Translations under genes and position numbers: made by a program | The notes under the pieces: generated by a model | The model's input: the letters and a program-made list of their open reading frames with translations, nothing else | The model's database searches: none | What the model was told of the DNA's origin: nothing | Shown here: positions 1-64,000 of the stretch, piece by piece | Position numbering within the stretch: position 1 is the stretch's first letter | How the letters are laid out: each line of letters begins with the position of its first letter | NCBI GenBank assembly: GCA_965204575.1 | Contig: OZ241993.1 | Coordinates: forward strand, 1,248,001 to 1,312,000 | DNA: 64,000 nucleotides | Source of the DNA: an uncultured candidatus Porisulfidus sp. | Lineage (GTDB): Bacteria; Pseudomonadota; Gammaproteobacteria; Poriferisulfidales; Poriferisulfidaceae | Direction of reading: 5' to 3'

Positions 1-1
1 G

Positions 2-352
2 GTCACTGACAAACGCAATGTCCCAGCTGTCGTCCTGCCTCTGGCGATACTGGATCTGTTTCAGGTCGGGCAGGGAGGTGCAGGCCAGCGCCAGTGCAGT
101 GGCGGCCAGCGAGTCGTCGCCGCGCTGCAGCGCCTGAGGAATCAGGCTCGCGGCCAGTTGCGCACGCTTGAGCGAATCCGGGCGGTCGTAGCGCACGCCG
201 TCCACTTTGAAGCCTTCCTGCAGCTTTTCCTCCAACTGGGAAACTGCTTCGCGCTGAGCCGGGTTCATGGCAATGGTTCGGTCCCAATACAACTCAAGAT
301 TGCCGTCGATCAGCACGGCGACCTTTTCGTCGAAACTTTTAGGTGAATCCAT
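2..352 (-). CDS. Hypothetical protein, 3' end runs off the window
   Basis: Manual translation from ATG at 352: MDSPKSFDEKVAVLIDGNLELYWDRT...LPDLKQIQY...; open for 117 codons to the window edge. Absent from the ORF track because no stop codon falls inside the window. Confidence 0.7.
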   Translation of the reverse strand, partial: MDSPKSFDEKVAVLIDGNLELYWDRTIAMNPAQREAVSQLEEKLQEGFKVDGVRYDRPDSLKRAQLAASLIPQALQRGDDSLAATALALACTSLPDLKQIQYRQRQDDSWDIAFVSD

Positions 353-410
353 GTCGGGTCAAATTCAAGCTGAATAAGGATTTTACTTGCACAATCAACC
401 CCATCATAAA

Positions 411-427
411 GTAGTCACAATGTAGTC
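411..427. promoter_or_regulatory. Candidate toxin-antitoxin operator (GTAGTC direct repeat, 11-bp spacing)
   Basis: GTAGTC at 411-416 and 422-427 in the AT-rich region upstream of the antitoxin gene. Confidence 0.3.
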
Positions 428-502
428 TTGAATGTTGATGCGTGTTGGGGCATAATGGGTTTGCCAGATGCCTGTAGGGGCTAAACCTAGAGATCGCCCA
501 AA

Positions 503-766
503 ATGGAACTTGCTATCCGCGAAGCGAAGGCACGCCTCTCCGAGCTTGTCAGTGCCGCCCAAAGTGGGGAGCGCGTCGTGATTATGAAGTACGGCGAGCC
601 GGTTGTTGAGTTGGTTCGTTGCCGAGGACGTGGTGGCATTGACTTCGAAAAATTGGAGGCGGCCCGAAAACGTCTTGGAATTTCAGGAAGCAGGGAAGGA
701 TGGCCCCAGGAATTCAATGATCCGAAGTTCAGCCGCCAAGTGCTCGGGCTTGAAGAAGACGACTAG
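503..766 (+). CDS. Phd/YefM-family type II antitoxin
   Basis: N-terminus IREAKARLSELVSAAQSGERVVIMKYGEPVVELV is typical of Phd/YefM; 87 aa; lies upstream of a PIN toxin. Confidence 0.9.
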   Translation: MELAIREAKARLSELVSAAQSGERVVIMKYGEPVVELVRCRGRGGIDFEKLEAARKRLGISGSREGWPQEFNDPKFSRQVLGLEEDD

Positions 767-774
767 GAGGGCTG

Positions 775-1194
775 GTGCCAGCGCGCATCCTTCTTGACAC
801 TTCCTACCTATATTGGTTGATGGAATCCCCCGGAAGGCTTTCCTCTGCTGAGCAGGGGTTTTTAGCCGGTCAGAACGTTCGGCTGTACGTCAGTGCGGTG
901 TCAATCTGGGAAATGCGGCTTAAATATCACGCCCGTGCCCCGTCGGGAAAGCGGAAAAGCCCTTTTGACCCAGATAATGTCATGGCGATGCTTGAGGAAC
1001 AAGGCGTGATTTTTCTGCCCATGACGGGGGCTCACGCTGCACGGGAACTCAAACCCCCGATTAACCACCAAGATCCGTTCGACGAACTCCTCTTGGTTCA
1101 GGCCCAGGAAGAAGGCCTCAAGTTGCTGACGGCTGACCGAGAATTAAGTAATCATCCGCTCGCTGTCACGGCGCAGGATTTGCCAGACCAATAA
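775..1194 (+). CDS. vapC: VapC-family PIN-domain toxin
   Basis: ILLDTS...SAVSIWE...HQDPFD...LLTAD acidic PIN motif; AGGAGG RBS before a GTG start. Confidence 0.9.
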   Translation: MPARILLDTSYLYWLMESPGRLSSAEQGFLAGQNVRLYVSAVSIWEMRLKYHARAPSGKRKSPFDPDNVMAMLEEQGVIFLPMTGAHAARELKPPINHQDPFDELLLVQAQEEGLKLLTADRELSNHPLAVTAQDLPDQ

Positions 1195-1321
1195 GCATTC
1201 TTTCCGGTAGAAAGCGCCAGATTCTGCCAGAAGGCTCTTTTGTGTCCTTCCCCGAAGTGGTGGCTATTGCCACGGAAAGGGGTTCTGTGCCGTAAAATAC
1301 CGCCAAACCCATGAGGGCCAC

Positions 1322-2737
1322 ATGCCTGGATCTACAGCGAAACCCTGGGCTGGACGGTTCGCTCGGGCGACCGACAGCGAGGTGGAAGCGTTTACGGCGT
1401 CCGTTCATTTCGACGGTTGCCTGTACCCCTATGACATCCAGGGGTCGCAGGCGCATGCCCGCGGGTTGCAGCGGGCGGGGATCCTGACCGAAGAGGAATG
1501 CAAGACTCTCGTCGAGGGCCTGGCACAGGTGCGCGCGCGCATTGACGCGGGCGAGGCTGAATGGGATCCGGCCCTCGAAGACGTACACATGAATATCGAA
1601 GCGATGTTGGTCGCCGAGGTCGGCGAAGTCGGCAAGAAGCTTCACACCGGGCGCTCCCGGAACGACCAGGTGGCCACCGACCTGCGGCTGTACGCCCGGG
1701 CCGCGCAGGCGCAACTGGATGCCGAGGCGCATGCCCTGCAGTCGGTCCTGGTCGAGCGGGCGGGGGCGGAGGCGGAAACCCTGATGGCAGGCTTCACCCA
1801 CTTGCAGCCGGCGCAGCCGGTCACTCTTGGCCATCATCTTCTGGCCTGGTACGAGATGCTGAAGCGCGATCGGCAGAGGTTGGCGGAGGCGTTCCGCCGG
1901 ACCAATACGCTGCCGCTGGGAGCGGCAGCCCTGGCCGGGTCTGGCTACCCGGTGGACCGGCAGTACGTGGCGGAGCTCCTGGGCTTCGATGCGCTGTGCG
2001 ACAACTCGCTGGATGCGGTCAGCGACCGAGATTTCGCGGTCGAGACCTGCGCGGCCCTCAGCCTCCTGATGGTGCACCTGTCGCGGATGGCGGAGGAGAT
2101 CGTCCTGTGGGCCAGCCCGGCGTTCGGGTGGGTCGATCTGCCGGACGAATACTGCACGGGTTCCTCGCTCATGCCGCAGAAGAAGAACCCGGATGCCCTG
2201 GAGTTGGTCCGCGGGAAAAGTGCGCGTGTCTGCGGGCACCTGCAGGCGTTGCTGATGCTCATGAAGGCGCAGCCCATGGCGTACAACCGGGACAACCAGG
2301 AAGACAAGGAGCCGCTGTTCGACAGCGTGGACACCGCATTGGCCTGCCTGTCGATCATGCGGGCGATGGTGCAGGCGATGGAATTCGACCGGGAGAGTCT
2401 GAAGGCGGCAGCGGCGGGAGGCTACTCAACCGCAACGGATTTGGCGGATGCGCTGGTGGCGCGCGGGGTCGCGTTCCGGGACGCGCATCACATCACCGGG
2501 CAGGTCGTGGCTCACGCAGTCGAGCGTGGCCTGACGCTGGATGCGCTGGACCCCGAGGAAGCCCGGCAGTTCAGCCCGGTCATCGACGCCGAACTGCTTG
2601 AATCACTGACGCCGGAACGGTCGGTCGCGGCACGCGGCCTGCACGGTGGTACGGCTCCCGATGCGGTACGTGCCCGGGCGACACAGGCGCAGGAAGAACT
2701 TGCGGCCGGGCCGCTGGCAATGCCGGAACAGCCGTAA
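1322..2737 (+). CDS. argH: Argininosuccinate lyase
   Basis: WAGRF, EDVHMNIE, HTGRSRNDQVATD and GSSLMPQKKNPD signature motifs. Confidence 0.98.
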   Translation: MPGSTAKPWAGRFARATDSEVEAFTASVHFDGCLYPYDIQGSQAHARGLQRAGILTEEECKTLVEGLAQVRARIDAGEAEWDPALEDVHMNIEAMLVAEVGEVGKKLHTGRSRNDQVATDLRLYARAAQAQLDAEAHALQSVLVERAGAEAETLMAGFTHLQPAQPVTLGHHLLAWYEMLKRDRQRLAEAFRRTNTLPLGAAALAGSGYPVDRQYVAELLGFDALCDNSLDAVSDRDFAVETCAALSLLMVHLSRMAEEIVLWASPAFGWVDLPDEYCTGSSLMPQKKNPDALELVRGKSARVCGHLQALLMLMKAQPMAYNRDNQEDKEPLFDSVDTALACLSIMRAMVQAMEFDRESLKAAAAGGYSTATDLADALVARGVAFRDAHHITGQVVAHAVERGLTLDALDPEEARQFSPVIDAELLESLTPERSVAARGLHGGTAPDAVRARATQAQEELAAGPLAMPEQP

Positions 2738-2758
2738 CTAACTGAAAAATAGGTTCTT

Positions 2759-3415
2759 TCAGCCCAGGTGCGTACGCAGGAACTCGCCCAGCGCGGCGAA
2801 TTCCTCCGCGGTGACCGTATGGGCGAACACCTCGCTGTACCAATCAACCGAGGCTCCGTGCCCGCGTAGCCAGTCGCGGCTGACTTCCCCGTATTCGTGG
2901 AGGACCACATCGTCCTGTGAGCCGTGTGCCATGAATACGGGGGCCTGCAGCGTGAGGTGATCGACTTGCTGTGTCAGGTATTCGTCCTGAGGCAGGTAGC
3001 CGGACAGGCAGATAGCGGCAGTCAGGGGTTCGGGGTGAGTCAGTGCGGAGAACAGGGCCAGCGCACCCCCTTGGGAGAATCCCCCGATCGCGAAACGGTT
3101 CACGCCGGTTTCGCGTTGCTGCGCGAATTCAGCATGGATGCGGCGTGTGCTTTCCTTCAGGCCGCCAAGGTCGCTGGTGACGCCGCCGCCCGGCTTCGGC
3201 AGGATATCGAACCAGGACGGGACGACTTGTCCTCCGAAGATCGTGACGGCCTGCAGCGGGGCCTGAAGTGCGATCACGCGCAGGCCCGGGCACTGCAACT
3301 GGACGTTCAGGCCCGCAAAATCACTGGCGGTGGCGCCTAGGCCATGTAGCCAGATTAGCGCGGAGCGTGCCGGGCCGTCATCGGGTTCCAGGATTAAGGC
3401 GTCGGAGCGGCTCAT
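2759..3415 (-). CDS. Phospholipase/carboxylesterase (alpha/beta hydrolase)
   Basis: WLHGLG, GFSQGG nucleophile elbow, HGSQDDVV, catalytic His in AHTV. Confidence 0.92.
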   Translation of the reverse strand: MSRSDALILEPDDGPARSALIWLHGLGATASDFAGLNVQLQCPGLRVIALQAPLQAVTIFGGQVVPSWFDILPKPGGGVTSDLGGLKESTRRIHAEFAQQRETGVNRFAIGGFSQGGALALFSALTHPEPLTAAICLSGYLPQDEYLTQQVDHLTLQAPVFMAHGSQDDVVLHEYGEVSRDWLRGHGASVDWYSEVFAHTVTAEEFAALGEFLRTHLG

Positions 3416-3499
3416 GGGGAAGGGCCTGATCTTCCAGTGTGCGGCGGGATCCGGGCTTGGCGCATAGTATATTAGGCGCGCATTGACGGGAGAGAATTC

Positions 3500-3610
3500 A
3501 TGAGCGTTCTGCGATGGTTGTTTCTGGGCTTCGTATTGATCGGGGCGCAGGCCGGGTGCGGGCAGATGGGGCCGCTTGAGCCGCCGCCGGAGGCTGCGGC
3601 CGACGGTTAA
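3500..3610 (+). CDS. Small lipoprotein of the LptM/YifL (LppL) family, 36 aa
   Basis: Manual translation MSVLRWLFLGFVLIGAQAG-CGQMGPLEPPPEAAADG; lipobox plus CGxxGPL motif; TAATG overlap with lysA in the usual synteny. Below the ORF-track cutoff. Confidence 0.8.
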   Translation: MSVLRWLFLGFVLIGAQAGCGQMGPLEPPPEAAADG

Positions 3611-4860
3611 TGGAAGATTTCATTTACCAGGACGATCGGCTGCACGCCGAGTCGGTTCCGCTGGAGTTGATTGCCGAGGAGCATGGCACGCCATGCTTCG
3701 TGTATTCGGCTGCCGTAATGCGCCGCCGCATCGAAGAATTGCGCGCCGCCTTCTCCGGACAGTCCTGCCGTATCTGCTACGCGGTCAAGGCCAACGGGAA
3801 TCTCGCGGTATTGCAGCACTTGGCTCAGTTAGGCTGTGCGTTCGACCTCGTGTCCGGGGGCGAATTGGCGCGCGTGAAGGCGACGGGCGGTGATGTGTCC
3901 GCTTCTGTCTTTTCAGGTGTCGGCAAGACCGCGGAAGAGATCCGGCAAGCTTTGGACGCGGGCATCGGAGCCTTTCACGTGGAATCACCGAGCGAACTCG
4001 AACGGATTTCCCGCATTGCCCGGGAAATGGGGAAGGTGGCCCCGGTTTCCCTGCGCGTCAATCCGGCGATTGAGGTGGACACGCACCCGCATATCGCGAC
4101 CGGGTTTCGCGGCAGCAAGTTCGGCATCCCGTGGGAGGAGGCGCTGGAGACCTACCGAATGGCGAACCGCCTGGATGGGCTGGAAATCCGCGGCGTAGCC
4201 TGCCACATCGGCTCCCAGCTGATTGATGCCGAGCCAATCGTCATGGCGGCGCGGCAGTTGGTGGGCCTGGCGGACCAGTTGCGCGAAGAAGGGGTCGAAC
4301 TGGAATATGTGGATGTCGGCGGAGGCTTGGGGATCTGTTACCAAGACGAAGAGTCGCCATCTCTCGATCCCTATGCCGAGGGCCTGCGCGAGGCAATCGG
4401 GGATCGGCCCTTGTCCCTGATCATCGAACCGGGACGGTACGTGATGGGTAACGCAGGAATCCTGCTGACCCGCGTGGAGTACATCAAGCGCACCACCGAC
4501 GGACATTTTGTCGTGGTGGATGCGGCCATGACCGAACTGATGCGCCCGGCCCTGTACGGGGCTTGGCATGCCATCATGCCGGTCACTAGGGCCGAAGGGC
4601 GTGAACGCCTGAACTGCGACGTCGTGGGACCGGTGTGTGAAACGGGAGACTACTTGGGTCGTTCAAGACGCCTTGCGGTGGATGAGGGCGAGTTGCTCGC
4701 GGTGTTCTCCTGCGGAGCTTACGCGGCTTCCATGGGCAGTTCCTACAATGCCCGCCCGCCAGTCGCCGAGGTGATGGTCGATGGGGGCCGGCACGATCTG
4801 GTTCGCCGCCGGGGAGAGGTGGACGAGTTGTATGTCGGCGAGACCCTTCGGCAGGGCTGA
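3610..4860 (+). CDS. lysA: Diaminopimelate decarboxylase
   Basis: YAVKAN PLP lysine, HIGSQ, EPGR, GPVCETGD, GAY...SYN. Confidence 0.97.
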   Translation: MEDFIYQDDRLHAESVPLELIAEEHGTPCFVYSAAVMRRRIEELRAAFSGQSCRICYAVKANGNLAVLQHLAQLGCAFDLVSGGELARVKATGGDVSASVFSGVGKTAEEIRQALDAGIGAFHVESPSELERISRIAREMGKVAPVSLRVNPAIEVDTHPHIATGFRGSKFGIPWEEALETYRMANRLDGLEIRGVACHIGSQLIDAEPIVMAARQLVGLADQLREEGVELEYVDVGGGLGICYQDEESPSLDPYAEGLREAIGDRPLSLIIEPGRYVMGNAGILLTRVEYIKRTTDGHFVVVDAAMTELMRPALYGAWHAIMPVTRAEGRERLNCDVVGPVCETGDYLGRSRRLAVDEGELLAVFSCGAYAASMGSSYNARPPVAEVMVDGGRHDLVRRRGEVDELYVGETLRQG

Positions 4861-4894
4861 GCCTGTAAAATAGGAATTTTGCGGTGAACGCCCC

Positions 4895-5737
4895 ATGTCG
4901 AAAATCCCCATGATCGTCCGTACGGCAGCTTTTCTGCTCCTGTTTTCCGTCCCCTTGGCGTGGGCGGAATGTTCCCGGGACGACATTCAGTTCTATCTGG
5001 ACAAGGGCTTCACGACCAAGCAGGTTACGCTGCTGTGCTCGAAGCCGGCCGGCGAAGGGAAGAAGAAGTACCGCGCATACACCGAAGAGTACGTGGACCG
5101 GCAGGACCAGGAGTATCAGTCGCGGATGCGGGTGGAACGCGAGGCGGCCTTGCGCAACTCGATCGAAGCGATAGACATCCGGCTTGAAAGGGGCTACCTG
5201 TACTACGTCCGCCCGCAGTGCGTCAGCGAAGGGGTCGAGAAGGACCGCGCGTTCGGGCTCAAGTCTTGTCCGAACATCCGCTACCGGATCAAGCTGGCGG
5301 GGCTGAAGGTCGACGAGAAAGAACATAAAAAGCGATTCCTGTTCGGGCAGAAGATGGTTCGGGTCACGGGGCAGATCAAGCGTCAGGAGATGCCGGGCGC
5401 CTTCGCCGACATTCCGGACGAGTACTGGCGGAATGTCCTGCGCAAGAGGCTGGAGAAAGGGAATTCGACCAAGATCCCGCTGCGCAGCGGCGTGGACTTT
5501 CACTTCGCGCGTGGCGCGCTGAAAGACATCGCGGAGTTCGAGACCGAGCGCGACCAGCAATTGGCCGGGCATCGGAGCGAAGCCGCAGAAGATGGCGTCT
5601 TCGATGATTTGGGCGAGATGCTTGAAAGCGGGACCGGGAGGGAATCGGAGGGCGGATCCGACCAGCCTGCGGATGAAGGCGAAAGCGCGGCCGAAGAAGA
5701 AGACTTGTTCGACGCCCTGGACGAGATGTTCAACTGA
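4895..5737 (+). CDS. Secreted/periplasmic hypothetical protein with acidic C-terminal tail
   Basis: Sec signal peptide ending AWA; four Cys residues; D/E-rich tail; host-like codon usage. Confidence 0.75.
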   Translation: MSKIPMIVRTAAFLLLFSVPLAWAECSRDDIQFYLDKGFTTKQVTLLCSKPAGEGKKKYRAYTEEYVDRQDQEYQSRMRVEREAALRNSIEAIDIRLERGYLYYVRPQCVSEGVEKDRAFGLKSCPNIRYRIKLAGLKVDEKEHKKRFLFGQKMVRVTGQIKRQEMPGAFADIPDEYWRNVLRKRLEKGNSTKIPLRSGVDFHFARGALKDIAEFETERDQQLAGHRSEAAEDGVFDDLGEMLESGTGRESEGGSDQPADEGESAAEEEDLFDALDEMFN

Positions 5738-5835
5738 TCGTGAAGGGACTGAATTGGCCCGCGCAAAGATTTGTTGCGGGTGGAACAAGAACTGCAATCG
5801 CAAAACCTTGATTGATTTGACTCTTAGATTTTCAA

Positions 5836-5852
5836 GTTGACAGGACGTCAAC
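5836..5852. promoter_or_regulatory. Palindrome GTTGAC-N5-GTCAAC upstream of aprB
   Basis: Perfect 6-bp inverted repeat ending 25 bp before the aprB ATG. Confidence 0.35.
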
Positions 5853-5877
5853 GAAACAGACAGCCAAGGGGTAATTG

Positions 5878-6342
5878 ATGCCGACTTTCGTACGCACCGA
5901 CAGATGCGATGGATGCCAGAGCCAGGAGAAGCCGGCCTGCATGTACATTTGCCCCCACGACCTGATGTACCTGGACAAGGACGGTTCCAAGACCGGCCAT
6001 GCCATGAAGGCGTACAACCAGGAGCCCGAACAGTGCTGGGAGTGCTACGCCTGCGTCAAGATCTGCCCGCAACAGGCGATCGAATGCCGCCACTACGCGG
6101 ATGTCGTTCCGCTGGGCGCTTCGGTGCAGCCGTTGCGCGGGACCGATTCCATCCTGTGGACCATCAAGTTCCGCAATGGCACCACGAAGCGCTTCACGTT
6201 CCCGGTCCGCACGACACCGGAAGGCTCGGCCGACCCATACGGCGGCGAGAACGAGGCGGTGATATCGGAAGGCAAGGACCACAGCACGCTGTTCACCAAA
6301 AGGACGCACAGTTGCGACATGTCGCAGTTCGTGGCCGGCTGA
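5878..6342 (+). CDS. aprB: Adenylylsulfate (APS) reductase beta subunit
   Basis: MPTFVRTDRCDGC...CMYICP...CWECYACVKICP two [4Fe-4S] motifs; IKFRNG...RF.FP.RTTPEGS. Confidence 0.97.
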   Translation: MPTFVRTDRCDGCQSQEKPACMYICPHDLMYLDKDGSKTGHAMKAYNQEPEQCWECYACVKICPQQAIECRHYADVVPLGASVQPLRGTDSILWTIKFRNGTTKRFTFPVRTTPEGSADPYGGENEAVISEGKDHSTLFTKRTHSCDMSQFVAG

Positions 6343-6357
6343 TCGGATTGCAGGATC

Positions 6358-8325
6358 ATGGGAGAGTTTGGAAATCCTGAAATCGTAGAAGAAGAGGTCG
6401 ACATTCTCATCATCGGCGGCGGCATGGCTTGCTGCGGCGCGGCATTCGAGATCTCGCGCTGGGTGGAAAAGGCCCGCGAGGAAGGGGCCGACCTCAAGGT
6501 CAAACTGGTCGACAAGGCGGCAATCAGTCGCTCTGGCGCCGTCGCGCAGGGCCTGTCCGCGATCAACACCTACATGGGCGAGAACGACCCGTCGGACTAT
6601 GTCCGCTACGTTCGTGGCGACCTGATGGGCATCGTGCGCGAGGATCTCGTGTACGACGTCGGTCGGCACGTTGACGACTCGGTTTACAACTTTGAGAAGT
6701 GGGGTCTTCCGATCTGGAAGCAGCGCGGGGACGAAGGCAAGCCGCTGGTCGACGGCGGCAGGCCGGTCCGCACCGGACGCTGGCAGATCATGATCAACGG
6801 CGAATCCTACAAGTGGATCGTGGCCGAGGCCGCCAGGAAGGCTCTGGGCACCGAGAATATCGAGGAACACGTTTTCATCGTTCGCCTGGTGACTGACAGG
6901 AACGATCCGAACCGGGTGGCCGGCGCGGCGGGCTTCAGCGTGCGCGACAACCGTCTCGTCGTCTACCGCTTCAAGTGCTGCCTGCTGGCCTGCGGCGGCG
7001 CCGTCAACGTGTTCCGTCCGCGTTCCGTGGGCGAGGGTACCGGACGGGCCTGGTACCCGGTGTGGAACGCCGGCTCCACCTATTCGATCGCGGCCGAGTG
7101 TGGCGCGGAACTGACCATGATGGAGAACCGCTTCGTGCCTGCCCGCTTCAAGGACGGCTACGGCCCGGTGGGCGCCTGGTTCCTGTTGTTCAAGGCCAAG
7201 TCCATGAATGCGCTCGGCGAGAATTATCAGGCCAAGAATGTCGAGGATCTCAAGACTTACGGCTACGACGCCTACGCCAAGGGCCCCAAAATCGGGACCT
7301 GCCTGCGCAATCACATGATGATGAAGGAGTTGAAGGAAGGCCGCGGCCCGATCTTCATTGATACTCCTTCCGCGATGGCGCAGTTGGCGGCGAACATGAC
7401 GCCGGAGGAGATCAAGCATCTTGAGGCCGAGGCTTGGGAGGATTTCCTCGACATGACCATCGCCCAATGCGGCGTCTGGGCTGGCGAGAACATCGAGCCG
7501 GACAAGGAAATGTCCGAGATCATGCCGACCGAACCCTATTTGCTGGGCTCGCATGCCGGCTGTGCCGGTATCTGGGTGTCCGGTCCCGAGGATATCCCGG
7601 GAACCCCCGGCCATTACCACTGGGGCTACAACCGGATGACCACCGTGGCGGGTCTGTTCACTGCCGGAGATGGCGTGGGCGCTTCCGGGCACAAGTTCTC
7701 CAGCGGCTCGCATTCCGAGGGGCGAATCGCGGCCAAGGCCATGGTGCAGTACGTGCTTGACCACCCGGAGCTCAAGCCCGAACTGGGACGCCCGGTGGAG
7801 GACATCGTGGAAGAGGTCTACCGCCCGGTGCGCAACTTCCTTGAACACAAGGACGACACCACGGCGATCGACGTCAACCCGAACTACATCACGCCGAAGA
7901 TGTTCCAGTTCCGCCTGCAGAAAATCATGGATGAGTACGTGGCTGGCGTCTCGACCCTGTACCAGACCAACAAGGTCATGCTGGATCTGGCCGAGAAGAA
8001 GCTGGAAATGTTGCGCGAGGATTCGCTGAAGATGCGGGCGAAGGACCTGCACGAACTTCTACGGGCCTGGGAGAACTACCACCGCCTGATCGCGGCGTTC
8101 GCGCACATGAAGCATATCCAGTTCCGCGAGGAAACCCGCTATCCGGGCTACTACTACCGGGCGGACTACATGGACATCGACGACGAGAACTGGAAGTGTT
8201 TCGTCAACTCGAAGTTTGATCGGCACACCGGGGAATGGACTCTGCGGAAAGTCCCGTATGTGCAATTGATCCGAGTGTCTGAGGACGAGCCGGCCGGAAT
8301 GTCCCGCCCTGGCAGCGACTGCTGA
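6358..8325 (+). CDS. aprA: Adenylylsulfate (APS) reductase alpha subunit
   Basis: IIGGGMA, RSGAVAQGLSAINTY, WQIMINGESY, RFKDGYGPVGAWFL, GHKFSSGS, REETRYPG. Confidence 0.98.
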   Translation: MGEFGNPEIVEEEVDILIIGGGMACCGAAFEISRWVEKAREEGADLKVKLVDKAAISRSGAVAQGLSAINTYMGENDPSDYVRYVRGDLMGIVREDLVYDVGRHVDDSVYNFEKWGLPIWKQRGDEGKPLVDGGRPVRTGRWQIMINGESYKWIVAEAARKALGTENIEEHVFIVRLVTDRNDPNRVAGAAGFSVRDNRLVVYRFKCCLLACGGAVNVFRPRSVGEGTGRAWYPVWNAGSTYSIAAECGAELTMMENRFVPARFKDGYGPVGAWFLLFKAKSMNALGENYQAKNVEDLKTYGYDAYAKGPKIGTCLRNHMMMKELKEGRGPIFIDTPSAMAQLAANMTPEEIKHLEAEAWEDFLDMTIAQCGVWAGENIEPDKEMSEIMPTEPYLLGSHAGCAGIWVSGPEDIPGTPGHYHWGYNRMTTVAGLFTAGDGVGASGHKFSSGSHSEGRIAAKAMVQYVLDHPELKPELGRPVEDIVEEVYRPVRNFLEHKDDTTAIDVNPNYITPKMFQFRLQKIMDEYVAGVSTLYQTNKVMLDLAEKKLEMLREDSLKMRAKDLHELLRAWENYHRLIAAFAHMKHIQFREETRYPGYYYRADYMDIDDENWKCFVNSKFDRHTGEWTLRKVPYVQLIRVSEDEPAGMSRPGSDC

Positions 8326-8336
8326 CGTTTTAAGCT

Positions 8337-8370
8337 AGGGCAGGCGCCCGGCTTCCTTCCCTTTTTCTTT
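8337..8370 (+). terminator. Possible intrinsic terminator after aprA
   Basis: Imperfect AGGG-C-AGG / CCT-T-CCCT stem followed by a T-run. Confidence 0.35.
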
Positions 8371-8387
8371 TAAGCGACAATCCCCCC

Positions 8388-8717
8388 ATGGACATGCGGC
8401 AGAACATCACGGGCAAGTTGCAGGCGCAACTGGCGCCGGCGTACCTGAATGTGGAGGATGAGAGCCACATGCACAATGTTCCGCCAGGGGCGCAATCGCA
8501 TTTCAAGGTGACGGTGGTCGCGGCGGAGTTCTCCGGGCAGTCGCTGGTGAACCGGCACCGGCGGGTAAACCGGATCCTGGCCGAGGAGCTGGCGGGGTCG
8601 GTGCATGCGCTGGCCTTGCACACCCTGAGTGAAGAGGAATGGCAGGCCGACCCGGACGTGCCGGACAGCCCACCGTGTCGCGGCGGCTCGAAGGTTCAGC
8701 CCAAGTCGCCGACCTGA
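8388..8717 (+). CDS. bolA: BolA-family protein
   Basis: L.VEDESHMH, SHFKV.VV, F.GQSLVNRHR.V, VHALAL, SPPCRGG. Confidence 0.93.
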   Translation: MDMRQNITGKLQAQLAPAYLNVEDESHMHNVPPGAQSHFKVTVVAAEFSGQSLVNRHRRVNRILAEELAGSVHALALHTLSEEEWQADPDVPDSPPCRGGSKVQPKSPT

Positions 8718-8974
8718 CGGAACCCGTCGACCGGCTCCAGGACCTCAATCTCGCAGACTGCGCCCGGCTCCAGGGCGAACCAGTCGCCGCCGCGCAGTTC
8801 GACGGGAGCCTGGCCTTCCGCGTGGATCCGCAGGCGGCCGTCGAACAGGACGTATTCTTCGTGTGTGACCGCCTTGCGGGCGGTCCGCCCCACCGGCGCA
8901 TTCCATTCCGGCCAGTCTTCCACCGCCCAGACTTCGAGTTTGCCGGGCGGCACCCGTTGCTCGTAACGGATCAC
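8696..8974 (-). CDS. Small cupin (DUF861/Cupin_3-like)
   Basis: W..W...EEYVLFDGRLRI...PVELRGGDWF...G cupin pattern; coupled to the upstream gene by a GTG start overlapping its TGA. Confidence 0.65.
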   Translation of the reverse strand: MIRYEQRVPPGKLEVWAVEDWPEWNAPVGRTARKAVTHEEYVLFDGRLRIHAEGQAPVELRGGDWFALEPGAVCEIEVLEPVDGFRQVGDLG

Positions 8975-9753
8975 GGTTGGCCGAGTCTGGCAGGGTTTCG
9001 AGGCGGCTTTGGCGGATGAGCCTCGAGATCTTCCAGAAGTTCGACTGCCGACTCATGGGTGATGCGGTCGTAGGCATCCATTGACGGCACCTCGACCGCA
9101 CGGGCGAGAAGGTCCCGCGCCTGCGCGTGGTTCGAGTTCCGGTCCAACAGCAGGAGCCCGTACGCATACTGGAAAAGCGCAAGCTTGTCGCGAGGCGCGA
9201 GTTCGAGGGCCCGTTCGAAGTGGGCGAGCGCCTCGTCCGGGCTGGCACCGTAGAGGATGCCTGCCATGATCCCTCCCCGGTGGCGGGCCTCCGCATGCCA
9301 GGAGCCAAGGCTGAAGTGGGCGGAGGCCATGTCCGGTTCAATCCGAAGCGCCTCCTCGAGCGCCTCGCGTACTTTTTCTGGATATCCTTGGTCGAGCGCT
9401 ACCGTGAGGGCGACGGTTTGCGTGTGTCGCCCCAGGGCATGCGCCAGCTGGAGGTAAGCCTCCGGATTGCGGGGGTCCAGCCGCACCGCCTGTTCTGCCA
9501 ATTGCGCCGCCTGCCTGAGCAGGACCTGCTTCTCGTCATCTTTTGCCAAGTGATAGCCATGGATCGCCAGGGATTGTGCCGCAAAGGCATAACCTTCGGA
9601 GGTTTTGAGAGCTTCGGCAAGTTCAGCCGCCTCGACGAATCTCCCTTCGGCGAAAGCGGCGCGCGCCGCTTCGATCGATTGAGCATTAGCGGCACTTGCC
9701 AGAAGAGCCGCGCACGCGATTGTCAGACAGGCCAGGGCCGGAGCCTTGTTCAT
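8971..9753 (-). CDS. Secreted TPR-repeat protein
   Basis: Signal peptide ending ANA; TPR-like repeats (AVRLDPRNPEAYLQLA, ALRIEPDMASAHFSLG, ALELAP). Confidence 0.75.
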   Translation of the reverse strand: MNKAPALACLTIACAALLASAANAQSIEAARAAFAEGRFVEAAELAEALKTSEGYAFAAQSLAIHGYHLAKDDEKQVLLRQAAQLAEQAVRLDPRNPEAYLQLAHALGRHTQTVALTVALDQGYPEKVREALEEALRIEPDMASAHFSLGSWHAEARHRGGIMAGILYGASPDEALAHFERALELAPRDKLALFQYAYGLLLLDRNSNHAQARDLLARAVEVPSMDAYDRITHESAVELLEDLEAHPPKPPRNPARLGQP

Positions 9754-10154
9754 CGGGTGTCCTCGTTCTGGGAGAAAGCTTCAGGCTTGGCGCTGAGCGC
9801 CCGCCTCATCTGGGCCTCAGTGACGGGCAGTTCCAGTGCCGCATGGAAGTCGTAACGCCCCTTGATCCGCCCGAATTGTTTTCGGTGCTCGGGTTCCATG
9901 ATGACCAGGGTCTGGATTCCGGGGGTTCTTTGAACCAGCGCGATCATTGACTCCAGGCTGCTGGTGCGGTCGCGGAAGTCGGACTGGAAATTGAATTCGC
10001 AGACGATGACGTCGGGAGGCTGCCGCTTGATGCTGGCTAGTGCCTTGCGCATGGACGCGCAGACCTCGACCGAAAAATCCAGTTGCCGGTACAACGGCGT
10101 GAAATCGGGGTAGCCGCCCAGCTCGATGATGGCGAGCAGGCGGCGCGCACTCAT
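9750..10154 (-). CDS. Receiver-fold (CheY-like) protein with atypical active site
   Basis: SMRKAL...PPDVIVCEF pattern; Glu sits where the phospho-accepting Asp is expected; 4-bp overlaps with both neighbours. Confidence 0.6.
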   Translation of the reverse strand: MSARRLLAIIELGGYPDFTPLYRQLDFSVEVCASMRKALASIKRQPPDVIVCEFNFQSDFRDRTSSLESMIALVQRTPGIQTLVIMEPEHRKQFGRIKGRYDFHAALELPVTEAQMRRALSAKPEAFSQNEDTR

Positions 10155-10729
10155 GCGCTGTTCTCGGCCTGGGCTCCGGCCCCTGGATGGGGCGCGATGG
10201 TTCCGGTATGCACCCGGCCGTTGCCGGGCCCGTGTTCCAAGTACAGTTCAAGGTTCGCCCGGATGACGTCGAAGGCGATGGCGTCCCAGGGGATTTCGTC
10301 TGGTGCGACCAGTTCGGTCTGGGAGGATTCCGGGCCGGGCTCCGCCTTGCCGCCGACCAGCGTCCCGCAATACATGGAGTAGATCTGCGAAATATGCGGG
10401 AGGCTGTACATGGAGAACAGCTGGATGTCCTCGATTGCCGCATTGGCTTCCTCCATGCACTCGCGGCGGGCGCATTCCTCGACCGTCTCATGGTTTTCCA
10501 TGAAGCCGGCGGGGAGCGTCCACAATCCGAACTTGGGTTTAATGGCGCGCTTGCACAACAGGATTTTCCCCTCCCATTCCAGAATGGCACCGGCGACCAT
10601 CAACGGATTTTGGTAGATGATGTAGCCGCAGCGCCCGCACACGTTCCGGCGTTTGGTGTCGCCGGGCGGAATCCGGTATTCGAGGCTGCCGGCGCCGCAC
10701 TGCGGGCAGTAGAGGGGTTTGGCGTACAT
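10151..10729 (-). CDS. NUDIX hydrolase with N-terminal Zn ribbon
   Basis: YCPQCG...CGRCG.I.YQNP; Nudix box GFMENHETVEECARRECMEEA; start reassigned to MYAKP. Confidence 0.93.
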   Translation of the reverse strand: MYAKPLYCPQCGAGSLEYRIPPGDTKRRNVCGRCGYIIYQNPLMVAGAILEWEGKILLCKRAIKPKFGLWTLPAGFMENHETVEECARRECMEEANAAIEDIQLFSMYSLPHISQIYSMYCGTLVGGKAEPGPESSQTELVAPDEIPWDAIAFDVIRANLELYLEHGPGNGRVHTGTIAPHPGAGAQAENSA

Positions 10730-10742
10730 GGGGTCTCCCGTA

Positions 10743-11585
10743 TCAGGTGTTTCCGGTGGCGATGGGACGTGCAGGGTCCCGAATCCATTCGCTCCACGAG
10801 CCGACGTATAGCCGGCCCGGTTCCAGCCCGGCATGCGCCATGGCCAGGAAGTTGTGACAGGCGGTGACGCCGGAACCGCATGAGTGACAGACGGGCCGGG
10901 GATCGTCGGCCAGCGGTTCAAACCGCTGGCGCAGGGCTTCCAGCGGTTTGAAACATCCGTTTTCGTCAAGATTTTCCTGGAACGGCAGGTTCCGGGAGCC
11001 GGGGATGTGCCCGCCTACGGCATCAAGTGGCTCGTACTGCCCGGAAAACCGCTCGGGTGCGCGTGCGTCGATGAGTTGAACCCGATCCTGGTCCAGGGAG
11101 TCCACCACGGCCTCGGTGGTCAGCCACAGGTCTTCCTGCGGTGAGGCAGCATAGGGAGTTTCCGACTCAGGCGGTATCTCGTCCGACACCGGACGGCCTT
11201 CACGCATCCACTTGGGCCAGCCGCCGTTGAGCAGGGCGGCGTTCGAATGCCCGGACCAGCGCAGCAGCCACCACATTCGTCCGGCGATCGCCCCGCCCAT
11301 GTCGTCGTAGACCACGACCTGTGAATCCGCCTGGATGCCCCAGGCTCCAAGCCGGGCTGCAAATGCGTCGATGGCGGGCAGCGGGTGCCGGCCGCTGTTT
11401 TCGTTAGCATGGGAAGCCATGTCGTCGTCAAGATGCGCATAGTGCGCGCCTGGGACGTGACTTTCCCGCCACGCCTCGCGGCCGGCCTCCGGACGCTTGA
11501 GGTTGAAGCGGCAATCCAGCACGACCAACTCGGGTGTCCCAAGCAGGTCCGCTAACTGCGCCGTCTCAATCAGGGTCGAATACAT
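10743..11585 (-). CDS. sseA: Tandem-rhodanese sulfurtransferase (3-mercaptopyruvate/thiosulfate)
   Basis: HVPGA, GRHPLP, GHIPG, CGSGVTAC active loop, LYVGSWSEW. Confidence 0.93.
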   Translation of the reverse strand: MYSTLIETAQLADLLGTPELVVLDCRFNLKRPEAGREAWRESHVPGAHYAHLDDDMASHANENSGRHPLPAIDAFAARLGAWGIQADSQVVVYDDMGGAIAGRMWWLLRWSGHSNAALLNGGWPKWMREGRPVSDEIPPESETPYAASPQEDLWLTTEAVVDSLDQDRVQLIDARAPERFSGQYEPLDAVGGHIPGSRNLPFQENLDENGCFKPLEALRQRFEPLADDPRPVCHSCGSGVTACHNFLAMAHAGLEPGRLYVGSWSEWIRDPARPIATGNT

Positions 11586-11675
11586 AATGTTGTCCCTCGC
11601 GATCACCCGGAAGATTTACGCATCGAAAATCAGAGAATGACAAGTGCCAGCAATTATAGCGACTGTTCCTCGCGG

Positions 11676-12668
11676 CTACGTGAACGCGGTGAAAATCGCC
11701 CTCTCCGGGGCTGGAAACCCCTCGACGGTACGGGTCGAATCCTCCGGATTCAGAGAGTCCTGGAGTGAATGGAACGGCATCCAGTCAGTCGTGCGTTGCT
11801 CTTCGACCGTGGTTGCGGCCCGGTTCGCGCAGCGGGGAGACTGGAAGCCGGCTTCGTCCAGCAGTCGAAGGATGTGGTCGGGGTGCAGCAGGGCCCAGAC
11901 GTTGCGCATATTGGCGTAGCGCCCCTCGATCGGGAGCATGCCGGACGCGGGCGTTTCCTCGCTGACCAGCGTCTCGAGCACCAGTTCGCCGCCCGGTTCC
12001 AGATACCGGCGGAGTTGCTGCAGGTGTTCCCGGGGATCCCGCCGGTGATGCAGCACGCCCATCGAGAAGATGCTGTCGAACGGGCCCTCGGGCAGGTCCT
12101 CGAACCGGGCCGGGATCATCCAGGCGGGAAGCTTAGGCGGCAAAAAGCGTGTCAACGCGGCGAACTGCCAGTTCGCGAGCCAGTTCGAATCCACGCCCAG
12201 GGCAAGGCGGGCACCGAGTCCGACCATACGCAGCAGGTAGTAGCCGTTGCCGCTCCCCACATCCAGGATCCGGCGTCCCTCCAGACCGGAAATATGGGGA
12301 AGGACGCGGTTCCATTTCATGAAACTCCGCCATTCCGCATCGACGGAGACGCCGAACACGGAAAAGGGGCCCTTGCGCCAGGGCACGAGTTCCCGAAGCC
12401 CGGAGGCCAGGCCGGCCTGCTGTTCGGCATCCATCTCTTCCGGCGCGCCGATCTCCGGCTGGTCGGCATTCAGTTCGACATGCCGGGCCTGGCACCGGGG
12501 CAGGGCGTGGACGGCCGCTTGCCAGCGCGGGAAATCCCCGTGTTCCGGATGTGCCCACCGCTGTGCGGAGAGATCCAGCCATTCGCCCAGATCACACGAC
12601 TGCAGGAGCTCGGTCAGTCCGGCGTCGCGTTCCGGCGTATGGCCAGCATGGAGGTGAAGTGAAGGCAT
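11676..12668 (-). CDS. cmoB: tRNA U34 carboxymethyltransferase (start uncertain)
   Basis: PWRKGPF, DAEWRSFMKW, LDVGSGNGYY, SMGVLHHR, RYANMRNVW. Confidence 0.93.
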   Translation of the reverse strand: MPSLHLHAGHTPERDAGLTELLQSCDLGEWLDLSAQRWAHPEHGDFPRWQAAVHALPRCQARHVELNADQPEIGAPEEMDAEQQAGLASGLRELVPWRKGPFSVFGVSVDAEWRSFMKWNRVLPHISGLEGRRILDVGSGNGYYLLRMVGLGARLALGVDSNWLANWQFAALTRFLPPKLPAWMIPARFEDLPEGPFDSIFSMGVLHHRRDPREHLQQLRRYLEPGGELVLETLVSEETPASGMLPIEGRYANMRNVWALLHPDHILRLLDEAGFQSPRCANRAATTVEEQRTTDWMPFHSLQDSLNPEDSTRTVEGFPAPERAIFTAFT

Positions 12669-13369
12669 TGGAACCATACGGTAACGGGATCGAATCCGGC
12701 TGCCGCCAGGCGTTCGCGGTGGGCGGGCAGCGAGTCGCGCACCAGCACCCGCTCCAGGGCGGTGCGTTTCTGGCTGATTTCCAGTTCGCTGTAGCCCTGG
12801 GCGCGCTTGAAGTCCTCGTACCGCTTCTGGACGAGACTTTCCGCCGGTTCGTCGAACCGGATTTTTTCGGTCAGGATCAATGCCCCGCCCGGGCGCAGGG
12901 CTCGGGCGACCCGCTGCAGCAATGGCAAACGGTCTTCCGGCGGCAGGAATTGCAGGGTCAGGCTGAGGACGACCACGTCGGCCGATTCCAGTTCGACTTT
13001 CCGGATATCTGCGCAGCGGTACCGCACGGGCAAGCCGGACACGTGGGGGCAACGCGCAATCATGTCCGGCGATGAATCGATGGCCAGTATCGGATGCGTC
13101 GTACCCAGCCGCGTACTCAGCGCACGCGTTACGGTGCCAAGGGAACAACCCAGGTCGTAGCAGGTCGCGCCGGCCTGCGCGTACCTCCCGCCCAGCACGG
13201 CGGTGCCGTGGACGAGGCTGGCGTATCCCGGGACCGAGCGTTCGACCATGTCTTGGAAGACATCGGCAACCTCCGCATCGAAGCGGAATCGCTCCGCATC
13301 GCGGGGCGCGGCGTACAGCGAATCGGGAGCGAGGCCCGGGGATTCCGGCTCGGGCTCCTCCGGCGTCAT
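12614..13369 (-). CDS. cmoA: Carboxy-S-adenosyl-L-methionine synthase
   Basis: FRFDAEVADVFQDMVERSVPGY, YDLGCSLG, FKRAQGYSELEISQKR.ALE. Confidence 0.95.
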   Translation of the reverse strand: MTPEEPEPESPGLAPDSLYAAPRDAERFRFDAEVADVFQDMVERSVPGYASLVHGTAVLGGRYAQAGATCYDLGCSLGTVTRALSTRLGTTHPILAIDSSPDMIARCPHVSGLPVRYRCADIRKVELESADVVVLSLTLQFLPPEDRLPLLQRVARALRPGGALILTEKIRFDEPAESLVQKRYEDFKRAQGYSELEISQKRTALERVLVRDSLPAHRERLAAAGFDPVTVWFQCLHFTSMLAIRRNATPD

Positions 13370-14628
13370 ACGGAGAAAGGCAGCAGTTTCTTCGGTACCG
13401 CGATGTTTTTCAGGGTCGCATATTCCGGCAATCCGCCCTTGAACGGGGGAGGGCTCTCGCCCCGGACCAGTGGCGCCAGGTAGGTCCGGCATCGGCCGGT
13501 GATGCGGAAACCGTTGCGGCTGATGTAGCTGCGCGGCATCTTCCGTTCGCGGTTGGCCACCCGGGACAGGGCGACCTGCCCGATCTTCCAGCGGTACGGC
13601 CTGTTGGAGGTGCGCACGATGGTGGGCATGATCGCGGTTTGTCCGGCCAAGGCGAATCGGACCGCGGCGCGGCCGACCGCATAGGCCTGCCTCAGGTCGG
13701 TCTTCGAGGCGATGTGACGGGCTGAGCGCTGCAGGTAATCGGCCACGGCCCAGTGGTACTTGTAGCCCAGTTTCTCCTTGACCATCTGCGCGAGGATCAC
13801 GGCGTTCCCGCCGAGCTGCGCATGGCCGAACACGTCCCGGGTGCCGGCTTCGGCCAGGAACTTCCCGTCCTTGGTGCGCACGCCTTCGGAGGCGACGATG
13901 GCGCAATACCCGAAACGCTTGACGCAATGGTCGACCCGGGCCAGAAAGACTTCGGGGTTGAACGGGATCTCCGGAAACAGGATCAGGTGCGGAGGCTCGG
14001 AGGGAGATCGCGAGGCCAGGCCGCCGGCCGCGGCGATCCAACCCGCGTGACGCCCCATCACCTCCAGGATGAAGACCTTGGTCGACGTAGCCGCCATGCA
14101 GGCGACGTCCAGTCCTGCTTCACGGATCGAAGTGGCCACGTACTTCGCGACCGAGCCGAACCCCGGGCAGTTGTCGGTGACCGGCAGGTCGTTGTCGACG
14201 GTCTTCGGGATGCCGATGCAGCGGATGGGGTAGCCGAGCCGGTCGGCGAGCTGGGAGACCTTCCACGCGGTGTCCTGCGAGTCCCCGCCGCCGTTGTAGA
14301 AGAAGTAGCCGATGTCGTGCGCGCTGAACACCTCGATCAGGCGTTCGTACTGGGCCTGGTTCTCCTCCAGTCCCTTGAGCTTGTAGCGGCAGGAGCCGAA
14401 TGCGGCGCCGGGGGTGTGGCGCAGTGCGGCGATGGTGCGGGCGGTTTCGCGGTGGGTGTCGATCAGATCCTCGGTCAGTGCGCCGAGGATGCCGTTGCGC
14501 CCGGCATAGACCCGGCCGATGCGCGAGCGGTTCGCCCGGGCCGTCTCGATCACGCCGCAGGCCGAGGCGTTGATGACCGAGGTCGGCCCGCCGGACTGGG
14601 CATAGAAGGCGTTGCGGCGCGTGGTCAC
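13366..14628 (-). CDS. 6-phosphofructokinase, probably pyrophosphate-dependent
   Basis: YAQSGGPTSVIN, NGGGDS, PKTVDND, MGRHAGW; the Asp and Lys at the specificity positions are those associated with PPi use; GTG start. Confidence 0.9.
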   Translation of the reverse strand: MTTRRNAFYAQSGGPTSVINASACGVIETARANRSRIGRVYAGRNGILGALTEDLIDTHRETARTIAALRHTPGAAFGSCRYKLKGLEENQAQYERLIEVFSAHDIGYFFYNGGGDSQDTAWKVSQLADRLGYPIRCIGIPKTVDNDLPVTDNCPGFGSVAKYVATSIREAGLDVACMAATSTKVFILEVMGRHAGWIAAAGGLASRSPSEPPHLILFPEIPFNPEVFLARVDHCVKRFGYCAIVASEGVRTKDGKFLAEAGTRDVFGHAQLGGNAVILAQMVKEKLGYKYHWAVADYLQRSARHIASKTDLRQAYAVGRAAVRFALAGQTAIMPTIVRTSNRPYRWKIGQVALSRVANRERKMPRSYISRNGFRITGRCRTYLAPLVRGESPPPFKGGLPEYATLKNIAVPKKLLPFSV

Positions 14629-14644
14629 GATGGGGCGGGATGCG

Positions 14645-15823
14645 CTACAACTGGCGCAGTTCGTCCGACACGGCCATCGGCGACGGATAGAACATGACAA
14701 TCCAGTAGGAAGAGATGATGAACGTGAACAGGGTGGTGGTCTGGATGACGTAGGAGGCGTTCTCGCTGATGACGCCGCCGGCCAGCGCCAGCACCGCGAT
14801 CAGCAGGGAGAACTCGCTGACGTTCGCCAGTCGCACGCCGACCGCGTGGGCGCGCTTCGTCTTCTCCCCTGCCCGGACCAGCAGGGCGCGGAACATCCAA
14901 GGCTTGCTGGCCATCACGAACGCGGTCAACAGCACCGCCGGGATCAGCACGTCCATCAGGATGTGCCAGTTGTATCCGGCGCCGACGGCGAAGAAGAAAA
15001 TGACCAGGAAGAAGTCGCGCAGGGGCTTGAGCACTTCCGCCACGAATTTCGCGATCGGGCTCGAGGCCACCGCGACCCCGGCGATGAACGCGCCGGTTTC
15101 CGCCGACAGGCCGAGCACGGCGGCGAGTTCCGCCACGCCCAGGCACCAGCCGATGACCAGTAGGAAAATATATTCCTGGATCTGGTCGAAACGGGCGAAC
15201 AGCGGAGTGAGCACGTAGCGCTGGAACAGCAGTGCGAATGCGGCGAGCAGGGGCAGGCTCAGGAGTACAAAGAGGATTTCCCATGCGCCGGTGCCGGCTC
15301 CTCCACCGCCGGAGGACATCAGCTCGATCAGGATCAGGATGATGATGGCGAGCAGGTCCTGCAGGAGCAGGATGCTGATCATCAGTTCGCCCGTGATCTG
15401 GTGGTGCAGGACTGTGGTCGGCAGGAGTTTCAGTCCGATGATGGTGCTGGAGAACATCATGGCGGCGCCGATGAAGGCGCAGTCGAGCAGGGAGAAGCCG
15501 AGCGCGTAGCAGATCGCGCCGCCGCCCACCGCGAAGAACCCGGAGGTGGCGCCGGTGATGACGGCGGTCTTGCGGAACAGGTGCAGCAGTTTCTGCGGTT
15601 CCAGGTTGAGGCCCAGCAGGAACAGCAGGAACATGATGCCGATGTGCGCCACGTTCTCGACCATTTGCGTGTCCGCCACCAGCCCTGCGCCGAACGGCCC
15701 CACAATCAGGCCGAGCAGGATGTACGCGATCAGCATCGTCTGACGCGCAAACAGGGAGAGGGTGGCCAGAACGGCCGCGCCCGTGAAAATCAAGAAGATC
15801 GTAAAGACGACGTCGGTAGTCAC
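14645..15823 (-). CDS. Cation:proton antiporter (CPA2/Kef-type, membrane domain only)
   Basis: About 12 hydrophobic helices; GIMFLLFLLGL, SSTIIG.KLL, ILLLQD, GAFIAG, RDFFL, SEFS. Confidence 0.9.
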   Translation of the reverse strand: MTTDVVFTIFLIFTGAAVLATLSLFARQTMLIAYILLGLIVGPFGAGLVADTQMVENVAHIGIMFLLFLLGLNLEPQKLLHLFRKTAVITGATSGFFAVGGGAICYALGFSLLDCAFIGAAMMFSSTIIGLKLLPTTVLHHQITGELMISILLLQDLLAIIILILIELMSSGGGGAGTGAWEILFVLLSLPLLAAFALLFQRYVLTPLFARFDQIQEYIFLLVIGWCLGVAELAAVLGLSAETGAFIAGVAVASSPIAKFVAEVLKPLRDFFLVIFFFAVGAGYNWHILMDVLIPAVLLTAFVMASKPWMFRALLVRAGEKTKRAHAVGVRLANVSEFSLLIAVLALAGGVISENASYVIQTTTLFTFIISSYWIVMFYPSPMAVSDELRQL

Positions 15824-15937
15824 GGATTTGTTTTTATATTGCCGGGCGACCGCATTTTAGCAGTAGGGGGGCATGAGATGAATGTCGGAGTATGATTATC
15901 TGACGCTTAGGAATGATTTGCTTGGCTTGTCACGATA

Positions 15938-17125
15938 ATGCCGCCCAAACGAAGGTTCTATTCTGGCAAGAATTACAGGCGAGCCTGTTCAGTCGAGGAA
16001 CTGCGAGAGATTGCGTACCGACGCACGCCGTACTTCGCGATGGAGTATGTCGAGGGTGGCGCGGAAGACGAAAGGTCTCTCACGCGCAACCGGGAAGTCT
16101 TGCGCGACATCCATTTCGTGCCGAACGTGCTGGTCGACACCAGCGGTCGACACCAGCGAATCAATTTGTTCGGGAGGGAATCCGACTCCCCCCTCGCCAT
16201 TTGCCCCACCGGCCTCAACGGCATGCTGTGTCGCGATGCGGACGTGGCTTTGGCGCGGGCGGCGGAGAAACACGGCATCCCGTTCTGCCTGGGGACGCTC
16301 TCGACGACCCGCCTGGAACGAGTTGCGCAGGAAGCCCATGGACGGCTGTGGATGCAGTTGTACGCCATGACCCAGCGCGAGATCACGCAGGATATCCTGA
16401 ACCGCGCGGAAGAGGCCGGATATGAGGCACTGGTGTTCACCGTGGATTCCAACGTCTTCGGGAACCGGGAATGGGACCGCCGCAGTTACCGTGCCCCGGC
16501 GAAACTGACCTTGCGTAACATGCTGGATGTGGCGCGGCACCCCCGGTGGGTGTGGGACGTCTTGGTCCCGCACGGCATCCCTCGCTTCGAGAACATCGTG
16601 GATTTCATGCCGCCGGAGGCGAAAAGCGCGGATGCAGGGGTGGCAATCGTGACCAAGCTGTTTGCACCCGACATCACCTGGAAGGACGTGGAGTGGCTGC
16701 GCAGGAAATGGCCGCGGAAACTCATCGTCAAGGGCATCTTGTCCCCTGCAGATGCAGTCCGGGCCGTCGAGGCCGGCTGCGATGGCCTCGTCGTCAGCAA
16801 TCATGGGGGGCGGCAACTGGACAGCAGTATCTCGTCCATCGAGGCGCTTCCCGGCATTGCAGCGCAAGTGGGTGGGAAGGCGGCGATTCTCGTGGACAGC
16901 GGCTTCCGGCGTGGCACGGATATCGTGAAGGCGCTGGCGTTGGGCGCGGACACGGTCATGGTCGGGCGCGCCACGCTGTTCGGCTTGGCGGCCGGCGGGG
17001 AGACTGGAGCCGGCTACGCGCTTTCGATCTTGGCCGAGGAAATCGACCGCACGCTGGGCCAACTGGGATGCCGCTCGGTCTCCGAACTCGGCCCGCATCT
17101 TCTGAAGTGTCCATTCGAGGTCTGA
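15938..17125 (+). CDS. FMN-dependent alpha-hydroxy-acid dehydrogenase (L-lactate/mandelate dehydrogenase family)
   Basis: YVEGGAEDE, PTG, VKGIL, SNHGGRQLD, DSGFRRG.D..KALALGA. Confidence 0.93.
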   Translation: MPPKRRFYSGKNYRRACSVEELREIAYRRTPYFAMEYVEGGAEDERSLTRNREVLRDIHFVPNVLVDTSGRHQRINLFGRESDSPLAICPTGLNGMLCRDADVALARAAEKHGIPFCLGTLSTTRLERVAQEAHGRLWMQLYAMTQREITQDILNRAEEAGYEALVFTVDSNVFGNREWDRRSYRAPAKLTLRNMLDVARHPRWVWDVLVPHGIPRFENIVDFMPPEAKSADAGVAIVTKLFAPDITWKDVEWLRRKWPRKLIVKGILSPADAVRAVEAGCDGLVVSNHGGRQLDSSISSIEALPGIAAQVGGKAAILVDSGFRRGTDIVKALALGADTVMVGRATLFGLAAGGETGAGYALSILAEEIDRTLGQLGCRSVSELGPHLLKCPFEV

Positions 17126-17132
17126 GAGCGGC

Positions 17133-17693
17133 ATGCATATCGATACCGGGAGCGGACGTCTTCGCGAGGCACGGCAAGTGGAATCGCCGAACCGTGACGG
17201 TCGGCCGGAGGGTTGCGGCATCGACTTGGTGGTCATTCACGGCATCAGCCTCCCGCCGGGGGAGTTCGGCTCGGACGACATCGAGCGCCTGTTCACGAAC
17301 ACGCTGGACCCGGATGCCCATCCATTCTTCCGGGAAATTAAGGATCTGCGCGTGTCGGCGCACCTGCTGGTCCGCCGCGACGGGGAACTGGTGCAGTTCG
17401 TGCCGTTCCATGAACGCGCCTGGCATGCCGGGGAATCTCGCTTCGAGGGGCGGGAGCAGTGCAACGACTTTTCAATCGGCATCGAATTGGAAGGCACGGA
17501 CGAGCAGCCGTACGAAACGGTGCAGGTCGAAACACTGGCCGAAGTGATCCGGGCTTTATGCGAGGCGTATCCCGGGCTGACCCCGGAGAGGGTGGTGGGG
17601 CACAGCGACGTTTCACCAGAACGCAAGACCGACCCGGGGCCGTATTTCGACTGGGACGGTCTTCGGGCCTTGCTAGCCGGCTCTGGGCTTTAA
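17133..17693 (+). CDS. ampD: 1,6-anhydro-N-acetylmuramyl-L-alanine amidase
   Basis: [38 protein letters not shown]...RKTDPGP.FDW. Confidence 0.97.
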
Positions 17694-18071
17694 CCGTAGC
17701 GAGACGGAGTTGATGCAGTAGCGCAGGCCGCCGGGCGCCGGGCCGTCCGGAAAGACATGGCCCAGATGCGCGTCGCAACGCGCGCACAGGATTTCGGTGC
17801 GGATCATGCCGTAGCTCGAGTCCGTCTGCTCATCCAGGCATTGTGTATCGACAGGCCGGGTGAAGCTTGGCCAGCCCGTCCCGGAGTCGAACTTGTCCTG
17901 CGAGTCGAACAGGGGCTGCCCGCAGCAGGCGCAGAGATACACGCCGTCTTCCTTGCAGTTCCAGTAGTCTCCCTGGAAGGGGCGCTCGGTGCCCTTGCGG
18001 CGGCATACGGCGAACTGCTCGGTGCTTAATTCCGCTCGCCATTCGGCCTCGCTGCGTTGCAGTTTCTCCAT
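17673..18071 (-). CDS. msrB: Peptide-methionine (R)-S-oxide reductase
   Basis: [33 protein letters not shown]. Confidence 0.97.
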
Positions 18072-18175
18072 TTCGCCACTATACCGGATGCGAAAGCGAC
18101 CGGGGAGTCACGGACACCTCTTGCGGTACAATGTCGCCTGTTCCGACCTACGCACCAATAGATGAGGAGAACGCT

Positions 18176-18256
18176 ATGAGTGGATGGGCTTGGATGGCGA
18201 TCGGCGCCACCGTCCTTGCCGTGGTGATCATGCAGATCGCCATGCGTATCAAGTAA
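18176..18256 (+). CDS. 26-aa single-TM small protein (putative)
   Basis: GAGGAG RBS, then MSGWAWMAIGATVLAVVIMQIAMRIK; hydrophobic helix with basic C-terminus; GC3-rich codons. Confidence 0.55.
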   Translation: MSGWAWMAIGATVLAVVIMQIAMRIK

Positions 18257-18340
18257 CCCGGCTGAGATTCAGCCGCCTCCACGAAAGGACGTGGTCATGC
18301 GTCCTTTCCATATGGGTCCCGCGAAAACCCCAAGGCTGTC

Positions 18341-19915
18341 ATGCCTTTGAACGCTTCCCTTTTTCAGCAACGCCTAGAAGCATGGCGCCGGTCGTCCGAC
18401 CGCCACATTTTCCGCGACATCCGGATCGGGCTCGAACGGGAAGCCCTGCGCGTGGACGCGGAGGCGGGCCTGAGCCACGCATCTCACCCCGCAGCCTTGG
18501 GGTCGCCGCTGACTCACCCGCACATCACCACGGACTACTCGGAGGTGATGATCGAACTGGTCACGCCACCGGACACCCTGGAGGCATCCTATGCGTTCCT
18601 GGAGGATCTGCATCGCTACGTTCACGAACACCTGGGGGAAGAGCGGCTGTGGTGCGGAAGCATGCCCTGCGTCATCGCCGGGGATCCAGACATCCCGCTG
18701 GCGTACTACGGGGAATCCAACCCCGGCCGCATGAAGACCATCTACCGGCGCGGGTTGGGCTATCGGTACACCCGCTCGATGCAGGTGATTTCGGGCGTGC
18801 ACTTCAACTGTTCGATGCCGGCGGAATTCTGGCGTCAGGAACTCGGCGGACAACCCGACCCGGGCGGGATTTCCGAGCGTTACTTCGACGCCTTGCGCAA
18901 CCTGCTGCGGTTCGGCTGGCTCATCGCGTACTTGTTCGGCGCATCGCCCGCGATCTGCCGATCCTTCGTCCTCCAGAAACATGAAAGCCTCGACCTGTTC
19001 ACTCCCGGCACCTACTACGGCCCTGACGCGACTTCACTGCGCCAAGGCAGCATCGGCTACCAGAACAGCCAGGAGGCCAGCACCGGCGTGCATGCCGACT
19101 ACAACAGCCGGGCCGGCTATACCGAATCCCTGCGGGAGGCAACGGCCACGCCGTGTCCCCAGTACCAGGAGATCGGCGTCCGGCGCGATGGGGAGTACCT
19201 GCAGTTGAACGCCAACCAGTTGCAGATCGAAAACGAATACTACAGTCCGGTCCGCCCCAAATGCGTCCCGCAGGGCAATGAAAAACCGAGCCGGGGCCTG
19301 CGGCAGAGGGGCGTGGAATACCTGGAGCTCCGGTCGCTAGACATCGATCCGTTCGAGCCCTGCGGCATCGGGCCGGACGCGATGCGTTTCCTCACCGCCC
19401 TGGTGGTGTATTGTTTGCTGGACGACAGCCCCAAAATGTCCATGTCCGAACAGGCCGACGCCGACTACAACATGCAGCAGGTCGCGCACCTCGGGCGGGA
19501 TCTGGAAGTGACCCTGCGGCGCGGGAAGGCGGTCTCCTTGCGGGACTGGGCGGACGATCTGCTGGCAGACATCCGGCCGGTCTGCGAACTTTTGGACGAA
19601 GCGCACGGACAGACGATATTCCGGCAGGCTTGGGAGGTACAGGAAGCCAAGTTGCGGGACCCGGCACGGACGCCTTCGGGGCGCATGGTGTCGCAAATGG
19701 GCGAATCCGGGGACGCTTACGTGGAATGGGTGCTGAAACGTTCGCAGGAACACCGGGAATTCTTCGGGAACCGGCCGCCCGACCCGGAACTTCGCGCCCG
19801 CTTCGACCGGGTTGCCGAACAGTCCCGGCAGCAGCAGCAGGCCATCGAGGAAGCGGAGCGGGAATTCCCCCTGTCCTTCGAGGATTATCTGGCCGCTTAC
19901 GAGGCCCAGGCGTGA
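18341..19915 (+). CDS. gshA: Glutamate-cysteine ligase
   Basis: GLERE.LR, LTHPHITTDYSE, SMPC, YG.SN.GRMK..YR.GL, MQVISGVHFN, LQIENEYYS..RPK, E.RSLD. Confidence 0.97.
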   Translation: MPLNASLFQQRLEAWRRSSDRHIFRDIRIGLEREALRVDAEAGLSHASHPAALGSPLTHPHITTDYSEVMIELVTPPDTLEASYAFLEDLHRYVHEHLGEERLWCGSMPCVIAGDPDIPLAYYGESNPGRMKTIYRRGLGYRYTRSMQVISGVHFNCSMPAEFWRQELGGQPDPGGISERYFDALRNLLRFGWLIAYLFGASPAICRSFVLQKHESLDLFTPGTYYGPDATSLRQGSIGYQNSQEASTGVHADYNSRAGYTESLREATATPCPQYQEIGVRRDGEYLQLNANQLQIENEYYSPVRPKCVPQGNEKPSRGLRQRGVEYLELRSLDIDPFEPCGIGPDAMRFLTALVVYCLLDDSPKMSMSEQADADYNMQQVAHLGRDLEVTLRRGKAVSLRDWADDLLADIRPVCELLDEAHGQTIFRQAWEVQEAKLRDPARTPSGRMVSQMGESGDAYVEWVLKRSQEHREFFGNRPPDPELRARFDRVAEQSRQQQQAIEEAEREFPLSFEDYLAAYEAQA

Positions 19916-20304
19916 GTTATCGCATCCTGGATCCGCGAAACCTGCAGATCGACCGGGTCGACCAGGATGCGCAGCGGCTGGCACTTCGTTTCCTTGAGGC
20001 GAACATCGAGAAGATCATGGACAACGCCGAGCAACGTACCTTGTGGACGCAAGCGGGGTCTATTGAGATGTGGGATCCGAAGCTTTCGGCCGAGCTCCCG
20101 GCCGCGCCGTTCCAGGTCGTGCATGCGGACTTGGAAGACGGCCTGTATACCCAGCGTGACATGATCCGCATCCCGTCGGATGTGTCGGGAGAGATCATCC
20201 TGTCCCTGTGGCTTGAAGACCGGGACGAGCCGCTGCGCCTGCAAGGCTCGCGGATGTGCCTGTCCCTGGACGGCAACCCCCGCTACGTGCGGCATTTGGA
20301 CTAG
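19912..20304 (+). CDS. Hypothetical protein
   Basis: GTG start overlapping the gshA TGA; 130 aa with host-like codon usage (YRILDPRNLQIDRV...GNPRYVRHLD). Confidence 0.65.
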   Translation: MSYRILDPRNLQIDRVDQDAQRLALRFLEANIEKIMDNAEQRTLWTQAGSIEMWDPKLSAELPAAPFQVVHADLEDGLYTQRDMIRIPSDVSGEIILSLWLEDRDEPLRLQGSRMCLSLDGNPRYVRHLD

Positions 20305-20312
20305 GGGCGGCC

Positions 20313-21140
20313 ATGCAGTTCTTCGGTTGCCTGTTCGCTCTGTTCTGGGGGGCGTCCTGCATGATGATCGGCGGCTGGCTGTTCGGCGGCTGGGGCATCA
20401 TCCTGGGCGCGGCGGTCGCGGTGTTCACGATGGGCCGGACGACATGGGGCACGTTCGGCAGCGCGGGCGAAGGCGGCGTGTGGGACAACGACGACGAACT
20501 GATCCAGAGGCGGCAAGTCTTCTCGCGCATCGTGTTTCTGGTCAGCGGCCACATCGCCCAGGCGGACGGCCGGGTGACAGAACAGGAGATCCGGTGTGCC
20601 GAAGAACTCATCGAGGAGTTCGGCCTGAACCCGGAGCAACGCGGGCATGCCATGCATTACTTCAACCTTGGCACCCGGCCGGGCTTCGACCTGGGCGGCA
20701 GCTTGCAGGAACTGGCAGGAGCCTGCCGGAGCGAGCCCTCGCTGATCGCGACCTTCATCGGGATCCAGGTCGCGATGGCGTGCGCGGATGGGGAACTTTC
20801 TCCATCGGAAGAGCAGATCATCTACACCTGCTGTACGGCGCTGGGATACCCGGAGAGCCGGGTACGGGCAATCATCGACCAGTATCTCGGGCACGCCCGG
20901 CGCGCCGGTTCCGTGCCGGATGCCGCCGTGAACCTGGACTGGGCCTATGACGTGCTGGAGGTCGAGCCGTCCATGCCGATGGAAGAGGTGCAGCGCGCTT
21001 ACGCCCGGAAAATGAAAGACTTCCACCCGGACAAGCTGGCATCCAAGGGGCTGCCGAAGGAATTCATGGAATTCGCCACGGAACGGACCAAGCAGTTCAC
21101 CAAGGCGTACCAGGCGATCAAGAAAGCGAAGGGGAAATGA
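20313..21140 (+). CDS. djlA: DjlA-type co-chaperone (TM + TerB-like + J domain)
   Basis: GHIAQADGRV.EQEI, ADG.LS..E, C-terminal J domain with FHPDK. Confidence 0.85.
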   Translation: MQFFGCLFALFWGASCMMIGGWLFGGWGIILGAAVAVFTMGRTTWGTFGSAGEGGVWDNDDELIQRRQVFSRIVFLVSGHIAQADGRVTEQEIRCAEELIEEFGLNPEQRGHAMHYFNLGTRPGFDLGGSLQELAGACRSEPSLIATFIGIQVAMACADGELSPSEEQIIYTCCTALGYPESRVRAIIDQYLGHARRAGSVPDAAVNLDWAYDVLEVEPSMPMEEVQRAYARKMKDFHPDKLASKGLPKEFMEFATERTKQFTKAYQAIKKAKGK

Positions 21141-21141
21141 C

Positions 21142-22041
21142 ATGAGGCTGGTCACCGTCGAATACGAAGGCCGGACCTGGCTCGGCGTGCAGCAGGAGGA
21201 CCTGGTCTTCCTGCCGGTTCTGCACGATGCCTCGCTGCCGTCGTCCATGTTGGACTTGATCGAGGGCGGAGAGGCGGCACTGCAATCCGTACGCGCGGCA
21301 TTTGAATCCGGGCCGGCCGACGCGTTCGTCCCGGCCGACCAGACCGAACTGCTGGCCCCGATCCCGCGCCCGCGGCAGAACATCATGTGCATGGGCCTGA
21401 ACTACGCGGACCATATCGAGGAGGCGGCCGCCTCGCTCGGTCGCGACCAGAGCCTGCCGAAATACCCGATCGTGTTCACCAAGGCGGTGAACAGCGTCAA
21501 CGCGCCGTTCGGAGAGATTCCCTACGACTCCCAGGTGTCGGACAAGCTGGACTGGGAGGTCGAACTGGGCGTGGTCATCGGCCGCGCCGGCCGCGGCATC
21601 CCGGAAGCGGAAGCCTACGGCCACGTGTTCGGGTACACCGTGATCAACGACGTCTCGGCGCGCGAATTGCAGCGCCGCCACAAGCAGTTCTTCATCGGCA
21701 AGAGCCTCACCGGTTTCTGCCCGATGGGCCCGTGCATCGTGACGGCCGACGAGATCGAGGATCCGCACGATCTGGAATTGTGGTGCCGGGTCAACGGCGT
21801 GGAGAAACAGCACTCCAACACCCGCTACCAGATCTTCAGCGTCGCGCAGCAGATCGCGGCCTTGTCGCGCGGCATGTGGCTGGAGCCGGGAGACATTCTG
21901 GCGACGGGGACGCCGAGCGGCGTCGGCTTCGCGCGCACGCCGCCGGAATACCTGCAGCCGGGCGACGTGGTGGAGTGCGAGGTGGAAGGAATCGGGACGA
22001 TTCGCAACCGAGTGGTTGGGGCGACCACTGAGAAGGCTTAA
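21142..22041 (+). CDS. Fumarylacetoacetate hydrolase family protein
   Basis: GLNYADH..E, P.VFTK, LDWEVELGVVIG, NDVSARE, GKS, TGTPSGVG. Confidence 0.93.
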   Translation: MRLVTVEYEGRTWLGVQQEDLVFLPVLHDASLPSSMLDLIEGGEAALQSVRAAFESGPADAFVPADQTELLAPIPRPRQNIMCMGLNYADHIEEAAASLGRDQSLPKYPIVFTKAVNSVNAPFGEIPYDSQVSDKLDWEVELGVVIGRAGRGIPEAEAYGHVFGYTVINDVSARELQRRHKQFFIGKSLTGFCPMGPCIVTADEIEDPHDLELWCRVNGVEKQHSNTRYQIFSVAQQIAALSRGMWLEPGDILATGTPSGVGFARTPPEYLQPGDVVECEVEGIGTIRNRVVGATTEKA

Positions 22042-22227
22042 TGCCAACGAGTCAAACAGCCCTAAAGTCTTTTCGGCCCTCCTTGCATAAAAAACCATAT
22101 ATTCCTTGTTTTTCATATGTTTATGATGAGGTGTAATAGCGTATTTGTCGAATAAAATGTTCATTTTTCTGTACCGTTGTAGTATAGTTAAAAGACGAAT
22201 TAATCTTGCAAAAAAACGGGCGGAATC

Positions 22228-22701
22228 GTGGAATATTTGCTGGAAAACCCCTTGATGATTCTTGCGGTTTTAGCTGTTGGAACCGTTCTTTATAAGACCA
22301 TAACGTGGATTGCAAACGTTAATTCTGACAGGGAGAAATTCCATGAATTCATGCAAGAAGTTCGTGATGATATTAAGAAAATTTTAGGACGTTTACCTTC
22401 TGCTTCGATCTCCAATGGCAGCCCCATTCAATTGACGGATTTGGGGAAAGAGATATCAACAAAACTTGGGGCTCGCGAATGGGCAGAAAAAGCTGCCGCC
22501 AAACTCAGTGAGCGCGTCAAGAGCAAGCAACCATATGAAGTTCAGGAAATCAGCTTCAACTACGTCAAAGAAGAATTCTCTCCGACCAATGAACTAGAAA
22601 CAAAAATCGGAATGTGTGCCTACGAGAATGGGATTGACAGAGACGGAGTGCTCGATGTTCTGGCGGTCGAATTACGGGACATTTTGTTAGGGAAAACTTG
22701 A
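22228..22701 (+). CDS. AT-rich hypothetical protein with N-terminal membrane anchor
   Basis: 157-aa ORF in a visibly lower-GC patch; one hydrophobic N-terminal segment followed by a coiled-coil-like stretch. Confidence 0.7.
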   Translation: MEYLLENPLMILAVLAVGTVLYKTITWIANVNSDREKFHEFMQEVRDDIKKILGRLPSASISNGSPIQLTDLGKEISTKLGAREWAEKAAAKLSERVKSKQPYEVQEISFNYVKEEFSPTNELETKIGMCAYENGIDRDGVLDVLAVELRDILLGKT

Positions 22702-22815
22702 CAACTTTTAGGCTCCGTCAAGTCACCCGCGTTAGGGGATTGTGCTGGAGGATTAGCACCGAGTTTGCTTTATGTCCACAATGTGAAGTGCCAAAACCCG
22801 TAACAAACTTACAAA

Positions 22816-23562
22816 CTACCAGTAACTTTCGGTCGTAATTTGCCCCGGCGCGCTGCGCCGGTTGCGGGCCATTCCCATTGTCTTCAGCAGGGCCGAGGTG
22901 TCCTGGACCATCTGCGGGTTGCCGCACAGCATGACCTGGGCATGCGCCGGATCGAAATCCATGCCGGCGCGTTCCGCCAGCCGCCCGTCCTCGATGGCGG
23001 CGGGGATGCGCCCGCGCAGGGCGCCGGGGTCGTCTTCCCGACTGACGAACGGCACATAGACAAGCTGTTCCGGGTGCCGGTCCAGGTACTGCCGGATCGT
23101 GTCCCGGTAGGTGAGCTCGCGGGTGTAGCGAACCGCGTGCACCAATGCGACCTTGCGGTGGCGGGCCCAGGGGCCGGGCGTGCCGAGGATGGACAGGTAG
23201 GGGCCCAGGCCGGTCCCGGTGGCCAGCAGCCACAGGTATTCGCTTTCGGGAACCTCGTCCAGCACGAAAAAGCCGACGCCTTGCGAAGCAACCCAGATCC
23301 GGTCGCCGGCCGCCAGGGATTCCAGTCGCGCGGACAGCGGGCCTTCCGGCACGATGATGGAATAGAACTCGAGGTGCTCGGCGTCCGGGGGATTGACGAA
23401 AGAGTAGGGGCGGGCGATCCGCTCCCCGTCGATGTCGAGCGCGAGGCGGCCGAACTGCCCGGCCGTGAACCGGACCTCCGGCGCCTTGATGTGCAAGGAG
23501 TAAAGCTGGTCGGTCCAGTGCTGGTTCTCGACGACCGTGCCTTCGAGCCACTCGGTTGCCAT
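22816..23562 (-). CDS. fpr: Ferredoxin-NADP+ reductase
   Basis: F.AGQF, RPYS, GPLS, ATGTGLGP, MLCGNPQM, C-terminal E.YW. Confidence 0.95.
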   Translation of the reverse strand: MATEWLEGTVVENQHWTDQLYSLHIKAPEVRFTAGQFGRLALDIDGERIARPYSFVNPPDAEHLEFYSIIVPEGPLSARLESLAAGDRIWVASQGVGFFVLDEVPESEYLWLLATGTGLGPYLSILGTPGPWARHRKVALVHAVRYTRELTYRDTIRQYLDRHPEQLVYVPFVSREDDPGALRGRIPAAIEDGRLAERAGMDFDPAHAQVMLCGNPQMVQDTSALLKTMGMARNRRSAPGQITTESYW

Positions 23563-23575
23563 GTCAGCCCCCGGA

Positions 23576-23887
23576 TCAGCGGCAGATCAGCACGCGGTCC
23601 CCGTCCACTCGGACCGGGTAGGTGCGCAAGGGTTCTTCAGCTGGCTCCTCGACGGGTTGCCCGGTGCGGACATTGAAGCGGCTGCCGTGCAGGGTGCACT
23701 TGACCAGTTCCCCGTCCAGGCAGCCGAGCGACAGGGAGGAGTCTTCATGGGTGCAGGTGTCGTCGCAGGCGTACAGGGTCCCGCCGACATTGGCCAGCAG
23801 GATGTCGTGTCGTTCATGCTGGATGCGGAGGGTTTGTCCTGGCGGGATTTCCGATACGGTGGCGACCTGTACGAAGGGGTTTGGCAT
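23576..23887 (-). CDS. Rieske [2Fe-2S] ferredoxin
   Basis: CTHED...CTLHGSRF Rieske motifs; start at MPNPF. Confidence 0.92.
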   Translation of the reverse strand: MPNPFVQVATVSEIPPGQTLRIQHERHDILLANVGGTLYACDDTCTHEDSSLSLGCLDGELVKCTLHGSRFNVRTGQPVEEPAEEPLRTYPVRVDGDRVLICR

Positions 23888-23944
23888 AAAATGCTCGTTT
23901 GACCCCATAATTATAGCCTTTTCGCCGGGGCAGGGCAGCGTGTC

Positions 23945-25471
23945 ATGGACTATCTGGAACGGATTCAATGGGCCCGGGTCTACGATGTCGCGGAGCGCAC
24001 GCCCCTGCAGCGGGCACCGCAGTTGTCGGAACGGCTGGGCTGCGAAGTTTGGCTCAAGCGCGAGGACCAGCAGCGCACGTTTTCGTTCAAGCTGCGCGGC
24101 GCCTACAACAAGATTTCCGGGTTGGACGAACAACAGCGTGCACGCGGCGTGATCGCCGTTTCGGCGGGCAACCATGCCCAGGGTGTGGCGCTGGCGGCCT
24201 CCAAGCTGAACCTGGATGCCGTGATTGTGATGCCGCGGACCACGCCGCCGATCAAAGTCAATGCCGTGCGTGCCCTGGGAGGCAACATCGTACTGGAAGG
24301 GGATGATTACGATGCGGCGAGCCGGTATGCCCTGGACAAGGCAGAAGCCGAACAGCGGATCTTCGTGCATCCATACGACGACCCGGACGTCATCGCGGGG
24401 CAGGGGACTATCGCGGTCGAAATCTGCGAGCAATGCGCGACCCTGCCGGACGCGGTGTTCATCCCGGTCGGCGGCGGTGGATTGCTGGCCGGAATGGGAA
24501 TTTGGCTGCGCCATGCGGCACCGGACACGCGCGTGGTCGGGGTGGAGCCGGAGGACGCGCCGTCCATGGCGCGGGCGCTGGAAGCCGATGAACGCGTGTG
24601 CCTGAAGCAGGTCGGCCTGTTTGCGGACGGTGCGGCCGTGCGCCAGGTCGGCGAGGAGACGTTCCGGCTGGCGCGCGGATGCGTGGACGAGGTGATTCTG
24701 GTGAGCATCGACGAGATCTGCGCGGCAATCAAGGACATCTTCGAAGAAACCCGGGTCCTGGTGGAGCCGGCGGGCGCGCTGGCGGTGGCCGGAATCAAGC
24801 GCTACGTGCAGTCCCGTGCGACCGCGGGCCAGACGCTGGTCGCGATCAACAGCGGCGCCAACATCAACTTTGATCGCCTGCGGCATGTTTCGGAGCGGTC
24901 AGAACTCGGCGAAGGCCACGAGGGCATCTTCGCGGTCACGATTCCGGAGCAGCCCGGCAGTTTCCGCAGGTTCTGCGAGGCTGTGGGCGACCACAGCATC
25001 AGCGAATTCAACTACCGCTATGCGGATTCCCGCGACGCTCAGATTTTCGTCGGGATCAAGTTTCGTGACGCGGGAGCCGAGAAGCCGGACTGGGTGGCGC
25101 ACCTGCAGGAATGCGGCTACAGCGTGCAGGACCTGAGCGACAACGAAACGGCCAAGTTGCACCTGCGCTACTTGGTGGGTGGACACACCAGCAGCGACCA
25201 GCGCGAGATTCTGTACCGGTTCGAGTTCCCGGAACGGCCCGGAGCGCTGTTGGACTTTTTGTCCAGCATGGGGCAAAACTGGAACATCAGCCTGTTCCAC
25301 TACCGGAATCACGGTTCCGCTTACGGCCGGGTGCTGGTGGGCATGCAGGTTCCGGAGGACGAGATGGATGCCTTGCGTTCATTCCTCGAGACACTGGGGT
25401 ACCAGTACTACGAGGAGACGGGAAATGCCGCCTGCCGGACTTTTCTGGGACAGATGGAACACGGCGCCTGA
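23945..25471 (+). CDS. ilvA: Biosynthetic threonine ammonia-lyase
   Basis: KRED...SFKLRGAYN, SAGNHAQGV, two C-terminal ACT-like domains (PEQPG, FPERPGAL, LFHYRNHG). Confidence 0.97.
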   Translation: MDYLERIQWARVYDVAERTPLQRAPQLSERLGCEVWLKREDQQRTFSFKLRGAYNKISGLDEQQRARGVIAVSAGNHAQGVALAASKLNLDAVIVMPRTTPPIKVNAVRALGGNIVLEGDDYDAASRYALDKAEAEQRIFVHPYDDPDVIAGQGTIAVEICEQCATLPDAVFIPVGGGGLLAGMGIWLRHAAPDTRVVGVEPEDAPSMARALEADERVCLKQVGLFADGAAVRQVGEETFRLARGCVDEVILVSIDEICAAIKDIFEETRVLVEPAGALAVAGIKRYVQSRATAGQTLVAINSGANINFDRLRHVSERSELGEGHEGIFAVTIPEQPGSFRRFCEAVGDHSISEFNYRYADSRDAQIFVGIKFRDAGAEKPDWVAHLQECGYSVQDLSDNETAKLHLRYLVGGHTSSDQREILYRFEFPERPGALLDFLSSMGQNWNISLFHYRNHGSAYGRVLVGMQVPEDEMDALRSFLETLGYQYYEETGNAACRTFLGQMEHGA

Positions 25472-25513
25472 GAAGACGCACGACAAGGAGATGGGTGGAC
25501 TAAGCCCGTAGGA

Positions 25514-25547
25514 GTGAGGGCCGAACCACCGAAGCGGTTCGGCTCAC
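25514..25547. terminator. Hairpin between convergent ilvA and the histone-like gene
   Basis: GCCGAACC/GGTTCGGC stem extended by GTGAG/CTCAC. Confidence 0.55.
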
Positions 25548-25552
25548 CCTGC

Positions 25553-26074
25553 TTATCTTTTCCTTCTTGCCGTCTTCCGCTTGGCAACCTTCTTTTTTGC
25601 TGCCTTGCGTTTCACGGCTTTCTTCTTCGCCGTCCTGCGCGGTGCCGCTTTCTTCTTGGCGGCCTTTTTCCTTGCCGTCTTCCGCTTCACGGCCTTTTTC
25701 TTGGCAACTTTTTTCTTTGCCGTCTTACGCTTGGCCACTTTCTTTTTTGCCGCCTTGCGTTTCACGGCTTTCTTCTTTGCCGTCCTGCGCGGTGCCGCCT
25801 TCTTCTTGGCGGCCTTGCGCTTGACGACCTTTTTCTTCGCGGTCTTCCGCTTCACGGCCTTTTTCTTGGCAACTTTTTTCTTCACTGTCTTACGCTTGGC
25901 TATTTTCTTTTTTGCCGCCTTGCGTTTCACGACTTTCTTCTTCGCGGTTTTCTTTTTCGCTGTCTTCGCTGGTGCTTTCTTCTTTGCTACTTTCCGTTTG
26001 GGAGCAGGTTTCGCCGCACGGGCCTTTTTCTTGGCCGTGCTGCGTTTTTTACTCGTTCTTCGTTTGACAGCCAC
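25553..26074 (-). CDS. Lys/Ala-rich histone H1-like nucleoid protein (Hc2/AlgP/BpH1-like)
   Basis: 173 aa built almost entirely from KKKxA/KRKTA/KRKAA pentapeptides; GGAGG RBS before a GTG start. Confidence 0.85.
   Translation of the reverse strand: MAVKRRTSKKRSTAKKKARAAKPAPKRKVAKKKAPAKTAKKKTAKKKVVKRKAAKKKIAKRKTVKKKVAKKKAVKRKTAKKKVVKRKAAKKKAAPRRTAKKKAVKRKAAKKKVAKRKTAKKKVAKKKAVKRKTARKKAAKKKAAPRRTAKKKAVKRKAAKKKVAKRKTARRKR
25569..25814. repeat. Internal near-duplication in the histone-like gene
   Basis: Block 25569-25664 recurs almost identically at 25719-25814 (150-bp offset), on top of 15-bp periodicity. Confidence 0.8.
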
Positions 26075-26256
26075 GTGGTCCTCCAGGTTGTTTTATGACA
26101 GGTACAAAGGAAACGCTGAAGTGCCGGCTGTCACAGAGGACAACATCGGTTTGCCGCTCCAGCGCGTTTCGTGACACAAACCGGCTTTTGGGCTCAATCG
26201 CCGTTTTGCGCAAAACGGTGCTTACGCACCGAGAAGAATGTTCGGAAGGAAAGGCA

Positions 26257-26436
26257 GTGCACTCCGCCTGCCGTGAACCAGGACGTGACCCTGAACCGAA
26301 AGTTCAAGTGGGTCCCTGGGAAATGCCGCAGGCTTCCCGGACGAAAACGCCGGTAGTGCACAAAAGCATTTGCGCGCCGGGTCCCGGTCAGTTGGAATAG
26401 GTTCACGGGTGTGCCTGGTGAAGCAGGCGGAGGCAC
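26257..26436 (-). ncRNA. ssrS: 6S RNA
   Basis: Immediately downstream of zapA; about 180 nt; closing stem GTGCCTCCGCCTGC...GCAGGCGGAGTGCAC; contains CCCACTTGAAC...GGTTCAGGG typical of proteobacterial 6S. Confidence 0.88.
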
Positions 26437-26468
26437 CGACTTCCAAAGATTCGTGAGGGTTGTCGCCG

Positions 26469-26777
26469 TCATGTCAGGTTCGCCTCTTCGACCTGGTCCA
26501 GCGCTGCCTGGACCCGTGCCGACAGCGCATCGATGCGTTCGAGCAGGTGATCCGGCGTTTCCTTTGACAGCCGCAGGTATTCATGGCTCAGGTTCAGCGC
26601 TGTGACGACCGCCACGCGATCTATGCCGGCGGTGGCATCGACGTCGTGGACTTTCCGCACCTGGGCCTTCAGGAACCTGATGGCCTCGTCGAGGGATTTG
26701 CGCTGGTCGGGCGGACAGCCGACTTCGTAGGTCTTCCTGAGAAGACGGAAGCCGACCTGTTCGGATTCTGCGCTCAT
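26469..26777 (-). CDS. zapA: Cell division protein ZapA
   Basis: KTYEVGCPPDQR.SL..A, DRVAVVTALNLSHEYL; zapB-zapA-6S synteny. Confidence 0.88.
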   Translation of the reverse strand: MSAESEQVGFRLLRKTYEVGCPPDQRKSLDEAIRFLKAQVRKVHDVDATAGIDRVAVVTALNLSHEYLRLSKETPDHLLERIDALSARVQAALDQVEEANLT

Positions 26778-27001
26778 TGGAGTCTGCTGTACGGCTTGAG
26801 TTGCGCCAGCACCTGCTCGACGGCGGTATGGGCCTGGCGGTTCTTGCGGCGCCAGTCGCGCTGCTGTTCCTGCATCTGGTCGCAACGTTTGACCAGAACC
26901 TGATTGGCGTTGACCAGACGCTCGCACAGCGTGGTCAATGTGTCGACCTGTTGCTCAAGCGTGGTGAGCGCGGCTTCGACCGAAGGCTTGTTCAAGTCCA
27001 C
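26774..27001 (-). CDS. Short coiled-coil protein (TIGR02449/ZapB-like)
   Basis: LEQQVDTL...CERL...N..L...KN..A...VE..LA.LK; overlaps the zapA start. Confidence 0.75.
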   Translation of the reverse strand: MDLNKPSVEAALTTLEQQVDTLTTLCERLVNANQVLVKRCDQMQEQQRDWRRKNRQAHTAVEQVLAQLKPYSRLQ

Positions 27002-27148
27002 AATTTAAGCGGGTTCTCTTCGACTTTTACGAGTATATCAAAAATCCGGCACGCCTTCCCCGCATGCTTGTGGGGGTCTTGCAACAGGGGGAAAGGCCTT
27101 GCGATGGCCGGTGCGCCCGGCCCGAAGGTCAGGCGTGGGACGGTCGTC

Positions 27149-27655
27149 TTACCCTTGCAATGCAGCCAGCGCTTCCGCGTAATCCGGTTCGTCTCCGATT
27201 TCGGGTACCAGTTCGGTGTACAGGACCTTGTTGTTGCTGTCCAGCACCACGACGGCGCGGGCGGTAATCCCGGCCAGGGGACCGTCGGCAATCAGCACGC
27301 CGTAGTCGCGTGCGAAGTCCCGGTTGCGCATCATCGACAGGGAGATCAGGCGGTCGGCGCCCTGATCGGCGCAGAAGCGGGTCATGGCGAAAGGCAGGTC
27401 GGACGAAACCACCAAGACCACCGACTTGTCGTCGAGTTTCTGGGCCTCTTGGTTGAACTGGACGGAAGACTTTGCACAGACCGGGGTGTCGATACTGGGC
27501 AGGATTGAGATCAGTTTGCGGGCATCGCCGAACGTGCCGAGGGTGGCGACGTTGAGGTCTCGGTCGACCAACTCGAAATCCGGCGCGGTGCTGCCGATCT
27601 CCGGCAGGGTTCCTTCCAGGTTGATTTCGTTGCCGTGCAGGGTGACGGTCACCAT
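27149..27655 (-). CDS. tpx: Thiol peroxidase
   Basis: VTLHGN, PSIDTPVC, S.DLPFA..RFC, ARAVVV, EPDY. Confidence 0.95.
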   Translation of the reverse strand: MVTVTLHGNEINLEGTLPEIGSTAPDFELVDRDLNVATLGTFGDARKLISILPSIDTPVCAKSSVQFNQEAQKLDDKSVVLVVSSDLPFAMTRFCADQGADRLISLSMMRNRDFARDYGVLIADGPLAGITARAVVVLDSNNKVLYTELVPEIGDEPDYAEALAALQG

Positions 27656-27746
27656 GAATTTCTCCTTGGGGGGTTTTGAGCCGCTGATTCTACCCGTTTT
27701 TGGGCTCATTGTAGAATGAGGCGCAAATTCATGCGGGACGAATCGG

Positions 27747-28946
27747 TTGAGCCGACACAGCCTTTTTACCTCCGAAGCCGTTTCCCGGGGACACCCGGAC
27801 AAAGTGTGCGATCAGATCTCGGATGCGGTGCTGGATGAGGCGCTGGCGCGGGATATCCATGCACGGGTTGCCGTGGAAACCCTGGTCAAGGATCAACACG
27901 TAATCCTGGCCGGCGAGCTGTCGCTGGCCCCGGGCAAAGAGCTTAAAAAGCCCGACTACGAGCAGATTGCCCGATCCGTCATCAAGGACATTGGTTACAC
28001 CAAGGCGCTGGGGGTCGGGTTTGATTCGACCGATTGCCAGGTGACCAACCACATCGGCATGCAGTCCCTGGATATCGGCAGGGGGGTCAGCAAAAAAAGG
28101 CAGGGCGCTGGAGACCAGGGCATCATCTTCGGTTTCGCGTGCGATGAAACCAGGACCCGGATGCCGGCCCCGATCCACTACGCGCATGAACTGATGCGCA
28201 AGCATGAGCGGGTCCGCAAGACGAAAGAGGGAAAAGACATATTGCGCCCGGACGCGAAAAGCCAGGTCACGTTCCGCTACGATGAAGAGGGGCACCCGGT
28301 CGCGGTCAGGACGGTGGTGCTGTCCACCCAGCACAGCAAAGACATCTCGCAAAAGAACCTGCGGGAATTCGTGCGCGAGACGATCATCCATCCGGTCATT
28401 CCGGAAAAAATGCGCGCGGGGAGATTCAAGGTCCTGATCAACCCGACCGGACGGTTCGTCACCGGGGGGCCGGTCGGCGACTGCGGCGTCACCGGACGCA
28501 AGATCATCGTCGACACCTATGGCGGCATGGCTCGCCACGGCGGCGGGGCATTCTCCGGCAAGGACCCGTCCAAGGTGGACCGCTCGGCCGCTTACGCGGC
28601 GCGCTACGTGGCCCGGCATGTGGTCGGCAGCGGGCTCGCCCGGCGCTGCGAGGTGCAACTGGCTTATGCGATCGGATGGCCCGAGCCGGTGTCGGTCCGG
28701 GCCGACACGTTCGGCACGGGCACGGTTTCCGAACGGCGGCTGGATGAAGTCTTGATGGAGGGCAAGATCTTCGACCTGTCGCCGGGCGGCATTATCAAAA
28801 TGCTCGGTCTGCTGGACAAGGGGCGCGGTTTTCGTTATCGGGATACGGCGAAGCACGGACACTTCGGGGACCCGAGAAAGGCATTTCCGTGGGAAAATGA
28901 GGAGCCGAAACGGCTGGATCAGCTGCGAAACGCGCTGGGAGTATAG
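27747..28946 (+). CDS. metK: S-adenosylmethionine synthetase
   Basis: [52 protein letters not shown]. Confidence 0.97.
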
Positions 28947-28953
28947 TTAAATC

Positions 28954-30264
28954 ATGACCGAGCCCGCCACTCAGCTCCGCCCGGATCACCAGGTCGCCGA
29001 CTTGGGGTTGGCCGCCTGGGGCCACAAGGAGATCACGATCGCCCGCACCGAAATGCCCGGGTTGACCGCGCTGTGCGACAAACACAAGGGCAAGCAGCCG
29101 CTGGCGGGCGCCCGTATTGCGGGCTGCCTGCACATGACGATCCAGACCGCCGTGCTGATCGAGACCCTCGTGGCGCTCGGCGCCGAAGTGCGCTGGTCGT
29201 CCTGCAACATCTACTCGACCCAGGATCATGCCGCGGCCGCGGTCGCCGACCGGGGCATTCCGGTGTTCGCCTGGAAGGGGGAGACCGAGGAAGAATACGA
29301 GGAATGCATCCGCCGGACCATCGAGGGCCCGGACGGCTGGACCCCGAACCTGCTGCTGGACGACGGGGGCGACCTGACGCGCATGATGCACGACGAATAC
29401 CCGCAACTGCTCGAACAGGTGCGCGGGATCTCCGAAGAGACGACCACCGGCGTCAACCGCTTGTACACCATGTACGAGAAAGGGGAACTGAAGGTGCCGG
29501 CGATCAACGTGAACGACTCGGTCACCAAATCCAAGTTCGACAACACCTACGGTTGCCGCGAGTCCCTCCTCGACGGCCTCAAGCGGGCGACCGACGTGAT
29601 GATCGCGGGCAAGGTCTGCGTGGTCGCGGGGTACGGCGGGGTCGGAAAGGGCTGCGCCCAATCGCTGCGGGCGCAGGGCGCGATCGTATGGATCACGGAA
29701 GTGGACCCGATCTGTGCGCTGCAGGCGGCGATGGAAGGCCTGCCGGTGGTGACCATGGAGGAGGCTGCGCCGAAGGCCGACATCTTCGTCACCGCGACCG
29801 GCTGTCACCATGTGATCACCTTCGAGCACATGTGGCAGATGAAGAACGAGGCGATCGTCTGCAACATCGGGCACTTCGACAACGAGATCGATATCGCATC
29901 GCTGGACAATTACGCCTGGGAAGAGATCAAGCCGCAGGTCGACCACGTGACGTTCCCCGACGGCAAGCGCCTGATCGTGCTGGCCAAGGGGCGGCTGGTC
30001 AACCTGGGTTGCGCCACCGGGCATCCCAGTTTCGTGATGTCCTGCTCGTTCGCCAACCAGATACTGGCCCAGATCGAACTGTGGCAGCGTCCGGACGACT
30101 ACGAACTCGGCGTGCATACCCTGCCGAAGGACAAGGACGAAGAGGTGGCGCGCCTGCACCTGGACAAGCTGGGCGCCCGGCTGACCGCCCTGACGCCGGA
30201 ACAGGCGGAATACCTGGGCGTCGGCGTGGACGGGCCCTACAAGCCGGAGCACTACCGCTACTGA
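28954..30264 (+). CDS. ahcY: Adenosylhomocysteinase
   Basis: [49 protein letters not shown]. Confidence 0.98.
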
Positions 30265-30291
30265 TGGCACGCAAGGCGTCGGGCCCGGTTC

Positions 30292-31248
30292 GTGGGTGAA
30301 CTGCGCCGCGTCGCCGTTGTCATGGATCCGCCGCAGCGGATCCAACCCGCCAAGGATTCGACCGTCGCCCTGATGCTGGCGGCGCAGGCGCGGGGCGCCG
30401 AAATCCACATCACGACCCCTTCCGACCTCTGCGGCGGCCCGGCCGGCGTGGATGCGCATGCCCGCAGGGTCCAGGTTGCCGACCAGGCCGACTGGTGGCA
30501 GGTCCGGGAGGAGGCCTCGGTCGCACTGACGGAGTTCGACGTGGTGCTGATGCGCAAGGACCCGCCGGTCGATATGGCGTACATCGCCGCCACCTGGTTG
30601 CTGGACCAGGTTCGCGCCGCAGGCGTCTGCGTGCTCAATGCCCCGGAGACGCTGCGCAACATGAACGAAAAACTCTCCATCGTGCAGTTCGCCGACTTGG
30701 CGCCGCCGTTGCTGGTGAGCGCGCGCCGGGACGACCTGGAGGGGTTCCTCGCGGAGTACAATGAGATGGTCATCAAGCCACTCGACCGTATGGGAGGAGC
30801 TTTGGTGTACCGCTTGCGCCGTGATGATGCCGACCTGGCTTCCATCATCGAGTCCGTCACGCACCAGGGGACCGTGCCGGTGATGGCGCAGCGCTTTCTT
30901 CCCGAAGTCACGGAAGGGGACCGCCGCCTGCTGCTGATCGACGGCGAGTTGATCCCGGACGTCGCCGTGCGCATTCCCAAGGCCGGTGAATTCCGCGCCA
31001 ACCTCGCCCAGGGCGGGACCCTGCGGGTCGAGCCCGCCAATGACCGCGACCGCGAGATCGCCGACCGCCTCGGGGCGCCCCTGCGGGACGCCGGGGTCTG
31101 CTTTGCCGGCGCGGACGTGGTCGGGGGATGGCTGACCGAAATCAACATCACGTCGCCGACCTGCATCCGGGAGGTGGAGGCGCACACCGGGCAGGCGGTG
31201 GCGATGCGCTTCTGGGATGCCGTGGCCGACCACTGGCTGGAGACCTGA
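30292..31248 (+). CDS. gshB: Glutathione synthetase
   Basis: MDP, KDST, MRKDPP, NEK, KPLD.MGG, R.NLA.GG, EINITSPTC. Confidence 0.96.
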   Translation: MGELRRVAVVMDPPQRIQPAKDSTVALMLAAQARGAEIHITTPSDLCGGPAGVDAHARRVQVADQADWWQVREEASVALTEFDVVLMRKDPPVDMAYIAATWLLDQVRAAGVCVLNAPETLRNMNEKLSIVQFADLAPPLLVSARRDDLEGFLAEYNEMVIKPLDRMGGALVYRLRRDDADLASIIESVTHQGTVPVMAQRFLPEVTEGDRRLLLIDGELIPDVAVRIPKAGEFRANLAQGGTLRVEPANDRDREIADRLGAPLRDAGVCFAGADVVGGWLTEINITSPTCIREVEAHTGQAVAMRFWDAVADHWLET

Positions 31249-31253
31249 CCCCC

Positions 31254-31835
31254 ATGCCGCCGCTGTTGCCCGCGGTTCCCGATTCCGAACGTTTGGCATT
31301 CTGCCTGTTCCTGGCGCTGGCGTTCCACGGCATGCTGGTATTGGGCGTGACGTTTTCGTCCGCACAGCCGGGAGCGAAACTGGATTTCGAGGTGTTCTGG
31401 GTCGAAGGCACGGGCCGGTCGGCCTCCGTGGCGGAGGCTGGAGAGGGATCACCGTGGCCTTCTTCCCCGACACCCGTCCCGACTTCGGCGAGAGGTCTGG
31501 ATGGAAAGATGCCGGAGGCGTATACTCTCGAACAGGAATATGTGCGCCAGTGGGTGGAACGCACGGAACACTTGGGGGGCGGCATGGTGCAGGGTCTTGA
31601 TGGAGAGGTCGTCGTGCATGTGGTGGTGAATGCGCAGGGCGGGGTTCGGCAGTTCGAAGCCGAACCGGGACCGAAGCCTCTGGCCGATGCCGCCCGCAGG
31701 ATCGTGATGAAATCGCAGCCGCACGCGCCGTTTTCCGAGGAACTTCGCCGGCACCGCGACCAGTTGCAGATCAGCCGCCGCTGGTTGTTCGGGGAGTCGG
31801 TCGGGCTGTACGCCGCGGAGCCGCCCCGCCCATGA
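31254..31835 (+). CDS. Short TonB-like protein
   Basis: N-terminal TM with conserved His (ALAFHG), short Pro-rich linker, TonB-C-like end (DAARRIV...PHAPF...I.R.W.F); gshB-tonB-algH synteny. Confidence 0.7.
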   Translation: MPPLLPAVPDSERLAFCLFLALAFHGMLVLGVTFSSAQPGAKLDFEVFWVEGTGRSASVAEAGEGSPWPSSPTPVPTSARGLDGKMPEAYTLEQEYVRQWVERTEHLGGGMVQGLDGEVVVHVVVNAQGGVRQFEAEPGPKPLADAARRIVMKSQPHAPFSEELRRHRDQLQISRRWLFGESVGLYAAEPPRP

Positions 31836-32389
31836 AGACCTTGCGCGGCCGGATGCTGGTGGCGGCCCCGGATCTGCAGGATTCGATGTTCCAGCGTTCC
31901 CTGATCCTGGTTTGCGAGCACGAGGAAGAGAAGGGCGCGATGGGTTTCATCGTGAACCATCCCTCGGAAATGACGCTGCACGATCTGCTCGTCGATATGA
32001 AGATTACGCCGGAGTCGAAGCAGGACCTCGCCCGGCCGGTCTTCCTCGGCGGCCCGGTGCAGCCGAACCTGGGTTTCGGGCTGTACTCGGGAACCTACGA
32101 AATGTTGGACAGCGCGGAGATCGACGACCGGGTCCGGGTCACGGCGTCCCGTTCCCTGCTGGAGCACTGCGCGGTCGGCAAGGGACCGGAGAACCTGCTG
32201 GTGACGATGGGCTATTCCGGTTGGTCCCCCGGGCAGCTGGAGCAGGAAGTGGATACCGGCTCGTGGTGGCTGACCTCGCCGTCGCCGGAGTTGCTGTTCG
32301 ACCTGCCCCCGGAGCGCCGCTGGGGCAAGGCGCTCGAGCAGTTGGGCCTGGAGGAGTCGTCCCTGTATTTCGGAAGCGGGCATGCCTGA
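31832..32389 (+). CDS. algH: YqgE/AlgH family protein
   Basis: LVA.P.L.D..F.RS, GAMG, GGPV, GYSGW..GQLEQE, GHA end. Confidence 0.93.
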   Translation: MKTLRGRMLVAAPDLQDSMFQRSLILVCEHEEEKGAMGFIVNHPSEMTLHDLLVDMKITPESKQDLARPVFLGGPVQPNLGFGLYSGTYEMLDSAEIDDRVRVTASRSLLEHCAVGKGPENLLVTMGYSGWSPGQLEQEVDTGSWWLTSPSPELLFDLPPERRWGKALEQLGLEESSLYFGSGHA

Positions 32390-32834
32390 CGCGTATAAGG
32401 TGGCCTTGGGATTTGATTTTGGATTGGCCCGGATTGGCGTGGCGGTGGGCTCCCTGGAGGTCGCGACCGCCCGCGGGCTGGACGTGGTCGCCAACCGCGA
32501 CGGTGCCGTCGACTGGCCGGAGATCGACCGCTTGATCCAGACCTGGCGCCCGAGCGTGCTGGTGGTGGGCGAGCCGGAGGCGCAGACCGGGTCCGGCGAC
32601 CGCTTGCCCCGCGCGCTGCGCCGGTTCTGCACCGAATTGGGGTCCCGCTACGAATTGCCGGTGGCCCGGGTCAACGAGGATTACTCTTCCGAGTGCGCCC
32701 GCGCCGAGTTGCGCGCACAGCGCCAGGAGGGGGCCCGGAAAAAGCTCGCGCGGGGTGAAACTGATAAGATGGCCGCCGCCTATATCCTGAATGCCTGGCT
32801 GTCGGAGCAGCATGTCATCGCACGAGAGGGTTGA
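32382..32834 (+). CDS. ruvX: YqgF/RuvX pre-16S rRNA nuclease
   Basis: LGFDFG..RIGVAVG, VVG.P, NE..SS, D..AA..IL. Confidence 0.9.
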   Translation: MPDAYKVALGFDFGLARIGVAVGSLEVATARGLDVVANRDGAVDWPEIDRLIQTWRPSVLVVGEPEAQTGSGDRLPRALRRFCTELGSRYELPVARVNEDYSSECARAELRAQRQEGARKKLARGETDKMAAAYILNAWLSEQHVIAREG

Positions 32835-33348
32835 CGTCGGTGCCGTACTCGCCCATCTCGGCGATTCTGTTAAATCCTTTCTGACCACCCGCGGAATCGG
32901 TTTGCCGGTTTTCGTCGGCATCCACACCGGCGGCGTGTGGGTGGCCGAGGCGCTGCACGCGCACTGTGCGGTCGCCGAGCCGCTGGGCATGCTGGACGTC
33001 AGTTACCACCGCGACGATGTCGCCCGCACCGGGGTGCGGCCGCTGAAGCCGGTCCGCATGCCGGCGTCGCTGGACGACCGGCATGTCCTGTTGATCGACG
33101 ACGTGCTGTTCACCGGCCGGACGACCCGCGCGGCACTCAACGAACTGTTCGAATACGGCCGTCCGGCCTCGGTTTCGCTGGCGGTGCTGGTGGAGCGGCC
33201 GGGGCGGGAGATTCCGGTGGCGCCGGACCTGGCTGGAATGCGCTTGGAACTGGGCCCGGAAGACCGGGTCAAGCTTCAGGGCCCGGAGCCCATGGAACTG
33301 GTGATTACGCGGCCCAACGACTCGTTGCTGGAAGAGCCCGGCCGGTGA
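32812..33348 (+). CDS. pyrR: PyrR (UPRTase-fold pyrimidine regulator)
   Basis: [30 protein letters not shown]. Confidence 0.92.
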
Positions 33349-34340
33349 GTTCGACCCAGCCGACACTGTTTCGGTTGCCGCCTGCGGCGCAGTATCAGTT
33401 GGACGGGGAAGGGCGCTTGCGCCACTTCCTGACCATCGAGGGATTGCCGGTGGCGCTCCTGGAAGAGATCCTGAGTACCGCAGAGTCGTTCCATACGGCT
33501 TCGGACCAGACGGCGCGGAAGGTTCCGCTGCTCCGCGGCAAGACCATCGTCAACCTGTTCTTCGAGGCGAGCACCCGCACCCGCACCACGTTCGAACTCG
33601 CGGCCAAACGCCTGTCCGCCGACGTGCTCAACCTGGACATGGCCACCGCCGCCACGACCAAGGGCGAGAGCCTGCTGGACACCCTGCGCAACCTCGAGGC
33701 GATGCACTGCGACATGTTCGTGGTCCGCCATCACCAGAGCGGCGCGGCGCATTTCATCGTCCGCCACGTCGCCGAGCACATCAGCGTCATCAATGCGGGT
33801 GACGGCCGGCATGCGCACCCGACCCAGGCCATGCTCGACATGTTTACCTTGCGCCAGCATTTCCCGGATTTCAGCGCCATCGCGGTCGTGATCGTCGGCG
33901 ACATCCTGCATTCGCGGGTGGCGCGCTCCGAGATTCAGGCCTTGCGCACCTTGGGGGTCGGCGAGATCCGGGTGATCGCGCCGCGGACCCTGCTGCCGCG
34001 CGAGGCGACCAGCTTGGGTGTGATTCCGTTCAAGTCCATGGAGGAAGGCTTGGCCGGGGCGCAGGCGGTGATCATGCTGCGCCTGCAGAAGGAGCGGATG
34101 CACGGCAGTTTCGTGCCGAGCGAGGCTGAATATTACCGGTTTTACGGCTTGACCCGGGCACGGGTGGAGTTGCTGGCGGAGGACGGGATCGTGATGCATC
34201 CGGGTCCCGTCAACCGCGGGGTGGAAATCGAGTCGGCCGTGGTGGATGGGCCTCGCTCGGTAATCCTGAAACAGGTCCGGAACGGGATTGCGGTGCGCAT
34301 GGCGATCCTGTCCATGGCGATGCGGAGGCATGCCTGGTAA
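33345..34340 (+). CDS. pyrB: Aspartate carbamoyltransferase catalytic subunit
   Basis: [47 protein letters not shown]. Confidence 0.97.
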
Positions 34341-35623
34341 TGCGCCTGGCGGTACGCGGAGGATACGTTCTCGACCCGGCCGGCGGGACGGATGCGGTGC
34401 GCGACGTGTTCTGTGCCCGCGGGAAGATCGTCGGGCTGGGGACGGCGACGGAAGAGTTCGAGGCGGAACAGGTCGTGGATGCCCAAGGCTGCCTGGTGAT
34501 GCCGGGCGCGGTGGATCTTGCGGTCTGCCTCAACCCGATGGGCGAGCAGCGCGCCAGCGTGGAAAGCGAGACCCGGGCCGCGGTGGCGGGCGGCGTGACC
34601 ACGGTCTGCTCGGTGGCCGAGACGCAGCCGATCCCGGACTCGCCGGCAGCAGTGCGGCTGCTGATGGAGCAGGCGCAACAGGCCGGTTTCGCTCGGCTGG
34701 AAACCTTGGGCGCGGCCATGCACGGGCTGGGAGACACCCAGCTGGCCAGTCTGGGTGCGCTGCGCGAAGCGGGCTGTGTCGGGGTCAGCAACGGGACGCG
34801 GCCCTACGCCAACCTGCTGGTGCTGTGCCGGGCCATGGAGTATGCGGCGAGCCAGGACCTGACCCTGTTCTACCACCCTCTGGATCATGCCTTGGCGGGC
34901 CAGGGCTGCGCGCATGAAGGCACTTTTGCGGCCCGGCTGGGTCTGCCGGGGATCCTGCCGGCGGCGGAAACCGCCGCCCTGGCACAGATGACGGCCTTGG
35001 TGCAGGATACCGGCGCGCGGGTCCACTTCTGCCGCCTTTCCTGTGCGCAGGCGGTGGACATGCTGGAAATCGGGCGGCAGGCGGGATTGCCGGTGACGGC
35101 GGATGTGGCGGTGCATCAGTTGTTCCTGACGGAAGAGGCCGTGGAAGGGTTCGAGGTCAATGCGCTGGTCAGCCCGCCCCTGCGCACCGAACATGACCGG
35201 CAGCGTCTGCGCGAAGGCGTACGGGATGGAGTGATCCAGGCGATTTGCTCGGATCACCAGCCGCTGGACCCGGATTCGAAGATGGCGCCGTTTCCCGAGG
35301 CCCGGCCCGGCATCTCGGGGATTGAGACGTTGTTGCCGCTGACCATGGAGTTGGTGACCGAGGAGATCCTCACGCGGGCGACCGCGGTGGAACGGCTGAC
35401 GGCAGGCCCGGCCGAGATCCTGGGGCGCAACACGGGGACGTTGGCTGTCGGAGCACCGGCGGATCTTTGCGTGGTGCGGCTGGACAACCCTTGGACTTTT
35501 GACGTGGAAGCAATGCTGAGTGCGGGACGGAACACGCCGTTCGACGGCTGGCAGTTCCATGACCGGGTGCAGGCGACCATTTGCGGCGGCCGCATCGTCT
35601 ACGAGCGGGAAGGAGAGGCGTAA
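34340..35623 (+). CDS. Dihydroorotase-like protein, probably the inactive PyrC' scaffold
   Basis: Amidohydrolase fold (AGG.TT, PPLR, SDHQP, NTPF) but metal-binding DxHxH is replaced by DLAVC; follows pyrB as in Pseudomonas-type ATCase. Confidence 0.88.
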   Translation: MRLAVRGGYVLDPAGGTDAVRDVFCARGKIVGLGTATEEFEAEQVVDAQGCLVMPGAVDLAVCLNPMGEQRASVESETRAAVAGGVTTVCSVAETQPIPDSPAAVRLLMEQAQQAGFARLETLGAAMHGLGDTQLASLGALREAGCVGVSNGTRPYANLLVLCRAMEYAASQDLTLFYHPLDHALAGQGCAHEGTFAARLGLPGILPAAETAALAQMTALVQDTGARVHFCRLSCAQAVDMLEIGRQAGLPVTADVAVHQLFLTEEAVEGFEVNALVSPPLRTEHDRQRLREGVRDGVIQAICSDHQPLDPDSKMAPFPEARPGISGIETLLPLTMELVTEEILTRATAVERLTAGPAEILGRNTGTLAVGAPADLCVVRLDNPWTFDVEAMLSAGRNTPFDGWQFHDRVQATICGGRIVYEREGEA

Positions 35624-36507
35624 TGGAGGAATTCCGCAACGTCATCCACAGCCTTGACGCCCAGGTCGTCCAGGTGCGCCATCTGGAAGCGGATCAGCAC
35701 GCGCTGGTGATTAATGCGCCGGCGATCGCCGAATCCGCCACGCCGGGCAGTTTTGTTCACTTGGGTGTGCATGCCGAGCCACTCATGATGCGCCGCCCGC
35801 TTTCCATCCTGTGGAGCGACCCGGAGCGCGGGACGCTCGAGGTGCTGTACAAGGTGGTCGGAAAAGGGACGGAGGGACTGGCGCGTGTTCAGGAAGGCGA
35901 GACGCTGCCGGCGCTCGGTCCGATCGGGCGGGGGTTCCAGGTCGAACCGGACCGGGATCACCCCCTGTTGATCGGAGGCGGGGTTGGAATCCCGCCGATC
36001 CTGTTCCTGGCTCGCGAAATCAAGGAGCACACCGTGCCGCTGGTGGTGATGGGGTCGGAAATTCCCTTTCCATTTGCAAGCCGCCCCTCGACCATCCGGG
36101 TCCCGGGAATGCCGGACGGTGCCATCGCGGGCATGAGCCTGCTGGAGGACTGGGGAGTCGCTTCCCGCTTGTGTTCCACCCAGGGTTACGCCGGTTGCTA
36201 TGACGGCTATGTCGATGCGGCCGCCCGGATGTGGCTTGAGACCCAGACCCCGGAACAACGTGCGCGGGTCGCTGTCTATACCTGCGGGCCGGTGCCGATG
36301 CTGGAAGCGGTGGCCCGGCTGATGCAGGAGTTCGATGTGCCGTGCCAGGTCTGCATGGAGGAATACATGGCGTGCGCGGTGGGAGGGTGCGCGGGTTGCA
36401 CGGTTCCGGTGTTGGGTGAAAACGGTTGGGCCATGAAGCGGGTGTGCGTGGACGGTCCGGTGTTCGATGCGCAGGCGGTGTTTCCGGAGGAAGGTTGCCG
36501 CCTATAA
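35623..36507 (+). CDS. Dihydroorotate dehydrogenase electron-transfer subunit (PyrK-like)
   Basis: RRPLSI, GPIGRGF, GGGVGIPP, CGP.PML, EEYMAC..G.C.GC...C.DGPVF [2Fe-2S] motif. Confidence 0.9.
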   Translation: MEEFRNVIHSLDAQVVQVRHLEADQHALVINAPAIAESATPGSFVHLGVHAEPLMMRRPLSILWSDPERGTLEVLYKVVGKGTEGLARVQEGETLPALGPIGRGFQVEPDRDHPLLIGGGVGIPPILFLAREIKEHTVPLVVMGSEIPFPFASRPSTIRVPGMPDGAIAGMSLLEDWGVASRLCSTQGYAGCYDGYVDAAARMWLETQTPEQRARVAVYTCGPVPMLEAVARLMQEFDVPCQVCMEEYMACAVGGCAGCTVPVLGENGWAMKRVCVDGPVFDAQAVFPEEGCRL

Positions 36508-36550
36508 TGCGAGGTTTAGAGGTTTTGCCGCCATCGCGAGCGGAGAACAC

Positions 36551-37390
36551 ATGCCTGAAAGTGCACGAATCCTTCTGATCGGGGGCGGCAACATGGGCCG
36601 CTCGCTGGTGGGCGGCTTGATCCGTTCCGGCTGGGAAGCCGGCGACATCACGGTCTCCGATCCCGATCCGCAGTCCCACCAGGCGCTGGCCGCCAATTTC
36701 GGCCTGATGCAGCTGTACTACGAGAATTCGCTGGCCTACTCCCGGGCTTCCGCGGATATCGTGCTGTTCGCGACCAAGCCCGACAAGTTGCCGACGACCG
36801 CCACTGAACTGGCGCCCTGGATGGTGACGGATAATCCATTGCTAATCACCATTGCGGCCGGTGTGCGCGCGGACGACCTGGCACGTTGGACAGGGGGGCA
36901 TTGCCCGGTGGTGCGCGTCATGCCGAACACGCCGGCATTGGTCGGTGCCGGGATGAGCGCCTTGTATGCGCGGGAGGATGTTTCCGATGCCCAGCGTGCG
37001 CTTGCGGGCAGAATCATGGAGAGCGTCGGGAAGGTTCTCTGGGTGCAGGACGAGGCCCTGATGGATGCTGCGACTGCGGTTTCGGGTAGCGGGCCCGCCT
37101 ATTTCTTCCTGTTCATGCAGGCGATGATCGAGGGGGCATGCCGTATGGGGCTCGACGAAGTGCAGGCTCGCCTGCTGGTGCTGGAGACGGCTCGTGGAGC
37201 CCAGGAACTGGCGAGTGCCTCGGAGGACTCCCTGCAGGAGCTTTGCCGAAAGGTGACGTCCAAGGGCGGGACAACCGCAGCCGCCCTGAACGTGCTGGAA
37301 GGGGCAGGTTTTGAGGCCTTGATTCTCGATGCGCTTGAGGCCGCGCGCCGACGGGCCGAGGAACTGGGCGACGAAAACGGCCGGGCCTGA
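36551..37390 (+). CDS. proC: Pyrroline-5-carboxylate reductase
   Basis: IGGGNMG, RVMPNTP, TAVSGSGPAY, VTSKGGTT. Confidence 0.96.
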   Translation: MPESARILLIGGGNMGRSLVGGLIRSGWEAGDITVSDPDPQSHQALAANFGLMQLYYENSLAYSRASADIVLFATKPDKLPTTATELAPWMVTDNPLLITIAAGVRADDLARWTGGHCPVVRVMPNTPALVGAGMSALYAREDVSDAQRALAGRIMESVGKVLWVQDEALMDAATAVSGSGPAYFFLFMQAMIEGACRMGLDEVQARLLVLETARGAQELASASEDSLQELCRKVTSKGGTTAAALNVLEGAGFEALILDALEAARRRAEELGDENGRA

Positions 37391-37932
37391 TGGAAGACCT
37401 GATCCAATTCCTGTTGACTCTGTATCTGTACGGGATCCTAATTCGGTTGCTGCTCACGTTTCACCAAGCGGACTTTTACAACCCGATCTCGCAGGTGCTG
37501 GCGCGGGTGACCGATCCGGTGTACCAGCCGGTTCGACGCGTCGTGCCGTCGGCCCGGGGTTGGGACCTCGCCTTGCTTGCGATCGCATTGGTTCTGAAAT
37601 TAATCAGCCTCTACATCGGTGGGGCCATGGAAATAGGGGTTTCGGTCCTGGGCCTGGTGCTGTTCGCGTTGACCCAGATCGTCGGGATGATGCTGAACAT
37701 CTACCTGATCTCCCTGATCGTGGTGGTCATTGCCAGCTGGGTGCGGCTGTCGGCTGGCGCGGATCAGTTCCTAAGCTTGGTGCGCAGCCTGACGACCCCG
37801 ATGCTCATGCGGATTCGCGGGGTGCTGCCGGATACGGGAATACTGGACTTGTCCCCCATGGTGGCCTTGTTCGGGCTGTATTTCCTGCAGAGCGGGCTGC
37901 ATCAGATTGGCCGATGGGGGCTCGGGATCTGA
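37390..37932 (+). CDS. yggT: YggT family membrane protein
   Basis: ADFYNP.SQ...TDP, two YGGT repeats, LDLSP; follows proC. Confidence 0.9.
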   Translation: MEDLIQFLLTLYLYGILIRLLLTFHQADFYNPISQVLARVTDPVYQPVRRVVPSARGWDLALLAIALVLKLISLYIGGAMEIGVSVLGLVLFALTQIVGMMLNIYLISLIVVVIASWVRLSAGADQFLSLVRSLTTPMLMRIRGVLPDTGILDLSPMVALFGLYFLQSGLHQIGRWGLGI

Positions 37933-37957
37933 CCGGAAGGCTTGTGCTCTAAATGCG

Positions 37958-38938
37958 TTACCCGATGGAGCCCAACCAGTTGTAAAACAGTTGCCGGGAG
38001 ACATCCTTCCATGAGTGGCGCATCTCACATGCAAGCGCTTCCTCCGGAAATTCCTCGATCAACCCCGCATCTCCGCTTCTCGGCAGGGCATCCTCACGAA
38101 AGGCTCCCGCAAGGTCGGCTGCAGGATCGCTGAACGTGTTGTCTGGCAGGGGCGGGTAGCCCTCGCGCTCTTTGTTCAAGTAGCGCAGAACCTCGCGCTT
38201 GTACTCCTTCAGTAGGCTGACGGCTTCGTACTCGGGGTGCCCCTGGAAATAGAGCCGGCGACCGTCCGGCTCCACGGCCATCTGTACGCCGGGCACGGGT
38301 CCCGTAACCAGAACCTGCACGCCGCGTTCCCGAAGGTTCTCTTCCGGGACATCATTGAAGCGTGAATGCGGCATCTCGAAATGGCCCGGAAGATTGGCGA
38401 CCAGGGGGTGGTCGGGTTCGCAGACCGAATGATCGAAAATGCCCCAACGCTTGTGCGGCAGGTGGCGGCGGGCGACGCCATGAAAGATCAAGGCGGAAGC
38501 ATGTGCGGCAAGGCAGGAGCAGACCACCGGCAGGCGGCGATCGTCGGCCTGTTTCAGCACGGTGGCCAGACCGTCCCAAAAGGGCTCGCTCGTCAGGTCG
38601 GGCTTGGTGACGTTGGCTCCGGTAATAATCAAAGCGTCTAGGCCCGTGTTGCCGATCTCCGCGCAGTCCCGGTAGTACTGCTGGAGATGCTCGCGGCCTC
38701 CTTCCTCGCGGGGGATACCCTCGATCGTGAAGGGATGCACGGCGCAGAAACGTTCATCGTGGCTGTCCAGAAGTCGCAGAAACTGTCGCTCGGTCGCGGC
38801 CAGCGCGCGGTCCGGCATCATGTTGAGCAGGCCGACATTCAAACGGGTGGCATGTTCCGGGGTCTGCTCGGCAACCCGGGCGCCTTGTTCAGCAATCCGG
38901 TCCAGGCTGGGCAGGTCCTGCAGGCGAAGCAGGGGCAT
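37958..38938 (-). CDS. metA: Homoserine O-acyltransferase (MetA/HTS family)
   Basis: GLLNMMPD, TERQF.RL, DALIITGA, catalytic SCLA, PHSR.N, QGHPEY...SL.KEY.R. Confidence 0.88.
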   Translation of the reverse strand: MPLLRLQDLPSLDRIAEQGARVAEQTPEHATRLNVGLLNMMPDRALAATERQFLRLLDSHDERFCAVHPFTIEGIPREEGGREHLQQYYRDCAEIGNTGLDALIITGANVTKPDLTSEPFWDGLATVLKQADDRRLPVVCSCLAAHASALIFHGVARRHLPHKRWGIFDHSVCEPDHPLVANLPGHFEMPHSRFNDVPEENLRERGVQVLVTGPVPGVQMAVEPDGRRLYFQGHPEYEAVSLLKEYKREVLRYLNKEREGYPPLPDNTFSDPAADLAGAFREDALPRSGDAGLIEEFPEEALACEMRHSWKDVSRQLFYNWLGSIG

Positions 38939-38943
38939 GGGGG

Positions 38944-39789
38944 CTAGCCCGCGCGTTCGATGGCTTGGGCGATCAGGTCGACGAAATCATTGGCGTTCCG
39001 CACGCGGCTGACTTCGTCCATGCTGACGGTGTACCCGTATTCGGCGGCAATGCTCTGGTAACGCTCCAGGCGGTCCCGCGACAGCCTCGGGAAGGCCCAG
39101 CGGGTGAAATCGTCGGGGTTGATGTCTTGGAAATCGCCCAGGCTATGCTCGGCCATGAAATCCTCGATCGCCTGATCCAGGAAGGCCTCCGGATAGTAGA
39201 GGGGTTTGGGGCTTTTCGCCTGGCGCTTGCAGAGTTCCTCGATGTGCGGGTCGTCGGCATGGATGTACAGAATCAGGGTGTGTTCGGCCAGCAGGTCGAA
39301 CACGTCCGGCCTTTGCAGTTCGCACAGGCTGCCGCCGGCATCGTTCACGAGGTGCGGATAGCCGTAGATCTCCTGCCCTTTGCGGATGAAATCCGGGACA
39401 TCCTGCATGGCCTTGATTTCGGCTTCGTGATGGAGCCGCAGGCGGTTCTTGAATTCCTCCAGCGACAGCCCGCCGAGCCCGGAATTTCCGGGTTTGCCGA
39501 GAAAGGTCGAGACCGGCTCCAGGTTGCTGACGGTGAGATTGTTGGAGATGTAGATGGAGTCCGAGCGCAGCAGGTCCGCCAGGAACGGCACCTCCATCAT
39601 CTTCGACTTGAGGTTGTCGAGGATGTTCTCGCTGAGGTAGCGGGTGCCGATCCGGTAGTCCCCGGAGTAGTGGAACCACTGCGTCTTGTCCAGCCGCTCG
39701 GAAAGCCGGGTCTTGCCCACGCCGGACATGCCGAGCAAGGTGACGGCCTTGTGCGGGAGGGCGCGGAATTCGGCGGCGGTCAGGCGCAT
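38944..39789 (-). CDS. Uncharacterised P-loop NTPase upstream of metA
   Basis: Walker A GMSGVGKT; WFHYSGDYRIGTRYL; NDAGGSLCE. Confidence 0.8.
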   Translation of the reverse strand: MRLTAAEFRALPHKAVTLLGMSGVGKTRLSERLDKTQWFHYSGDYRIGTRYLSENILDNLKSKMMEVPFLADLLRSDSIYISNNLTVSNLEPVSTFLGKPGNSGLGGLSLEEFKNRLRLHHEAEIKAMQDVPDFIRKGQEIYGYPHLVNDAGGSLCELQRPDVFDLLAEHTLILYIHADDPHIEELCKRQAKSPKPLYYPEAFLDQAIEDFMAEHSLGDFQDINPDDFTRWAFPRLSRDRLERYQSIAAEYGYTVSMDEVSRVRNANDFVDLIAQAIERAG

Positions 39790-39817
39790 GGCAATAGGGG
39801 AACTGGCGGTTCCAGGC

Positions 39818-41254
39818 TCAGAGGGACGGCGAGCGGACGACCATCAGTTTGTCGACCTGCATGTCCTCGTAAGTGTAAGGGATACCGCCCACGCCGTGGC
39901 CGGACTGCTTGAGGCCGGCAAAAGGCATCCAGTCGACCCGGAACGCGGTGTGGTTGTTGATCATCACCGCGGCGGCTTCCAACTGGTGGTAGCAGTGCAG
40001 GGCGGTGTCGATGTTCTGGCTGAATACGGCGGCCTGGAACGAATACGGTCCGTCGTTCGCCTGCGCGATGGCGGCGTCGATGTCGTCGAAGCCGTACACG
40101 CAGATCACCGGTCCAAACACCTCGTGGGCGCTGACCTTGGCATCGGCCGGAGGGTTCAGCAGCACGGTCGGCTGGTAGGCGGTGTCCGACAGTCGCTGGC
40201 CTCCGCTGACGAGTTGCGCTCCCGCGTCCACGGCTTCCTGGACCCAGGCTTCGACCCGGTCCACTTCCGCCGGCCGGATCAGGGGGCCGATTTCCGTGTC
40301 GGCTTCGGTCGGATCGCCCACTTTCATGTTGTTGCCCAGTTCGGCCAGCCCTTCGGCAATGCGCTGGGCGATGCTCTGGTCGGCGTAGACTCGCTGGACC
40401 GATACGCAGACCTGTCCGGCATGGTAGAACCCGCCCTTGGCCATCAGGGGCAGGGCGTCGTCGATATCGGCATCCGCCGCCACGATGACCGGGGCGATGC
40501 CGCCGTGCTCCAGCGCGCAGCGCGCGCCGGGCGCCAGCTTCGAGCGCAACATCCAGCCGACGTCGCCGCTTCCGATGAAACTGAAAAACGCCACCCGGGG
40601 ATCTCCGACCATTTGCCCGGCGACCGCGTGATCGCCCAGGTTGATGGCCTGCACGTAGCCTTCGGGAAGCCCGGCCTGATGCAGCATTTCGACGAAGCGC
40701 ATGCACGACAGGGGCGTATCGAGTGCCGGCTTGATGATGGCGGGGCATCCGGAAGCGAGGGCGGGGCCGACCTGGTGCACGATCAAATTGAGCGGGTGGT
40801 TGAATGCGGAGAATGCCAGCACCACGCCGATCGGATACTTGCGGGTCAGTGCCATGTGGTGGGCCGACGCGGCATTCAGGTTCATCGGGATTTCCTGGCC
40901 TGCCTCGGTGCGCATGATTTCCACGCAACTGTGCATGCCGTCGATTGCCCGGGCCACTTCGACCTTGGAATCCGGCAAGGGCTTGCCGCCTTCGCGGGCT
41001 GCTTCCACGGCCAGTTCTTCGCTGCGCGCAGCCATCAACTGCGCGGTTTTCTCCAGCACCTCGATGCGTTTCGCGGGCGGCAGCCAGCGCGACTTGTCCT
41101 GGTAGATCGCAAAGGCAGTCGCTAGAACCTGGTCGGCCTGCTGGCTGTTGACGATGTCGACGGTGCCAATGGGCGAGCGGTCCCAAGGAGCGTAGACGGT
41201 CGCCTGCTCGGCGCAGGCCCCGATGCCGGGAGCAAAAGCGGAGTAGTGTTCCAT
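39818..41254 (-). CDS. NAD-dependent aldehyde dehydrogenase, SafD (sulfoacetaldehyde dehydrogenase)-like subfamily
   Basis: EGGKP, SAFNHPLNLIVHQ, FIGS, ALEHGG, GQVCVS, EVFGP, HTAFRVDWMPFAG. Confidence 0.88.
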   Translation of the reverse strand: MEHYSAFAPGIGACAEQATVYAPWDRSPIGTVDIVNSQQADQVLATAFAIYQDKSRWLPPAKRIEVLEKTAQLMAARSEELAVEAAREGGKPLPDSKVEVARAIDGMHSCVEIMRTEAGQEIPMNLNAASAHHMALTRKYPIGVVLAFSAFNHPLNLIVHQVGPALASGCPAIIKPALDTPLSCMRFVEMLHQAGLPEGYVQAINLGDHAVAGQMVGDPRVAFFSFIGSGDVGWMLRSKLAPGARCALEHGGIAPVIVAADADIDDALPLMAKGGFYHAGQVCVSVQRVYADQSIAQRIAEGLAELGNNMKVGDPTEADTEIGPLIRPAEVDRVEAWVQEAVDAGAQLVSGGQRLSDTAYQPTVLLNPPADAKVSAHEVFGPVICVYGFDDIDAAIAQANDGPYSFQAAVFSQNIDTALHCYHQLEAAAVMINNHTAFRVDWMPFAGLKQSGHGVGGIPYTYEDMQVDKLMVVRSPSL

Positions 41255-41338
41255 GAGGCTAGGAGCAATGGAAAAAGCCCATTTTAAACCAAGTATTCCC
41301 GCGTCTTGCAGTGCGAGGCGGCTTGTAGGGCAGCCCAG

Positions 41339-42127
41339 TCAGCCCGAAAAAGAAAAGAATTCCTGTGCGCACGCCTGCGTATGGCGGGCGAATTCGTCCA
41401 GGCTCAGGCCCCGGGCCTCAGCGATCTGTTCGGCGATATGGGGCAGCCACATGGGCTCATTGCGGCGAGTTCGGGGGCGCGGGCGCAGCGTGCGGGGCAA
41501 TAGATAGGGCGCATCCGTTTCAATCATCAGGCGGTCCAATGGAATCTCTCCGATCAGGTCTCTGAGCGACTGTCCTCGGCGCTCGTCGCAGAACCAGCCG
41601 GTGACGCCGATGTATATGCCGCGCTCAAGACAGGCGTGCAGCAAAGACCGTTCTCCAGTGAAGCAATGCAGGACGGCGCGCGGTGGGCGGCTGGCCACGT
41701 TATCGAAAACCTGCAGGAAATCCTCGTCCGCATCGCGGTTGTGCATGAGCACGGGCAGACCCAATTCGCCTGCCAGTTCCAGTTGTTCCGAGAAAACGGC
41801 AATCTGTGTTTTGCGAGGCGACAGGTCCCGGTAGTAGTCCAGCCCGCACTCGCCGATGGCGATGACTTTGGGGTCTTGCTGGAGGCCACGCAGGATTTCG
41901 GCGCTGTCGGAGCCCCATTCACGCGCCTGATGCGGATGTACGCCGACTGCCGCCCAGCAGTCGGGGTAGCGCTGCGCGGTCGAAACGCACGCCCGGCTCT
42001 CGGCAAGGTCCGCGCCGGCCAGAAGAAACCGGGTGACGCCAGCTTCCCGGGCCCGCTGCAGGACCTCTTCCTGATCGTTTGCGAACGACTCGTGGGTCAG
42101 GTTGCAGCAGATGTCAGTGAGCATCAA
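41339..42127 (-). CDS. tatD: TatD-family nuclease
   Basis: GVHPH, AIGECGLDY, H.RDA, HCFTG, ETDAPYL.P, RNEP. Confidence 0.93.
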   Translation of the reverse strand: MMLTDICCNLTHESFANDQEEVLQRAREAGVTRFLLAGADLAESRACVSTAQRYPDCWAAVGVHPHQAREWGSDSAEILRGLQQDPKVIAIGECGLDYYRDLSPRKTQIAVFSEQLELAGELGLPVLMHNRDADEDFLQVFDNVASRPPRAVLHCFTGERSLLHACLERGIYIGVTGWFCDERRGQSLRDLIGEIPLDRLMIETDAPYLLPRTLRPRPRTRRNEPMWLPHIAEQIAEARGLSLDEFARHTQACAQEFFSFSG

Positions 42128-42920
42128 GCCTGGGATCTCCGCATTCCGCGCAGCGGCCGAGCCTCATTTCCGAAAGGGGCTTCTGGCAGGTGCGGCATAG
42201 CTGGGGGTAGGTGGCGTGCAGCTGGGGATCCACGGCCAGACGGTCGTCAAAGACAAAGCATTCCCCTTGCCAGTGGCGGCCGCCGCATTGCTCGAAATAG
42301 TTCAGGATGCCTCCGGACAACTGCCAGACTTCCGGATGCCCCTGCTCGCGCAGCCAGGCGCTGGCCAGTTCACAGCGGATGCCGCCCGTGCAGTAGGTCA
42401 CGATGGGTCTCGTGTCTGGCTCCAAGCCGCGAGCTGCTTCCTGGAAATCACGGAACTGATGCAAGGGCAGGGTTTCGGCGGCGGCAAACTGCCCCAGGTG
42501 CGTCTCGTAGACGTTGCGCACGTCCAGCAGTCGAAGTGGGCGACCCTCGTCCAGCCATTGGCATAACTGTTGCGGCGGCAGGTGAGCGCCCGGCCGGCGG
42601 CGGGCGACTGGAGTGTCCACCTGGAGAGGCAGGAGGGAAGGGCGGGAACGGACGATCAGCTTGGAGAAAGGTGAGACGGTGATGCGGCTGCGCCGGAACT
42701 GGAGTTGCTTGAACGGGCTTTCGTCCAAGAGAAGCCGTTCGACTTGGCCGATGCCGTCTTCCGGACCCGACAGGCTCAGGTTGATTCCCTCGGGGGCCAG
42801 GGTGATGTTGCCGGCCAGCTGCAGGCGTTCGCAGGTCTTGAGCAGGTGGCGGCGCAGCGTCTCGTCTTCGTCGAAGTCCAGGAACTGGTAGGCCGTGGTA
42901 TGAACCAGAAGAGGCGCCAT
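42114..42920 (-). CDS. tRNA U34 hydroxylase-type rhodanese (TrhO/YceA family)
   Basis: LAPEGIN, LD.RN.YE..LG.F, YCTGGIRCE, GGIL.Y, G.CFVFD.R. Confidence 0.88.
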   Translation of the reverse strand: MAPLLVHTTAYQFLDFDEDETLRRHLLKTCERLQLAGNITLAPEGINLSLSGPEDGIGQVERLLLDESPFKQLQFRRSRITVSPFSKLIVRSRPSLLPLQVDTPVARRRPGAHLPPQQLCQWLDEGRPLRLLDVRNVYETHLGQFAAAETLPLHQFRDFQEAARGLEPDTRPIVTYCTGGIRCELASAWLREQGHPEVWQLSGGILNYFEQCGGRHWQGECFVFDDRLAVDPQLHATYPQLCRTCQKPLSEMRLGRCAECGDPRLDAH

Positions 42921-42922
42921 GG

Positions 42923-43438
42923 TCAGAACTGTTCCAAGGTGGTGAACAGGCCGACCCGGAGATCCTTCGCCGTGTAGATGTCACGGCCATCCACCTGCAC
43001 CAGGCCGTCGGCAATCCCCATCACCAGTGAACGGGTGATCAGGCGTTTGAGATGGATGTGGTAGTGCACGACGCGGTTTTCCGGGGTCACCTGGCCGGAG
43101 AACTTGACCCGGCCGACGCCCAGCGCCCGGCCTCGTCCCGGGTGACCTTGCCATCCCAGGAAGAACCCCACCAACTGCCACAGGGCATCAAGCCCCAGGC
43201 AGCCCGGCATCACCGGATCGCCGGGGAAATGGCATTGAAAGAACCAGAGGTCGGGGCGAATGTCCAATTCCGCCCGTAGTTCTCCCTTCCCGTAGGTTCC
43301 GCCTTGTTCGCTGATATGCGTGATGCGGTCCAGCATCAGCATGTTCGGGCTCGGCAACTGGGCGTTGCCTTCGCCGAACATCTCACCGCGCGCGCAACGC
43401 AGGAGCTCCTCGTAGGAGAAACTTTGAGGTGAACCCAT
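42923..43438 (-). CDS. fabA: 3-hydroxydecanoyl-ACP dehydratase/isomerase
   Basis: [44 protein letters not shown]. Confidence 0.97.
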
Positions 43439-43497
43439 GGGATGGAAACCGGGTAATAAGCCTGCAGACTATTCTATAGAGTGCGGATGAGGGGAAA

Positions 43498-44454
43498 TCA
43501 GGCCGGTTCGGCGTCGGCCTGGGCATCGAGCCGCATCCGCCCCAGGGCGAGACGCAATTCACCGAACGTCTGTGTCGGGATGATTCGGGTATCGTCGATC
43601 ACCGCCTCGAAAAGATTCAGGTTGGAGCCGTGCAGGAGGATCGGGTGGCCTTCCGGCACGGCACGGCGAAGTTTGCGTAACTCATTCGGAAGCAAAGGAT
43701 CATCGATCGGGTAGGCAGCGATGGCGGTGCACAGGGCCCGGCTGCGTTCCGCTGCGTACGCGATCTCGTCAGCAGACAGCCCCGCTCCAAGGAAGATCGG
43801 CCGCCACCCGTAGGCTCGGGTCGCCACGGCCAAGCGAAGCAGCGGCAGTTCATCGGGTCCGGACAATCCGCCGGCCACGACCACGCGGAAGGCGGAACCG
43901 GTTCCCGGGCGGGTGGCATAGTTCAGCAAGTGGCTGCGGATTACGCCTTCGGCCATGTGCTTCTGCGCCATGCGCAAGGTTCCATTGCGGCATTCGTCTT
44001 GCATGTGCTGGATCAGCGGCGCGATCAGGTCTTCTTGCATGAACAACTCGACCAGGTTCTTCTCGGCGTCACTCAGGGTTTCGGCCAGCTGTTCCGGATT
44101 CATCCTGTCGATTGCCTCGAGGCACCGGTCGAAATATTCCATGACCGCGTCCGTGCGCGGGCGCGAGGAACCGAGGGAAGGCACCAGAACGGCCGCCTGC
44201 TCATCTCCTTCCACCATGGCCTGGAGTTCGGCAGTGGACGCTCGCGCGATGTCGCCGATACGCCGCCCGGCATCGGTGGCACGGGCCAGCAGGCGCAGGC
44301 GCTCGATGTCCTCGTCTCGGTACAATCGGCGCTGATTTCGGGTGCGCGCCGGTTCGACTGCGTGGTAACGGCGCTCCCAGGCGCGGATCAACTCGACGCT
44401 CAGGCCCGAGCGGCGCGCGGCGACCTGGATGGGATGGAGCGGCGATTCGGCCAT
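43498..44454 (-). CDS. MerR-family regulator with CarH/LitR-like architecture and degenerate B12-binding motifs
   Basis: MerR HTH (IRAWERRY...P.RT...RRLY...D..RL); helical domain with AQKH in place of AQEH; Rossmann domain (GW...FLGA.L...I) with GPDELP in place of EXHXXG. Confidence 0.85.
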   Translation of the reverse strand: MAESPLHPIQVAARRSGLSVELIRAWERRYHAVEPARTRNQRRLYRDEDIERLRLLARATDAGRRIGDIARASTAELQAMVEGDEQAAVLVPSLGSSRPRTDAVMEYFDRCLEAIDRMNPEQLAETLSDAEKNLVELFMQEDLIAPLIQHMQDECRNGTLRMAQKHMAEGVIRSHLLNYATRPGTGSAFRVVVAGGLSGPDELPLLRLAVATRAYGWRPIFLGAGLSADEIAYAAERSRALCTAIAAYPIDDPLLPNELRKLRRAVPEGHPILLHGSNLNLFEAVIDDTRIIPTQTFGELRLALGRMRLDAQADAEPA

Positions 44455-44461
44455 GTCAAGT

Positions 44462-44521
44462 TATCCACCTTTTGTACAGGAAAATCCGGGGCAATCCGGT
44501 GTTTCGTACAGCCATTGTACT
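44462..44521. promoter_or_regulatory. Candidate CarH/LitR-type operator (phased TGTACA-like hexamers)
   Basis: TATCCA 44462, TGTACA 44473, CGTACA 44505, TGTACT 44516; spacings 11, 32 and 11 bp. Confidence 0.5.
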
Positions 44522-44622
44522 GGATGCCCTCCTGTCGGCCAACCGGAGGTTGGGATATTTGTGATAGATTAGCCTCAAAAGAATCGTGTCCCCACGATTG
44601 TCAGAATTACTTAGGAGGAGTC

Positions 44623-45765
44623 GTGAAAAAACTGTTTATCAATCTACGCTATTTCCTCGCGCCGCTGCTGATCCTGTCGGCACTGTTCGGGGTTTTGGCA
44701 GGCGGACCGTGGGTCTGGGTCGGAGTCGCCCTGATGGGCGTCGGCATCCTGGTCGATACCACTACGCCACAACGCACCATGGGCGCGGGATTTGACGAAG
44801 AGGGTAACACCTATGGCGTCCCCGCTCTTCAGAACGGTGTCATGTACAGCATGCTGGGCGTTTTTGTCCTGTTGCAGCTGGCCATCTGCTGGCGCATCTA
44901 CCAGTACGTGAATGGCGTCCCGATGGGGACCGGCACTTTCCTGGGCCTGTCCTACCAGGAAGGAATCACCGGGATGGAGTTGGTCGGGGCAGTCGTTTCG
45001 ACCGGCATCTTCGCCGGCATCGGCATCATCTACGGGCACGAGCTGGCGCACACCAAGGGTTTCAGTTTCGTGATCGCCCGCTGGATGATGGGACTGTCTG
45101 GTTCGTCCCATTTCTGCTACGCGCATGTGTACAACCACCATCTGGAATTGGGTTGCGAGGACGATCCCGCAACTTCGCCGCGCGGGCGCAGCCTGTATGC
45201 TCATTTCCCGAAATCCTATTTCGGCCAGAGCAAATTCCTGTATTCGATGGAGAAGCATCGCCTGGAACGTCTGGGCGTGCCGTTCCTGTCTTGGCAGAAC
45301 CGCTGGATTCGTGGCTATGCCATGAGCTTGCCGACGCTCTTCCTGTTCTGGATGGCGGGCGGCTGGCTCGGCATCTGCGCCATGCTGCTGATCTGGATGA
45401 TCTCGAACTTCGAGCTGGAAGCGCTCAACTATCTGGAGCACTATGGGCTGATTCGCGAGAAAGGCCAGCCCATCGACTATCGCCATAGCTGGGACAACAG
45501 CACGGCGTTCACCAGCTGGTTCTTCATTGAGATCGGCCGTCAGGCGGATCACCACGACCGCGGTGAAACCCACTTCTGGGAGCTCGACGAGGTCGGGGCG
45601 CCGAATACGGGAATGGGGTATTTCACCCTGTTCGCATTGGCGTTGGTTCCGCCGGTGTTCCACAAACTCATGGAAATAGAGTTGAAGAAGTGGGACGACA
45701 ACGAAGCCTCCGAAGGCGAGTTGGAAGTCTCCCGCGCGATCAACAAGGTTGCAGGCTACGCATAA
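44623..45765 (+). CDS. Membrane di-iron monooxygenase, AlkB/XylM-like
   Basis: AGGAGG RBS and GTG start; TM helices; His boxes HELAH, HVYNHH, NYLEHYG, RQADHH; DPATSPRG.S.Y motif. Confidence 0.88.
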   Translation: MKKLFINLRYFLAPLLILSALFGVLAGGPWVWVGVALMGVGILVDTTTPQRTMGAGFDEEGNTYGVPALQNGVMYSMLGVFVLLQLAICWRIYQYVNGVPMGTGTFLGLSYQEGITGMELVGAVVSTGIFAGIGIIYGHELAHTKGFSFVIARWMMGLSGSSHFCYAHVYNHHLELGCEDDPATSPRGRSLYAHFPKSYFGQSKFLYSMEKHRLERLGVPFLSWQNRWIRGYAMSLPTLFLFWMAGGWLGICAMLLIWMISNFELEALNYLEHYGLIREKGQPIDYRHSWDNSTAFTSWFFIEIGRQADHHDRGETHFWELDEVGAPNTGMGYFTLFALALVPPVFHKLMEIELKKWDDNEASEGELEVSRAINKVAGYA

Positions 45766-45796
45766 GAGGTCTGAAAACCCCAACCCTATAAAGGAG

Positions 45797-45827
45797 CGCC
45801 CCCTTTCGAGGGGGCGTTTCTTTTTTT
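45797..45827 (+). terminator. Rho-independent terminator
   Basis: CGCCCCCT-TTCG-AGGGGGCG followed by TTTCTTTTTTT. Confidence 0.9.
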
Positions 45828-45853
45828 GGGCAGGCCCTCCGTACAATAGGATC

Positions 45854-46552
45854 ATGAGTGAATTCGGGCAAACCCGCCGGCTGGAAGACCGATTGATCGA
45901 CGATGTCGCGGCCGCAGGGCAGTCGGCACAGCAGCAGCGTCGGTTGACGCTGGAGAAAGAGTTGCGCCGCCCGGACCTCAAGGATTCGGAACGTCTTGAC
46001 GCACAACTGGAACTCTCTGGGATTCTGCTTGATCTCGGCGAGTCCGGGACGGCTTTCGCGATGGCCCGGGAGGTACTGGACGCGGGGATTCGGGCGGAAC
46101 GCTACGAAAGGGCGGCCTCGGCCTGCCGGGTCATGTACCTGAGCGAGCAGCCGGAGTCCACGTCGGCCCTGGGACACGGCCTTTGGCTCGCGCTGGCTTG
46201 CCCGATGGATCTGGATCTGACTTGGCAACTGTTCCGCCATTTGGTAGAGGAGACTCCGGCTCATTCCGATGGCGCGGCCGTGGCTGCGATGCTGGCTTAT
46301 TTCTTGATGGACAAGCGGGCAGCCGGCGCGGAACGCGATCGTCTAATCTTCCTGGCCCAGCAGCAAGTTGCGGAAGTGGCTGAACGCCACCGCGGCATTA
46401 CCAACGATGAGACAATCGGAGTCTGGGTGCAGATGCACGACCTGGACGACGTGGATGTGTTGCTGGAACGGATGGGACGCATCCTCGACGCAATCACGCC
46501 GGACTGGTGGTTCGACCGGGAGGCGGTGCGCGCCCGGTTCGCTTCCGACTGA
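45854..46552 (+). CDS. All-helical hypothetical protein
   Basis: 232-aa ORF with host-like codon usage; ALGHG.WLA, DGAAVAA, WWFDR motifs. Confidence 0.7.
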   Translation: MSEFGQTRRLEDRLIDDVAAAGQSAQQQRRLTLEKELRRPDLKDSERLDAQLELSGILLDLGESGTAFAMAREVLDAGIRAERYERAASACRVMYLSEQPESTSALGHGLWLALACPMDLDLTWQLFRHLVEETPAHSDGAAVAAMLAYFLMDKRAAGAERDRLIFLAQQQVAEVAERHRGITNDETIGVWVQMHDLDDVDVLLERMGRILDAITPDWWFDREAVRARFASD

Positions 46553-46571
46553 TTCCAACCGGTACGGGGTC

Positions 46572-47663
46572 ATGGCATCCGCTGACGATCCTTATGCACG
46601 CCGTATCATCCATATCGACATGGATGCGTTCTATGCGGCGGTCGAGATGCGCGAGGACCCTTCGCTACGAGGTCGCCCCCTGGTCGTCGGCGGTGATCCG
46701 GAACGGCGGGGCACGGTGGCGACATGCAATTACGAGGCCCGAGCCTATGGCATTCACTCGGCAATGGCGAGCCGGACCGCCAAGAAACGATGCCCGGAAG
46801 TCATCTTCATCCGCCCGCGGTTCGACCTGTACCGTGCAGTGTCGGCCGAAATACGTGAAATCTTCCTCCATTACACTCCCAAGGTCGAGCCCTTGTCCCT
46901 GGACGAAGCCTACCTTGACGTGACCGGTTGCCGCCTGTTCGGTGGAATTGCTACTGACATTGCACGCGATATCAAGCGTCGCATCCTGGAGAAAACCCGG
47001 TTGACCGGTTCGGCCGGCGTCTCCTACAACAAGTTCCTGGCCAAAATCGCTTCGGACATGAACAAGCCGGACGGTTTGACCGTGGTGCGCCCGGAGGGTG
47101 GCCCAAAGCTGGTGGCCCGCCTGCCGATCCGAAAGTTCTTCGGGATCGGGCCGGTCACGGCAGCGCGAATGAAGGAATTGGGAATCGAAACCGGAACCGA
47201 TCTCAGGCAGTGGCCGCTGGAACGACTCCAGCCTTTGTTCGGGAAGCATGCCGAGTACTACTACCAGGCGGCGAGGGGGTTGGATTTTCGCGAAGTGGAA
47301 CCGGGTCGTCCTCGAAAGTCGGTAGGCTCGGAGACGACGTTCGTGCAGGATATTCAGGATTTGGAGGAAATGCTGAAGGCGCTCAAGTTGCGGGCGCGCG
47401 AGGTGGCGCTGGATCTGCAGGAAAAGCGGTTAACCGGGAAGACAGTTACGGTGAAAGTCAAGTTCAGCAATTTTACGCAGGTCACCCGGAGCCATTCGTT
47501 CGATCGGCCATTGACTTCGTATCGACAGATGGCAGATGTCCTGCCGGATTTGTTGCGCCGGGCCGCACAACCGGGTCACGCAGTGCGCCTGCTCGGGGTG
47601 ACGGTTTCGAACTTGGTTCCGCATTCCGATGAAGAAGGGCCGGTGCAGCGTAGCCTTTTGTAG
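46572..47663 (+). CDS. dinB: DNA polymerase IV
   Basis: IIHIDMDAFYA.VE, YEAR.YG..SAM, SLDEAYLD, KFLAKIASD.NKPDG, RLLGV. Confidence 0.97.
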   Translation: MASADDPYARRIIHIDMDAFYAAVEMREDPSLRGRPLVVGGDPERRGTVATCNYEARAYGIHSAMASRTAKKRCPEVIFIRPRFDLYRAVSAEIREIFLHYTPKVEPLSLDEAYLDVTGCRLFGGIATDIARDIKRRILEKTRLTGSAGVSYNKFLAKIASDMNKPDGLTVVRPEGGPKLVARLPIRKFFGIGPVTAARMKELGIETGTDLRQWPLERLQPLFGKHAEYYYQAARGLDFREVEPGRPRKSVGSETTFVQDIQDLEEMLKALKLRAREVALDLQEKRLTGKTVTVKVKFSNFTQVTRSHSFDRPLTSYRQMADVLPDLLRRAAQPGHAVRLLGVTVSNLVPHSDEEGPVQRSLL

Positions 47664-47841
47664 GGGCGTATATGGAAGTTGAGAGTTGAGGGTTTTCACG
47701 GCTCTGTTGTGGAAATCCGTGCTAGAGTAAATCACCATGCACCGAGCCTTCCGCTTGAGTCAAGTCAGGCCAGGCTTGGCAGGGTCATGCGCGATCGCAG
47801 AATTTAAAAGCAAGCGGACAAGAAAGGACGCGAGCAACAGA

Positions 47842-50160
47842 ATGCCACCACGCGAAACCCCACGGCCTGGAATACTGAAAAAAGTCACAGCGGCTGATCT
47901 TGGTTTTGTCGAACTCCCGGCACTAACGCCGCATCTTGAATTCCGCCTCATTGAAGAAGGGCAGGTGCTGTTGGTTTCCGAAACCTTCAATACATTGCTC
48001 CGCGAAAAGGTTCACACGGACCTCTTGCCGCTCCTCGACGGACACCATTCGCATCATGACATTGCCGAGACCCTGGCCGGAGCGTATTCGGAATCCGAAA
48101 TTCAAACCGCCATTGCTTCTTTGGTCGCGAGAGGGTATGTCGTTTCCGGCAACCACCTCATGGAACGAGGGCAAGCAGCATTCTGGTCCTCGCTGGGTGT
48201 CTCTCCCCGATGGGCCGAGGGGCGTTTGGCGGCGGCGAAAGTGGAAGTTGCCGGCGATGATGACCAGCTCGCTCGCAGGCTAGATGCTCTGGGCATAGCC
48301 GTGGGCACCGACCATCCGGCTCTTTCGGTCATTGTTTGCGAGGATTATCTCGACGATCAGCATGCCGGGATCAATCAACGCCACCTTGCGTCCGGCGAGC
48401 CGTGGATGTTGGCGCAACCGAAAGGCATTCGGCCTTTATTCGGCCCGGTATTCCGGCCCTCGGAGCAAGGCCCATGCTGGGCCTGCCTGACCTATCGCAT
48501 GCGCGGCCATCAAGAGGTCCATAATTTCCTGCGCAACCTTGCTGGAGAGGATGCGGCTTTTTCGCCTTTTGCCGCTGAATCCTCCGTCCTGGATTCGGTG
48601 TATGGACTGATTGCTGTCGAGATCGCCAAGTGGGTGGTGCTTGAGGAAATGGCTCCCCTCCATGAACAGGCGATTTCGTTCGACACTGCTCGCCTGAGCA
48701 GCGAATACCATCCGGTCATGCGCCGGCCTCAGTGTTTCGCATGCGGGGAGGAGGCGCTCTATCGCGCGGACCGGCCGCCCGTTCCGGTGCAGCTGCGATC
48801 AAGCCCGAAAAACATATGTAACAGTGGAGGGGCGCGTTCGGTTTCTCCAGAAGAGACTCTTGCCCGATATCGCCATCTGGTCAGTCCGGTCAGTGGGGTC
48901 GTTTCATGGGTCACGCGAATCACGGATGAAACAGACCCTTGGTTGCATGTACATTGGGCGGGGAGCAATTTCGCGCTGCAAAGCATGAAATTGAGTTCAT
49001 TGCGGCGCAGTTTGCGGAGCAAGAGCGCGGGCAAGGGCAGCACGCCGAAGCAATCCGAGGCAAGCGCTCTCTGTGAGGCGGTCGAACGCTACTGCGGTGC
49101 CTTTCACGGAGATGAGATTTGCTGTCAAAGGCGGTTCTCGGAGTTTTCTCAGGCTGGGGAATCAGAAGCGGTCCACCCGAACGATGTCCAGTTGTTCAGC
49201 GATTGGCAACTGGATCATGCTGAGGAAATTGATGCCGAGGGTCACCCCTGCAATGTTGTTCCATCGCGTTTCGACCCCGGTGCGAAGCTTGGTTGGTCGC
49301 CGGTATGGTCGCTGACCGAGGGCCGGCACCGATACCTGCCGACATCAATGCTCTACAGCATGCCCAGTGAACATCAAGAGCGTTCGGGGCTTAAAGCGGA
49401 TTCGAACGGGTGCGCCGCCGGGAACACCCTGGAAGAAGCCATCTTGCAGGGATTTTTCGAACTGGTTGAACGCGATGCTTTTGCCATTTGGTGGTACAAC
49501 CGGCTGCATTTGCCTGGAGTAAACCTGGAGAGTTTCAATGATGACTACTTGGCGTGCGCGTGTGACCGCTATCGAGACTTTCATCGCGAGTTGTGGGTGC
49601 TGGACGTGACCAACGATCTTGGCATTCCCGTCTTCGTCGCCGTCTCCCGCAGAATCGACAAGGATGAGGAAGATATCATCTATGCGGCCGGGGCGCATAC
49701 AGACCCGCACATTGCTGCTCTACGCGCGGTGTGTGAGTTGAATCAATTTCTGAACTTGATCCAGGGAAGGAGACAGGCCTCCGCAAGTGTGGCAGTCAAT
49801 GACCCGACATGCCGCTGGTGGTGGAAGAATGCAAGGCTGGCGGACCATTCCTACCTCGCGCCAGCTTCCGCCGTCAAGCCAAAGGGGAAGGCGGATTATT
49901 CCGTTCCCGACACCACGGACATAAAAGAGGATGTGGAGCAATGCCGTGCGGTGGTCGAATCCAAAGGCATGGAGTTCTTGGTGCTCGATCAGACACGACC
50001 CGATATCGGGATGTCCGTGGTGCGGGTCATTGTGCCTGGCCTGCGCCACTTTTGGCCACGTTATGCCCCAGGGCGCTTGTTCGAAGTGCCGGTTGGGATG
50101 AAATGGCGTGAGAACCCGATTACGGAAGCGGAAGTCAACCCCGCCCCGGTCATTGTCTGA
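47842..50160 (+). CDS. Fused leader-binding/E1-like + YcaO cyclodehydratase (TOMM C-D fusion)
   Basis: N-terminal RRE/ocin-ThiF-like part with GP.F.P...CWAC and RRPQCFAC; YcaO motifs GKG...SAL.EAVER and SNGCAAGNTLEEAILQGFFELVERDA; Pro-rich C-terminus (NPAPVIV) typical of azoline-forming YcaO. Start could be further upstream (47737). Confidence 0.93.
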   Translation: MPPRETPRPGILKKVTAADLGFVELPALTPHLEFRLIEEGQVLLVSETFNTLLREKVHTDLLPLLDGHHSHHDIAETLAGAYSESEIQTAIASLVARGYVVSGNHLMERGQAAFWSSLGVSPRWAEGRLAAAKVEVAGDDDQLARRLDALGIAVGTDHPALSVIVCEDYLDDQHAGINQRHLASGEPWMLAQPKGIRPLFGPVFRPSEQGPCWACLTYRMRGHQEVHNFLRNLAGEDAAFSPFAAESSVLDSVYGLIAVEIAKWVVLEEMAPLHEQAISFDTARLSSEYHPVMRRPQCFACGEEALYRADRPPVPVQLRSSPKNICNSGGARSVSPEETLARYRHLVSPVSGVVSWVTRITDETDPWLHVHWAGSNFALQSMKLSSLRRSLRSKSAGKGSTPKQSEASALCEAVERYCGAFHGDEICCQRRFSEFSQAGESEAVHPNDVQLFSDWQLDHAEEIDAEGHPCNVVPSRFDPGAKLGWSPVWSLTEGRHRYLPTSMLYSMPSEHQERSGLKADSNGCAAGNTLEEAILQGFFELVERDAFAIWWYNRLHLPGVNLESFNDDYLACACDRYRDFHRELWVLDVTNDLGIPVFVAVSRRIDKDEEDIIYAAGAHTDPHIAALRAVCELNQFLNLIQGRRQASASVAVNDPTCRWWWKNARLADHSYLAPASAVKPKGKADYSVPDTTDIKEDVEQCRAVVESKGMEFLVLDQTRPDIGMSVVRVIVPGLRHFWPRYAPGRLFEVPVGMKWRENPITEAEVNPAPVIV

Positions 50161-50526
50161 TCTGTCGATATTGACGTCATAAAAACAATACCGGGCTACC
50201 GAAGGGGACCTTCATCAAGAGCAGGCTCCACGGGATGATTTCCTGAGCGGCTTCAGAAGCCGTTCGCTACCCCAGTTGATTGGTGATCCGGGTCGGGAAG
50301 GAATCCTGAGGCGCGTTAGCGGGCTTCCCATCACCATGGCGGCACGGTTTAGCTGGGCGGAATCCCCGGCACCAGCAATGTCCTGCTGGGGTCAAACCAC
50401 TCACAAAGACAGAGGCTCGGGCGCCAGTGGCCGACTTCCAGAACGGGAAGCGCATCTGGATATTGATTTATTTTTCGGGGTGATTTTTTTATGCGAAAGC
50501 CTGAAGTGCCACCACATTAACCATAG

Positions 50527-50556
50527 ATGGCGCAGAGAGATTACTTTCTGCGCCAT
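50527..50556. terminator. Hairpin downstream of the precursor gene
   Basis: ATGGCGCAGA-N10-TCTGCGCCAT perfect 10-bp stem. Confidence 0.55.
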
Positions 50557-50618
50557 TAAGTATGTGTTCCACCGAAGAGCTTGAAACTAACTGAACACCC
50601 CTAAGCAGTCGAGTTTAA

Positions 50619-50894
50619 TTACGTGCAGAAAAGAACCCCTGCAGCAATCATCTCCAACTGTTCCTCGCTCAGTTCGGGACCGGCTGGCAATGACAGATGA
50701 AATGTGTTTGCATCGTTTTGATGCACCACGATTGTCAAACTTTCTGGCAATTCCACACCGAACTCGTCAGCAATCACAGTTTTCGGGTCGGAGATGAGTT
50801 GCTGGCGAAAGCCAGCATCCTCTATTGCGCGATCTGTTAAATGCTGACGCATTTGATCAGCCCTTTCGGCTATTGCTTCGTACAACTCTTCCAT
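50619..50894 (-). CDS. NHLP-leader (proteusin-type) RiPP precursor, predicted core VLFCT
   Basis: RA.ED..FRQQL..DPK.VI..EFGVELP..L.I.VH......HL.LP...ELSEEQLEMIAAG leader, then VLFCT-stop; GAGGGA RBS before MEELY. Confidence 0.9.
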   Translation of the reverse strand: MEELYEAIAERADQMRQHLTDRAIEDAGFRQQLISDPKTVIADEFGVELPESLTIVVHQNDANTFHLSLPAGPELSEEQLEMIAAGVLFCT

Positions 50895-50918
50895 ATTGAT
50901 TCCCTCGCTAGTTGTAAT

Positions 50919-50932
50919 CCACATGCATGTGG
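50919..50932. promoter_or_regulatory. Perfect 14-bp palindrome upstream of the RiPP precursor
   Basis: CCACATGCATGTGG, starting 25 bp upstream of the precursor ATG. Confidence 0.35.
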
Positions 50933-51071
50933 GTTGATTCAAGTATAGCAAGACTTGTAGGGAACTCGTTCGAATGTGCGGGTTCATGTGCACGTGCTAG
51001 ACCCGTCCCGATATGCGTCTCTATGTTAGACTTGCGGCAATCATTTTCCAGAGGTTTTTCCTTTCCTCAAG

Positions 51072-51998
51072 ATGCCTGATCGCCTGACCCTAGCTGCGCT
51101 CATCGCGTTGTTGCTCGTCCTGTTGGCGGGCTCCATTTCCGTCTCCCAAAGACCGGCACCGTTTTCGGAAGGTGTCTTTTGGCAGGTGAGCAAGGACGGC
51201 GAGATCGTCGGGCACATTCTCGGCACCATCCACAGCAATGACGAACGCGTCACGCGGATTCCGGAACGGGTCATGGACGTGTTTACGAAATCATCAGCCT
51301 ATGCCATTGAGGCGTTTCCCGGGAGTGAACTGTGGAACCCCTACCATGGGCTTCAGAATATTCGTGGCCGCATGATGCTGCCGGGCAAGCAGACACTTGC
51401 GGAGGTCGCCGGTGAGGAACTGGCGAAGAAGGTGTATACGATTCTCAAGAGCAATTACGTCGATGAGGAATTTGCACGCCGCGTAAAACCGTGGGCCGCG
51501 ATCCACAGTCTCGCCATTAAGTCAGAGCACCAAGGACCGATCGTGGATCAGAAGCTCCTGGACCTGGCGGTGCTGCAGGACAAGGAGTTGTATCAAATCG
51601 AGAGTCCGGAAGAGTTGCTGGCTGCGTTCTATGCAATGCCGATGGATTCGCAGGTCTCGTTGCTGAAAGACAAGTTGCGGGCCTTTCCAGAGATGCGCAA
51701 TACCATGGAAGACATCGTTCTGGCCTACGGGCGCGAAGACCTGCAGGCCATGATGGACCTGTCGACGGACTTTATTGACAAGGACCCGGACAAACGGAAA
51801 CATTATGAGATGTATGTCAAGCATGCCATCGATATTCGAAGCATTGTGATGACGCACTACATGGGCGCAGCGTTTCGCGAGGGCAATGCGTTCATTGCCG
51901 TCGGGGCCTTGCATTTGTATGGAAAGAACGGAGTGCTGGCGTTGCTTGGCCAAGAATTCTACGGCCAATACGAAGTGGAACGAATCCTGATCAAGTAA
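51072..51998 (+). CDS. TraB/GumN (Tiki-like) family secreted protein
   Basis: Signal/TM N-terminus; W.V...GHILGTIH, VDQ.L, IES.EE, FIAVGALHL.G..GVL.LL. Confidence 0.85.
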   Translation: MPDRLTLAALIALLLVLLAGSISVSQRPAPFSEGVFWQVSKDGEIVGHILGTIHSNDERVTRIPERVMDVFTKSSAYAIEAFPGSELWNPYHGLQNIRGRMMLPGKQTLAEVAGEELAKKVYTILKSNYVDEEFARRVKPWAAIHSLAIKSEHQGPIVDQKLLDLAVLQDKELYQIESPEELLAAFYAMPMDSQVSLLKDKLRAFPEMRNTMEDIVLAYGREDLQAMMDLSTDFIDKDPDKRKHYEMYVKHAIDIRSIVMTHYMGAAFREGNAFIAVGALHLYGKNGVLALLGQEFYGQYEVERILIK

Positions 51999-52065
51999 CC
52001 CGCCTGGCCCCGCTGCCGCGGAACAAGCCGGTCTCCATTACACGTTCGGTGACGGGGTGCTTCCC

Positions 52066-52758
52066 TCAACTGCGTCCGTAAACCGGCACGACGGCGCCGT
52101 TGATGGATTTGCTGGATGGATTGGCGAGATGGATGATGGCTGCGGCGAGGTCCTCGGGTGGCACCCACTTTGAATGATCCGCATTGGGCATGTCGGAGCG
52201 ATTTCGAGGAGTGTCAATGGTGCCGGGCAGGATGCAGTTGGCCGTGATTCCGGTTTCGGCGCATTCCAGGGCAATCACTTCCGTCAGGGTGACCACGGCC
52301 GCTTTCGAGACACAGTAGGGAGCCATTCGCGCCCCCGGCTTGCGCACGGCGCGGGCCCCCACGTTGATGATGCGACCGAAATCCGCCTCCCGCATGATCG
52401 GCAGGGCGTACTTGCAGGCCAGCCAGGCGGTGACGGCATTAATCCGAAACATGTCGGCCCAATCGTCCAGGGTGGTTTCTTCGACTTTCGGTCCCATCGC
52501 GAAGCCGCCCGCAATGTTGGCGAGGATATCGATGCGGCCATGTTGCTGGTGGATTGCACTGAAAGTTTCACGCACGGAGGACTCGTCGGTCAGGTCGCAG
52601 GCATGAGCTGCGGAACTTGGCACGTCTTCCAATCGCTTGGCATCGCGGTCCACGGCAACGGTGGTGGCGCCACATTCTCCGAAACGACGGACTGTAGCTT
52701 GGCCCAACACCCCAGCGGCTCCGGTGACGACAGCGATGTGGTCGGTAAAGAGGTTCAT
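52066..52758 (-). CDS. Short-chain dehydrogenase/reductase
   Basis: VTGAAGVLG, N.AGG, YCVSK (YxxxK), PGTIDTP.N. Confidence 0.92.
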   Translation of the reverse strand: MNLFTDHIAVVTGAAGVLGQATVRRFGECGATTVAVDRDAKRLEDVPSSAAHACDLTDESSVRETFSAIHQQHGRIDILANIAGGFAMGPKVEETTLDDWADMFRINAVTAWLACKYALPIMREADFGRIINVGARAVRKPGARMAPYCVSKAAVVTLTEVIALECAETGITANCILPGTIDTPRNRSDMPNADHSKWVPPEDLAAAIIHLANPSSKSINGAVVPVYGRS

Positions 52759-52783
52759 GGACAGACCGTACGTAGCGGCAGGT

Positions 52784-54472
52784 TCATTGTAGGGCCCAGC
52801 CGGGGATTTCGCCCAACAGGCCGAAGACCCAATGGCCAAGGCTAAAGACCAGTGTAGTCAGTATGACGACCGACAGGATGTCGAGCCAGACTCCGGCGAT
52901 GACCATCTTGATGATCGGAACTCGTCGCGAACCGTAGACGATGGCATTGGGCGGGGTGGAAATCGGCAGCATGAATGCGCAAGAGGCAGCCAAGGCCGTT
53001 GGGATCAGCAACAACAGGGGATGCACCTCGATGCCTTGCGCGAGGCTGGCCATGATCGGGATGGCCGTGGAGGTGGTGGCCGTGTTGGAGGTCAGTTCGG
53101 TCAGGCTGGTGATGAAGCCAATCGTGCTCATCACAACCACAAGAGAACTACTGTCGTGCAGCAGGATCTCAAACTGTTGGGCCGCCCAAGCAGACAGGCC
53201 GGATACGCCGAACCCCTTGGCCAAGGCCAAGCCCCCTCCGAACAGGATCAGCACGCCCCAGGGGACCTTGTTCAGGTCATCTGTGTCCAGCAATCGGCCA
53301 TGGGTCGATTTGGCGGGAAGCGCGAACAGGAGAAGAGCCATGGCGATGGCGACCGTGCTGTCGTCGACCATCGGGCCAACGGCGGCAATGTCGAACCGGG
53401 CCAGAAACAGATCCAGGTAATGGCTCCAGCCGAAGATATCGACATCGCTGCCGAACAGGTATTTCTTGCGGGTGAACCAGAGAGCGATCAGGGTGGCAAA
53501 GACCGCTAAAACTCTTTTCTCCTCGGGGCTCATCGGTCCGAGCTCCCGGTGCTGCCGGGCAATCAGGTCGCCGCCGCTGAACTGGCCGGTGGGGGGCAGG
53601 GGGAAGACCAAGCGGGTCAGCAGGAACCATGCGCACCCCAGAAACAAGAGTGAGAAAGGCATGGCCATCATTGACCAGGAAGCGAACGAAATGGAAGGCG
53701 CCTGGGGGTATAGCTGTTCGAACTGGGCGACCAGAATGGCGTTGGGCGGCGTGCCCGTCAGGGTGGCCATGCCGCCGATGGAGGCGGCATACGCAAGCCC
53801 CAGCAGCAGGGCAAAGGAAAAGTTCCTTTCGCGGGGATGCGGAGAGGTGTCGGCGGCTCCCTGGGTGGCATGGAACTCCTCGCGGAACAGAACGACAGAC
53901 AACGCGATCGGAAGCAACATCATGGTGGTGGCAGTATTGGAAAGCCACATCGAGAGAAGGGCGGCTGCCAGCATGAATCCAAGCACGAGTGCGTCGAGCC
54001 GGTCGCCCATGATGCGCAGGATGTTCAGCGCAATTCGCTTGTGCAGATTCCATTTCTGCACGGAGATCGCAACCAGGAACCCGCCCAGCAGAAGAAAAGT
54101 GACCCAGCTCATGTACTGGGTGACCACGTTATGGAGACTGATACTCAGGTCGCCGGGGACCAGGCCGCCGCCCAGCGCGGCATCTCCGAAATCAACCTTC
54201 CCCGAGACATCGGTGTAGCGGCCCCGCATGATGCCCATGGCCGGGAACAGCACCAGCGGCATCAGGGCGGTCGCGGCGATCGGGATGGCTTCGCTGACCC
54301 ACCAGATGGCCATCCAGGCGGTGATGGCCACCATGCGGGTGACCATCGGATTTCCGGGATCGAGGTCCGTGAAGGCGAGAATCAGGACGAATGCCAGCGG
54401 TCCGAGCCATAGCCCGATCCGGTTGCGCAGGGTGACCGGCCCGTCGTCATGCCATGTGGGGCGAGCGAACAT
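52784..54472 (-). CDS. SLC13/DASS Na+:dicarboxylate/sulfate symporter
   Basis: W..EAIP...T, LHKRIAL, SNTAT twice, GTPPNA, AFMLP.STPPNA. Confidence 0.92.
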   Translation of the reverse strand: MFARPTWHDDGPVTLRNRIGLWLGPLAFVLILAFTDLDPGNPMVTRMVAITAWMAIWWVSEAIPIAATALMPLVLFPAMGIMRGRYTDVSGKVDFGDAALGGGLVPGDLSISLHNVVTQYMSWVTFLLLGGFLVAISVQKWNLHKRIALNILRIMGDRLDALVLGFMLAAALLSMWLSNTATTMMLLPIALSVVLFREEFHATQGAADTSPHPRERNFSFALLLGLAYAASIGGMATLTGTPPNAILVAQFEQLYPQAPSISFASWSMMAMPFSLLFLGCAWFLLTRLVFPLPPTGQFSGGDLIARQHRELGPMSPEEKRVLAVFATLIALWFTRKKYLFGSDVDIFGWSHYLDLFLARFDIAAVGPMVDDSTVAIAMALLLFALPAKSTHGRLLDTDDLNKVPWGVLILFGGGLALAKGFGVSGLSAWAAQQFEILLHDSSSLVVVMSTIGFITSLTELTSNTATTSTAIPIMASLAQGIEVHPLLLLIPTALAASCAFMLPISTPPNAIVYGSRRVPIIKMVIAGVWLDILSVVILTTLVFSLGHWVFGLLGEIPGWALQ

Positions 54473-54487
54473 AGGGTAGGTTCCGAC

Positions 54488-54516
54488 AAAAAGCGCACGC
54501 GGGAATGGCGTGCGCT
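54488..54516 (-). terminator. Rho-independent terminator of nrdAB
   Basis: AGCGCACGC/GCGTGCGCT stem followed on the minus strand by a U-run. Confidence 0.8.
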
Positions 54517-54537
54517 AGGATGAGACTCAACTGTTGG

Positions 54538-55731
54538 TCAGTCCCAACTGAGTGCCCCCCCGGTCTGGTATTCGGTCACCCGGGTTTCGAAAAAGTTCTT
54601 TTCCTTCTTCAGATCCAGGGTTTCCGACATCCACTGAAACGGGTTCTGCGCGCCGGGGAATTGCGCGGGCAGGCCGACTTGGGCGAGCCTGCGATTGGCA
54701 ATGAACTTGACGTAGTCCTCGAATACAGGAGCGTTCATCCCCAGGATGCCGCGCGGCATGGTGTCGTAGGCGTAGGCGATTTCCAATTCCACGCCTTCCA
54801 TGATCAGGTCGATCATCTGTTGCTGGAATTCTCCGGACCACAACTGCGGATTTTCGATCTTGATCTGGTTGATGACGTCGATCCCGAAATTCATATGCAT
54901 GGACTCGTCACGCAGGATGTATTGGAACTGTTCGGCAACGCCGGTCAACTTGTTTCGGCGGCCCATCGACAGGATCTGCGAGAACCCCACGTAGAAGAAA
55001 ATTCCCTCGAAGACCACGTAGAACGCGATCAGGTCGCGCAACAGGCGCTGGTCGTTCTCAAAAGTCCCGGTCTGGAAGTTCGGGTCGCCCAGGCTCTGGG
55101 TGAAGGGAAGCGCCCACTCCGCCTTGCGTGCCACGGACGGCAGTTCGCGGTACATGTTGAAGACTTCGCCTTGGTCCAGGCCCAGCGATTCGACGCAGTA
55201 TTGGTAGGCATGGGTGTGAATGGCCTCTTCGAATGCCTGGCGAAGCAGGTATTGCCGGCATTCCGGGTTGGTGATGTGGCGGTATACGGCCAGCACCAGG
55301 TTGTTGGCGACCAGCGAATCGGCGGTGGAGAAGAATCCGAGGTTGCGCATGACGATCATGCGTTCGTCCTCGGTCAGGCCGTCCGGGTTCTTCCACAACT
55401 CGATGTCCGCGGTCATGTTGATTTCCTGCGGCATCCAGTGATTGTTGCAGGCGGCCAGGTATTTCTCCCAGGCCCAGGTGTACTTGAAGGGAACCAGTTG
55501 ATTCAGGTCGGCACGGCAGTTGATGATCTGTTTGTCATCGACCTGGATACGGGCCGCGCCCATCTCCAGGGTTTCCAGGCCAGTGGCCCCGGCGCCGGTT
55601 TCGGCAGGGGGTGTTTCCGTGACGGCCGGAGCCTCGGGCAGGCGGGGTTCCAGGGCGAGGTCGGCGGCTGGCGGTGGGGAGCTCGACGGGGAGAGCGGAT
55701 CGTCCCAGGCGGTAGGAGTCATGGATGTCAT
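54538..55731 (-). CDS. nrdB: Class Ia ribonucleotide reductase beta subunit
   Basis: [15 protein letters not shown] (radical Tyr), [22 protein letters not shown]; Pro/Ala-rich N-terminal extension. Confidence 0.96.
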
Positions 55732-55757
55732 AGTGATCCTCCTTGTCGGTTCGGGGA

Positions 55758-58679
55758 CTACTGGCAAGCCTCGCAGTCTTCGTCCATGGAGCAGAACGGA
55801 GTCGCGTTTTCGCCGGTGTCCGGGGCGGTCGCATTCGCGGCGACCGCGTTGAGTTGACTGCGCTCGTCGCCGGTGCTTTTCTCGACGTGCGTGGCACCGA
55901 GCGAGCGCAGGTAGTAAGTGGTCTTCAGGCCGCGTACCCAAGCCAACTTGTACAGGTTGTCAAGGTCGCGCCCGGAAGGCGTGGCCATGTAGAGGTTCAG
56001 CGATTGCGCTTGGTCAATCCATTTCTGTCGGCGCGAAGCGGCCTCCACCAGCCAGCGCGGATCCAGCTCGAATGCCGTGATGTACAGCTGCTTGATCTCG
56101 TCCGGGATGCGGGCGATGTCCTGGATGCCGCCGTTGTAATGCTTGAGATCGTTGATCATCACGTCGTCCCACAGGTCTTCCTTCTTGAGGTCGCGCACCA
56201 GGTACAGGTTGATGACCGTGAATTCGCCGGACAGGTTGGACTTCACGAACAGGTTCTGGTAAGTGGGTTCGATGCTTTGCGTCACGCCGGTGATATTGGA
56301 GATGGTGGCGGTCGGCGCGATGGCCATCGTGTTGGAGTTGCGGATGCCGAGGCGCACTTTTTCGCGCAGGGCGTCCCAGTCCATCGTAGTATCGGCATTG
56401 ACCTGGTAGAACCGTTCGCCGCCGCGCGTCCGGCGGACCCGCTCAATTGAATCGATGGGCAGGATTCCTTCGGACCATAGCGAGCCTTGGAAGCTCGGAT
56501 AAGCGCCGCGTTCCTGAGCCAAGTCGGCAGACGCGTCAATGGCGAAGTAGCTGACCGCTTCCATGGATCGATCAGCAAAATCGATCGCCTCATCGCTGGC
56601 GTAGGGGATACGCAACTGGTACAGCGCGTCCTGGAACCCCATCAGGCCCAAGCCGACCGGGCGGTGGAGCAGGTTGGAACGGCGCGCCTTGGCGACGCTG
56701 TAGTAGTTGTAGTCGATCACGTTGTCCAGCATGCGCATGGCGGTCCGCACGGTGCGCTCGAGTTTTTCCATCATCAGGCCGTTTTCGTCGACGTGGGCCG
56801 CGAGATTGATGGAACCGAGGTTGCACACGGCGATCTCGTCGTCGGAGGTGTTGAGCGTGATTTCGGTGCACAGGTTGGACGAATGGATGACGCCATGGTG
56901 CTGCTGCGGGGAGCGTAGGTTGCAGACGTCCTTGAAGGTGATCCAGGGATGGCCGGTCTCGTAGAGCATGCCCAGCATCTTGCGCCACAGGTCCCCGGCG
57001 CGGACTGTCTTGAAGTTCGAGATCTGTCCGTTTGCCGCCATCGCTTCGTATTGGGCGTAGCGGGTTTCGAACTCTTCGCCGATCAAGTCATGCAGGTCGG
57101 CTGTGTCACTTGGGCTGAAGAGGGTCCAGTCTCCATCGTCGGCGACGCGTTTCATGAACAGGTCCGGAACCCAGTTGGCCGTGTTCATGTCGTGCGTGCG
57201 CCGCCGGTCGTCGCCGGTGTTCTTGCGCAGTTCTAGGAATTCCTCGATGTCCAGGTGCCAGGTTTCGAGATACGCGCACATGGCGCCCTTGCGCTTGCCG
57301 CCCTGGTTGACGGCGACGGCCGTGTCATTGGCCACCTTGAGGAACGGCACCACGCCTTGGGAGCGGCCGTTGGTGCCCTTGATGTGCGAGCCCATGGCGC
57401 GGATCCGGGTCCAGTCGTTGCCAAGGCCGCCAGCGAATTTGGACAGCATGGCGTCGTCCTTGATGGAACTGAAGATGCCGTCCAGATCGTCTGGCACGGT
57501 GGTCAGGTAGCACGAGGACAGTTGCGGGCGCAGGGTGCCGGAGTTGAACAAGGTCGGAGTCGAACTCATGAAGTCGAAGGTCGACAGCAGGTTGTAGAAC
57601 TCGATGGTCCGGGCCTCCCGGTCCACTTCGGGGCCGGCAAGGCCCATGGCCACGCGCATAAAAAAGGCCTGAGGCATTTCGAAACGGGTGCTGTTCGAGT
57701 GTATGAAGTAGCGGTCATACAATGTCTGCAGGCCAAGGTAGGTGAATTGCATATCCCGCTCCGGCACGATGGCGGCCGCGAGTTTTTCTAGGTCGTATTC
57801 CTGACCCAGATGCGGGCTGAGCAGTTCGAGTGAGGTGCCGCGGCGGATGTAGCGGGGGAAGTAGTCGGCGTAGTCGACCGTCATCTTCACGCCCTGCGTC
57901 TGCACGGGCGCGTCATAGACGAATCCCGTTGCTTCCTGGTGCAGGCTGTGCAGCAGCAGACGCGCCGCGACAAACGTGTAATTCGGTTCCTTCTCGATCA
58001 GGCTGCGGGTGCTGATCGTCAGCTGGCGGTCGACCTCGGCCTCGGGGACGCCGTCATACAGGTTTCGGCAGGCCTCCTCCACGACAGGGCCGGGCTCGAC
58101 GTCATCAATGTCCCGGCAGGCTTCCTCGGCAAGCTTGCGCAGGCGCTCCGTGTCCAGCGGGCGCAGGGAACCATCGGCTGCCTTGACTTGAAGGGGGGTG
58201 GCGGGCCGCTCCTCGGTGCTTTTCTCTCCCGCCTCTTTCTCGGCACGTTCGCGGGCGCGTTCCTCCCGGTACAGCACGTACCTCCGGGCCACCTTGTGGT
58301 GGCCTCCACGCATCAGGGCCAGTTCAACATGATCCTGGATATCCTCGATATGGAACGTGCCGTTTTCCGGATGACTGCGGGTCAACGCATGGACGGTCTG
58401 CCGGGTGAGGTCGTCGACGACGCGATGGATCCGGCTGGAGGCGGCGGCAGTCCCGCCCTCGACCGCGAGGAAAGCCTTGGTAATGGCCACCCGGATCTTC
58501 GACTCGTCGAACGGCGTCAACTGCCGGTTACGTCGGATGACCCGGTACTTTCCAGGGGCGGTGGTTTGCAGGCTGGCCTCGGTGGGGGCGCTCGAACGTG
58601 GCGCGCCAGTGGCAATGCTCGGCTTGCCGGCGGAAGGCTGTTCGGAGGCGGCTTCGTCGGGGGTGGCTTCGGTGGTCAT
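55758..58679 (-). CDS. nrdA: Class Ia ribonucleotide reductase alpha subunit with two ATP-cones
   Basis: [30 protein letters not shown]-terminal CxxxxxCxxC. Confidence 0.97.
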
Positions 58680-58768
58680 TTTTGTATGTCCCTCTTCTAG
58701 GTTTTAGACCCCATCCGGGAGGCTACTGGATTCCCGGACAGATCCCTTTCTCCTGCGGAAAGAGATTA

Positions 58769-58816
58769 CCACAATATATAGGGTTAATCACCCGTGTCAA
58801 GCACTATAAGCGGTGG
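58769..58816. promoter_or_regulatory. Tandem NrdR boxes
   Basis: CCACAATATATAGGGT (58769-58784) and the weaker GCACTATAAGCGGTGG (58801-58816), 32 bp apart upstream of nrdA; consensus acaCwAtATaTwGtgt. Confidence 0.75.
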
Positions 58817-58855
58817 AATAGACCTCGAATTTAAGTGGAGAAATCTCTGAAATTT

Positions 58856-58864
58856 TGTGGAAAA
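58856..58864 (-). promoter_or_regulatory. Possible DnaA box upstream of nrdA
   Basis: TTTTCCACA on the minus strand fits TTWTNCACA; weaker copies at 58834 and 58812 (22-bp steps). Confidence 0.35.
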
Positions 58865-59051
58865 CGCCGAAACGGGCGGAAAAAAGCGCTTATCTAGTTG
58901 GTTTATCGGAAGGTATGGCTGGAAAAGCATGAACAATTTATGACTATTCTAGTTTTATATAGAAATCCTGTTATCAATAACTTATATTTATGAAAGGGGG
59001 ATTTGGTCCGTCGTACGAGGCAAGTTCGAGGTTTTCTGGTATGGTTTTCGC

Positions 59052-60224
59052 ATGAATACTCCTGCCTCCGTACCCGGAATCCAGGCGGAAACCGACCTCT
59101 GCGTCAAATGCGGCCTTTGCCTGCCGCATTGCCCGACCTGGCGGATTCACCACCGCGAGGGGGATTCTCCGCGCGGTCGCGTCGAGTTGATTGCCGCATT
59201 GGCTGGCGGGCAAGTGGAACCCGGCCCTGCGTCGCAGGCCCGGCTGGATGGCTGCCTGCTGTGCCGGGCCTGCGAAAGTGTTTGCCCTGCCCGGGTTCCA
59301 TTCGGTCACTTGATGGATCAGGCCCGTGAACGCTGGCCTGCCCGCGGGGTCTGGTGGAGCCGCCTGTTCTGTTCTGCGGCGGGCCGAGTCCTGCTGCGTT
59401 TCGGATTCTGGCTGGCGGCTGCTGGCGGACTGGCTCGAATTGGCCAGCCGCTGCTTGCCTTGCTGCCGGAGGCCGTCGCGCTGCGGCGCAAGCGCCTGTC
59501 GAAGATCGGGGACATTGAGGTCGGGCTGTTTACGGGATGCGTGTCGGATGCTGTGGACCGGGTCACGCTCAACGATGCGGCGACTTTGCTGGAACGCTGC
59601 GGCGCGCGAGTCGCATGGGTCGAAGGGTCGGGTTGCTGTGGTGCGCTGGACCGGCACCAAGGCAATGCCAAGAATGCTGATGCGCATGTCCAGGGCAACG
59701 CTGCACGCATCGACCTGCATGCATTCGACCGCCTGGTTTCGGTCGCCACCGGGTGCGCGGCGGAACTGATGGACTACCCGCGGATGCTGGGCGGTGAGGA
59801 AGCAGCAGCCTGGGAGGACAAGCACTGCGAAGTGATGGCCTATCTGGCATCCCGCCAGGAAAAGCTTTCATTCCGACCCTTGCGGAAGGCGGTCATGCTG
59901 CATCATCCCTGCAGCGCCCGAAATGTGTTGCGGGAAACCACCTCGACCGCACGCCTGTTGCAAAAGATCCCGGACTTGAACGTGATCGAATCCAAAAGCG
60001 CCCAGTGTTGTGGCGCGGCCGGCGTGACCATGTTCCGTACGCCGCAAACGGCCCGGGCCTTGGCGGGCGACCTTGTCGAGGAATTTTCACGCAGTGGGGC
60101 GGAAGTCCTGGTGACGTCCAACATTGGCTGCGCGCTGCATTTGCGCGGGGCGTTCCGTGCGGCTGGCGTGAACGCTGCCGTCGGACATCCCGTAAACTTG
60201 TTGCGTGAGCAGTTGCGAGATTGA
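59052..60224 (+). CDS. GlcF-like Fe-S oxidoreductase (two [4Fe-4S] + two CCG domains)
   Basis: CVKCGLCLPHCPT, SPRGR, CLLCRACESVCP, GCCGAL, QCCGAAG, SNIGC..HL, HP. Confidence 0.88.
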   Translation: MNTPASVPGIQAETDLCVKCGLCLPHCPTWRIHHREGDSPRGRVELIAALAGGQVEPGPASQARLDGCLLCRACESVCPARVPFGHLMDQARERWPARGVWWSRLFCSAAGRVLLRFGFWLAAAGGLARIGQPLLALLPEAVALRRKRLSKIGDIEVGLFTGCVSDAVDRVTLNDAATLLERCGARVAWVEGSGCCGALDRHQGNAKNADAHVQGNAARIDLHAFDRLVSVATGCAAELMDYPRMLGGEEAAAWEDKHCEVMAYLASRQEKLSFRPLRKAVMLHHPCSARNVLRETTSTARLLQKIPDLNVIESKSAQCCGAAGVTMFRTPQTARALAGDLVEEFSRSGAEVLVTSNIGCALHLRGAFRAAGVNAAVGHPVNLLREQLRD

Positions 60225-60226
60225 CC

Positions 60227-60862
60227 ATGCGCCGAATGAGCCCGCTGGATCACTTGCTGGATGAGGCCGGCCGCTGGCTTTCCGATTTCCACCCTCCGCC
60301 CGGAGCCGCGCGGGCTTATCCGGCGGAGTCGTTGCCCGACGACAAGTTGAGCGAACCCCGGAAGCGGGAATCCGCCGCATTCATGCGGGTCAACCATGCG
60401 GGGGAGATCGCGGCGCAGGGCTTGTACTTGGGGCAAGCCTTGACGGCGCGCAGTGGAGCGGTTCGTGCGCACATGCGGGCGGCGGCCCGGGAGGAAACGG
60501 ATCACCTGCGCTGGTGCGAACAGAGACTGCGCGAACTGGATTCGAGAGTCAGCTGGCTGACGCCGTTTTGGGGCTTGGGCTCCCTAGCCATCGGAGTGGC
60601 CGCCGGCCTGGCCGGGGACCGCCGGAGTTTAGGTTTCGTGGAGGAGACGGAGCGCCAGGTGGGGGCGCATCTGGAGTCCCATCTGGTGCGCCTGCCGGAG
60701 GAGGATGCGCGAAGCCGCGCGGTGGTCGAGCAGATGAGAGAGGACGAGGAACGCCATCGTCGGCAGGCGGCCGAAGTCGGTGCCGAGAGAGTGCCGGAAC
60801 CCGTACGCCTCGGCATGGCCGCCGCTGCCCGGGCGATGACGGGGACAGCGTATTGGCTGTAA
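60227..60862 (+). CDS. coq7: Demethoxyubiquinone hydroxylase
   Basis: MRVNHAGE..AQ.LY.GQ, EE.DHL.WC..RL, SLGFV.ETE.QV..HL, DE..H di-iron motifs. Confidence 0.95.
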   Translation: MRRMSPLDHLLDEAGRWLSDFHPPPGAARAYPAESLPDDKLSEPRKRESAAFMRVNHAGEIAAQGLYLGQALTARSGAVRAHMRAAAREETDHLRWCEQRLRELDSRVSWLTPFWGLGSLAIGVAAGLAGDRRSLGFVEETERQVGAHLESHLVRLPEEDARSRAVVEQMREDEERHRRQAAEVGAERVPEPVRLGMAAAARAMTGTAYWL

Positions 60863-60911
60863 CAAAAATGACAATCGAAAAAACATATAAATCCCTGATA
60901 AATCAATAATC

Positions 60912-60939
60912 TTGACAAGTTTCCACCATAGTGTATATT
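60912..60939 (+). promoter_or_regulatory. Sigma70-type promoter
   Basis: TTGACA (60912) - 16 bp - TATATT (60934), with an AT-rich upstream tract. Confidence 0.6.
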
Positions 60940-61217
60940 TTTTCGGAGACGAGCCTAGCATCGTCAAGACGGACTAAGACCCATGCGTTCTTCTTTACAC
61001 AGGGAAGTGTTTTGGTGGCTTGCGGTATTGGCTGGCACGGAAAGGCGAAAAAGTGGCAGTGCTGGCCGGCCGGGCATGAGGGCAACCCCTCGTCTCTGGT
61101 TGATCCTTTCCCAAACATCCCGGCGTCTGCCGATTCTCGATATCACCCGGTGGGAGTTTCCTAACCATGCTGGGCGGTATGGAGTGGCAGGCGGAGCCTG
61201 GGAACGGAGACGGAATA

Positions 61218-62240
61218 ATGAAAATAAAAAACTCCTCAAGTTTCGCCCTGATCAGTTACATTTCGCGCTGTTATCACGATGGCGACAAGGCGGCTTTGGA
61301 TGTCCTGAATATCGATTCTGGGCAAGCGCGCCGAATCAGCAGGCTCTCTGCATTTGAAAGCAACACGCTCAGCGGCATCGCTGGGCGTTTCACCACCTTC
61401 AGGCTGCAGTTCAGGAGCCTGGAGAAATGCTATCGCCTGGTTGTGGAGGATCCTGTTTCCCTCAGTGGCTCCCGATCCAAGACCAAGGAGGTCGATCTCT
61501 GCCTGCATGTGTTCAATCACATCATTACCCTGTACCGCCGCAGCGAGCAGCAAGCGCTGGCCGAGATCGGACTCGAGCCGGAGCAGGCGGAATTCATCAG
61601 CCTGCGCCCTTGGGTGGAGCTTCAGAAACTGGCCCGGTATCTTTGGTTCTTCACTACCGTAGAGATCGACAACAAGCTCTTGGAGCAGTCGATCGATACG
61701 GCGATCGCTTCTGCCCGCTGGATCGGCCAGTGCGCGGAACTGATCCGCGCAGGCGCGCCGCGGGATCTGATGACGCGCTATTACGGCATGAGTTGCGAGT
61801 TGTACGCGGCAGCGCGCGAGATGCACGGCCGGCAGTGCCGTGGGCGCCCCCGGGTCCTGTCGGAAGACTTGCAATACCTTCTGTACGAGGAGTTCGTGCG
61901 CCGTTACCAGAGCTATGACAAGGGCGTCGACCCGCTGTGTCAGCCGGGCTTTTTCTTGGCGATCTACGAAAGCCTTGAGCGGAAGGTCTCGCTGCGGGAG
62001 ATCTGGATCCTGATCCAGGAGTGGCTGAACGGGAAGCGGGAACTGCGTCGGCTTGCAGGCGTGCCGGAGCAAAGCCTAGTGCCGGTTCAGGACGCGGGCT
62101 CCAGTACGCCGAGGACAGCGCCACGCTTGCGCAACCGTTCTAAAACCTGCAGGCCGCCGTCCACCACGGCTTCAGGGGTGTCCCGTTCGAGCTCGGCGGC
62201 TATCCTTTCGAGGTGCGACCGGGCCGGCATGCCGGGCTGA
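61218..62240 (+). CDS. DUF2857 (STY4526/YPO1902, PFGI-1-class ICE protein)-like protein with duplicated N-terminal domain
   Basis: C-terminal half L.RAGA...LM..YYG.S......R...G....GRP..LSE...W..I.EW resembles DUF2857; residues ~10-75 repeat the pattern of ~95-160. Confidence 0.65.
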   Translation: MKIKNSSSFALISYISRCYHDGDKAALDVLNIDSGQARRISRLSAFESNTLSGIAGRFTTFRLQFRSLEKCYRLVVEDPVSLSGSRSKTKEVDLCLHVFNHIITLYRRSEQQALAEIGLEPEQAEFISLRPWVELQKLARYLWFFTTVEIDNKLLEQSIDTAIASARWIGQCAELIRAGAPRDLMTRYYGMSCELYAAAREMHGRQCRGRPRVLSEDLQYLLYEEFVRRYQSYDKGVDPLCQPGFFLAIYESLERKVSLREIWILIQEWLNGKRELRRLAGVPEQSLVPVQDAGSSTPRTAPRLRNRSKTCRPPSTTASGVSRSSSAAILSRCDRAGMPG

Positions 62241-62866
62241 TCCTTCAGCAGGGCAATCAGCCGGGCGGCCACCGGATTGAGTTCCATGAACTGGGCCTTT
62301 CCGGCGGGATTGCGGAAAACGAACAGGAAGGTCGGGATCTCGGGTTTCTGCTGCGGCTGGAAGTCCGGGTTGATGCGGTGCACCGGGTACGCGTAGACGC
62401 AGAGTTCCGAGGCGGGGGACAGGACCACGGGATAATCCAGCAGGTCGCCGCCAGGGTCGATCCGTTCCGGATCGTACGGGGCGGTTTCGTCGCTAAACCG
62501 AATCTTGACGTCGATCCATTCGTAGTGGGCGAGTTCCGCCAGAAAGGGGGGAACATCGGGTTCGGAGACATGTTCCCGGGAGAGGTAGTCAACGAATTCC
62601 TGCCCGATCTTGTGGAAATACGGGGTGCGGCAGCCGTGCTGCGAGAAAAAGGCGTAGGACAGCTCATGCAGCGCATCCGGCCCAAGCAGTTTGGCGGTCA
62701 TGGGGAACGAACGCTCGACGAACCCCTGGATGTTCTTGAAGAAAAGGTCGCGGTAGACGGCCATGCGCCGTTCCTCGACGTCCTTCGGGCGGGGGTTCTG
62801 GCGCGGGTCGCGCAGGTGCGCGCAAAATTCTTCCTGGACGCGCTGGAAGTCGGGTCGCGCGGTCAT
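62087..62866 (-). CDS. DUF2063 / HvfC-like partner protein of an MNIO RiPP system
   Basis: Q..F.AHLRDP, RMAVYRDLFF.N, TPYF..I..EF, FL.ELAHYEW, Y.YPVHRI; directly downstream of DUF692. Confidence 0.88.
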   Translation of the reverse strand: MTARPDFQRVQEEFCAHLRDPRQNPRPKDVEERRMAVYRDLFFKNIQGFVERSFPMTAKLLGPDALHELSYAFFSQHGCRTPYFHKIGQEFVDYLSREHVSEPDVPPFLAELAHYEWIDVKIRFSDETAPYDPERIDPGGDLLDYPVVLSPASELCVYAYPVHRINPDFQPQQKPEIPTFLFVFRNPAGKAQFMELNPVAARLIALLKDQPGMPARSHLERIAAELERDTPEAVVDGGLQVLERLRKRGAVLGVLEPAS

Positions 62867-62870
62867 CGCG

Positions 62871-63716
62871 TCAGGCGGAATCGGGTGCCTGGGCCTGGTG
62901 GTCGCGGATGCGCCGGACTTCCCCGAGCAGTTGACCGATCGGCGGAAAATTGAAGTCGCGCTCAAGCAGGGTCGGCAGCGGGCCGAAGCGTCCGTACGCG
63001 TGATCCAGGAGATCCCAGACCGGCTCGATCACATCGGCGCCGTGCGTGTCGATGATCAGGTCCTTGGCCTCGTTGTAGTGGCCGGCGATGTGGAAATAGG
63101 CCACCCGTTCGGCAGGCAGCGCGTCCAGGTAGGTGCGCGGGGAATAGCCGTGGTTCACCGAGTTGACGTAGACGTTGTTGACGTCCAGCAGCATCAGGCA
63201 GTCGGCCGCCTCAAGCACGTCCCGGACGAAGTCGATCTCCTCCATCTGCTTGCCGGGCGCGGCATAGTAGGAGACGTTCTCGATCAGCATCTGGCGGTCC
63301 AGCGTCTGCTGCACTTCGCGAATCCGCCCGGCGACGTAATGCACGGCTTCTTCCGTGAACGGGATCGGCGCGAGGTCGTAGAGTTGCGCGTGATCCGAGC
63401 AATAACTCAGGTGTTCGCTGTATAGGCCGATGCCATAGTCGTCCAGGAAGCCGCGGATGCCCTCGAGCAGTTCACGGTCCAGCGGGGCCGGGCCGCCAAG
63501 CGACAGGGACAGGCCGTGCGTCGTGATGGGGTAGCGCTCGGCGAGTTCGTCGAAACGGGATTTCAGGGAACCGCCCAGCCCGATCCAGTTCTCGGGAGCG
63601 ACCTCGAAGAAGTCGATCGCGCCGTCCTCGAAACAGAGGAACTCGTTCAGGATGTCGCGGCGCAGGCCCAGGCCGGAACTGCGCGGGCGCGGCATTTCAC
63701 TCGGTTGGGCAGGCAT
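62871..63716 (-). CDS. DUF692 multinuclear non-heme iron oxidative enzyme (MNIO, HvfB/BufB-like)
   Basis: [57 protein letters not shown]. Start may instead be 63695. Confidence 0.93.
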
Positions 63717-64000
63717 TCCGGCAGGATCTCGAGATCCAGTAGTCCAGGCTGACGTAGCGTCCCGCACCGATGAAGAACAGGGTCAGCAGCATGATGAAGT
63801 AGGTGGCCGCGAATTCGATGCCGTTGTTCAGCATGACCAGGCTGCCGTGCTCGGTCAGCCAGGCGTAGTCGCCGTCCTCGCGCAGGATGGACCGGGCGAC
63901 CTGCAGCCGTTCGACGGCTTCGACCGTGCGCTCGGTGGCGAAGAATCCGCTGCCGGTGGCGATGGCGAGCCAGCCGTTCTTCCAGTGCACGGCGAAGGTG
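63697..64000 (-). CDS. DoxX-family membrane protein (HvfX/BufD-like), 5' end outside the window
   Basis: VHW.NGW.AI...[26 protein letters not shown]...G.GR..S.DYW. Confidence 0.85.

Follow-up and report, generated by a model that had tools for sequence, protein, structure and literature searches.

The YcaO/NHLP locus described here descends, in much reduced form, from the srp-like, LCCC-motif proteusin cluster of sponge-associated bacteria. It lies between dinB and a TraB/PrgY/GumN-family gene in a 64,000-nt stretch of Ca. Porisulfidus DNA, hereafter the window. The explanation we favour, with moderate confidence, is that deletions reduced such a cluster to an enzyme and its precursor, which are still selectively kept and likely yield one thiazoline at Cys90. 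The features are, in order of position:

46569..47663, forward strand: dinB (DNA polymerase IV), left edge of the island; backbone, outside the system
47664..47761, no strand: junction 1, separating dinB from YcaO; about 6.9 kb of G011 is missing here (FAD_binding_4 oxidase, desaturase fusion, MMPL)
47842..50160, forward strand: fused cyclodehydratase with wHTH/RRE, E1-like leader-binding and YcaO domains, from HMM and PDB matches
50171..50343, forward strand: dead stub of the 369-aa partner gene that lies 3′ of YcaO in relatives, from the A2 profile
50344..50503, no strand: junction 2 filler; about 2.0 kb of G011 is missing here (remainder of the partner gene and the methyltransferase)
50619-50894, reverse strand: precursor gene, 91 aa from ATG (TIGR03793, PF02979)
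50622..50636, reverse strand: core VLFCT, residues 87-91, followed by the stop codon at 50619-50621
50637..50894, reverse strand: NHLP leader, residues 1-86 (TIGR03793; L(X)4L and Ala-Gly)
50987..51017, no strand: junction 3, where the flank 5′ of the precursor meets the region upstream of TraB; the relatives' HlyD, C39-ABC exporter and second ABC gene are missing here
51072..51998, forward strand: TraB/PrgY/GumN-family gene, right edge of the island; backbone, outside the system

Starting at the ATG of 47842, the enzyme ORF encodes 772 aa; the first ATG, at 47737, gives 807 aa (end 50160, forward strand). Profile searches place YcaO (PF02624) on it over the full model (E 6.5e-97), TIGR03604 at 266.5 bits against a cut-off of 219.25, a wHTH domain (PF21084) at residues 64-135 and the leader-binding domain TIGR03882, above its cut-off, at residues 222-389. 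Among structures, LynD (PDB 4v1t) aligns end to end (E 4e-162, query residues 27-770), TruD (PDB 4bs9) over near full length (E 2.4e-158), and the fused heterocyclase MusD of an oxazole pathway (PDB 7u58) matches at E 1.7e-152. Both acidic nucleotide/Mg motifs, whose residues we take to be those that bind ATP, are the same in an alignment with 20 relatives and LynD, and the Pro-rich C-terminus (...NPAPVIV) is the usual one in relatives; on both points a previous model-made reading of these letters, made before any database search (the sequence-only reading), was right. With YcaO and leader-binding domains in one chain, the protein is by its domain content an azoline-forming fused cyclodehydratase of the TOMM SagD type, LynD-like, and its predicted function is ATP-dependent cyclodehydration of the core Cys.

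The precursor gene converges on that of the enzyme. Its 91-aa ATG form sits within a 124-aa GTG ORF and has a Shine-Dalgarno sequence, GAGGGA, 7 nt 5′ of the ATG. TIGR03793 scores 65.3 bits (cut-off 50.9) over residues 14-86 and PF02979 matches at E 7.3e-08, so that together with PF02624 and TIGR03882 the identification as a YcaO/NHLP RiPP pair stands. The leader ends ...LSEEQLEMIAAG with the core VLFCT directly after, just as had been read from the letters. Its L(X)4L stretch is L75-S-E-E-Q-L80, followed by E-M-I-A, the cleavage-type Ala-Gly (A85-G86) and the core; we applied the motif definition of L(X)4L at −12 to −7 plus a Gly-type (GG/AG) boundary given in PMC10858898, and its logic follows the MprE7 and SrpE accounts as presented there and in PMC12455567. 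L(X)4L and Ala-Gly boundary columns are at least 90% conserved across 20 sequences. Core length is 3-6 residues in 19 of 19 database homologues and in all related loci, which bears out the claim that the short core is genuine and no truncation. Cys90 is the sole invariant core residue of the family; the last position, where present at all, holds T, I, M, L or V. The expected xxxC(T/S) pattern thus held for the short core and the Cys and failed for the terminal residue. Since that residue varies, cyclisation of Thr91 is unsupported by the alignment, and the proposed C-terminal (methyl)oxazoline loses its comparative footing, whereas one thiazoline at Cys90 is the likely product chemistry.

The same chromosomal site is much fuller in relatives. 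Genomes of the same genus, from relatives titled Ca. Porisulfidus, have about 17-18 kb from dinB to the TraB/GumN gene, with the precursor, YcaO, a 369-aa partner, a methyltransferase, an MMPL protein, a desaturase fusion, HlyD and a C39-ABC exporter; in the window this interval is 3.35 kb with three junctions. The conserved backbone reads hyp267-dinB-[island]-TraB-SDR. YcaO occurs in 12 of 15 same-genus genomes, and partner and/or transporter homologues were found in the fetched YcaO surroundings of 11 of these 12. Where YcaO is missing (G004, G007 and G010), dinB directly adjoins TraB as an empty site; 3 of 15 relatives are without any island, and the cluster is therefore dispensable. The precursor can also stand apart from YcaO, 15 kb away in G015 and far away in G013. 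MAGs of Arenicellales, Paracoccaceae and further Gammaproteobacteria carry the same gene set, and a metagenome scan returned 5 loci, only one of them close, with a full cluster and an LSCCL core. A role for the TraB/PrgY/GumN gene as stand-in leader protease or islet member was considered and rejected, since 16 of 16 genus genomes have the gene (72-95% identity), the three without YcaO among them, and it adjoins dinB at empty sites.

By blastn, window positions 46632-47664, 47761-50343 and 50504-50986 correspond to 12999-11967, 5090-2511 and 521-43 of G011, and the edges of junction 2 fall at L019 2511 (window 50343) and 521 (window 50504). The junction 2 filler has no blastn homology to any fetched locus, and no remnants of the other lost genes were detected at the junctions (tblastn at E<=0.01; blastn on the fillers). 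In the YcaO tree the window sequence forms a 100/100 clade with P0021 and P0022, nested among full-cluster lineages; it is 64-83% identical to same-site genes whose precursors end in the cores LSCCL, LSCCV, LCCCL, LCCCT and LCCC. Because the larger cluster occupies the same site in relatives, this comparison makes the two-gene state secondary, a product of deletions from the ~17-18 kb cluster. The proposal of a minimal two-gene islet is accordingly right in that only two intact genes are there, and needs amending in that a dead stub accompanies them and deletions made the state.

The stub has lost its start codon, carries a TAA at codon 4 and retains roughly the first 58 of 369 codons; the sequence-only reading had missed it. 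Genome-wide, the A2 partner profile matches the stub only (model positions 4-62 of 371, one TAA), and the same search gave no intact partner copy elsewhere. Its identity to G011 is flat over codon positions (0.72/0.71/0.64), compared with 0.85/0.94/0.55 for the leader. On the window branch YcaO has dN 0.060, dS 0.435 and omega 0.14 (bootstrap 0.10-0.20; NG86 omega against G011 0.12), while the stub changed about three quarters as fast as synonymous sites on the same branch. At codon positions 1+2 the branch length is 0.33 (0.20-0.50) for the stub vs 0.063 for YcaO, and position-2 identity is 41/58 vs 717/776 (Fisher p 3.6e-6); this dating, drawn from 58 codons, covers the partner-gene loss only and leaves the exporter loss undated. 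The stub drifted neutrally while YcaO and the leader stayed constrained, which suggests that the pair was still maintained once the other genes had gone. Since the apparent purifying selection outlasted the death of the partner gene, the pair probably still acts. All family-invariant leader residues are kept, and neither the 772 nor the 91 codons contain stops or frameshifts.

Some acceleration is visible too. On the window branch, dN exceeds that of G011 about tenfold for the precursor (0.125 vs 0.013) and about twofold for YcaO (close outgroups); at columns that are otherwise invariant, the window YcaO shows 5 singleton changes, close relatives 1-2. Conserved leaders are seen in six precursor clusters of the database (84-95% identical), whose cores are VLFCT, AIFCT, VLFCCT (two), IYFCI and VFFCM; one subclade member has Ser-Arg in place of the Ala-Gly cleavage motif. 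YcaOs 95% and 86% identical to that of the window occur in other assemblies.

Across the genome (1.82 Mb, 98.75% complete) we found one NHLP and one YcaO gene, with no second copy of either. Dehydrogenase, halogenase and C39 peptidase had been reported as not adjacent, and a search for further precursors, a dehydrogenase and a peptidase had been proposed; genome-wide, no SagB-type dehydrogenase and no C39 peptidase were detectable, and no Trp halogenase (PF04820) scored above cut-off (best 18.5 bits, first 43 model positions only). The nearest ABC matches are a fusion of MsbA and LpxK and an ABC protein of 697 aa without C39 domain. With no C39 peptidase in the genome, the canonical mature product therefore could not be made. 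Rfam gave 0 matches over 44000-56000, and a promoter/terminator scan found nothing above shuffles.

Three deletions in the lineage of the window took away the exporter together with its C39 leader peptidase, as well as HlyD, the methyltransferase, MMPL, the desaturase/GlnE-like fusion and most of the 369-aa partner, and the core was reduced from Cys-Cys(-Cys) to the single Cys of VLFCT. For what is left we propose that L(X)4L of the leader would dock onto the RRE domain of the enzyme, and YcaO with ATP would cyclodehydrate Cys90 onto the Phe89 carbonyl to give one thiazoline (−18 Da). The ring would remain an azoline because no dehydrogenase is present.

The main competitor, which we consider rather unlikely, is an inert relic whose genes are open only through the short time since the last deletions and which is heading to the empty dinB-TraB state. 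The loss of all peptidase, exporter and tailoring genes, the pseudogene adjoining YcaO, the empty sites in G004, G007 and G010, the disappearance of two of three Cys of an ancestral-type core and the mild acceleration of YcaO and precursor are what such a relic would show. A YcaO omega of 0.14 beside a stub near the synonymous rate is not, however, and the intact family-invariant leader residues with a position-2 identity of 0.94, the 772 + 91 open codons and the intact-gene relatives (84-95% identical) in other assemblies likewise speak for retention by selection. If the pair is selected without peptidase-exporter and tailoring genes, its end product might be a leader-attached 91-aa protein retained in the cell with a C-terminal thiazoline, or else a non-canonically matured peptide; we hold this extension to be distinctly unlikely. 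Were the cell-retained form true, a RiPP precursor would have become a post-translationally modified protein acting inside the symbiont, not a secreted natural product.

Completion in trans, either through some unrelated protease or transporter in the same cell or through full-cluster sponge neighbours after lysis, is very improbable. The split arrangements in G015 and G013 are in its favour, as is the spread of the family over many co-resident taxa (PMC11832590; bioRxiv 2023.06.09.544420). Genome searches, however, gave no candidate protease or exporter. Leader cleavage by C39-ABC proteins is, moreover, coupled to export out of the producing cell. Least probable of all, and likewise very improbable, is the autonomous minimal RiPP system that had been suggested, freeing a Val-Leu-Phe-thiazoline-(methyl)oxazoline pentapeptide as a possible metal binder. 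Enzyme and precursor are indeed intact, and the kinship with MusD (7u58) means that Thr chemistry is conceivable for the family; on the other side, Thr is not conserved as a modification site (T/I/M/L/V or absent), the genome is without a leader peptidase or exporter to release the core, the minimal state came by deletion, and the proteusin YcaO MprC is described as favouring Cys over Ser/Thr (PMC12455567). Deletion-driven reduction with continued selection on the pair remains our preferred explanation.

Among known systems, the sponge-derived RiPP proteusin (srp) clusters are described with an SrpE precursor, the SrpC YcaO, the SrpI brominase and an LCCCW core (PMC10858898, PMC10286304, bioRxiv 2023.06.09.544420). 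As described, they share with the window an NHLP leader whose recognition stretch is L-x-EEQL and whose boundary is of the Gly type, a core of five residues, a fused YcaO (forming thiazolines from core Cys in srp) and the sponge-microbiome setting. They differ in the core, LCCCW against VLFCT with one Cys, no contiguous Cys (LCCC) and no C-terminal Trp, in the flavin-dependent SrpI, to which no halogenase in this genome corresponds, and in their transport and peptidase genes, which the window lacks. The view of the locus as an srp proteusin relative with another core and no halogenase is thereby upheld. Also close are the LCCC-motif proteusin BGCs of mesophotic sponge MAGs, reported to contain two transporters, YcaO, precursor and several unknown genes (PMC11832590). 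The relatives' clusters fit that description, including the LCCC-type core, with the two transporters corresponding to MMPL and C39-ABC/HlyD, both missing from the window island. The window YcaO and leader are orthologous to those of the relatives' LCCC-type clusters; transporters, unknown genes and the LCCC motif itself have all been lost. On this evidence the pair is a variant within the known srp-like/LCCC-motif proteusin clusters of sponge symbionts, and the idea of an undescribed system does not survive such published clusters (PMC11832590) or the at least 1562 YcaO homologues at E<=1e-50 among 8000 candidates scored. The string VLFCT itself had no occurrence in the literature searched, and queries on the six cores gave, among the matches listed, unrelated papers only.

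The cyanobactin enzymes LynD and TruD have the same three-domain architecture and acidic motifs as the window YcaO and act on a short leader, in contrast to the long folded NHLP leader here; PatA/PatG-type proteases and macrocyclisation have no counterpart in the window. The methanotroph MprC/MprD/MprE system, as presented in PMC12455567 and PMC10286304, likewise uses a YcaO with RRE on NHLP precursors, via L(X)4L, and converts a single-Cys test core to one thiazoline; it has the FMN azoline oxidase MprD and ten precursors, compared with no oxidase and one precursor here.

The srp/LCCC-type family is on record among the RiPP families with the widest distribution and the highest transcription in sponge microbiomes, and SrpC is reported as hard to work with (PMC10286304). 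An enzyme-plus-substrate lineage offers the simplest experimental handle on the YcaO of this family: one precursor, one Cys, one expected −18 Da. If the pair truly outlived the export and tailoring genes under selection, the peptide has some function that needs no secretion, which bears on why symbionts keep these genes. The true unknowns of the full cluster are the desaturase/GlnE-like fusion and the 369-aa family, both conserved. For the latter, two members matched 0 Pfam families at E<=0.001, no E value beat 0.076 in 16 of 16 members, and Pfam gave no match for any of 10 distant homologues; NCBIfam gave 0 matches and a PDB profile search 0 at E<=10.

The islet had also been described as visibly low in GC. 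This is true of the precursor (0.486), the only clearly low part, and not of YcaO, at 0.575 where the genome has 0.602 (sd 0.052), with 24% of 2.3-kb genome windows lower. Low GC is thus a weak mark of recent foreign origin, YcaO being near the genome value and the core flanking gene TraB also low (0.547).

The sequence-only reading had described a two-gene islet at 47842-50894, in which a YcaO enzyme converges on an NHLP precursor with the core VLFCT. Open reading frames, Pfam and NCBIfam matches and heterocyclase alignments bear out this pair, which lies between dinB and a TraB/GumN gene:

47737-50160 (+), YcaO open reading frame, 807 aa; 772 aa from the ATG at 47842, the start chosen in the sequence-only reading
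50619-50993 (-), precursor open reading frame, convergent with YcaO; the ATG form, 50619-50894, gives 91 aa

The YcaO protein matches the full Pfam YcaO model (E 6.5e-97), with a winged-helix domain at residues 64-135, and NCBIfam adds TIGR03604 (266.5 bits, cut-off 219.25) and the TOMM leader-binding domain TIGR03882 at residues 222-389. Cyanobactin heterocyclases with solved structures align to it nearly end to end (LynD, E 4e-162; TruD, 2.4e-158; MusD, 1.7e-152), and its two acidic motifs and ...NPAPVIV C-terminal end are identical in 20 relatives. The low GC ascribed to the islet is a weak signal: YcaO stands at 0.575 against 0.602 for the genome (sd 0.052), 24% of equal-sized windows are lower, and the core flanking gene TraB is likewise low.

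The precursor scores 65.3 bits against TIGR03793 (NHLP; cut-off 50.9), has GAGGGA as its ribosome-binding site and ends in ...LSEEQLEMIAAG followed by VLFCT. Its 19 database homologues, each of about 91 aa except two fragments, share the leader end EEQLEMIAAG and carry the cores VLFCT, AIFCT, VLFCCT (two), IYFCI, VFFCM, LSCCL/V/I, LCCCV, LCCCGI and RCCC; genome loci add LCCCL, LCCCT, LCCCI, LRCCI, LCCC, RCCC and LTCCGC. All homologue cores being likewise short, the short core is real and not a truncated longer peptide, and its sole invariant residue across homologues and genome loci is the Cys equivalent to C90. The leader contains L(X)4L at L75-L80, a four-residue spacer and then a Gly-type boundary, the same arrangement described for MprE7 and SrpE (PMC10858898; PMC12455567). 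Domain architecture, motifs, leader motif, core composition and gene losses are read directly from the sequence, and the chemistry is predicted: the L(X)4L stretch would dock on the RRE, the YcaO domain would phosphorylate the Phe89-Cys90 amide, the Cys thiol would close a thiazoline (-18 Da), and the ring would stay an azoline because no oxidase is present.

YcaO was found in 12 of the 15 other genomes of the genus and in three of four genomes of one sister-family genus, and not in the other 41 relatives searched. The closest precursors in named records come from MAGs of uncultured candidatus Porisulfidus sp., Chromatiales and Gammaproteobacteria; Porisulfidus is counted among known sponge symbionts (PMC12988363). 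Throughout the genus the island sits in a conserved backbone, hyp267-dinB-[island]-TraB/GumN-SDR, with TraB and SDR each present in 16/16 genomes and dinB directly adjoining TraB in the three without YcaO. The 267-aa protein next to dinB (45749-46552, +), which has no Pfam or NCBIfam match, is kept in every genus locus examined, island-free ones included. In G001, G002, G003, G005, G008, G009, G011, G012 and the metagenome locus L065 the full island measures ~17-18 kb wherever both of its ends are visible.

Gene content of the full island, from stretches fetched around YcaO in those eight genomes and L065
FAD_binding_4 oxidase, in most loci
~820-aa fusion of a membrane fatty-acid-desaturase domain and a GlnE-like nucleotidyltransferase region: L020:13137-15611 (-); L022:5311-7767 (+); homologues in L043-L050
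MMPL transporter
YcaO
369-aa protein of no known family, directly 3' of YcaO: L020:6877-8052 (-), L019:1574-2683 (-), L022:10358-11467 (+) and 13 more (alignment A2)
methyltransferase
precursor
HlyD
C39-ABC exporter and second ABC gene

In G013, G014 and G015 the island is rearranged or split. G013 has three YcaO paralogues, two of them adjacent and flanked by three weak NHLP-like ORFs (L028, G013:C1:1082494-1089778; L027, G013:C1:798461-800782), and its LCCCL precursor stands alone beside dinB, far from any YcaO. The YcaO of G006 diverges (51% identical) and is paired with an NHLP-like precursor of another sort, whose long core abounds in Gly, Ser, Thr and Cys (L031, G006:C1:1334824-1353136); this pair is predicted to be a distinct azoline-peptide type inside the same genus. 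Precursors of RCCC/LCCC type with the same gene set also occur in Arenicellales, Paracoccaceae/Boseongicola and other gammaproteobacterial MAGs, and the YcaO family reaches 1562 proteins at E<=1e-50 among 8000 candidates scored. Between the window and G005, dS is 0.41 for dinB and 1.87 for YcaO (46632-47660 and 47827-50157 against L023); island and backbone differ in history, and the contrast suggests island exchange between lineages by recombination.

Alignment to the full island of G011 (blastn, locus L019) places the losses:

46632-47664, matching L019 12999-11967: dinB
47761-50343, matching L019 5090-2511: YcaO and ~185 bp from the start of the partner (369-aa) gene
50504-50986, matching L019 521-43: precursor and flanks

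Some 6.9 kb and 2.0 kb of the G011 sequence are absent at two junctions, leaving an island of ~3.35 kb; HlyD, the C39-ABC exporter and the second ABC gene have been lost beyond the precursor, and the TraB upstream region restarts at ~51018. Right after the YcaO stop lies a stub (50171-50343) in which ~58 N-terminal residues of the partner protein can still be recognised; its start codon is lost, codon 4 is TAA and homology stops at 50343. A profile built on 16 partner proteins hits this stub, over model positions 4-62 of 371 with one TAA, and no other place in the genome; no remnants of other lost genes were detected at the island and junctions. In the YcaO tree the window's protein groups at 100/100 with a pair of metagenomic proteins, one 95% and the other 86% identical; this clade is nested among lineages bearing the full cluster, and the reduced state is therefore derived. 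The locus thus reads as a cut-down version of the cluster that relatives carry in full. The sequence-only reading was right about the genes themselves, but the pair is no new system, and its minimal state came about by deletion and not by design.

The island of the relatives fits the sponge-MAG proteusin clusters of PMC11832590, described there as consistently having two transporter genes, YcaO, precursor, several unknown genes and a conserved LCCC motif, and it matches as well the wider srp family, in which SrpC forms three thiazolines on an LCCCW core and SrpI brominates Trp (PMC10858898, PMC10286304, bioRxiv 2023.06.09.544420). The locus would act like these systems and like LynD/TruD-type heterocyclisation. 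Unlike srp it has neither the LCCCW core nor the brominase, both defining features, and unlike the described LCCC clusters it has neither transporters nor LCCC, even though YcaO and leader are orthologues of the ones found there. The locus is best classed with these known clusters, as a variant that arose by deletion; since orthologous clusters are already described (PMC11832590), it is not the undescribed system first supposed. The string VLFCT was not found in the papers searched, the original srp paper not being among them.

Is the pair still alive? Codon-position identity to G011 is 0.89/0.92/0.66 for YcaO, 0.85/0.94/0.55 for the leader and 0.72/0.71/0.64 for the stub, whose 58 codons give 0.86/0.95/0.78 in intact relatives; at position 2 identity is lower in the stub (41/58) than in YcaO (717/776; Fisher p 3.6e-6). 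On the window branch (outgroup G001) YcaO has dN 0.060, dS 0.435 and omega 0.14 (bootstrap 0.10-0.20). Branch length at codon positions 1+2 is 0.33 (0.20-0.50) for the stub versus 0.063 for YcaO, so the stub has evolved at about three quarters of the synonymous rate. By this measure, which has 58 codons and dates the loss of the partner gene alone, the stub appears to have been dead for most of the branch while YcaO and leader stayed constrained.

That constraint argues against an inert relic, as do six precursor clusters in other assemblies, 84-95% identical, whose leaders are conserved and whose cores vary, with one Cys or two, and we rather favour a living but stripped pair. The pair seems to have persisted after the loss of all that a secreted product needs; within a widespread and uncharacterised RiPP family of sponge symbionts, it is also the simplest natural pairing of enzyme and substrate. 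A relic is possible but distinctly less probable: peptidase and exporter are gone from the genome, three relatives manage without the island, precursor dN is about ten times that of G011, and YcaO has five singletons in columns that are otherwise invariant, where close relatives have one or two, though these five are conservative and three are common to the 95% relative. Also on this side stands P0002, a precursor of the same subclade from another assembly (90% identical, core AIFCT): where the Ala-Gly cleavage motif should be it reads Ser-Arg, which would fit a lineage in which the double-glycine peptidase has ceased to act.

The genome is a single contig (1.82 Mb, completeness 98.75%) and encodes just one NHLP protein and a single YcaO; no SagB-type dehydrogenase, no C39 peptidase and no Trp halogenase above cut-off were found across its whole length. 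Completion of the pair in trans is very improbable, and so is the free bis-heterocyclic pentapeptide of the sequence-only reading; cyclisation of its terminal Thr finds no comparative support, the last core residue being T, I, M, L, V or absent across homologues.

The 369-aa partner, present at times in two copies after YcaO, has no match in Pfam, NCBIfam or PDB; its family, with 1486 representative clusters at E<=0.001 and 166 at E<=1e-30, has a His-His pair among its invariant residues and probably serves RiPP biosynthesis as a tailoring or partner enzyme not yet characterised. The ~820-aa fusion and the MMPL transporter accompany YcaO and precursor over several bacterial orders, which suggests unexplored, possibly lipid-linked or oxidative, chemistry in the parent cluster. 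The genome's only homologue of this fusion, a weak one (28% identity), is an AlkB-like gene of the fatty-acid-desaturase family (PF00487) at 44600-45765 (+), within a spuriously long 611-aa ORF. Elsewhere in the same genome, a 950-aa open frame (L070, G000:C1:1550229-1553081) unites an MsbA-like ABC exporter with LpxK (lipid A 4'-kinase), which may reflect natural fusion or read-through from one gene into the next.
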